Below, piece after piece: positions 1 to 9,133 of a stretch of DNA of 9,133 bases. Position numbers and translations under genes: made by a program. The stretch covers positions 1-9,133 of the IMG/VR virus record IMGVR_UViG_2585427757_000007; one strand, written 5' to 3'. Source of the DNA: a virus. Its lineage: Duplodnaviria; Heunggongvirae; Uroviricota; Caudoviricetes. The notes under the pieces are model-generated. The model had not been told where the DNA came from. It made no database searches and worked only from the letters and a program-made list of their open reading frames with translations. How positions within the stretch are numbered: position 1 is the first letter of the stretch; each line of letters starts with the position of its first letter.

Positions 1-120
1 TCTGATAGGCTCATACCGCTTTTGCGCAAAGCAGATGGGCCTGAGGTTTGCTTGTGACCCCAACGCATGAGCAGATGGCTGGCAGGTGCCGCTAACACCC
101 ACCAGCCGCCCATTACCACA

Positions 121-147
121 AATTAAAAAGCCTTCACTGCGGAAGGC
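121..147 (-). terminator. Candidate intrinsic terminator after the small CDS 134..331
   Basis: Perfect inverted repeat GCCTTC (130-135) / GAAGGC (142-147) with a 6-nt loop; on the minus strand the stem is followed by TTTTTAATT (129-121). The stem includes the stop codon at 134-136. Confidence 0.4.
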
Positions 148-331
148 GTCTGTAACAACCGAACTGATAATCTGCCAGACCCGCCATAACAAGCTGAGTC
201 AGTATTAACTGGCAGCGTTCGCGTGAAAGGTAAGTATTCTGCGCAATTTCCCCGACGGTCGCCGGTTCGGTGACGCTTAATTCATTAAACACCACTCTGG
301 CGGTTTCGGTCATATCCTGCTGTTTTAGCAT
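134..331 (-). CDS. Small hypothetical protein (65 aa), possibly a winged-helix DNA-binding protein; first gene after the candidate tR'
   Basis: Part of track ORF 134..454. I prefer the internal ATG at 331..329 (MLKQQDMTETARVV...), which has a purine-rich SD (AAAAGGGAAAAAGG) just upstream. The GTG at 454 sits inside the terminator-like hairpin, so it is an unlikely start. The functional guess is from sequence pattern only. Confidence 0.4.
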   Translation of the reverse strand: MLKQQDMTETARVVFNELSVTEPATVGEIAQNTYLSRERCQLILTQLVMAGLADYQFGCYRRLPQ

Positions 332-454
332 GCCTTTTTCCCTTTTCCGGTTAACGTGACATACCAATACCTCTTGTCGAAAAAGCCAGCAAGCTGAAAG
401 ACCGGCATTCGCAACCACCAGCGCATTTAACGTCCTGTACCGCTTTTCGGGCAC

Positions 455-476
455 AAAAAAAACCGCATAAAGCGGG
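455..476 (-). terminator. Candidate tR'-like intrinsic terminator downstream of the Q-like gene
   Basis: Minus-strand RNA: CCCGC-UUUAU-GCGG (4 GC pairs) followed by eight U (462-455). It lies about 170-190 nt past the Q-like stop (644-646), similar to the lambda PR'-6S-tR' spacing. The stem is short, so confidence is moderate. Confidence 0.4.
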
Positions 477-480
477 TTCT

Positions 481-643
481 TTCAGGTGTCCATGTCTGCT
501 ATTCGCCTCGCGGTATAGCTTTGCGAAGCGTAGCTGGATTGAAACAGTTTATGGCTAAAAATACAAGCTTTTTTTCTAAAACTGCACAAACCTTACTACC
601 AGCCAAAAATCCTCTTCGTGCAACAACAAACGCCCTCCAGATT
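481..643 (-). promoter_or_regulatory. Candidate late promoter (PR'-like) and Q-utilisation region between the Q-like gene and the tR'-like hairpin
   Basis: Positional inference only. It is a non-coding interval right after the Q-like gene, with several weak -35/-10-like hexamers on the minus strand (for example TTGTGC-N17-TTGTAT); no single promoter can be resolved by eye. Confidence 0.3.
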
Positions 644-1198
644 CTAAGCGTCAGTAAAAGAAAATGCATCTCGCATCAGTGGATACAGAATAAACTCAGC
701 TATTCTCAGCCACATATCTATACGATTGCGGCATGTTGCATAGCACCACTCAGGGTGAACCTCATTCAACAATTCAGCCATTTTGCGTTTACTCATCCCC
801 CGCCCTTCGTACCTTTGCCGCAGGATATCAATCAATCCAGGATAACGTGCAAGCGCTTTACTTATCACCCCATCAATGCGTAACGCCTCTGCATCAGTAC
901 AGTGAGACAACCAGCTCTTCTGTCTGCCAGCGATCATCTCTCGCAAGAATGCTTCCAGCTCTGGTTTATCAATCCCTGACTCCCTGATTCTACGCAGAGC
1001 TTCATTGACCGCGGTTTTTGTCAGTTTTTTGGATGCCAGCAACTGATTGAACATATTTCCTGGTTTGCCACCACCTATATACGACCAACGCCCCCACATC
1101 CGTAATTTTCCCTGGATCCAGACGGCTTCCAGCGTTTTTAGACGTAAATGCTCGCCGCTTTTACCTGTAATTTCCGGGTATATCATATTTACGATCAC
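644..1198 (-). CDS. Putative late-gene antiterminator (Q-like) protein, 184 aa; family not identified
   Basis: Sits directly downstream of rusA with a GTGA start/stop overlap (1195-1198) and is followed by a non-coding stretch ending in a hairpin plus U-tract, as expected for a Q/PR'/tR' arrangement. No lambda-Q-type CxxC zinc ribbon was recognised, so the function is inferred from position. Confidence 0.5.
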   Translation of the reverse strand: MIVNMIYPEITGKSGEHLRLKTLEAVWIQGKLRMWGRWSYIGGGKPGNMFNQLLASKKLTKTAVNEALRRIRESGIDKPELEAFLREMIAGRQKSWLSHCTDAEALRIDGVISKALARYPGLIDILRQRYEGRGMSKRKMAELLNEVHPEWCYATCRNRIDMWLRIAEFILYPLMRDAFSFTDA

Positions 1199-1560
1199 TC
1201 ACTCTCAATTTTGTAAATCTTCACGCCCAGCCGCCCCCCAGGAACGCGCTGACCGCGCACAATATTGATTTCATCAAACTGCTCGTCGTCTATGAGAAGT
1301 CCGGCATGCGTCAGCGCATCCAGTGGTGCTTTCAGGATATTGTCCAGGTCGCGACGACGTTTATCCGGTGGCTCTGCAATAATCTTTATCGCCAGCCTTC
1401 CGGACAGGTTTAATTTCAGCCGCTGCTGGCGAACAATAAGCGCCACATCACGGCGATAACGCTCACCGGCTTTTGATACAAAATATGTGCTGCCACGACG
1501 TCGCCAGTAAGTGTTCACCGTTGGCGGGTAAGGCAAAACAAATTCTATGCGTTCAGTCAT
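1195..1560 (-). CDS. rusA: RusA-family Holliday junction resolvase (crossover junction endodeoxyribonuclease)
   Basis: The 121-aa product (MTERIEFVLPYPPTVNTYWRR...DKRRRDLDNILKAPLDALTHAGLLIDDEQ...) matches the RusA pattern, including the acidic DLDN block; size and position (before the Q-like gene) are typical. SD GGAAAG lies upstream of ATG 1560. Confidence 0.9.
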   Translation of the reverse strand: MTERIEFVLPYPPTVNTYWRRRGSTYFVSKAGERYRRDVALIVRQQRLKLNLSGRLAIKIIAEPPDKRRRDLDNILKAPLDALTHAGLLIDDEQFDEINIVRGQRVPGGRLGVKIYKIESE

Positions 1561-2619
1561 TCATGCTTTCCACTTCAGGACACCCGAATTTCTCGCGTGC
1601 ATTAAAAAACGAATCAGCAACAACAGCTGGCTGCCGTGTTTTTCTTCAAAATCTTTTACCCCGGCGTGTAGTTCGCTATGGCATTTACGGCACAGCGGAA
1701 TAACAAACAAATCATCAGCCTTTGTTCCCATCCCTCCCAGTCCATGACCAATGATGTGATGCGGATCATCTGCCTGATTGCCACACGTCATGCATTTCTG
1801 CGTTTTTACCCAGCGCGTGTATACAGGCATCTCTTCCCGTTGTGGTTTCTGGCGCTGGAGATACTGAGCCGGTGACTCCGGATCAACGGCAATGCTGACC
1901 ACCGTCTTTTCCTGTGGTGGATTCTGTTGCTGGTGGGCGTGAGGCAACGGCGCAATATTTTTTGTGCGCTGCTTCAGTATGCTGATGGCGGTCTGCTCTC
2001 CCGGTACGATGTCGCTCTCGCGGTATACTGAGCGGATTTTTTCACTCGGAAGCTTCAGGATTCGACGCGCCATATTTTCGGTCATGGCATCCACTACATC
2101 ATTTACAGAAGCCCAGCAGCACAATTCAGCCAGCGATAATTCCCGCTCCTGCGTGCCATTCACTGCATGGCGTATGACGTCAATCATCCATGCTGACAGG
2201 TTTTGATGAGCAAGTTGCCCGAGTGATTCGGAGGTCTGGTCACGCAGCTGGTTGTCGCAGTGCCAGCACAACACCATCGCGCCGGTACCGTAACGATGTA
2301 TGACGATTTCACTGTGATGATAGTCACCATGAGGCCACTGGCAGGATTTAACGTGGCGTAACAGCCAGTCAAACAGCGCACCAGCACCGCCAGCAGCACG
2401 AATCACCCGCTCATCGCTGAAAAATGGCAGTAGTGATTTATCCTCCGCCAATGGCTGGCGAACGGCAGGAACGACTCCGGACGGCAGACCGCGCATGCTT
2501 TTCGGTTCCGGCTCCACCAGTACACGACCGCTGCGGAATACCTGCATGGATTCACGACCAGGCTTAAGGACCACCAGCCCAAGTTCCGGTACCGGAACAG
2601 ATCGAAGTAATACCCGCAC
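1561..2619 (-). CDS. YdfU/DUF968-like prophage protein with C-terminal HNH-like Cys/His motif (352 aa)
   Basis: GTG start at 2619 with a strong SD GGAGG 5 nt upstream. The C-terminal block CMTCGNQADDPHHIIGHGLGG...LFVIPLCRKCHSELH (aa 276-318, nt 1666-1794) resembles an HNH/zinc-binding motif. Size and location match Qin ydfU as I recall. Confidence 0.75.
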   Translation of the reverse strand: MRVLLRSVPVPELGLVVLKPGRESMQVFRSGRVLVEPEPKSMRGLPSGVVPAVRQPLAEDKSLLPFFSDERVIRAAGGAGALFDWLLRHVKSCQWPHGDYHHSEIVIHRYGTGAMVLCWHCDNQLRDQTSESLGQLAHQNLSAWMIDVIRHAVNGTQERELSLAELCCWASVNDVVDAMTENMARRILKLPSEKIRSVYRESDIVPGEQTAISILKQRTKNIAPLPHAHQQQNPPQEKTVVSIAVDPESPAQYLQRQKPQREEMPVYTRWVKTQKCMTCGNQADDPHHIIGHGLGGMGTKADDLFVIPLCRKCHSELHAGVKDFEEKHGSQLLLLIRFLMHARNSGVLKWKA

Positions 2620-2620
2620 G

Positions 2621-2899
2621 TTACCTCCAGATCCGTTGCTGGAATGTGCGGGACGGACGCGGTGGGCGTTCGGAATAAGGGAGTCTGACGTAGATTATCC
2701 AGAGACGATAATCGAGGCTGAGGGCTTTCCTAAACTCATACCCACGTCTGCGGTAGTTCTGAATCAGCCACTCGGCCTGTTCTTCGGTGCAGGGGTCGTG
2801 CTGATACCAGTCAGATTTGAATGTGTGAGGATACCGCTCGTGCGTGCAGGCAAGAACGGTCGAATTATTATGATTGTAATATTTTGCGTTGCGTGCCAT
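2621..2899 (-). CDS. Hypothetical prophage protein (92 aa)
   Basis: ATG at 2899..2897 preceded by SD GGAGA (spacing about 6). Its stop TAA (2621-2623) lies 1 nt from the GTG start of the downstream gene, indicating translational coupling. Confidence 0.6.
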   Translation of the reverse strand: MARNAKYYNHNNSTVLACTHERYPHTFKSDWYQHDPCTEEQAEWLIQNYRRRGYEFRKALSLDYRLWIIYVRLPYSERPPRPSRTFQQRIWR

Positions 2900-2965
2900 C
2901 GGTTTTCTCCGGTGGCACGGTGTTACTCAGCGGGAGTTCAGCCCCGCGCAAGATTGTAGATGAGT

Positions 2966-3229
2966 TTATTCTTCTGAAAAAGCAGAAAAGCCAGCTTTTA
3001 TTCCGATCTCTTTCAATGCCTGTAATGAAGTGACAAACTCACCATCGCGCAAGATAAATCCGTCCGTCACTCGGGCATCCACAAAATTAATTAACGCAGC
3101 CCCACTCTTTCTTTGCTTCTTTCGCAAACACAGAACGCGGCAATGACTAACAATATTTCCATTTTCAACGCACACAGCATAGAGGCCATCTTCACAAAAA
3201 ATTTTACGCAGTTCTTCGATGTTCATCAT
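2966..3229 (-). CDS. Hypothetical small prophage protein (87 aa); occupies the position that rem holds next to hokD in Qin (identity not verified)
   Basis: ATG-ATG start at 3229 preceded by SD GGAAGGA (spacing about 5). No recognisable motif. Confidence 0.6.
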   Translation of the reverse strand: MMNIEELRKIFCEDGLYAVCVENGNIVSHCRVLCLRKKQRKSGAALINFVDARVTDGFILRDGEFVTSLQALKEIGIKAGFSAFSEE

Positions 3230-3445
3230 CAGAATCCTTCCGGATAATTAGCTCTCCCCTTCAGGGGGCCATCCCTCTTATCCCTGCGCGCTACTTAAGT
3301 GTTTTGGATTCTATATCCGGTGTCTTAAAAAAGTTAAAACGCATTGAAAATAAAACAAAAACCGTCGAAGCGGGTTAAGTGCGGGTGCGTTGAGGATGCC
3401 GACACATCAGAGGTGGCGGGAGATTACTCTCCCGCCAGGTCACTC

Positions 3446-3601
3446 TTACTCTCTAGATTCGTAGTCTACGAAAACAGCAACCTCCATCTGGCCGGTTCGG
3501 ATTCGTACCTCGCAGAGGTCTTTCCTCGTTACCAGTGCCGTCACTATGACGGTTAAACAGATGACGATCAGGGCGATTAACATCGCCTTTTGCTGCTTCA
3601 T
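3446..3601 (-). CDS. hok: Hok/Gef-family type I toxin (HokD/RelF-like), 51 aa
   Basis: Product MKQQKAMLIALIVICLTVIVTALVTRKDLCEVRIRTGQMEVAVFVDYESRE: a single transmembrane helix plus the conserved C..R.....E.A.F...E tail, near-identical over about 38 residues to E. coli HokD as I recall it. ATG at 3601..3599 with SD AAGGAG about 9 nt upstream. The track ORF 3446..3628 begins at an upstream GTG that I consider less likely. Confidence 0.9.
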   Translation of the reverse strand: MKQQKAMLIALIVICLTVIVTALVTRKDLCEVRIRTGQMEVAVFVDYESRE

Positions 3602-3659
3602 AGCCTGCTTCTCCTTGCCTTTCGGCACGTAAGAGGCTAATCTTCAGTTGTCGAGACAT
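3453..3659 (-). CDS. mok: mok-like overlapping reading frame (modulator of killing), about 68 aa
   Basis: An alternative frame overlaps nearly all of hok and starts at ATG 3659..3657, about 58 nt upstream of the hok start, as in canonical hok/mok/sok loci. The track ORF 3453..3758 is the longest form; the shorter start is an inference. Confidence 0.45.
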   Translation of the reverse strand: MSRQLKISLLRAERQGEAGYEAAKGDVNRPDRHLFNRHSDGTGNEERPLRGTNPNRPDGGCCFRRLRI

Positions 3660-3877
3660 AAGACTGGCCTCACTTCGATTTATAGTCGGGTGGGGCTTTT
3701 CTCTATCTGCCTTTTGGTGTTCATGCCTGAGACAGATAGCCTCAAGCACCCGCAGCAATTCTACTTATGACGCAATTTAATGACAACAACTCTACAGCGG
3801 TAGTGTGTTTAACTATTGACATTGATTAACTCATTATTCAAAATTTTTGCGTACGCATTAATGATTTTGTGTCGTTG

Positions 3878-3900
3878 TTGTGATGGTAAAAAAATCACAA
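3878..3900. promoter_or_regulatory. Perfect dyad TTGTGAT-N9-ATCACAA overlapping a TGgTAAAAA extended -10-like element about 35 nt upstream of gene A
   Basis: TTGTGAT at 3878-3884 and ATCACAA at 3894-3900 are exact reverse complements. The spacer contains TG at 3884-3885 followed by TAAAAA at 3887-3892. Candidate operator and promoter for the A-B operon. Confidence 0.35.
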
Positions 3901-3934
3901 ACGATCTAACAATAACATAGGTGATATTTTCAAT

Positions 3935-5077
3935 ATGGAAATTAAGCAAGTTATCGTTCATGAACTAATTAAAGAAGCAAAAAAGGATTTTGATTTTTCT
4001 AAGCCGTATCAGCTTAGATCCACTCCTCTCGATAAAACCAATCCAATTGTTATAAAACTTATTCAAGACATTTCATCTTTATATGGAACCAAAGGCAATT
4101 CTGCACATTATGGCGTTTTTAAAGAGGAGAAAACAGAACAAGGGCCTGTGCCATCAATATTTGAAGAGTATTCTCAGTCAGAGGATAACATTAATGAAAA
4201 GTTTGTGCCTTTTTCTATTGAAGTGATGAAGCAACTTGTAAAAAAAGCCAAAGAAGAACCTTGGTCATCTGGTGGTTTTATTGTGTTTTGTGACTATATT
4301 GTAAATAACAATAAATTCTTTTTAATTGCAATGATTAAAAAGAAAAATGGTGTTACTATCAGCAACAAACTCGAACCTGAAGAAATGATCCATTTGGATC
4401 TATCCAAAATACACCAAGCAGCAAGAATAAATTTCAATCTCTACCAACAATATAAAACTGCTGATGAGTCTGAAAAAATTGACTTAAGTTATCTAAGTTT
4501 CGTAAGTAAAGGAGTGGGTCAATCCACATCAGCATATTTTATTGCAGCAATAGGATGCGACAAATCACTTGCAGCAGCAAAAGCCACAAAAAAACTACCA
4601 ACTGTCGCAAAACAATTTTTTAACCAAAAACCAGAACTTAAAGCATGTGCCAATAGATTTAAACATGACGTTATTGCATATTTAGACACACAAGCAGCTA
4701 AAAATTTATCAGCCCGATTGAGTGATATTGAAGTAATTGCAGCACGTCACATGACAAATTTAGATGAGTCTACCAAAGAATCTTACACTCACGAATTAAT
4801 TCTTTTTTTAAATAGTGAAAATGTGAGAATCCCAACTGAATTTGTTATCAGTAAACGGGCGTTGAAAGACATTAAAAACATCACCTTTAAGACTGATGAG
4901 ATTGGATTTAATTTTGACAAGTCTCTCCTTGGAGTGACAGCTGATGATGATGTGTGGTACGATGAAACAACTGGAAGATTATCATTTACAAACTTACCAG
5001 CTGAATTTAAGGCTAAACTAAGCGCTGTGGTAAAAGAAAATTTAAAAATAAGGGATAGTGGAAAAGAAAATGGCTAA
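3935..5077 (+). CDS. Nucleoid-associated protein YejK/NdpA (NA37 family) homologue, divergent, 380 aa (gene A)
   Basis: ATG 3935 with SD AGGTGA upstream. Several blocks align with E. coli YejK as I recall it: IVHELIK vs IALHQLIK; LYGTKGNSAHYGVFKEE vs VYSAKNKAYGLFSEE; GGFIVFCDY vs GGFVLFCHY; FNFDKSLLG...VWYDETTGRLSF vs INFDAMLLG...IFWDPATDTLTI. The gene is about 30% GC, unlike the flanking backbone. Confidence 0.85.
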   Translation: MEIKQVIVHELIKEAKKDFDFSKPYQLRSTPLDKTNPIVIKLIQDISSLYGTKGNSAHYGVFKEEKTEQGPVPSIFEEYSQSEDNINEKFVPFSIEVMKQLVKKAKEEPWSSGGFIVFCDYIVNNNKFFLIAMIKKKNGVTISNKLEPEEMIHLDLSKIHQAARINFNLYQQYKTADESEKIDLSYLSFVSKGVGQSTSAYFIAAIGCDKSLAAAKATKKLPTVAKQFFNQKPELKACANRFKHDVIAYLDTQAAKNLSARLSDIEVIAARHMTNLDESTKESYTHELILFLNSENVRIPTEFVISKRALKDIKNITFKTDEIGFNFDKSLLGVTADDDVWYDETTGRLSFTNLPAEFKAKLSAVVKENLKIRDSGKENG

Positions 5078-6290
5078 TTTATCAACGGTTGTAGATTTTT
5101 ATAGAGCATCATCGAAGCCCCAATTCGACGGACGTTCTTTTTCTGCAACTGTTGAAATAAATAATAACAATCAACGTTTGGTAAACTTGTTAGTAAATTC
5201 ACATAAAGCCTACGGTTATTTTGAAGATGTTGATATTAATAATGAGTTCATTGACGAAGACGATTTAAAATCACACCCAATTAAAATTGGAGATAAATTC
5301 TCATACACTTACATATCCCCTAAAAATGGAGCAGAACGTTTCTATAACTCAATTCAAGAGTTCCTTTGTATAAACTCACTCAAGAAAGGTGTAATTCCTA
5401 AAGAGTATTACATAATCGATGAGGATTTTCATCCGTCTGATTCAAGTAAACCGGACGAAATTATAAAAATCGAGAAAATTTGTGCAATTATTTCTTCCCT
5501 GGCTGAGATTGCGCACTTTCACGATACAAAATCGGAATCTTCAAATTATCGTTTAGTTTTCGTGAAAGATTCTGACGCAAAATCAACATCTATTATTTTA
5601 GAAACGTGCATTACACCTAAGATGCTCAATATAAATGACATTGATGATGCTATCATCAAGAGTCTTTTAGATGTAAAAAACGCCCAAATCCCCCATCAAG
5701 CAGAAAAAACAGGTATTTTCAGGAATACCATAGTGGAGTTTATTCTCGATAACAAATATGATTTTGAAAACCTAATTTGCCATTGGGATAAATTTGTAAA
5801 GCTATTTGAAAATAATTTATCCACGTATATGAGTGGTTTTTCATTCCATAAGGCACGAAAAGAAATTGCGAAGTCTGAAGCAGAGTTTGCTGAAAAAATC
5901 TCAAAACTTATTACTGATTTGACGACAAAAGTATTATCAATCCCTGTGTCTTTACTGGCATCCTTCGGGATTATAAAACTAACATCAAGATCTGAAATGT
6001 TACTCGTTTTATTAGGTGTATTGTTAAGCTCACTTATTTTATATATGGTATTACTCAATCAGGATAAACAATTAAAACATATTTACCATGCTAAAGATAT
6101 AGCATTTATGCCTTTTCTAAAAAACAATGAAAATTATCCAGAAGACCTTAAGAAGGACATTAATGAGGCTCTATATGAACTATCAAAGAGCCAAACCAAA
6201 TGTGATAATACAATAAAGTTATTTATGTATTTGGCTTGGCTACCAAGTTCTATTGCAGCAGGAATATTTCTTGCGAAGATTTTTATTTAG
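5070..6290 (+). CDS. Membrane-anchored protein of unknown function (gene B); about 300-aa soluble N-terminal region plus C-terminal hydrophobic helices
   Basis: Preferred start is ATG 5070 (MANLSTV...), which overlaps the gene A stop (5075-5077) by 8 nt; the track ORF begins at GTG 5058. Hydrophobic segments (track numbering): VLSIPVSLLASFGIIKL (about 292-308), MLLVLLGVLLSSLILYMVLL (314-333) and LFMYLAWLPSSIAAGIFLAKIFI (388-410). AT-rich; no known motif recognised. Confidence 0.8.
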   Translation: MANLSTVVDFYRASSKPQFDGRSFSATVEINNNNQRLVNLLVNSHKAYGYFEDVDINNEFIDEDDLKSHPIKIGDKFSYTYISPKNGAERFYNSIQEFLCINSLKKGVIPKEYYIIDEDFHPSDSSKPDEIIKIEKICAIISSLAEIAHFHDTKSESSNYRLVFVKDSDAKSTSIILETCITPKMLNINDIDDAIIKSLLDVKNAQIPHQAEKTGIFRNTIVEFILDNKYDFENLICHWDKFVKLFENNLSTYMSGFSFHKARKEIAKSEAEFAEKISKLITDLTTKVLSIPVSLLASFGIIKLTSRSEMLLVLLGVLLSSLILYMVLLNQDKQLKHIYHAKDIAFMPFLKNNENYPEDLKKDINEALYELSKSQTKCDNTIKLFMYLAWLPSSIAAGIFLAKIFI

Positions 6291-6306
6291 CTCTAACAGT
6301 TAGAGC
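6290..6306. other. Short palindrome between convergent genes B and C; weak candidate bidirectional terminator
   Basis: GCTCTAA (6290-6296) / TTAGAGC (6300-6306) with loop CAG. It contains the last base of the B stop codon (TAG 6288-6290) and the whole C stop codon (TAA on the minus strand, 6300-6302). The stem is AT-rich and lacks a clear U-tract on either side. Confidence 0.3.
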
Positions 6307-6815
6307 ATTAATACTCCCTCCAATACTCCCATCGCTGCTTGTATTTTTTTTCTAATAGTCCCATCCGCACATTTCTTTCTTTTTGCGATCTTTCTCAAAG
6401 AAACGCCTATTACAAAGTGGGCAACAATTAACTCATATTCATCTATTTTATATTGTCTGAGTCTCAATATCCACTCATCAATCACTCGCCCTTCATCATC
6501 GCGGCTCTGGCGACGCAATTTTTTACCATGAGGCACAACATCTTTATATTTATCAGCCACTTGCTGCCAGTTGATAGAACTATTTCCAGCTACAGCCCAA
6601 GCTCCCCAACAGTCCAAAATATCATATATATTAGCATTGCTATCTACCTGTTTTTTATATTCTTTTTTGAAGCGAGCAAGAAGCATCCTGGCCATCGTTA
6701 TTATTTCTATACTTGTAACTGATTCATAAGCATCAGGAGAAATAATCCTCCCATCACTTAATGCCCTTTCACTAAGATTTGCTATTTCCAATAATCGTTC
6801 TTTAGTTATTTCCAT
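6300..6815 (-). CDS. Q933/QuuD-family (PF06530-type) antiterminator-like protein with about 60-aa N-terminal extension (gene C), 171 aa
   Basis: Preferred start is ATG 6815..6813 with SD GGAG 7 nt upstream; the track ORF starts at GTG 6827. It shares a WGAWA motif and the C-terminal block ELIVAHFVIGVSLRKIAKRKKCADGTIRKKIQAAMGVLEGVLML with the DLP12/933W-type Q protein as I recall it (...LLVDYYVVGMTF...CSDGYIGKRLQKAEGIIEGMLMAL); this region also resembles a sigma-70 region-4 HTH. About 38-40% GC. Confidence 0.7.
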   Translation of the reverse strand: MEITKERLLEIANLSERALSDGRIISPDAYESVTSIEIITMARMLLARFKKEYKKQVDSNANIYDILDCWGAWAVAGNSSINWQQVADKYKDVVPHGKKLRRQSRDDEGRVIDEWILRLRQYKIDEYELIVAHFVIGVSLRKIAKRKKCADGTIRKKIQAAMGVLEGVLML

Positions 6816-6826
6816 TATTATCTCCA

Positions 6827-6842
6827 CCGCCCTTTCGGGCGG
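6827..6842 (-). other. GC-rich hairpin immediately upstream of the gene C ribosome-binding site
   Basis: CCGCCC (6827-6832) / GGGCGG (6837-6842), a perfect 6-bp GC stem; on the minus strand the loop is GAAA (a GNRA-type tetraloop). No U-tract follows on either strand, so it is not a classical terminator. It abuts the SD of gene C. Confidence 0.4.
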
Positions 6843-6929
6843 CCTCCTGATGTTCTGAGGGTGCAGAAATCCCTCCGGTTAAGGATTAAATTTTATTTAC
6901 AGTGCTGGATTTAATTATTCAGATTTGGA

Positions 6930-7205
6930 TTATGCTTTCTCTTCACTCCGGTATACAAGAATTACAACGTCACCTCTGCTAATCACGCGAGCTGGCTCTC
7001 CTGGTTCTATACTGTCAATATCGAAGGTCTCAAAAAACGCATTCATTGCCTTCTGCCGCTGCGTCTGTTTACAGCGTTTATTCCATTCTTTCAGTAACAT
7101 CAGTGACAGCCACCGCCATGAGCAGAACATGATGTAGCACCAACCAAGAAGCGCCAGCCCCGTATTGAGGGCCGTACCAATCGTCATTGTTGCGTCGATA
7201 TTCAC
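6930..7205 (-). CDS. Small hypothetical membrane protein (91 aa)
   Basis: GTG start at 7205 preceded by a strong SD AGGAGGAGG; the start overlaps the stop of the upstream gene (GTGA at 7202-7205). Hydrophobic stretch IGTALNTGLALLGWCYIMFCSWRWLSLMLL. Confidence 0.6.
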   Translation of the reverse strand: MNIDATMTIGTALNTGLALLGWCYIMFCSWRWLSLMLLKEWNKRCKQTQRQKAMNAFFETFDIDSIEPGEPARVISRGDVVILVYRSEEKA

Positions 7206-7498
7206 TGTACCTCCTCCTGGAAAATAACTGCATGCCCCAGTTTCTCCGCCAGCGCCAGTTCTGCCTTAGCGCCTGCTGACCGCTGCCAGCCTTTCAGCAT
7301 GTAAATCGCATCCACACAACGAATCATTGCCATGCAAATATCCATGTAGTGCGGCTGTGTCAGCCCGTCCGGAAGCACAGCCGGATTTAAAACGGTATGC
7401 CCTTCCCGTTTCAGTTCCTCTTCTGCCTTGTGAAACGCCTCACGGTTGAAATTTTCATACCCCGTCATTGGACCGGCGATATAAACCCTCACCCTCAC
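7202..7498 (-). CDS. DUF4406 / nucleoside 2-deoxyribosyltransferase-like small protein (98 aa)
   Basis: N-terminal VYIAGPMTG motif typical of this fold. GTG start at 7498 preceded by SD AGGAGG (spacing about 7); GTGA overlap with the upstream stop. Confidence 0.6.
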   Translation of the reverse strand: MRVRVYIAGPMTGYENFNREAFHKAEEELKREGHTVLNPAVLPDGLTQPHYMDICMAMIRCVDAIYMLKGWQRSAGAKAELALAEKLGHAVIFQEEVQ

Positions 7499-7911
7499 GC
7501 CATCACCTCCTGAAAATTACCCTGATAAAATGCCAGCACACGCTGCATAACCTTGCTTTTCTGGCACTCGAGACAGATTATGTTCTGACGCCTGTCGTAG
7601 TGGCGTATCTCTCCATCTGGTAATGAATAAATCAGGCCAGGGTCGCTCTTCTTTTTCGCTGCACCTTTAGACATCTCTTTATGGGCTTTTATCCAGTCTT
7701 TACGTACCTGCTCAGAAGGGAATATTCCATGCCCTGAACCATATACAACACCACGGTCTACCAGTTCTTTCGCCAGAACTTCAATCAGATGTCTCGTCGC
7801 CCCTGTTTCATTTTCCAGTTGTTTACGCGTTTTCCTACCATCTCTGCGTACCAGTTCCACAATACGCGCCTTTACTTCTTCCCGTTGTTCGGGAGTAAAA
7901 ACTTTTACCAT
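7495..7911 (-). CDS. Hypothetical prophage protein (138 aa)
   Basis: ATG 7911 preceded by a strong SD AGGAGG. Follows the DnaC-like gene after a 14-nt gap. No motif recognised. Confidence 0.65.
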   Translation of the reverse strand: MVKVFTPEQREEVKARIVELVRRDGRKTRKQLENETGATRHLIEVLAKELVDRGVVYGSGHGIFPSEQVRKDWIKAHKEMSKGAAKKKSDPGLIYSLPDGEIRHYDRRQNIICLECQKSKVMQRVLAFYQGNFQEVMA

Positions 7912-7925
7912 AAGTCCTCCTGAAA

Positions 7926-8672
7926 TTACTTCACAACCCTCAGGTGTCTGACATTCGAACGCCAGCTCTCCCAGTTAAAATTCACCCAGCGACCACCGTT
8001 CATGACCATGCGGTCCATCACACGCTCGCCAAGAAGCGTACTCATCGCTACGTGGTTCAGGTTCGTCAGCATTCCGACACTACGCATCGAAGCCGTTCTG
8101 CGGTCGACTATCTGGTTCAGTGTGACCTGCTCGTTGCGCGTATCCCGCTGCATTCCGATTTCATCCAGGACAAGCAGGTCAACATCACACAACCCCTGTA
8201 AAAATTTTTCGCCTGAGTTTTTATTGTCGTAGCTGTTGTGTAACGCCAGCATCACATCAGCCACCGTTATCACAATCACGCTGCGACCTTTCGCCAGAAG
8301 ATGATTGCCAATGGCGGCTGCAAGGTGGTTCTTTCCGGTACCCGGCTTACCGCTGAACACAAAATTCGTGCACCCGGTCATCAGTTCGTCAGCGATGGAT
8401 TTTGCCTGGCTCAGCGCATGTTTTTGCCCGTCGTTCTGCACCTGATAATTCGCAAACGAGCATTTGCTGTGCAGAGGCTGGATGCCCGAACGATTCAGGA
8501 TTTTTTCCACCCGCAACTGGCGATTCTGGCGGTTGATCTCCTCGCTACGTTTTCGCCCTTCAGCCAGTTGCCACTCGCGCCACTCATCCACTGTCCGGTA
8601 CGGCGCGATTACATGCTGCGGGGTCAGCTTACGGATACGCTCAAGAACACCACCTGCCGCGATATTTTTCAT
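7926..8672 (-). CDS. dnaC: DnaC-like replicative helicase loader (IstB-like AAA+ ATPase), prophage copy
   Basis: Walker A FSGKPGTGKNHLAAAIG and Walker B DLLVLDEIG. Similar across the full length to E. coli DnaC as I recall it (RSGIQPLHSKCSFANYQV vs RSGIRPLHQNCSFENYRV; VTLNQIVDRR...GMLTN...LLGERVMDRM). Confidence 0.9.
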   Translation of the reverse strand: MKNIAAGGVLERIRKLTPQHVIAPYRTVDEWREWQLAEGRKRSEEINRQNRQLRVEKILNRSGIQPLHSKCSFANYQVQNDGQKHALSQAKSIADELMTGCTNFVFSGKPGTGKNHLAAAIGNHLLAKGRSVIVITVADVMLALHNSYDNKNSGEKFLQGLCDVDLLVLDEIGMQRDTRNEQVTLNQIVDRRTASMRSVGMLTNLNHVAMSTLLGERVMDRMVMNGGRWVNFNWESWRSNVRHLRVVK

Positions 8673-8678
8673 GGCCCG

Positions 8679-9133
8679 TTACCCCCTGAACCCCGGCGGA
8701 ATTTCGGTATCCGGCTCAGAAATATGATTCACACAACGCTGTACAGACGAACGCCCCAGGCGGATAACCAGTTCATCCCATTTTCCGCGAAGCTTTGACG
8801 GACTCATGATATTTTTTACCCAGAATGGATCCCGCTGCGCCCGACCAAACATTTCACAAATTTGTCTGTGAGTTCTGCCATCCAGCATCCGCATTGTGCG
8901 CACGTCGTTGGCCCATGCGGTCCAGTTGGGTTCTTTCGGTCGCGAAATCTCGCCATCATCGCTGGCGGCCTGCTCGTAAAGACTCACGATTCGTCCCCAG
9001 ATCCACTGCGCACACGCCAAATCCTCCTGATTGCCCCACTGGCGTTTTTTTGCACTGAACACAACCGCGTCAGGGTGTCGGGTTAAAAAATCCTGTTCAA
9101 CCGCCTGCGGGTCCGGTTGCGAAGCTTCCGGAC
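8679..9133 (-). CDS. DnaT-like (primosomal protein 1 C-terminal domain) replication protein; 5' end lies beyond the window
   Basis: The reading frame stays open from 9062 to the window edge (my translation of 9063-9131 has no stop). The C-terminus ...NHISEPDTEIPPGFRG matches the E. coli DnaT C-terminus (...SEPDSQIPPGFRG) as I recall it. Together with the DnaC-like gene this forms a dnaTC-like pair. Confidence 0.75.
   Translation of the reverse strand, partial: PEASQPDPQAVEQDFLTRHPDAVVFSAKKRQWGNQEDLACAQWIWGRIVSLYEQAASDDGEISRPKEPNWTAWANDVRTMRMLDGRTHRQICEMFGRAQRDPFWVKNIMSPSKLRGKWDELVIRLGRSSVQRCVNHISEPDTEIPPGFRG

Follow-up and report, generated by a model that had tools for sequence, protein, structure and literature searches.

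A probably complete hok/mok/sok type I toxin-antitoxin module of the hokD/hokW subgroup in a lambdoid prophage

The mechanistic prototype of the hok loci is hok/sok (parB) of plasmid R1, in which the hok -10 element TATGAT has been validated by mutation (PMC9841398). A counterpart from a lambdoid (pro)phage is hokW-mokW-sokW of the Stx2 phages 933W and Sakai Sp5 (AF125520; Takada et al. 2021, PMC8621323), which was shown to be a working type I toxin-antitoxin system and whose toxin is 44% identical to R1 Hok (PMC8621323). In that study the sokW -10 element TAACCT was inactivated by mutation as a promoter-less control, and toxicity was unmasked; the bases changed are apparently those that can be read from primers YO-421/422 (PMC8621323). 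After mitomycin C treatment Sok was lost, Hok was made in a RecA-dependent manner and phage release was doubled, and the system of Sp5/933W assists lysis and phage release after induction (PMC8621323). The toxicity of Hok, its neutralisation by Sok and the RNase III-dependent decay of the duplex are known from these two relatives, R1 and hokW-sokW (PMC8621323).

Here we analyzed a related locus in a window of 9,133 nucleotides of viral DNA (IMGVR_UViG_2585427757_000007:1-9133); all positions are counted from its first letter. The locus is very probably a complete hok/mok/sok type I toxin-antitoxin module of the hokD/hokW subgroup, placed in the nin-like region of a lambdoid prophage. All elements that define such a module were found (Table 1), as judged by their presence, position, conservation and predicted folds. 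A sequence-only reading had described an apparently intact hok/mok locus within the prophage at 3446-3760. Sequence, folding and comparison bear out the locus, but the span has to be enlarged: on the minus strand the unit runs from the hok promoter (3786) to fbi (3383) and on to a weak terminator (to ~3343). No insertion, frameshift, deletion or IS element was found in it, in contrast to hokA, hokC, hokE and hokD of K-12; in K-12, hok loci other than hokD have IS elements inside or beside them. Both the system and the subgroup are already known, and the novelty is allelic only, with nothing new in kind. The practical value of the locus lies in annotation: pipelines label only the Hok ORF here, leave Sok, mok and the mRNA elements unmarked in those E. 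coli records that were examined, and sometimes add a spurious antisense 'hypothetical protein'.

Table 1. Features of the hok/mok/sok locus and their positions in the window
Feature	Position	Strand	Basis or remark
hok/mok mRNA promoter: -35 TTGTCA (3786..3781), 17-nt spacer, -10 TAGAAT (3763..3758)	3786..3758	minus	promoter scan, 10/12 matches
Full-length hok mRNA, ~370-377 nt, ending just past fbi	3751..3375	minus	start of Rfam match; alignment to R1-type and 933W
tac, mRNA nt 1-11	3751..3741	minus	predicted to pair with nt 358-369 (full-length) or nt 54-60 (truncated)
Metastable 5' hairpin of nascent transcript, nt 3-29	3749..3723	minus	fold of first 50 nt, -17.2 kcal/mol, z=-2.3
ucb (anti-SD, AAGCCCC), nt 54-60	3698..3692	minus	pairs with mok SD (full-length fold) or tac (truncated)
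mok Shine-Dalgarno GAGG, nt 81-84	3671..3668	minus	column invariant in family alignment
mok frame, 68 codons	ATG 3659..3657, stop 3453	minus	covers nearly all of hok in another frame
Predicted Sok target loop CUCGACA, nt 97-103, starting with a YUNR (CUCG) U-turn	3655..3649	minus	tops SD/dcb hairpin 3671..3633
dcb (GCCUC), nt 115-119	3637..3633	minus	pairs with mok SD in open form
hok Shine-Dalgarno AAGGAG	3616..3611	minus	9 nt before hok ATG
hok toxin gene, 51 aa (MKQQKAMLIALIVICLTVIVTALVTRKDLCEVRIRTGQMEVAVFVDYESRE)	3601..3446	minus	one N-terminal transmembrane helix, Cys30; Pfam HOK_GEF
CUACGAA motif with Tyr47 codon (UAC, 3463..3461)	3464..3458	minus	possible TadA A-to-I site (Y47C)
Strong 3' hairpin, nt 315-338	3437..3414	minus	-19.8 kcal/mol, z=-7.1
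fbi, nt 358-369 (CCUCAACGCACCC)	3394..3383	minus	complementary to tac; kept even in truncated K-12 hokD
Degenerate intrinsic terminator after fbi (CCCGCUUCGACGG + U-rich run)	3374..3343	minus	-3.1 kcal/mol
Sok promoter: -35 TTGCCT (3615-3620), 17 nt, -10 TAATCT (3638-3643)	3615-3643	plus	homology to R1-type and 933W promoters
Predicted Sok RNA, ~51-57 nt	3650-3706	plus	covers mok SD and start codon; alignment to sokW, sokC
Parts of Sok: single-stranded 5' tail; terminator hairpin; U run	3650-3665; 3666-3697; 3697-3700	plus	predicted fold

The 933W locus is 86% identical over its length and agrees with the window in the promoter -10, tac, the 5' hairpin, ucb, the position of the mok start, the hok SD, fbi and the 3' hairpin. 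Its Sok promoter has one base changed in the -10, and HokW differs from the Hok encoded here in 3 of 51 residues. The antitoxin part is less alike. The hairpin of SokW is longer by a 21-nt insert that is absent from the window, and the 5' recognition tail and the target loop both differ (9 of 24 positions shared in the tail segment), which makes cross-neutralisation improbable (duplex -23 vs -56 kcal/mol). The sequence upstream of the -10, including the -35 region, and the flanking genes differ as well. By its sequence the locus is a sister allele of hokW and not hokW itself.

With R1 the locus shares the overlap of mok and hok, the pairing of the mRNA ends through tac and fbi, the ucb/SD and SD/dcb alternatives, the metastable 5' hairpin, the position of the Sok promoter with its 17-nt spacer and the YUNR target loop. 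The toxin of R1 has diverged and its locus is on a plasmid, whereas the present one is in a prophage; the first leader stem-loop and the Sok hairpin are shorter here, and the bulge in tac is U4 (C3 in R1). The chromosomal hokA/sokA locus (L060) has a Sok terminator hairpin, with its ucb-SD segment, nearly identical to window 3666-3700 on the plus strand, and sokA in most E. coli genomes matches the 70-nt Sok region at 81-84%. In contrast, the 5' tail of its Sok differs (tail duplex -13 vs -33.5 kcal/mol) and the sequence of the HokA toxin is quite different.

Across the whole window the single Rfam family match was RF01794 'sok', which covers 3751..3596 of the minus strand (122.1 bits; gathering score 59; E=3.5e-28; model positions 1-157 of 157). 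Since the RF01794 consensus opens with tac and closes at the hok AUG, this model scores the leader of the hok mRNA. The match reads in the sense of that mRNA, and the Sok gene lies inside the leader on the opposite strand.

The toxin matched Pfam HOK_GEF (PF01848) with 78.7 bits (cut-off 22, E=2.4e-22) and scored 52.8 bits with the NCBIfam Hok subfamily, under the cut-off of 73 bits; its hydropathy peaks at 3.07 over residues 6-24. These results, together with a Shine-Dalgarno sequence 9 nt before the ATG, agree with the earlier view of a complete Hok frame with a good SD. Many E. coli assemblies encode exactly this protein. Residue 39 is Met here and Thr in the 44 complete Hok ORFs from our genome scan; this position is variable in the wider family (Arg in R1 Hok, Tyr in HokA). 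We considered an in-frame extension of Hok to 60 aa from a GTG at 3628 and rejected it, as it lacks an SD and the ATG at 3601 aligns with all relatives. The overlapping mok-like frame, previously placed about 58 nt upstream, was recovered with its own SD: its ATG precedes that of hok by exactly 58 nt and in the alignment coincides with the start annotated for mokW in phage 933W. Its match to DUF5431, the family label of ORFs at the Mok position beside hok on plasmids, is weak (20.2 bits, below the 27-bit cut-off).

We regarded two plus-strand ORFs, 3344-3556 (70 aa) and 3648-3770 (40 aa), as antisense artefacts. In some genomes RefSeq lists a 59-aa 'hypothetical protein' antisense to the 3' half of hok (L064, 40-219; CP025847). 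It corresponds to a mechanical plus-strand ORF at ~3344-3556 of the window and is probably an annotation artefact.

Near the 3' end of hok the Tyr47 codon lies within CUACGAA, which we take to be the same motif as the anticodon loop of tRNA-Arg(ACG). All 37 aligned hok loci, the R1 type included, have the nucleotides TACGAA unchanged. At the equivalent of Tyr47, hokC, hokD and hokE are reported to undergo A-to-I editing by TadA, changing Tyr to Cys (PMC12214031). A 4-bp stem (UAGA/UCUA) could present CUACGAA as a 7-nt loop; however, such a tRNA-Arg-like hairpin around Tyr47 is not the local MFE fold, and TadA editing at this codon is thus a lead only.

The -10 of the hok promoter aligns with the R1 -10 TATGAT, and by homology with the R1 +1 (GGCGCUUGAGG) we place the first nucleotide of the hok mRNA at G3751 (GGGUGCUUGAGG). 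The hairpin predicted for the first 50 nt occupies tac and matches the metastable structure of R1 (PMC9841398). At the other end, the hairpin of nt 315-338 is expected to protect the 3' end of the processed, translatable mRNA. The terminator that follows fbi is weak: CCCGCUUCGACGG gives -3.1 kcal/mol here, whereas CCCGCUUCGGCGGG with its U run gives -13.8 kcal/mol in relatives, and two substitutions separate the versions. The weak form is common to the window and to E. coli loci of the CP196099 type, which have an identical 3' half. Owing to this weakening, the primary 3' end of the hok mRNA is uncertain and primary transcripts may read on towards rem.

The sequence-only reading had expected Sok on the plus strand around 3640-3710, offered TTGCCT-N17-TAATCT as a candidate promoter and could not resolve a terminator. 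On all three points comparison and folding support a Sok gene at this place. The promoter hexamers are where they had been reported, and homology to the R1 type and 933W indicates that the pair is the right one: it aligns column for column with TTGCGC-17-TATCCT of the R1 type and TTGCCT-17-TAACCT of 933W. A generic promoter scanner misses it because the second hexamer has only 3 of 6 consensus matches. The annotated sokW of 933W maps to window 3650..3700 and K-12 sokC ends ...GGGGCUUUUCUCUAU, and on these grounds Sok is predicted at ~3650-3706. The terminator is the hairpin at 3666-3697, followed by UUUUCUCU. This hairpin reaches -19.5 kcal/mol on the plus strand (z=-2.8) vs -11.7 on the complement; owing to its many G·U pairs it forms well only on the plus strand and is hard to spot by eye. 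The annotated sokW, sokC and sokB, as well as R1, show the same linear arrangement of promoter, start and hairpin. A terminator scanner proposed another 3' end (stem 3687-3709, tail CCTTTTGG), which we regard as less likely, the hairpin at 3666-3697 being homologous to those of sokC, sokB and sokW.

Nineteen complete E. coli genome records contain the exact 70-nt Sok region, and the 15 that were listed carry no annotation for it. The loop CUCGACA on the mRNA and nt 1-6 of the predicted Sok are complementary to each other. With this target, K-12 SokB, SokC, SokE and SokX, and also SokW and SokA, gave duplex energies of -23 to -30 vs -56 kcal/mol for its own Sok. With duplexes this weak and tails dissimilar, we consider cross-talk with any of these antitoxins unlikely.

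The folding elements of the hok mRNA, whose disruption had been named in advance as a sign of decay, are preserved in prediction. The 377-nt RNA (3751..3375) has an MFE of -145.1 kcal/mol (z=-6.0 vs shuffles), and in both the MFE and centroid folds of the full-length RNA tac and fbi form eleven pairs, nt 1-11 with 358-369; in the same fold ucb (nt 54-60) is in a hairpin with the mok SD. In versions shortened to 338-345 nt, which end soon after the strong hairpin, nt 1-8 paired with nt 54-60 (tac/ucb) and the SD left ucb. In the MFE of the truncated RNA the mok SD pairs with a distal segment and not with dcb; the SD/dcb hairpin forms in a 130-nt fold and in isolation (-13.6 kcal/mol, z=-3.0), with the 7-nt loop CUCGACA. 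The predicted folds correspond to the closed, open and metastable states described for the R1 hok mRNA (PMC9841398).

For comparative analysis we used 50 loci encoding Hok relatives from a scan of species-representative genomes. We retained 30 of these, each a distinct row in which the Hok ORF is complete, both mRNA ends are present and the flank is long enough; their sources are Escherichia, Shigella, Kluyvera, Photorhabdus, Pantoea, Citrobacter, a soil MAG and an unclassified Enterobacteriaceae isolate. Together with the window, 933W, E. coli E203449 and an R1-type plasmid they make an alignment of n=34. On it, 91.7% of cells were paired under the closed structure of the window vs 42-47% with slid partners, and 15 pairs change on both sides, a number reached by none of 500 shuffles. 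Four of these pairs are in the ucb/SD hairpin and five in the 3' hairpin. At position 4 of tac/fbi a swap is seen, with U-A in 20, C-G in 12 and U-G in 1 of the sequences. This alignment supports the full-length (closed) fold. Across the same 34 sequences ucb and the core pairs of tac/ucb and SD/dcb are invariant, and since they never vary the comparison cannot confirm the open form.

From these elements we infer the transcription, processing, translational coupling, toxicity and biological role of the locus, and there is good confidence that the regulatory mechanism may be carried over from R1. By homology with R1 hok/sok, the near-consensus promoter would give a stable hok mRNA of ~370 nt, and during its transcription tac would be held in the metastable 5' hairpin. 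Once the RNA has its full length, tac (nt 1-11) would pair with fbi (nt 358-369) and ucb would hide the mok SD; we propose that this RNA consequently escapes both translation and binding by Sok. Removal of fbi would come with slow trimming from the 3' end as far as the hairpin of nt 315-338. With fbi gone, tac would pair with ucb and the mok SD would enter the SD/dcb hairpin, whose loop CUCGACA would display the U-turn. In the lysogen the short, unstable Sok would bind this loop by its free 5' tail and the duplex would be degraded. As Sok would cover the mok SD and AUG, translation of mok would be blocked and, we propose, the coupled translation of hok with it. Should the supply of Sok stop, through loss of the element, shut-off of transcription or induction of the prophage, the stored mRNA would be translated and Hok would depolarise the inner membrane.

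The most likely role of the locus is killing or assistance of lysis on induction or loss, as for hokW-sokW; stabilisation of the prophage and phage exclusion are plausible, putative functions. The orientation of hok is that of the phage early-right genes, and read-through on induction could both increase hok RNA and impede the Sok promoter. If active, the module would provide the prophage with a kill or lysis-assist function adjoining a likely anti-phage operon.

Two other readings of the locus were weighed. The first is that it is a decayed remnant in which the gene is present and regulation is broken, as in K-12 hokD (relF), the relative that lies in Qin with the same neighbours rem, ydfU and a Q-like gene. 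Hok shares 90% identity with K-12-type HokD, whose sequence is the same in loci L007-L014, the neighbours rem and ydfU are those of Qin, and the terminator is weakened. K-12 hokD is nearly identical to the window from the hok SD through the CDS, the 3' hairpin and fbi; it keeps nothing beyond that segment, however, and relBE stands in place of the promoter, tac, ucb, the mok start and sok. The window has all of these, together with a full-length Rfam match and predicted pairing of the mRNA ends. As the homology with K-12 begins only at the hok SD, with relBE upstream, the window holds the complete form of the hokD/hokW-type locus, and K-12 hokD is a 5'-truncated remnant of this locus type. A decayed remnant is therefore very improbable here and is contradicted by the sequence already; the locus rather offers a clean example of the truncated K-12 hokD locus in complete form. 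It opens no new question.

It is less improbable, though still unlikely, that the module is structurally intact and phenotypically silent, transcribed like hokA, hokB and hokC, with a Hok that is never toxic naturally and a module that hitch-hikes with the prophage. Earlier work, as recounted in bioRxiv 10.1101/2025.08.07.668861, saw neither post-segregational killing nor rifampicin activation with native chromosomal hok loci, some of them apparently intact. The weakened terminator after fbi is in line with such silence, and full toxicity may need low-level A-to-I editing at Tyr47, which in K-12 hokD amounts to only 6% (PMC12214031). Against this, the regulatory elements are all conserved and show compensatory changes from genus to genus, and the hok promoter is close to consensus. 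In addition, hokW-sokW, the homologue from a prophage, is active with a phenotype of its own (PMC8621323), and 42 of 45 Hok homologues tested were toxic (bioRxiv 10.1101/2025.08.07.668861).

The locus is a recombinant between two variants that occur in E. coli prophages. Over 3900-3602 (upstream sequence, promoter, leader, Sok module and Sok promoter) the window matches E. coli 602354 (CP025847) with 100% identity, and over 3601-3300 (hok CDS, 3' UTR and downstream sequence) it matches E. coli EC2202095 (CP196099), again with 100% identity. E203449 is 59/60 to 156/156 identical per segment from 3900 to 3375, two segments aside: a 24-nt Sok tail/mok-start segment (10/24) and the Sok-promoter segment (35/42). 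We consider it possible, though less likely than not, that in this recombinant locus an antitoxin-specificity cassette of ~50 nt (Sok tail and hairpin, mok start, target loop) has been exchanged independently of the toxin gene. If such shuffling is selected, for example because it allows escape from neutralisation by resident Sok RNAs of co-resident prophages or of the chromosome, lambdoid hok loci would evolve like the specificity modules of exclusion or immunity. The closest complete E. coli genomes match the window at 96-98.5%, over parts of it only.

The genes around the locus follow a lambdoid prophage order: DnaC-like, DUF977, DUF4406, DUF4752, Q-like antiterminator, hok, rem, a small ORF, DUF968/ydfU, rusA and DUF1133. 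Between the Q-like gene and hok, on the strand opposite to hok, there is a two-gene operon (3935-6290, plus strand) whose genes overlap by 20 nt. The first encodes a 380-aa nucleoid-associated protein of the YejK/NA37 type (Pfam 175.8 bits) and the second a 410-aa protein with hydrophobic segments at the C-terminus. The pair matches the NCBIfam anti-phage pair DS1_1/DS1_2 weakly, with 101 and 105 bits, below the cut-offs of 330 and 315. A PADLOC search gave no match for Hok, Rem or the two operon proteins, and a literature search on the NCBIfam name 'DS1' gave none either. The layout resembles that of 'type II PANGU', a NAP sensor with a membrane effector (bioRxiv 10.64898/2026.04.06.716658), and the operon is likely to be defence cargo of the prophage.

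A promoter-like site for the NA37 operon, TTGACA-17-CAAAAT, is located at 3816-3844 on the plus strand, and the hok promoter (3786..3758, minus strand) stands back to back with it within ~90 bp. In 933W and in loci of the CP196099 type, which are without the NA37 operon, the sequence upstream of the conserved -10 differs, and the -35 region of the hok promoter is consequently a different one. The window has two antiterminator-Q-like genes, both on the minus strand: one at 6300-6827 (Phage_antitermQ, 101.9 bits), which is not followed by lysis genes, and a DUF1133/ydfT-like gene at 644-1198. The presence of both suggests a patchwork of two nin/Q regions.

Follow-up and report, generated by a model that had tools for sequence, protein, structure and literature searches.

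The window, the whole stretch of 9,133 nucleotides that was analysed, belongs to a lambda-like E. coli prophage and carries an AT-rich island of 3,058 bp (GC 0.332, against 0.50 and 0.51 in the left and right flanks) that contains three genes (Table 1). These encode a nucleoid-associated protein (NAP) of the YejK/NA37 type, a partner protein of 406 aa and a Q21-type antiterminator-like protein, and the three reading frames are intact, with the lengths given in RefSeq (380, 406 and 171 aa). The conserved left flank ends at the hok/sok RNA region, besides which nothing was found by an Rfam search of the whole window; a homolog of the accompanying hok gene is annotated in RefSeq as hokD (156 nt). 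The DUF4752 gene of the right flank is replaced in L072, the closest relative of the backbone.

Table 1. Features of the island and its borders (positions in the window)
Feature	Positions	Strand	Evidence and remarks
hok toxin gene	3446..3601	-	Pfam HOK_GEF 4e-22; left-flank backbone, outside island
hok/sok regulatory RNA region	3596..3751	-	Rfam RF01794 sok, 122 bits, full model
AT-rich variable island	3768..6825		blastn against L002-L006 and L072, composition
Candidate sigma-70 promoter of operon, TTGACA-17-CAAAAT	3816..3844	+	consensus scan, 10/12 matches
YejK-like nucleoid-associated protein gene, 380 aa	3935..5077	+	Pfam NA37, phrog_3767, PDB 9be2_A
Partner gene, 406 aa	5070..6290	+	phrog_5023 7e-70
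Terminator-like hairpin and T-run at operon 3' end	6258..6284	+	consensus scan; pattern match only
Q21-type antiterminator-like gene	6300..6815	-	Pfam Phage_antitermQ 2.8e-29; phrog_79
Conserved 24-nt GC-rich hairpin CCGCCCTTTCGGGCGG...	6827..6850		right boundary; exact matches, blastn, RNA fold
DUF4752 gene	6930..7205	-	Pfam DUF4752 3.8e-43; right-flank backbone

The junctions were set at 3767/3768 and 6825/6826 by blastn against five other E. coli prophage variants (L002-L006) and L072, homology to all of which ends at 3767 and restarts at 6826; L072 is 98.0% identical to the window over 1-3767 and 99.3% over 7202-9133. A sequence-only reading of the window had proposed an AT-rich island at 3780-6930, and this island is real, although its limits had been off by up to about 100 bp. 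The sharp drop from about 50% to about 30% GC on which that reading relied was borne out by sliding windows of 300 nt (0.29-0.36 between about 3750 and 6450, 0.38-0.41 from there to about 7000 and 0.45-0.57 in the flanks) and by segment (1-3767, 0.497; 3768-6320, 0.325; 6321-6826, 0.370; 6827-9133, 0.511). Codon usage agrees, the GC3 of the three island genes being 0.24, 0.28 and 0.30, against 0.43-0.66 in eight of ten backbone genes. The exceptions in the backbone are orf87 (2966-3229; 0.375), part of a second mosaic patch, and the DUF977 gene (0.432).

A search for direct and inverted repeats over 3500-7200 yielded short chance matches only, none of them at either junction, and neither a target-site duplication nor terminal repeats were found at 3767/3768 and 6825/6826. 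No integrase, transposase or other recombinase is encoded among the island genes, as judged from the list of open reading frames and Pfam. A transposon or integrative island was ruled out by the lack of junction repeats and of a recombinase gene. The absence of target-site duplications and terminal repeats, together with junctions that coincide with conserved boundary sequences, marks the island as a mosaic module that is swapped by recombination and not as an insertion, so that the earlier description of an island that interrupts the prophage has to be given up. The right boundary is marked by the 24-nt hairpin, whose stem is stable in RNA folding and which recurs exactly in L001, L002, L004, L005 and L006, whose adjoining genes differ.

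Separate horizontal acquisition, as had also been proposed, is supported by the sharp shift in composition and GC3, by the rarity of the island, which is carried by only 4 of 5,426 complete E. coli genomes, by the presence of at least four other contents between the same junctions in otherwise homologous prophages, and by the occurrence of the same pair of NAP and partner genes, again with a homologous Q gene as neighbour, in phages of other genera (Xenorhabdus, Proteus, Providencia, Ewingella, Pectobacterium and Klebsiella). The copies in the four unrelated strains are 99.2-99.4% identical. The gene orientation opposite to the backbone that had been cited as a further sign of acquisition holds for the NAP and partner genes but not for the Q21-type gene, which lies on the backbone strand. 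Elsewhere the slot is filled by two-gene cargos resembling RexAB, by unrelated small genes or, as in Qin, by relBE. The arrangement stated earlier for Qin is correct, since hokD adjoins relBE in K-12 (ydfT-ydfU-rem-hokD-relE-relB), and the comparison of the island with relBE by position stands; homology between the window and Qin stops at 3615, within the hok locus.

The NAP matches Pfam NA37 (2e-51) from residue 7 to 358 and over profile positions 1-324 of 325, that is, over the full length of the domain, and is also matched by phrog_3767 (3e-73) and by YejK itself (PDB 9be2_A; E 3e-14 over residues 2-355). It starts directly with the NA37 domain, without a CxxC...CxxC N-terminal extension.

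The partner consists of an acidic alpha/beta N-domain (residues 1 to about 205) followed by long helices, which span 210-405 in the AF2 model (pLDDT 86). Hydrophobic segments lie in the C-terminal part at about 284-306, 308-330 and 384-406 (Kyte-Doolittle, 19-residue windows above 1.6). The N-domain is only moderately acidic, with a net charge of -10 (family median -11.5) and a pI of 5.07, and no structurally similar protein was found by which DNA mimicry could be confirmed. The partner had no match in Pfam or PADLOC, and the profile of its family found nothing among PDB sequences at E <= 1. The family comprises 1,104 cluster representatives and retains 23 invariant columns across 29 sequences of 27-90% identity, which points to purifying selection. 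The motifs GFSFHK and AHxHD are among the invariant positions.

The two genes form an operon in which the reading frames share 8 nt, the ATG of the partner lying within the end of the NAP gene (ATGGCTAA). The candidate promoter lies 90 nt upstream of the start codon and is a consensus match only, such sites being no more numerous in the region than in shuffled sequence; the terminator-like stem (6258-6274) falls within the final codons of the partner gene. The NAP gene stands directly upstream of the partner gene in each of the 27 homologous loci examined, which range over Enterobacterales, Pseudomonas and Vibrio and in which the partner is 29-65% identical. This order is also kept in Pseudomonas, where the pair is found outside prophages. 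Among 50,697 phage records, tblastn of the partner gave a single full-length match (Klebsiella phage P7641), which makes the pair a rarity in sequenced phage isolates.

The Q21-type gene, which encodes 171 aa from an ATG at 6815 or 175 aa from a GTG at 6827, is convergent with the operon, the stop codons being 9 nt apart; its product matches the phage 21 Q structures (PDB 6p18/6jnx) at E 0.005. This part of the island (GC 0.37) is shared with the variant that carries DUF6731, and the window is 88.8% identical to L002 over 6321-7933. In related phages the homologous Q gene follows RusA and DUF968, the place expected for Q, and the canonical arrangement has the pair between Q and the lysis genes. 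The window departs from this: its module of Q and pair lies midway along the nin region, and hok, DUF968, RusA and a second Q-type gene (644-1198; phrog_753) follow downstream. The canonical place is taken by this second gene.

Two defence systems described in 2026 bear on the function of the pair. DS-1 (working name D390), found with DefensePredictor, consists of the YejK-domain protein WP_000355468.1 and the 404-aa protein WP_000150292.1, and this pair, cloned alone in MG1655, was defensive, a result that was replicated (DeWeirdt et al., Science 2026, PMC13092281, Tables S6 and S8). The island NAP is related to the former (22% identity in the NA37 core, BLASTP E 9e-9) and the island partner to the latter (27% identity, BLASTP E 2e-14), and the 29-sequence partner profile aligns with the DS-1 partner over 302 columns and residues 89-406 (hhalign probability 98%, E 2.3e-13). 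In 10 of the 10 DS-1 loci examined, the NAP gene precedes the partner gene and the pair abuts a convergent Q gene of PF06530. Type II PANGU of E. coli (PANGU-Ecu; Pag2A and Pag2B) relies on a nucleoid protein that detects the breakdown of the genome caused by a phage and then switches on a membrane effector; in Pag2B, an acidic DNA-mimicking N-domain ('DMK') that binds the NAP is combined with a transmembrane domain at the C-terminus (Li et al., bioRxiv 2026, 10.64898/2026.04.06.716658). For PANGU-Ecu and PANGU-Ff the same work reports anti-phage activity that depends on both genes and is set off by host DNA degradation (T4 EndoII), with departure of the NAP from the nucleoid; the DNA-mimic N-domain, binding of the NAP, its relocation upon infection by T4 and the escape of T4 by denA mutations are shown for PANGU-Ecu only. 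Of the features by which PANGU is recognised, the island shows the bicistronic operon, the YejK-like NAP and, in its partner, hydrophobic helices at the C-terminus. The three island proteins had no match in PADLOC-DB 2023 at E <= 0.1, which is uninformative because this library predates both papers.

The island is thus a mosaic module whose cargo is probably a two-gene abortive-infection system of the type II PANGU/DS-1 family, made up of a NAP and a membrane effector. The NAP is proposed to be a PagA-like sensor and the partner a PagB-like membrane effector; defence activity, trigger and effector action at this locus would follow those of the homologous and analogous systems. In the lysogen the operon's own promoter would drive its expression, on the strand opposite to that used for phage transcription, and the YejK-like protein would sit on the host nucleoid. 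Degradation of the host DNA by a superinfecting phage would release this protein, which could then bind the acidic N-domain of the membrane-anchored partner, and the bound partner may damage the membrane, so that the infected cell would stop making phage.

Such a role has to be weighed against others that a prophage gene pair may have. The pair could serve the prophage's own biology, by tethering or compacting DNA at the membrane, by modulating the host nucleoid or gene expression of the lysogen, or by aiding lysis or induction, as might be expected from the housekeeping character of YejK and from the canonical place between Q and the lysis genes, which also hosts lysis accessory and lysogenic-conversion genes. 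This is nevertheless unlikely, given that the homologous DS-1 pair is defensive by itself, that Pseudomonas has the pair outside prophages, that the pair is transcribed against late transcription, and that it is dispensable for the phage, because nearly identical backbones do without it. A post-segregational or addiction module, in which a toxin and its neutraliser stabilise the prophage, is suggested by the adjoining hok/sok, by relBE in the equivalent position of Qin and by the potential toxicity of a membrane protein, and is a shade less likely still: at 380 and 406 aa the two proteins greatly exceed the usual size of toxin-antitoxin components, and no toxin-antitoxin family was matched in Pfam or PADLOC. 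On the same grounds of size and absence of such domains, a type II toxin-antitoxin system like relBE was ruled out.

Many E. coli Qin/Rac-like prophages are defective and H-NS commonly silences AT-rich islands, so that the island might also be decaying or silent phage DNA without selected function in a cryptic prophage (for H-NS silencing, see also 10.64898/2026.09.05.749240). This is very improbable in view of the three intact frames at RefSeq lengths, the near-identity of the copies in four unrelated strains and the signs of purifying selection on the partner family.

Like a typical moron, the cargo of the island is rich in AT, rare and transcribed in the direction opposite to the backbone. 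Members of the family occupy a hypervariable slot that is prone to recombination and adjoins the Q gene in lambda-like Enterobacterales phages, where two other uncharacterised pairs of a 'sensor' and a membrane protein alternate with the NAP pairs. These alternative two-gene cargos combine a soluble protein with a small membrane protein: in one, DUF6731 is followed by a 159-aa protein with 3-4 transmembrane segments, and in the other a 310-aa RexA-like protein by a 184-aa membrane protein. One of the alternative cargo genes is a 'predicted novel defense gene' with remote similarity to RexA, a weak match to RexB (E 0.0015) is seen for the L002 cargo alone, and the 'sensor' proteins of L002 and L004 have no detectable relationship. 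Literature searches found no papers on DUF6731 and nothing specific on a Q-adjacent lambdoid defence hotspot. It is conceivable, if rather doubtful, that the slot is a dedicated and undescribed defence hotspot of lambdoid prophages and that its alternative cargos are new sensor-plus-effector abortive-infection systems that work on the principle of the NAP pair; on this view, the constant convergent contact with a Q gene might also allow antiterminated read-through to silence the defence operon through antisense transcripts upon induction of the prophage itself. The alternation of pairs in the slot offers a cheap route to finding more systems of this sort. NAP-based defence systems were first described in 2026, and the locus adds a strongly diverged allele, 22-27% identical to DS-1. 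With it one could probe the generality of the 'nucleoid protein as genome-integrity sensor' idea and the parts that the partner cannot do without, for which the two invariant motifs are obvious targets. For the window itself, the practical outcome is annotation.

Among known proteins and systems, E. coli YejK (PDB 9be2) is homologous to the island NAP over its full length; the relationship is distant, and the island protein, unlike the housekeeping one, is phage-borne, AT-rich and always coupled to a membrane partner. The third island gene is of the same family as the phage 21 Q antiterminator (PDB 6p18, 6jnx; PF06530) but encodes an N-terminal extension of about 60 aa (phrog_3323) and does not lie beside late genes. 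Lambda RexAB is likewise a two-gene abortive-infection system of a prophage that is expressed in the lysogen and in which a soluble sensor associated with DNA is paired with a membrane protein, and RexAB-like cargos sit in the same slot in other strains. The island sensor, however, belongs to the YejK family, and the partner has 406 aa, against 141 profile positions in the RexB model; PADLOC detected no RexA or RexB similarity of the pair at E <= 0.1, and identity with RexAB was ruled out by the lack of a sequence match to either protein.

The island matches type II PANGU in architecture: both are bicistronic and pair a YejK-like NAP with a protein whose N-domain is acidic, if only moderately so in the island, and whose C-terminal part is transmembrane. 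Both come from E. coli, and the family extends over several phyla. PANGU systems were found by linkage to defence islands, and the preprint never mentions prophages (10.64898/2026.04.06.716658). Both proteins of DS-1 are distantly homologous to those of the island: it too is a two-gene operon with the NAP first and a partner of about 400 aa with C-terminal hydrophobic helices, and it occupies the same prophage slot, where its convergent abutting PF06530 Q is 56% identical to the island Q. The identities are low (22% for the NAP, 24-27% for the partner), an N-terminal zinc-ribbon of about 40 aa is present in the DS-1 NAP but missing from the island NAP, and DS-1 stands in the canonical position, in the order RusA-DUF968-Q, pair, late genes, whereas the island module is in the middle of the nin region. 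The island pair is therefore a strongly diverged relative of the validated DS-1 system and not a new kind of element.

The stretch between hok/sok and DUF4752 in this E. coli lambda-like prophage is a real and sharp compositional island carrying three genes, which encode a YejK-like nucleoid-associated protein (NAP), a 406-aa partner and a Q-like protein. In 300-nt sliding windows run over the whole window, GC is 0.50 at 3451-3750, drops to within 0.29-0.36 from about 3750 to 6450, stays at 0.38-0.41 up to about 7000 and is 0.46-0.57 thereafter; by segment it is 0.497 (1-3767), 0.325 (3768-6320), 0.370 (6321-6826) and 0.511 (6827-9133). GC3 is 0.24, 0.28 and 0.30 in the island genes and 0.43-0.66 in 8 of 10 backbone genes, the exceptions being DUF977 (0.432) and orf87 (0.375), which falls in a separate mosaic patch. 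All three measures thus confirm the sharp GC shift noted in the sequence-only reading. The same reading had the island genes running against the backbone, which holds for the NAP and partner genes; the Q-like gene lies on the minus strand, as do the backbone genes.

Features of the window and alternative cargos of the same position in related prophages
Feature	Position	Strand	Remarks
O-like replication gene	right end of window	-	backbone
DnaC-like loader	7926-8672	-	backbone
DUF977 and DUF4406	between DnaC-like loader and DUF4752	-	backbone
DUF4752	6930-7205	-	backbone, right of island
Hairpin CCGCCCTTTCGGGCGGCCTCCTGA	6827-6850		24 nt, GC-rich; just upstream of Q-like start codon
Q-like gene	6300-6815	-	171 aa; Phage_antitermQ (PF06530), phrog_79; weak similarity to Q21 structures
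Partner gene	5070-6290	+	406 aa; matches phrog_5023
NAP gene	3935-5077	+	380 aa; full-length NA37/YejK (Pfam 2e-51); PDB YejK 9be2_A (E 3e-14)
Candidate operon promoter	3816-3844		consensus match only
Promoter-like site	3758-3786	-	TTGTCA-17-TAGAAT; strong, 10/12 consensus matches
hok and sok RNA element	3596-3751 (Rfam match)	-	backbone, left of island
orf87	2966-3229		87 aa; phrog_340; GC 0.41
Two small ORFs, then DUF968/HNH and RusA	between hok and Q-type gene	-	backbone
Q-type antiterminator	644-1198	-	backbone; DUF1133-type, phrog_753
DUF6731 (304 aa, soluble) and 159-aa protein	L002 3698-5107; L006 2199-3608		ETEC and other E. coli strains
WP_000556393.1 (310 aa, soluble) and 184-aa protein	L004 2227-3710 (E. 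coli E24377A); L005 2156-3639		184-aa protein with about 4 transmembrane segments

When the window was compared by blastn with six E. coli prophage variants, the left junction fell at 3767|3768 in every variant, 16 nt past the hok/sok element. The closest backbone, that of L072 (strain WP5-S18-ESBL-08), matches the window at 98.0% identity across 1-3767 and at 99.3% across 7202-9133, and its alignment resumes at 6826-6934, which places the island at 3768-6825 (3,058 bp). The hairpin next to the right junction is 100% identical in five variants with differing genes on its left side, and resembles a boundary at which recombination takes place, or a conserved RNA hairpin. The island is a module exchanged at boundary sequences that are conserved, the usual pattern in lambdoid mosaics. 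The alignment to island-less relatives proposed in the sequence-only reading yielded exact junctions; the target-site duplication considered there found no counterpart, as neither direct nor inverted repeats were found flanking the island. No recombinase gene was found within it either, and a transposition-like insertion is ruled out on these two grounds. The promoter-like site beside the left junction agrees with the 5′ end of the hok transcript; because the junction lies between its -10 and -35 elements, different cargos give hok different -35 regions. A second, smaller mosaic patch (2917-3351), which holds orf87, is present in L072, L003 and L004 and missing from L001, L002, L005 and L006.

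This position, hereafter the slot, is hypervariable. The island itself is carried by only 4 of 5,426 complete E. coli genomes, at 99.2-99.4% identity. At the same junctions, L002 and L006 have the same Q-like gene with DUF6731 and a 159-aa membrane protein, L004 and L005 a 70-aa gene with a 310-aa protein and a 184-aa membrane protein, L003 one 138-aa gene only, and L072 several small minus-strand genes; in K-12 Qin, relE-relB directly follows hokD, in agreement with the sequence-only reading. The alternative plus-strand cargos are likewise AT-rich (GC 0.34-0.35), and each combines one soluble protein (about 305 aa) with a small one that has 3-4 transmembrane segments. The 159-aa protein, which has 3-4 hydrophobic segments, matches RexB weakly in PADLOC (E 0.0015), and a literature search turned up no paper mentioning DUF6731; these two proteins may form a RexAB-like defence pair that is still uncharacterised. 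For WP_000556393.1, DefensePredictor (DeWeirdt et al., Science 2026, PMC13092281) gives the label "Predicted novel defense gene" and a remote similarity to RexA. The slot alternates between NAP pairs and RexAB-like pairs, may represent an undescribed lambdoid defence hotspot, and is a more interesting lead than the present NAP-pair allele.

In related phages (Providencia, Proteus, Ewingella, Xenorhabdus, Pectobacterium and Shigella prophages and the isolated Klebsiella phage P7641), RusA, DUF968 and Q are followed by the pair, with the NAP gene reading into the partner gene towards Q, and then by a 65-aa gene, a methyltransferase and holins; in those phages the pair sits as a moron in the gap from Q to the late genes. 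The window differs in that its Q-plus-pair module lies between DUF4752 and hok, and a second nin-like stretch (DUF968, RusA and a DUF1133-type Q) comes after it, ahead of the late genes, so that the prophage has two Q-type genes. These belong to different families, DUF1133 near the late region and PF06530 in the island, and it is a PF06530 gene that holds the canonical place after RusA and DUF968 in the related phages. The Q-like gene, itself AT-rich, most likely moved along with the slot. At its N-terminus the window Q-like protein (6300-6827, minus strand) is extended by about 60 aa (phrog_3323), a stretch missing from the 116-aa Q proteins of the Providencia and Klebsiella phages. L003 encodes an unrelated protein of 138 aa (3951-4367) that has its first 16 or so codons and a phrog_3323 match in common with the Q-like gene, a shared start that suggests domain shuffling at this point.

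The partner, whose ATG overlaps the NAP stop by 8 nt, has no match in Pfam or PADLOC. Its family comprises 45 clusters in a word-indexed search and, by profile, 1,104 cluster representatives at 50% identity (214 with E <= 1e-30), nearly all of about 400-430 aa. Partner homologues served to fetch 27 loci (29-65% identity; Xenorhabdus, Proteus, Shigella, Pectobacterium, Providencia, Ewingella, Pantoea, Pseudomonas, Vibrio and one CPR-labelled metagenome-assembled genome), and in all 27 the gene immediately upstream of the partner, in the same orientation, encodes a NAP. In the AlphaFold2 model of the partner (pLDDT 86), residues 1 to about 205 form an alpha/beta N-domain, and long helices come after it; by hydropathy, the final 125 residues contain three hydrophobic segments. 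The charge of the N-domain is acidic (net charge -10, pI 5.07; family median -11.5). The partner alignment has 23 invariant columns, including AHxHD and GFSFHK motifs; AHxHD (residues 148-152) and Y..GFSFHK (253-261) are invariant or nearly so among 29 sequences at 27-90% identity. H151, D152, F257, F259, H260 and K261 count among the invariant residues. Shigella flexneri SFBU0723 has two copies (L017 and L024) of a third, diverged allele of the NAP-partner pair, 53% and 40% identical to the window proteins; both adjoin Q, DUF968 and RusA, and in L024 both genes match only in part, as if the pair were disrupted. A NAP-partner pair also occurs, at 40% and 31% identity, on a 330-kb contig of the CPR-labelled metagenome-assembled genome, which is assigned to Candidatus Moraniibacteriota; this host is unexpected, and either horizontal transfer or misbinning could account for it.

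The pair is most likely a defence moron that would be expressed in the lysogen, an assignment in which we place reasonable confidence. Alternatively, the two proteins might serve the phage through a nucleoid or membrane function, form an addiction module, or be encoded by junk DNA. As a set, these three explanations are disfavoured because DS-1, a two-gene E. coli system, is recorded as defensive on its own, with replication (PMC13092281), because the reading frames are intact and conserved, and because constructs of PANGU, as defined by Li et al., were reported to be non-toxic (bioRxiv 10.64898/2026.04.06.716658).

The type II PANGU system consists of a YejK-like NAP (Pag2A) and a partner, Pag2B, whose N-domain is acidic and mimics DNA and whose C-terminal domain is transmembrane; in E. 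coli it causes abortive infection against T4, for which both genes are required, T4 denA (EndoII) mutants escape it, and Pag2A departs from the nucleoid upon infection (10.64898/2026.04.06.716658). DS-1 consists of a YejK-domain protein (391 aa) and a 404-aa hypothetical protein (PMC13092281). Against the DS-1 sequences as printed in DeWeirdt et al., the window NAP is 22% identical (E 9e-9) and the partner 27% identical (E 2e-14), and a profile of 29 partner sequences can be aligned with its DS-1 counterpart across 302 columns (hhalign probability 98%, E 2.3e-13). DS-1 keeps AHxHD and Y..GFSFHK only loosely (ADHHN, KRFSVNK). DS-1 is present in 36 IMG/VR contigs; in 10 of 10 loci examined it is abutted by a convergent PF06530 Q gene, 52-58% (mostly 56%) identical to the window Q-like gene and preceded by both DUF968 and RusA in eight. 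Both proteins, in the case of the NAP its NA37 core, as well as their gene order and genomic slot are thus shared with the validated DS-1. Systems of this kind have been known only since 2026, and the window allele is a strongly diverged candidate member in a non-canonical position.

Follow-up and report, generated by a model that had tools for sequence, protein, structure and literature searches.

A YejK-like nucleoid-associated protein and its membrane partner in a Qin-like Escherichia coli prophage: a probable two-gene anti-phage system related to DS-1

The locus considered here raises the question of what two overlapping genes, A and B, do for the Qin-like E. coli prophage that carries them. 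In the window (the whole stretch of DNA that was analysed, 9,133 nucleotides), they are the only genes on the plus strand, as an earlier sequence-only reading had noted, with every other credible gene lying on the minus strand. A-B is probably (at a rough probability of 0.7) a prophage-borne two-gene anti-phage system of the class "YejK-like nucleoid protein plus transmembrane effector", which has the architecture of DS-1 and Type II PANGU and would act by the mechanism described below. This reading is carried by gene anatomy, homology to DS-1, reciprocal linkage with co-divergence, membrane segments, and location in a defence hotspot, all of them observed in this analysis. The prophage pair does exist, but the initial view of it as a candidate undescribed module is outdated, since NCBIfam holds paired DS-1 equivalog models (NF053868 and NF053869) and the PANGU preprint defines the class. 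Feature coordinates are collected in Table 1.

Table 1. Positions of the features of the A-B locus in the window
Feature	Position	Strand	Basis or remark
Foreign AT-rich insert	3768..6777	.	Contains the conserved promoter block, A, B, and most of the Q-family antiterminator gene
Candidate sigma-70 promoter for A-B	3816..3844	+	TTGACA, 17 nt, CAAAAT; 10/12 consensus matches
Candidate Q-sense (late, pR'-like) promoter	3833..3861	-	-35 TTAATG (3861-3856), 17-nt spacer with palindrome, -10 AATAAT (3838-3833)
Invariant non-coding element TTTTGCGTACGCATTA	3845..3860	.	88 nt upstream of A
Gene A, YejK-like (NA37) nucleoid-associated protein, 380 aa, proposed sensor	3935..5077	+	ORF and profile matches
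A/B overlap, 8 nt, ATGGCTAA	5070..5077	+	Read from the sequence
Gene B, 406 aa, soluble N-terminal and C-terminal membrane region, proposed effector	5070..6290	+	ORF, start ATG 5070
Soluble N-terminal domain of B (aa 1-243), alpha/beta plus helical, mildly acidic; A is proposed to dock here	5070..5798	+	
B hydrophobic helical hairpin, aa 288-305 and 310-330	5931..6059	+	
B C-terminal hydrophobic segment, aa 384-406	6219..6287	+	Kyte-Doolittle 19-residue maximum 1.78; modelled helix at 391-405
Gene of a Q-family antiterminator, convergent with B and belonging to the imported cassette	6300..6827	-	Pfam Phage_antitermQ (PF06530) 2.8e-29 on aa 66-174

According to profile searches, the product of gene A matches Pfam NA37 (PF04245) over model positions 1-324 of 325 (2e-51, 175.8 bits at a cut-off of 24.6). 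It also matches phrog_3767, annotated "nucleoid associated protein" (3e-73), and, among solved structures, E. coli YejK (PDB 9be2, 3e-14); its RefSeq record, WP_001460784.1, is also named "nucleoid-associated protein". These values bear out the earlier description of A as a divergent homologue of YejK/NdpA. Moreover, since the NA37 and 9be2 matches are full-length, A is an intact divergent NA37 protein and not the pseudogenised yejK fragment that the earlier description had named as a possible refutation. The match to the NCBIfam YejK equivalog NF001557 (1.5e-40, 139.4 bits), however, stays below the cut-off of 341, and A represents a paralogous lineage rather than YejK proper. A and YejK itself (NdpA, 9be2) belong to one fold family, NA37, and align along their whole length; A also keeps the GGxxxF block and, near the N-terminus, the motif (V/I)xxHxLxK, but lacks the basic stretch KGRVGRK. 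In addition, YejK is encoded on the chromosome and does its housekeeping work as a nucleoid protein on its own, whereas A is always paired with B.

As for B, no match was found in Pfam, PADLOC, or PDB sequences, nor to any housekeeping or structural phage protein, the kind of match that had been expected to speak against a new module. The protein does belong with phrog_5023 (7e-70), and the family of B-type partners comprises 1039 representatives at the 50%-identity level. The search of PADLOC-DB v2 (2023) also returned nothing for A or for the neighbouring Q, which reflects the date of that library and is not evidence against defence. An alternative GTG start of B lies at 5058; public databases record the 406-aa ATG form, not the GTG form. 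The proposed layout of B, a soluble region followed by C-terminal hydrophobic segments, holds, with three such segments coming after approximately 285 soluble residues. The AF2 model has a pLDDT of 86.3, and its N-terminal domain is modelled confidently, yet it matched no solved fold and showed no enzyme fold. The net charge of the N-terminal region equals -9 (family mean -11.6, pI 5.15), and its acidity is modest.

The two genes are tightly joined. At the junction (...GAAAATGGCTAA) the ATG of B occupies 5070-5072 and the TAA of A 5075-5077, and thus the overlap equals 8 nt, with the start of B inside the stop region of A as first reported; such an arrangement implies that the two genes are translationally coupled. 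In related loci the A-B spacer ranges from -11 to +39 nt (51 of 53), with overlaps of 4, 8, or 11 nt in 27 of the 51. The suggested check for co-occurrence found the homologues together everywhere tested: A lies directly upstream in 52/52 loci of B relatives (31 clusters at 90% identity), and a B-family gene lies directly downstream in 63/65 loci of A relatives, the exceptions being a frameshifted A and a contig end. The pairing is obligate and reciprocal. Identities of A and B also vary together across loci (Pearson r 0.96, Spearman rho 0.42). Identical A and B proteins are recorded on 97 and 224 contigs, respectively, and homologues with identity as low as 29% keep both length and pairing, which places the two long ORFs far beyond chance.

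DS-1 (TU D390; WP_000355468.1 and WP_000150292.1) is a validated YejK-plus-partner defence system reported with DefensePredictor (Science 2026 / bioRxiv 2025; PMC13092281). With its native promoter in E. coli MG1655, it yields -log EOP values of 7.6 for Bas1, 2.7 for Bas26, 1.7 for Bas3 and T3, and 1.0 for T5, and no mechanism is reported for it (PMC13092281). A and B match the NCBIfam models DS1_1_antiphage (5.9e-29, 101.2 bits) and DS1_2_antiphage (4.2e-30, 105.1 bits) with scores about one third of the respective equivalog cut-offs of 330 and 315. Identity reported by BLASTP is merely 22% over 214 aa for A vs DS-1A (E 9e-9) and 27% over 162 aa for B vs DS-1B (E 1e-14); the B family profile aligns to DS-1B by hhalign with 97.3% probability over 285 columns. 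By these scores, A and B are homologous to the DS-1 pair, but not equivalogs of it. Both systems come from E. coli and form an adjacent two-gene operon of the same order, in which the NA37/YejK protein precedes a protein of approximately 400 aa with a C-terminal hydrophobic region. DS-1A, however, has an N-terminal CxxC...CxxC zinc ribbon (MDITCLECG...CDKCG), which is absent from A and from all 22 A-family representatives, all of them beginning directly at the NA37 motif. The hydrophobic segments of DS-1B are weaker (maximal Kyte-Doolittle value 1.56 vs 2.83 in B), and the A-B lineage is phage-borne, whereas a search of the phage collection with DS-1B returned nothing.

Regarding the mechanism, Type II PANGU (Pag2A and Pag2B) is adopted as a template for A-B by analogy. 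In Type II PANGU the nucleoid protein leaves phage-degraded DNA and engages a membrane effector, which results in abortive infection (bioRxiv 10.64898/2026.04.06.716658, April 2026). For PANGU-Ecu only, the preprint reports that activity needs both genes, that the infection is abortive, and that the trigger is phage-induced genome degradation (bioRxiv 10.64898/2026.04.06.716658). The escape of T4 denA mutants, relocalisation of the nucleoid protein, and its nanomolar binding to the effector are likewise described in the cited papers for relatives only. The likeness to A-B is one of architecture, namely a YejK-like nucleoid protein and an effector with a C-terminal TM domain in a bicistronic operon from E. 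coli. The PANGU operon definition, a YejK-like gene with a single partner at a gap under 40 bp (bioRxiv 10.64898/2026.04.06.716658), covers A-B with its 8-nt overlap. The Type II effector has an N-terminal acidic ("DMK") domain; in B the TM segments are clear and the N-terminal region is net negative, although modestly so.

Following this template, a lysogen would make A and B from one translationally coupled transcript, and A would sit on the chromosome. Degradation of host DNA by an infecting phage would release A, which may then bind B, anchored in the membrane, at its mildly acidic N-terminal domain. The helical-hairpin region of B would in turn damage the membrane, leaving an infected cell that no longer supports phage growth (abortive infection). 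We infer by analogy that the A-B lineage behaves like its protective relatives, and also that B acts by membrane disruption. The original idea of a sensor with a membrane effector has since been shown for systems of identical architecture, with DS-1 protecting E. coli MG1655 and Type II PANGU responding to the release of its nucleoid protein, and it would extend to A-B itself. Lambda RexAB, a prophage two-component abortive-infection system whose intracellular sensor activates a membrane protein, is a functional analogue only; to our knowledge, it has no sequence or fold relationship to A-B. RexA falls outside the NA37 proteins, and the RexAB genes are located in the immunity region, not beside Q.

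It is highly improbable that A-B works as an addiction module of the toxin-antitoxin kind or as a module for superinfection exclusion, in which a toxic or injection-blocking B is restrained by A. An overlapping two-gene operon with a membrane protein beside the hok/sok stabilisation locus does suit such a module, but Type II PANGU genes are non-toxic both singly and as a pair, with the nucleoid protein being an activator and not an antitoxin (bioRxiv 10.64898/2026.04.06.716658). Besides, A is far larger than typical antitoxins, and hok/sok is a part of the resident backbone that lies outside the insert.

The limits of this insert (3.0 kb, with both A and B inside) are set by blastn against the related prophage L011 (NZ_CP035832), which carries other cargo and is homologous to the window only at 3159-3767 and 6778-7501; the AT-rich island therefore also takes in most of the minus-strand Q-family gene. 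Only about the first 50 nt of Q (6778-6827) are common to the resident prophage backbone, and the suspected chimeric N-terminus of Q is weakly supported (8/15 residues identical, E 0.02). GC content is 0.31-0.34 over 3800-6200, approximately 0.375 in windows spanning 6201-6800, and 0.31-0.38 in the insert as a whole, vs 0.45-0.57 in the flanks. The AT-rich island, which had been placed in a nin-like region, is real, but it includes most of Q. For the insert, an imported "Q gene ... late-promoter" cassette that encloses A-B is a more fitting description than a simple moron of the nin region. Other prophages carry different cargo in the interval between hokD and DUF4752. Among complete E. coli genomes, 4 of 5426 carry A-B; being intact and rare is usual for accessory defence cargo. 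Further copies are situated in P4-like elements, which have neither Q nor lysis genes, and in Q-less loci.

In the window the stop codons of B and Q are 9 nt apart. A Q homologue is convergent with B in 46/52 loci. Stop-to-stop distances were measured in 47 Q-bearing loci (these 46 and Klebsiella phage P7641, L061) and lie between -20 and +9 nt in all but one. On the other side of the pair, the invariant element is the only block that 20 divergent loci conserve within 260 nt upstream of A. It contains the 10-mer TTGCGTACGC (3847-3856) and, shifted by one position, the palindrome TGCGTACGCA (3848-3857). The exact 10-mer occurs 60-96 nt upstream of A in 96/97 loci with a convergent Q and in 1/20 loci without Q, its chance expectation being about 1.8 occurrences in all 924 kb searched. 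In Q-homologous phages without A-B a single copy of the element stands between the cargo and the late genes (5/5). The element tracks Q, not A-B.

A promoter-like pair stands at the position equivalent to the candidate A-B promoter in 30/44 unique related segments, and the pair (C/T)TAACG, 18 nt, TATCGT at the candidate Q-sense promoter position in 22/44. A hairpin with a T-run 73-122 nt downstream of the latter position is seen in 23/44 related segments; the window has no such structure between the Q-sense promoter and the insert edge. The generic promoter scan of 3400-7000 gave sites no more numerous than in shuffled sequence, so the promoter assignments rest on positional conservation and remain candidates. 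The paper on StxS/pR' deals with a different Q type (PMC7547250) and gives no guide to the start site here. Q-dependent late transcription running antisense through A-B was considered and dropped, as the conserved late-promoter block was found beyond A, which means that A-B lies between Q and the late promoter.

In phages without A-B the slot between a homologous Q and the late-promoter block holds Kiwa (KwaA 1.6e-82, KwaB 5e-144), PDC-M53, or unknown cargo, the latter including several two- or three-gene cassettes in Stx1, Stx2a, and mEp460 phages. Kiwa (KwaAB) and PDC-M53, two known or candidate defence systems, resemble A-B in being two-gene opposite-strand cargo of the identical Q-to-late-promoter interval; their proteins, however, are unrelated to A and B, and they serve as context, not as relatives. 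The location of A-B is a defence hotspot, and genomic association with known defence genes is present. PANGU systems were found via defence-island linkage, and the preprint mentions neither prophages nor the Q-linked slot (bioRxiv 10.64898/2026.04.06.716658).

The same surroundings could also suggest that A-B serves prophage development, e.g. by tuning the timing of lysis or the late transcription that depends on Q; A would bind phage or host DNA near pR', and B would work beside holins. In most phages the pair indeed neighbours the lysis cassette and is flanked by Q and the inferred late promoter. The promoter inferred for A-B also overlaps the Q-sense one, and B is a small multi-helix membrane protein. 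Such a role nevertheless seems unlikely, because the invariant element follows Q rather than A-B, unrelated defence cargo uses the same slot, copies exist in the P4-like elements and Q-less loci mentioned above, and DS-1, a homologue, is protective when carried on a plasmid, away from any phage setting; in the window, moreover, A-B and the lysis genes are approximately 5 kb apart. The sequence-only reading had proposed another alternative, a xenogeneic nucleoid regulator with a membrane partner, similar to NdpA2 from Pseudomonas ICEs. In it, A would tune host or prophage expression, and B would be an accessory membrane tether. This proposal gained no support and is very unlikely: a full-length NA37 protein in horizontally acquired AT-rich DNA agrees with it, but a regulator acting on its own would not be expected to show strict reciprocal coupling to a membrane protein over wide divergence. 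Besides, A and B each have a homologue in a validated defence pair, and the module sits in a defence hotspot.

Read as an anti-phage system, A-B links PHROGs 3767 and 5023 (function unknown), validated DS-1, and mechanistically studied Type II PANGU, which are unconnected in the literature. It represents a very divergent prophage-encoded variant with neither the zinc ribbon nor the YejK basic stretch, and therefore suits tests of how general the "nucleoid-protein release" trigger is and of how the effector acts.

The less expected result, in comparison with the gene pair, is the slot between an antiterminator gene and its late-promoter region. Tentatively, the interval from Q (PF06530) to the late promoter/terminator may be a slot that lambdoid phages of Enterobacterales dedicate to defence cargo on the opposite strand. 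Around the invariant palindrome GCGTACGC, the late promoter and that of the cargo would overlap back-to-back. We regard this generalisation as possible but doubtful. If it is true, cargo rides with the Q/late-promoter pair during mosaic recombination, its expression could be coupled to the lysogenic or lytic state, and the unknown slot cargos become candidate defence systems. An invariant landmark beside one Q type would then offer a cheap route to new defence genes, including the cassettes in medically relevant Stx phages, and the location finding could matter more than the A-B module itself.

The gene pair A–B, encoding an NA37/YejK-like protein and its membrane-anchored partner, is a very divergent addition to a kind of system described in 2025–2026, and it probably (roughly 0.7) serves as an anti-phage abortive-infection pair operating like Type II PANGU. 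The sequence-only reading had taken it for an undescribed system, which does not stand, since homologues form DS-1, a validated two-gene anti-phage pair, and Type II PANGU has the same architecture. Its description of two plus-strand ORFs with an 8-nt overlap in AT-rich DNA, however, agrees with the ORFs, the sequence and the GC fraction (0.31–0.34 over A and B versus 0.45–0.57 outside); the ATG of B lies within the final codons of A, ATGGCTAA. That these are the only plus-strand genes holds with one reservation, a small hypothetical protein (WP_001394181.1) annotated by RefSeq, whose ORF has no further support.

According to Pfam (2e-51) and phrog_3767 (3e-73), A is an NA37 protein over its full length, and it matches the solved YejK structure 9be2 at 3e-14, which bears out its assignment as a YejK/NdpA homologue. 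YejK itself was rejected as its identity (139 bits versus an equivalog cut-off of 341). Throughout the A family, the YejK basic stretch KGRVGRK is replaced by SKGVGQS or SKTTGQS (residues 189–196 of A, window about 4499–4522), so the DNA contacts of the A family may differ; the DS-1 counterpart DS-1A retains two lysines. If this stretch is equivalent to residues K200/R203/K204, through which Pag1A reportedly contacts DNA, binding in the A lineage may use another surface.

As for linkage, B homologues occur across Enterobacterales with identity down to 33%. In the B-side set (48 IMG/VR loci and 4 gene-call lineages; 31 clusters at 90% identity, 8 at 50%) an A homologue lies directly upstream on the same strand in 52 of 52 loci, the 4 lineages looked at via gene calls each having an NA37 gene there. 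From the A side, with identity down to 29%, a B-family gene lies directly downstream in 63 of 65 loci, the exceptions being one frameshifted A and one contig end. The co-occurrence proposed as a check in the sequence-only reading was thus found, and none of the computationally testable observations it had listed as speaking against the module was made. The identity of A rises and falls with that of B (Pearson r = 0.96, Spearman rho = 0.42). Of 53 junctions, 51 fall between −11 and +39 nt, and 27 of these are overlaps. Among 1.84 billion cluster representatives, a profile search recovers 1039 members of the B family (E ≤ 1e-3), almost all of them full length at about 400–430 aa. The module is rare in complete E. 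coli genomes (4 of 5426), and the exact A and B proteins are present on 97 and 224 contigs, respectively. In two lineages (L001/L002, 3866–4999, Serratia marcescens; L014/L067, IMG/VR 2851949629_000008) gene A is broken beside an intact B, by a 233 + 105 aa split in one and a frameshift in the other, which points to sporadic decay of the sensor gene.

In the DefensePredictor study, DS-1 is transcription unit D390; its first gene encodes WP_000355468.1 (391 aa, zinc ribbon plus NA37) and its second WP_000150292.1 (404 aa) (PMC13092281). An MG1655 clone carrying DS-1 under the native promoter was scored protective; −log EOP was 7.6 for Bas1, 2.7 for Bas26, 1.7 for Bas3 and T3, 1.0 for T5, and 0.9 for T7 (PMC13092281, Table S7). 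The YejK domain is listed there as newly implicated in defence, and no mechanism is given for DS-1 (PMC13092281). NCBIfam matches of the window's genes come as a pair (A to DS1_1_antiphage, 5.9e-29; B to DS1_2_antiphage, 4.2e-30), both scoring far under the equivalog cut-offs. Compared with the published sequences, A shows 22% identity to DS-1A (214 aa, E 9e-9) and B 27% to DS-1B (162 aa, E 1e-14), while the B-family profile aligns 285 columns with DS-1B at 97.3% probability. Both partners are therefore distant homologues of the validated pair, in the same order; the low identity is a caveat on shared function, and A lacks the zinc ribbon of DS-1A.

PANGU systems were defined in an April 2026 preprint (10.64898/2026.04.06.716658). 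Their YejK-like nucleoid protein sits on the chromosome, is released upon phage degradation of host DNA and binds an acidic 'DNA-mimicking' domain of the effector; T4 escapes by denA mutation (10.64898/2026.04.06.716658). In the Type II effector an acidic domain forms the N-terminal part and a transmembrane domain the C-terminal part; defence takes both genes, neither of which is toxic, the phenotype being abortive infection (10.64898/2026.04.06.716658). For Pag2A, a KD of 19 nM is given with the effector domain, and the protein quits the nucleoid on T4 infection; the preprint leaves open how Pag2B becomes activated (10.64898/2026.04.06.716658). The DS-1 paper (PMC13092281) and this preprint do not cite each other, and neither mentions prophages. 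Type II PANGU and A–B were compared at the level of architecture. By this likeness, A would be a nucleoid-bound sensor and B a membrane effector that is engaged via its N-terminal domain and would then damage the membrane. Both the context data and what has been published on relatives speak against A as a xenogeneic regulator and against A–B as a toxin–antitoxin or exclusion module.

Regarding context, a homologue of the window's Q-family antiterminator gene is convergent with B in 46 of 52 loci. The distance between the Q and B stop codons was measured in these 46 and in Klebsiella phage P7641, and it is −20 to +9 nt in 46 of the 47. Alignment of 260 nt from 20 divergent loci reveals a single conserved block upstream of A, with invariant TTTTGCGTACGC. 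Of 97 Q-bearing loci, 96 carry the 10-mer TTGCGTACGC 60–96 nt upstream of A; of 20 loci without Q only 1 has it, and there the contig stops before Q could appear. P4-like loci lack the 10-mer, also at 75% identity in A. The element thus tracks Q, not A–B. According to positional scoring, a Q-sense promoter-like pair with the palindrome inside its spacer is present in 22 of 44 segments, and module-sense pairs overlap it in 30 and 26 of 44. Hairpin plus T-run terminators lie 73–122 nt downstream of the block in 23 of 44 unique segments. We read the block as the probable late-promoter and terminator region of the cognate Q, and the invariant element in it as the probable late promoter/Q-binding region. 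The window copy has diverged past the palindrome, and no terminator was found after it before the insert edge at 3768. Its candidate Q-sense promoter (TTAATG, 17 nt, AATAAT), if active, would drive transcripts through to hok/sok in the direction of hok itself.

Coordinates of features in the window and in related loci
Feature	Position	Strand	Evidence or remark
Gene A	3935-5077	+	ORF, 380 aa
Gene B	5070-6290	+	ORF, 406 aa
Invariant non-coding element TTTTGCGTACGC(A/G)TTA	3845-3860		invariant TTTTGCGTACGC at 3845-3856; 10-mer at 3847-3856
Candidate Q-sense promoter	3833-3861	-	
DnaC/IstB-like loader	7926-8672	-	gene calls and domain search
Q-family gene (imported)	6300-6827	-	gene calls and domain search
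DUF1133 gene (resident)	644-1198	-	weak Phage_antitermQ match
hok/sok locus	3446-3751	-	type I toxin-antitoxin
hok (Hok ORF)	3446-3628	-	gene calls and domain search; Hok/Gef Pfam 4e-22
sok	3596-3751	-	Rfam RF01794, 122 bits
WP_001394181.1	3225-3404	+	L010 13526-13705
Slot cargo, phage mEp460_4F5	L127 4384-5310	opposite to Q	
Slot cargo, phage Stx2a_1447	L128 3858-5421	opposite to Q	
Slot cargo, phage Stx1_499	L129 3873-5980	opposite to Q	

The decisive test set comprised 5 phages with a homologous Q (52–59% identity) and without A–B: mEp460, Stx2a_1447, Stx1_499, SfII, and one Klebsiella phage. All 5 have the order Q, 1–3 opposite-strand cargo genes, block, and late genes (e.g., stx1A, holin S), in which the block occurs once, on the Q-sense strand, and is followed by a hairpin plus T-run. 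The Q-to-late-promoter interval appears to be a cargo slot, for which no description was found in the literature searched. Two of the 5 alternative cargos are defence systems, namely Kiwa in Klebsiella phage ST846-OXA48phi9.1 (KwaA 1.6e-82, KwaB 5e-144; L131) and the PADLOC candidate PDC-M53 in Shigella phage SfII (L130), so the location supports a defence role for A–B. A role for the pair in controlling the late genes or lysis of the phage itself is contradicted by these context data, as well as by the relatives' published behaviour. The other 3 cargos have no Pfam, NCBIfam, or PADLOC match and may be new defence cassettes; some of them lie immediately upstream of stx genes. P4-like elements also carry A–B copies (L001 in Serratia and L005 in Dickeya, A 75% and 54% identical) beside Zn-ribbon primase/Toprim/DUF927 and AlpA genes, without Q or the conserved element, and the module thus moves among at least two kinds of mobile-element cargo site.

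Gene calls and domain search place the window in a lambdoid prophage with minus-strand genes, which further include DUF977, DUF4406, DUF4752, DUF968, RusA, and DUF1133. The identical E. coli genome NZ_CP025847 has a Qin-like prophage beside potC, with dicB, ydfB, and ydfC, in which late genes come after the DUF1133 gene. Alignment against a related prophage with other cargo between hokD and DUF4752 delimits the foreign insert to 3768–6777, so that most of the Q-family gene also belongs to it. Upstream of its late genes, the recipient prophage already carried a DUF1133/Q-related gene of its own. The cargo-slot arrangement explains this insert: the whole cassette from Q to late promoter, A–B inside, seems to have recombined into the slot between hokD and DUF4752. 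The prophage thus has two Q-related genes; the imported one has low GC and an additional N-terminal region of ~65 aa (phrog_3323-like), shares only its first ~50 nt with the resident backbone, and the resident one lies just upstream of the late genes. The hok/sok locus adjoins the left edge of the insert and is resident backbone, kept in thousands of E. coli genomes.

Taken as a whole, the pair links PHROG families, DS-1, and PANGU, shows traits unlike those of the characterised members, and comes with a Q-linked slot that carries an invariant landmark.

Follow-up and report, generated by a model that had tools for sequence, protein, structure and literature searches.

The window analysed here, a 9,133-nt stretch of DNA, corresponds to the early-right/nin region of a lambdoid prophage whose phage genes are located on the minus strand. 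The genes and the segment that define its layout are listed below.

644-1198, minus strand: second Q-like gene
1195-1560, minus strand: RusA gene
1561-2619, minus strand: DUF968/HNH gene
3446-3628, minus strand: hok
3596-3751, with hok: sok RNA
3768-6299, no strand assigned: low-GC cargo segment with a two-gene cassette, recognised by the GC drop, the end of the common matches, its rarity and the slot swap
6300-6827, minus strand: Q-family antiterminator gene, convergent with gene B
7495-7911, minus strand: Ren-like gene
7926-8672, minus strand: DnaC-like gene

The cargo segment is bounded by sok/hok on the left and by the convergent Q-family antiterminator gene on the right. The GC content was 0.30-0.35 over positions 3751-6250, compared to 0.45-0.56 in the flanks, and the matches common among E. 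coli genomes stopped at window position 3767. Within the segment, the cassette has a GC content of 32% and consists of two plus-strand open reading frames, A and B, which are antisense to the phage genes. The first of them, with 380 aa, was found from ATG to stop at exactly 3935-5077, the position given in the original prediction. The features of the cassette are as follows.

3816-3844, plus strand: promoter-like site, candidate only (TTGACA, 17 nt, CAAAAT), about 90 nt 5' of gene A
3935-5077, plus strand: gene A, putative sensor subunit, an ATG-to-stop frame of 380 aa with the NA37/YejK fold
5070-6290, plus strand: gene B, putative effector, a membrane protein of 406 aa
5070-5918, plus strand: soluble N-terminal part of B (aa 1-283), acidic, an alpha/beta domain followed by long helices
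5919-6065, plus strand: predicted transmembrane helical hairpin of B (aa 284-332), from hydropathy, the model and its conserved position
6219-6287, plus strand: predicted C-terminal transmembrane helix of B (aa 384-406), from hydropathy and a model helix at 391-405
6258-6284, plus strand: terminator-like hairpin with a T-run, candidate only, at the extreme end of gene B

The promoter-like site agrees with the consensus at 10 of 12 positions. Since the number of promoter-like sites in the region was not above the shuffled expectation in the promoter/terminator scan, it is given candidate status only. The candidate terminator, which is a consensus match only, has a 7-bp stem with three G-C pairs followed by GAAGATTTTT.

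Gene A matched the Pfam profile PF04245 (NA37) with an E-value of 2e-51 and 175.8 bits, against a gathering score of 24.6. The match spans gene A residues 7-358 and profile positions 1-324 of 325; judged by this profile, it is far beyond chance and is that of a full-length protein rather than a fragment. Gene A also matched the PHROG family phrog_3767, 'nucleoid associated protein', with an E-value of 3e-73, and a sequence search of the PDB retrieved E. coli YejK (9be2) over residues 2-355 with an E-value of 3e-14. The AlphaFold2 model of the gene A product had a mean pLDDT of 84.9, and its sole significant PDB match was again 9be2 (Foldseek E-value 3e-16, probability 1.00, 369 columns). Both the profile search and the structure prediction thus bore out the full-length NA37 fold that the original prediction had assigned to gene A. 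The TM score of the model against 9be2 was 0.46-0.52, and its high global rmsd to that structure suggests a different domain arrangement. The middle of the protein is basic, with a net charge of +5 over residues 101-300, and this is the only hint of non-specific DNA binding in the sequence. A keeps the whole YejK fold and hence probably DNA binding.

The conserved blocks that the original prediction had listed were located in gene A with some correction of their spacing. IVHELIK (residues 7-13) and GGFIVFCDY (residues 113-121) were found exactly as given, and the remaining two blocks were present with longer spacers than those written: LYG.K.....YGVF.EE has a spacer of five residues, not four, and FNFD..LLG.......W.D has a spacer of seven residues, not three.

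The relationship of gene A to the host gene is a distant one. Gene A shares 21% identity with K-12 YejK over 362 columns, and its score on the NCBIfam YejK equivalog model NF001557 was 139.4 bits, well under the 341-bit cut-off; the description of the protein as highly divergent was therefore apt. Each of the 5426 complete E. coli genomes has yejK itself as a single copy, and this holds for a strain with gene A as well. Since the genuine yejK occurs once in every one of these genomes, gene A is an additional, old paralogue, in agreement with the predicted paralogy. Capture of the host yejK by a phage was considered as the origin of gene A and was rejected, because the 21% identity and the different GC content point to an old, separate lineage. 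PGAP labels the gene A product as 'nucleoid-associated protein' (WP_001460784.1). Weak Pfam matches of A to YafO_toxin and DUF6973 were far under their cut-offs and were disregarded.

The ATG of gene B at position 5070 lies within the end of gene A, so that the two genes overlap by 8 nt; this start is the one annotated by PGAP and is consistent with the N-termini of the homologues. The original prediction dealt with gene A and had missed this partner gene. No Pfam match was obtained for B. It matched the PHROG family phrog_5023 with an E-value of 7e-70, and 1039 clusters (50% identity) match the B family at an E-value of 1e-3 or lower. The AlphaFold2 model of B, with a pLDDT of 86.3, begins with an alpha/beta domain at the N-terminus and continues with very long helical hairpins. 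Residues 1-290 of B carry a net charge of -9 with a pI of 5.4, which is only moderately acidic. The equivalent part was acidic in 19 B homologues, with net charges of -7 to -24 and pI values of 4.5-5.3. This N-terminal part is the putative docking surface for A.

The membrane character of B, with three predicted membrane helices after a cytoplasmic N-terminal part, was consistent between the hydropathy and the model. In the predicted hairpin, the Kyte-Doolittle values of 19-residue windows reached 2.8, and the model places helices at residues 290-303 and 307-351. Hydrophobic segments were present in the 277-343 region in all of the 19 B homologues compared, and the C-terminal hydrophobic segment was kept in most of them. 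A sequence search of the PDB with B gave nothing, and a Foldseek search of its model against the viral BFVD gave nothing at an E-value of 0.001 or lower; the structure comparison of B thus yielded no informative structural neighbour.

The association between the two genes was surveyed across genomes. A profile of B homologues was searched against one genome per species, and this returned 23 loci from Xenorhabdus, Proteus, Shigella, Pectobacterium, Providencia, Ewingella, Pantoea, Pseudomonas, Vibrio and metagenome-assembled genomes. An A homologue lay upstream of the B homologue on the same strand in every one of the 23 loci, approximately four of which appear degraded. Among the 20 pairs with extracted open reading frames, the spacing between A and B was -26 to +39 nt in 19, and the remaining pair had a gap of 412 nt. 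Moreover, a B homologue followed each of two independently chosen A homologues, from Klebsiella pneumoniae and Arsukibacterium. The two genes therefore form a single conserved unit that is co-inherited across the gamma-proteobacteria. The identities of the homologues to the A and B of the window fall together, from 66/58% to 35/27% (r = 0.92, n = 19). This co-divergence is compatible with binding between A and B, and shared ancestry explains it equally well.

Within E. coli, the cassette is rare (4 of 5426 complete genomes). In strain 602354, gene A lies inside a complete lambdoid prophage that runs from the integrase to the tail genes and adjoins potC, which confirmed that the gene is prophage-borne. 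Salmonella prophages carry a B of 90% identity in the same setting. In other lambdoid prophages (E. coli, Yersinia enterocolitica, Pantoea and Klebsiella) and in Klebsiella phage P7641, more distant versions with B proteins of 37-44% identity occupy the interval from the Q antiterminator to the holin/lysis genes, in antisense orientation. P7641 was the one phage with the pair in a protein search of the INPHARED phages, and a near-identity DNA search of the same collection matched only a 68-nt sok flank. At least six lambdoid contexts have the cassette directly beside a Q antiterminator gene, often with the holin on its other side; its lambdoid positions are either Q to lysis genes or Q to hok (E. 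coli, Salmonella, Yersinia, Pantoea, Klebsiella). In six independent lambdoid contexts, the 3' ends of B and of the convergent Q gene meet or overlap, the extremes being a gap of 9 nt and an overlap of 12 nt.

The pair also occurs in other surroundings. In Dickeya and Serratia it resides within integrase-AlpA-DUF927 primase islands, and its neighbours in Arsukibacterium are a BrxR-type regulator on one side and a type I restriction-modification methylase (HsdM) on the other. The carriers of the pair thus include prophages, islands with an integrase and a defence island. Furthermore, the slot is occupied in near-isogenic prophages by another two-gene cassette of the same orientation, comprising a DUF6731 protein and a small membrane protein. 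These prophages share the flanks, namely hokD on one side and Q-family/DUF4752/DUF4406/DUF977 on the other. Rarity, low GC content, antisense orientation, spread over unrelated mobile elements and replaceability are together the usual signature of accessory defence cargo.

The recurrent position of the cassette beside Q could also be taken to mean that the pair serves the life cycle of the prophage itself, for instance as a DNA-binding device tethered to the membrane that acts on lysis timing, DNA injection or packaging, or in superinfection exclusion at the membrane. Such a role would explain the placement in the lambdoid contexts, and it would suit a membrane protein such as B. However, the pair is also present outside prophages, in the primase islands and beside BrxR and HsdM; it is transcribed in the direction opposite to the phage genes; and, being rare and replaceable in otherwise identical prophages, it must be dispensable for the phage cycle. 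We consider a life-cycle role improbable, chiefly because the cassette also occurs outside prophages and can be replaced.

The reading of the cassette as defence cargo is further supported by its homology to a validated system. DS-1, system D390 of DefensePredictor, is an E. coli system consisting of DS-1A (WP_000355468.1), a 391-aa YejK-domain protein, and DS-1B (WP_000150292.1), a 404-aa hypothetical protein (PMC13092281). According to the part of its results table that lists the following phages and that contains no T4 result, DS-1 is protective in E. coli K-12, with -log EOP values of 7.6 on Bas1 and 2.7 on Bas26 and a 1.7-log reduction in plating of T3 and Bas3; the effect on plating is thus strongest on Bas1 (PMC13092281). 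When A was compared with the NCBIfam model DS1_1_antiphage (NF053868, 'nucleoid-associated anti-phage protein'), the E-value was 6e-29 with 101.2 bits. B matched DS1_2_antiphage (NF053869) with an E-value of 4e-30 and 105 bits over model positions 31-329 of 337. These scores are approximately one third of the respective equivalog cut-offs, which are 330 bits for DS1_1 and 315 bits for DS1_2. Five other pairs of the clade gave comparable values, 91-123 bits on DS1_1 and 80-103 bits on DS1_2. Judged by these models, A and B are remote homologues of DS-1A and DS-1B, not equivalogs. Since both proteins fall far under the NCBIfam DS-1 cut-offs, the A/B pair represents a sister clade of DS-1.

Direct comparisons agreed with the profile scores. 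The identities to DS-1A and DS-1B were only 22-25%, and BLASTP aligned A with DS-1A at an E-value of 9e-9. The B-family profile aligned with DS-1B over 285 columns at an hhalign probability of 97.3%, in a region that takes in the membrane hairpin and the conserved block before it. The protein accessions of the window are absent from the DefensePredictor supplements, so the systems tested there did not include this exact pair. A scan of A and B with PADLOC v2.0.0 (2023), the single defence library used, which predates DS-1 and PANGU, gave no match at E-values up to 1. That version is without a model for the pair, and RefSeq labels the two proteins 'nucleoid-associated protein' and 'hypothetical protein'.

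The homology of both genes to DS-1 also bears on the role first proposed for gene A, which was to reshape the host nucleoid or to act as a regulator in the manner of NdpA2. On such a view, B would be functionally unrelated. The precedent invoked is real. In the part of PMC8565334 that describes it, NdpA2 of the Pseudomonas aeruginosa ICE PAPI-1 joins TprA and MvaT in a transcriptional triad controlling the transfer of this ICE, so that a regulator of the NA37 family on a mobile element is documented. In addition, A keeps the whole YejK fold, which makes DNA binding probable. Nevertheless, A was never found without B in this clade, either in the 23 loci or in the two further ones; the two frames overlap or nearly touch; the two genes move together among elements that are unrelated; the validated DS-1 pair contains homologues of both; and the cassette is antisense cargo that lies outside the phage regulatory region. 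In view of the obligate linkage of A to B, a stand-alone regulator or architectural protein is very unlikely. The original prediction was thus right about an extra YejK copy, but its functional framing was incomplete or probably wrong, since A is the first gene of a conserved pair.

A second group of published systems matches the parts of the A/B cassette. In PANGU, YejK-like proteins serve as infection sensors, and type II PANGU comprises a NAP (Pag2A) and a transmembrane effector (Pag2B) encoded in a bicistronic operon (bioRxiv 10.64898/2026.04.06.716658). Pag2B has an acidic, DNA-mimicking N-terminal domain and a C-terminal transmembrane domain; Pag2A binds the acidic domain of the effector with a KD of 19 nM. 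Type II PANGU acts by abortive infection and needs both genes for defence, while neither gene alone nor the pair is toxic. In the PANGU-Ecu system, which originates from an E. coli UPEC strain, Pag2A-GFP leaves the nucleoid upon T4 infection, and T4 escapes through mutations in denA (EndoII). The source preprint leaves open both the activation of the type II effector and its effect on the cell (bioRxiv 10.64898/2026.04.06.716658). The cassette studied here has the composition that defines type II, a YejK-like NAP gene in a two-gene operon with the gene of a transmembrane protein. Although an overlapping two-gene operon that encodes a membrane protein and adjoins the hok/sok addiction locus might recall a toxin-antitoxin module that stabilises the prophage without sensing phages, with B as the membrane toxin and A as the antitoxin, this is the least probable of the alternatives, because the genes of the related type II PANGU are reported to be non-toxic singly or paired and both needed for defence (bioRxiv 10.64898/2026.04.06.716658), and because A, with 380 aa and a complete YejK fold, is unlike known antitoxins.

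Taken together, we propose that A and B constitute a prophage-carried anti-phage pair that would act by abortive infection, with a nucleoid-associated sensor and a membrane effector of the type II PANGU/DS-1 kind. The probability of this reading is estimated at roughly 0.7. The detailed trigger, in which the loss of the chromosome frees A and A engages B, is put at about even odds. By analogy with these two systems, A in a healthy lysogen would be bound non-specifically to long chromosomal DNA and thereby kept from B. Degradation of the chromosome by a superinfecting lytic phage would deprive A of its DNA, and the freed A may then bind B at the membrane through the acidic, putatively DNA-like N-terminal part of the effector. 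Membrane function would in turn be damaged by B, and the infected cell would halt growth before the invader completes its cycle, so that the sister lysogens, and hence the prophage, would be protected. The idea that a phage copy of the protein could sense foreign DNA was close in spirit to this scheme, but the signal in the published relatives is the loss of intact host DNA.

An extension of the proposed defence function concerns the convergent Q gene, through which the cassette could be wired to the developmental switch of the prophage itself. At induction, early or Q read-through transcription would collide with the transcription of the cassette and silence it. The resident phage could then replicate and damage the chromosome without triggering its own suicide, and the system would be armed in the quiescent lysogen. 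We regard this extension as unlikely; if it were true, the arrangement would provide a damage-sensing immune system with a built-in self/non-self rule.

[quoted passage not shown] The concept of a YejK-like sensor with a membrane effector, including DS-1, was already published in 2026; what the profile scores add is that A and B belong to a separate clade under the curated DS-1 thresholds. This clade is widespread, with 1039 representative clusters in the B family. The pair offers a natural, phage-borne test case for three matters: how the membrane effector of such systems becomes activated, whether the clades respond to different phage nucleases, and how a temperate phage avoids tripping its own damage sensor. 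Furthermore, the slot between hok/sok and the Q-family gene is an exchangeable cargo site that is worth mining.

The comparison with known systems places the pair as follows. E. coli YejK (NdpA, PDB 9be2) has a fold in common with A over its whole length, and A is 46 residues longer. The yejK gene is universal and single-copy in E. coli, whereas A is confined to those four genomes, is located on a prophage and is tied to B. RexAB of phage lambda is a prophage-encoded system in which a cytoplasmic sensor and a membrane effector abort infection by other phages. Its logic is similar to that proposed for A and B, but there is no relation in sequence or fold, and the likeness is an analogy only. 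NdpA2 resembles A in being an NA37-family protein from a mobile element; unlike NdpA2 in the description given in that part of its source, A is locked to a membrane partner that has homologues in defence systems (PMC8565334).

DS-1 has the same gene order as the A/B cassette, with the NAP followed by its partner, and its genes are likewise adjacent (DS-1A at 220602-221777 and DS-1B at 221780-222994). DS-1B also has the same layout as B, in that 290 acidic residues (net charge -9, pI 5.2) are followed by hydrophobic helices. The differences lie at the N-termini: DS-1A has an N-terminal CxxC...CxxC extension that A is without, and B extends approximately 60 residues further at its N-terminus than the DS1_2 model. 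Anti-phage activity has been demonstrated for DS-1, whereas for the A/B clade we infer it. The parts list of type II PANGU is that of A and B, a likeness drawn from the published description and not from sequence. Compared with the type II effector, the transmembrane part of B is clear, and the N-terminal part of the window protein carries a net charge of -9. Abortive infection, the denA-dependent trigger and the relocation of the NAP were shown for PANGU-Ecu only. Given that DS-1 acts most strongly on Bas1 and PANGU-Ecu is reported to act on T4, the trigger may differ between the clades.

The slot between the hok/sok locus and the Q antiterminator gene (window 3768-6299), which holds the A-B pair in the window, was occupied by a different cassette in two near-isogenic prophages. 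In both L040 (NZ_CP025856.1) and L041 (NZ_CP159170.1), the counterpart of the slot, at positions 4556-5965 of each extracted locus, contained another antisense two-gene cassette, encoding a DUF6731 protein of 304 aa and a 159-aa protein. Since a different cassette lies at the equivalent position, the hok/sok-to-Q slot is suggested to be a site of cargo exchange. The 159-aa protein displayed a weak likeness to RexB of lambda (E 0.0015 in PADLOC), and NCBIfam gave no defence match for it. The DUF6731 protein and the 159-aa protein are an uncharacterised candidate pair of sensor and membrane effector.

Directly left of the A-B cassette lies a hok/sok type I toxin-antitoxin locus (window 3446-3751, minus strand), composed of the following features.

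3446-3628, minus strand, Hok-family ORF
3596-3751, minus strand, sok RNA (Rfam RF01794, 122 bits)

The 68 nt at window 3700-3767 are common to thousands of E. coli prophages and to sokW of 933W, and the left cargo edge is marked by this shared stretch.

At the other side of the cassette, gene B converges with the Q antiterminator gene. In six lambdoid contexts, the 3' ends of the two genes abut or overlap, the extremes being a 9-nt gap and a 12-nt overlap.

Junctions of the 3' ends of gene B and Q (L numbers denote extracted genome loci with their own coordinates)
Window, 6290/6300
L025, 9218-9221
L037, 5170-5179
L039, 9159-9170
L033, 6179-6182
L029, 9221/9231

Such closeness could reflect joint mobilisation of gene B and Q, or transcriptional interference between them.

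The prophage region in the window harbors two Q-like antiterminator genes.

6300-6827, minus strand, PF06530/phrog_79 type, adjoining the A-B cassette
644-1198, minus strand, DUF1133/phrog_753 type, situated upstream of the lysis region

The GC content of the former is 0.37-0.40, which is lower than that of the phage backbone. At least 80% of this gene was covered in 54 E. coli genomes, and the A-B cassette was carried by 4. In the strain 602354 prophage, a tRNA-Arg, tRNA-Arg, tRNA-Ile cluster (L001 15324-15573) and a DNA methyltransferase gene, both outside the window, occupy the stretch that separates the second Q-like gene from the lysis genes.

Several A-B copies appeared degraded. In Shigella flexneri (L013) and in a Pantoea symbiont (L021), frameshifts or fragmentation affected both genes; in Pseudomonas gorinensis (L019), a 1.7-kb gap separated A from a truncated B, and in a further locus (L018) B was truncated at its N-terminus. 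These degraded copies are consistent with an accessory system that carries a cost and is frequently lost.

Elsewhere in the window, the ORF at 7495-7911 (minus strand), labelled DUF977 by PGAP, matched PHROG 142, the family of the 'Ren-like exclusion protein', with E 1.5e-39. This ORF may give the prophage a second gene related to exclusion or defence.

Follow-up and report, generated by a model that had tools for sequence, protein, structure and literature searches.

A prophage gene pair of Escherichia coli encoding a YejK-like protein and a predicted membrane partner, divergently related to the DS-1 defence system and resembling type II PANGU in architecture

The stretch of DNA analysed here, which we call the window (9,133 nucleotides; IMGVR_UViG_2585427757_000007:1-9133), belongs to a lambdoid (Qin/Rac-like) prophage of Escherichia coli and is matched with 100 % identity in strain 602354 (NZ_CP025847), in which the prophage adjoins potC. 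Most genes are carried on the minus strand, and these include replication genes, DUF4406, a Q-family antiterminator, hokD/sok, DUF968, RusA and a DUF1133 antiterminator. The series is broken by two plus-strand genes, designated gene A and gene B, which run antisense to the prophage genes. The features of this region are as follows, in coordinates of the window, with residues of gene B numbered from ATG 5070.

3750..6830, no strand: low-GC island containing gene A, gene B and the convergent Q-family gene
3816..3844, plus strand: promoter-like site, TTGACA-17-CAAAAT, matching the consensus at 10 of 12 positions, ~90 nt upstream of gene A
3935..5077, plus strand: gene A, NA37/YejK-like nucleoid-associated protein of 380 aa (PF04245, phrog_3767)
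5070..6290, plus strand: gene B, predicted membrane-anchored partner (Pag2B-like / DS-1B-like) of 406 aa, start ATG 5070
5070..5915, plus strand: predicted N-terminal cytoplasmic region of gene B, aa 1-282, comprising an alpha/beta domain (aa 1-~235) and then the beginning of a long helix
5811..5861, plus strand: motif with the strongest conservation in the gene B family, NNLSTYMSGFSFHKARK, aa 248-264, juxtamembrane and inside helix 239-288
5925..6062, plus strand: hydrophobic helical hairpin, TM1 (~aa 286-304) and TM2 (~aa 309-331) with a 4-residue turn between them, from hydropathy and AlphaFold2
6219..6287, plus strand: C-terminal hydrophobic helix TM3, ~aa 384-406, from hydropathy and AlphaFold2

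The GC content of the island is 0.32-0.37, compared with ~0.50 in the flanking prophage. Gene A and gene B were found together in just 4 of 5426 complete E. coli genomes; the hok/sok flank is present in thousands. Comparison with a related prophage showed different small genes at the position that the island occupies. Within the explanation that we favour below, the pair is accessory "moron" cargo of a lambdoid prophage, and the site at 3816..3844 is a candidate for a promoter of its own, although a promoter scan of the region returned a total of promoter-like sites no higher than that in shuffled sequences. In the interval separating gene B from the convergent Q gene, a terminator scan found nothing. 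The gene A/gene B pair adjoins the antiterminator Q gene in the E. coli prophage, and the hok/sok addiction module is also a neighbour.

Gene A is readily assigned to a protein family. It matches Pfam PF04245 (2e-51), phrog_3767 (3e-73) and, among solved structures, YejK itself (PDB 9be2; 3e-14), and it has the fold family of the chromosomal NA37 protein YejK in common over its full length. In contrast to a chromosomal YejK, its score against the NCBIfam YejK model, 139 bits, falls below the equivalog cut-off of 341, and it is located on a low-GC mobile island where it is always coupled to gene B. Because of this location and constant coupling, we regard gene A as a repurposed paralogue and not as a housekeeping YejK.

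The open reading frame of gene B, 5058-6290 on the plus strand, is intact. A preliminary description, made from the sequence alone, had left its start ambiguous between GTG 5058 and ATG 5070, and had pointed out correctly that both overlap the end of gene A. The ambiguity can be settled: 46 homologues align from MANLSTV/MANFSTV, matching ATG 5070; PGAP annotates the protein from the same codon (WP_001460783.1); and ATG 5070 creates an 8-nt overlap, ATGGCTAA, with the stop of gene A at 5077 that is found again in Dickeya and in Klebsiella phage P7641. On these three grounds we place the start at ATG 5070. GTG 5058 is ruled out by the N-termini of the homologues.

The same description had proposed a soluble N-terminal region rich in D, E, K and N, followed by two or three hydrophobic helices in the last ~120 residues, and this layout is borne out by composition, Kyte-Doolittle hydropathy, a 177-member alignment and an AlphaFold2 model. 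Residues 1-290 contain 7.9 % D, 7.6 % E, 10.0 % K and 7.2 % N. The N-terminal region has a pI of 5.4 and a net charge of -9, or -0.03 per residue, and across the family the charge of this domain has a median of -0.040 per residue and is negative from the 5th to the 95th percentile of 177 homologues. Acidic stretches occur at aa 52-66 and 113-130, and the C-terminal part of the protein is basic. The charge density of the N-terminal domain is modest in comparison with classical DNA mimics, and a DNA-mimic character is only weakly visible in its composition.

The number of hydrophobic segments is three. In 19-residue Kyte-Doolittle windows they correspond to nt 5931-5987 (1.68), 6000-6056 (2.83) and 6231-6287 (1.78). 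In the 177-member alignment, the mean hydropathy of the family exceeds 1.0 at three peaks only, at aa 288-302, 311-325 and 387-401, and since these peaks coincide with the segments in gene B, the latter are unlikely to have arisen by chance. All three are helical in the AlphaFold2 model of gene B (pLDDT 86.3), in which a 50-residue helix leads into a tight hairpin, formed by residues 290-303 and 307-351, and a terminal helix follows at 391-405. As part of the explanation that we prefer, the hairpin and terminal helix are predicted, from hydropathy and the AlphaFold2 model, to sit in the inner membrane.

Gene B belongs to a sizeable family. We identified 47 full-length relatives in Enterobacterales with 33-99 % identity, and an HMMER scan of 1.84 billion protein cluster representatives returned 651 matches at E<=1e-3, 118 of which reached E<=1e-30. 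Among phage records, tblastn found one full-length match only, in Klebsiella phage P7641. The claim that gene B has no recognisable domain holds for Pfam, which gave no match to gene B and nothing consistent in 46 homologues, and for PADLOC-DB v2, which gave no match to gene A or gene B at E<=1. The PADLOC result is as expected, since that library dates from 2023 and predates DS-1 and PANGU. The claim fails for two other collections. Gene B matches phrog_5023 (7e-70), its sole match in PHROGs, where no function is assigned, and it scores 105.1 bits against NF053869 (DS1_2_antiphage) of NCBIfam release 20 (E 4.2e-30), the alignment spanning profile positions 31-329 of 337. The latter score lies below the equivalog cut-off of 315 bits, so that gene B is a significant homologue without being an equivalog.

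Structural comparisons were less informative. The family profile matched nothing below E 0.3 among PDB sequences, a Foldseek search of BFVD with gene B gave nothing at E<=0.001, a whole-protein structure search retrieved generic helical hairpins only, and the N-terminal domain had no close match among solved structures. A role for gene B as a holin, lysis or structural protein is unsupported by Pfam, PHROGs or the homologue searches. Family matches also provide no support for a superinfection-exclusion protein: we found none to holin, spanin, SieB or Imm, the single match to SieB among 46 homologues being insignificant (E 0.026).

The remote homology search that the preliminary description had recommended revealed a relationship to DS-1, and to no known phage structural or lysis protein. 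DS-1 is an E. coli operon cloned in the course of the DefensePredictor study (Science 2026, PMC13092281), and it consists of WP_000355468.1 (DS-1A, nucleoid-associated) and WP_000150292.1 (DS-1B, 404 aa). In MG1655 it reduces plating by 7.6 logs for Bas1, 2.7 logs for Bas26 and 1.7 logs for Bas3 and T3 (Table S7, PMC13092281). Pairwise BLASTP of gene B with the DS-1B sequence given in Table S8 of PMC13092281 aligned 162 aa at 27 % identity (E 1e-14). The family profile of gene B gave DS-1B a score of 100 bits (E 6e-33), and the matched region, positions 69-407 of 410, includes the hairpin and the terminal helix. Homology between the two proteins is thus nearly full-length. The gene order, an NA37 protein followed by a ~400-aa protein, is common to both systems, and both are found in E. 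coli accessory DNA. There are also differences. Identity is only ~27 % for the B proteins and ~22 % for the A proteins, DS-1A has an N-terminal zinc-ribbon that gene A lacks, and the alignment with DS-1B leaves out the first ~60-90 residues of gene B. Gene A scored 101.2 bits (E 5.9e-29) against NF053868 (DS1_1_antiphage), which is under the 330-bit cut-off for that model. Since each score reaches about a third of its equivalog cut-off (105 of 315 and 101 of 330), we classify the pair as a distant relative of DS-1 and not as an equivalog. Both features by which the DS-1 superfamily is recognised, homology to DS-1B that includes the membrane helices and an adjacent, upstream NA37 gene, are present at the locus. 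By analogy, the present divergent pair might confer protection of the DS-1 type, but transfer of DS-1 function across ~27 % identity is not guaranteed.

A second point of comparison is provided by PANGU, the name given in a preprint that has not been peer reviewed to two-gene systems based on nucleoid-associated proteins, or NAPs (bioRxiv 10.64898/2026.04.06.716658). In type II PANGU, a YejK-like protein, Pag2A, is combined with Pag2B, which has an acidic N-terminal "DNA-mimicking" (DMK) domain and a C-terminal transmembrane domain designated the "effector". According to the same preprint, defence needs both genes and neither is toxic alone; the response to T4 resembles abortive infection, with growth arrest at high MOI; the DMK domain of Pag2B binds Pag2A in vitro with a KD of 19 nM; and during T4 infection Pag2A-GFP leaves the nucleoid, which is degraded. 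How Pag2A activates Pag2B "remains to be determined", in the authors' words (bioRxiv 10.64898/2026.04.06.716658). Genes A and B have the same architecture, a bicistronic operon in E. coli that pairs a YejK-like NAP with a partner that is acidic at its N-terminus and predicted to be transmembrane at its C-terminus. Two of the features that define type II PANGU are found here, in the form of a YejK-like NAP gene at a spacing of <40 bp and, in gene B, a C-terminal transmembrane domain of three conserved, predicted helices. The preprint stresses linkage to defence islands, whereas the context of the A-B pair is a prophage moron site, and we liken the two by architecture only. We regard the pair as a divergent member of the kind of defence system first described in 2026 as DS-1 and type II PANGU.

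The preliminary description had treated gene B as an orphan, a label that does not fit a family of this size, nor the constancy of its neighbour. An NA37 gene lies directly upstream and on the same strand in 31 of the 31 gene B loci that we examined, which were drawn from E. coli, Shigella, Xenorhabdus, Dickeya, Pectobacterium, Proteus, Providencia, Ewingella, Pantoea, Pseudomonas and Vibrio. Measured in 22 pairs that are distinct and intact, the interval between the two genes runs from -26 to +39 nt. The distance matrices of the A and B proteins are correlated with a Mantel r of 0.94, a value reached by 0 of 2000 permutations, and the two proteins co-diverge. Gene B is obligately paired with gene A, and the functional unit is A+B.

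Close pairing of this sort would also fit an addiction system, in which gene B would be a constitutively toxic membrane protein and gene A its antitoxin, the prophage would be stabilised, and defence would be a by-product at most. The operon is tight and translationally coupled through the 8-nt overlap, with the putative neutraliser first; the two proteins co-diverge; and another addiction module, hok/sok, is adjacent. Nonetheless, we consider a toxin-antitoxin function very unlikely. No single-gene construct of type II PANGU was toxic (bioRxiv 10.64898/2026.04.06.716658) and, since both genes were needed for defence in that system, the NAP is better understood as an activator than as an antitoxin. 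Natural copies with a broken NA37 gene also argue against it. In Serratia marcescens the NA37 gene is split and gene B is intact, an arrangement that is hard to reconcile with a lethal toxin left unneutralised. In Shigella, the homologues of gene A and gene B are both fragmented.

The genomic surroundings of the pair, which are invariably mobile DNA, bear on a further alternative. In lambdoid prophages it has the antiterminator Q gene on one side and the lysis cassette on the other and runs antisense to the two of them, a placement that we observed in E. coli, Xenorhabdus, Yersinia, Pantoea and Klebsiella phage P7641. In Dickeya and Serratia, the pair resides in P4-like primase islands, and the Dickeya locus contains an integrase as well. 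The proximity to Q in lambdoid prophages, together with the general DNA-binding nature of YejK-type proteins, could be read as pointing to a role outside defence, such as anchoring DNA of the phage or the host at the membrane, or adjusting nucleoid structure during lysogeny or induction. The P4-like islands speak against this, as they have the pair in surroundings that lack Q and lysis genes, and so does the homologous DS-1 system, which confers protection when supplied on a plasmid, where no prophage is present. Low GC content, patchy distribution and antisense orientation are likewise typical of accessory cargo. Taken with these observations, a non-defence role appears extremely improbable.

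Kiwa is a two-gene system that consists of a membrane protein, KwaA, and a DNA-binding protein, KwaB. The A-B pair resembles it in that a two-gene operon brings together a predicted inner-membrane protein and one that binds DNA, and this suggests a reversal of roles: gene B could be a membrane sensor of adsorption or DNA entry, and the NA37 protein could be the effector, coating or blocking phage DNA, with direct immunity or superinfection exclusion as the outcome. Such a function would suit the location of the module, a classical prophage moron site of the type occupied by many exclusion genes, and gene B contains no enzymatic or known pore-forming domain. However, the order of the genes is opposite to that in Kiwa, the DNA-binding partner there is DUF4868 and not NA37, and gene B, unlike the Kiwa membrane protein, carries a large cytoplasmic domain. 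Neither protein matched the KwaA or KwaB models of PADLOC-DB v2 at E<=1, and the lone SieB match in the family, as described above, is insignificant. In the type II PANGU preprint, moreover, growth arrest at high MOI is of the abortive type, and the NAP moves off DNA upon infection, not onto phage DNA. Weighing these points, we hold the reversed arrangement to be distinctly unlikely.

We conclude that gene A and gene B probably constitute a two-gene abortive-infection module of the DS-1 family, with the architecture of type II PANGU, in which a NAP is combined with a membrane protein and gene B supplies the membrane partner. The preliminary description had compared the layout of gene B with that of abortive-infection effectors, and this agrees with what has been published on DS-1 (PMC13092281) and on type II PANGU; its weakness was that gene B was taken alone and the A+B unit was missed. 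Gene A is proposed to be the sensor partner, in the manner of Pag2A or DS-1A. In uninfected cells its product would be kept on the nucleoid. Degradation of host DNA by an infecting phage would free the protein, which would then dock on the acidic N-terminal cytoplasmic domain of gene B. These three steps are carried over by analogy from published work on relatives. In a fourth step the membrane helices might change state, by oligomerisation or opening, causing membrane integrity or potential to collapse and the infection to be aborted. We infer this last step from two features of gene B, the conservation of its hydrophobic helices and the lack of an enzymatic domain, and membrane disruption by gene B is accordingly putative; we found no published membrane permeabilisation by any family member in the literature.

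It is conceivable, but on balance unlikely, that gene B represents a new kind of effector, either one in which the N-terminal domain receives a displaced NAP and the hairpin and C-terminal helix form a NAP-gated membrane lesion, or one in which the prophage clade employs the reversed logic of Kiwa. If true, a NAP-gated lesion or a reversed logic would set this clade apart in mechanism from what the 2026 papers established, namely binding and relocation only. The assignment has more immediate consequences as well. What would be annotated as a "hypothetical protein" in a prophage can be recognised as one half of a defence module, and it is A+B, not gene B alone, that should be studied. The family is among the few in which a nucleoid protein of housekeeping type has been recruited as a putative sensor of infection. 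A divergent clade that occupies a fixed moron site between Q and the lysis genes in several enterobacterial genera, and for which a confident structural model is available, provides a convenient second example for assessing how general the mechanism may be.

Conservation within the gene B family indicates where such studies might begin. The most conserved region is the juxtamembrane motif at aa 248-264, in which the columns corresponding to N249, Y253, F257, F259, H260 and K261 are invariant; the pattern Y[ML]S[GA]F[SN]FHK falls inside it and was one of the conserved patterns picked in a search for related loci. Next in conservation is the hairpin, with P292 and G316 invariant. As targets for mutagenesis we suggest the hairpin, the acidic loops and the invariant motif YMSGFSFHK.

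Decay was seen in several copies of the pair formed by the NA37-like gene A and its membrane-anchored partner, gene B (loci L020, L025, L026, L028 and L033). The NA37 gene is split in Serratia marcescens (L033), Shigella flexneri (L020) and a Pantoea stink-bug symbiont (L028). The Shigella and Pantoea loci also have a fragmented gene B, as do two from Pseudomonas (L025, L026). The Serratia locus thus pairs an intact gene B with an NA37 gene broken into two pieces, which speaks against gene B encoding a toxin that has to be neutralised constantly.

The prophage in the window carries two antiterminator-type genes, listed here with its other cargo.

Features of the window outside the A-B pair
644-1198, (-), DUF1133 antiterminator-type gene
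1195-1560, (-), RusA resolvase (record's annotation)
1561-2619, (-), DUF968 gene (record's annotation)
3446-3628, (-), Hok-family ORF of the hok/sok locus (Pfam, 4e-22)
3596-3751, within the hok/sok locus, sok antisense RNA (Rfam RF01794, 122 bits)
6300-6827, (-), low-GC Q-family antiterminator gene (PF06530, 3e-29)
7202-7498, (-), DUF4406 gene (record's annotation)
7926-8672, (-), putative DnaC-like ORF (likeness judged by eye)

The Q-family gene is convergent with gene B, their stop codons lying 9 nt apart, and the DUF1133 gene, further downstream, precedes the methylase/tRNA/lysis region. Since a Q gene abuts the pair in other prophages as well, Q and the A-B pair may travel as a single block. 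The DUF968, RusA, DUF4406 and DnaC-like ORFs, with a GC content of about 50 % and an orientation opposite to that of the pair, are ordinary lambdoid cargo. A complete type I toxin-antitoxin locus, hok/sok (3446-3751, minus strand), directly adjoins the low-GC island, whose left edge follows immediately after the end of sok.

An intact NA37 and gene B pair, at 31 % identity, was also found on a 330 kb contig of a candidate-phyla-radiation MAG labelled Candidatus Moraniibacteriota (L018). Apart from this locus, all observed members of the family came from Gammaproteobacteria; the occurrence could reflect horizontal transfer or a binning error.

Table S10 of the DefensePredictor paper (PMC13092281) lists additional, untested "predicted novel defense genes". 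A 408-aa hypothetical protein (WP_016159279.1) and two nucleoid-associated proteins (WP_120130707.1, WP_097733593.1) look like further members of the A-B pair family; the nucleoid-associated proteins among these are 364-382 aa long, with log-odds of 9.8-13.
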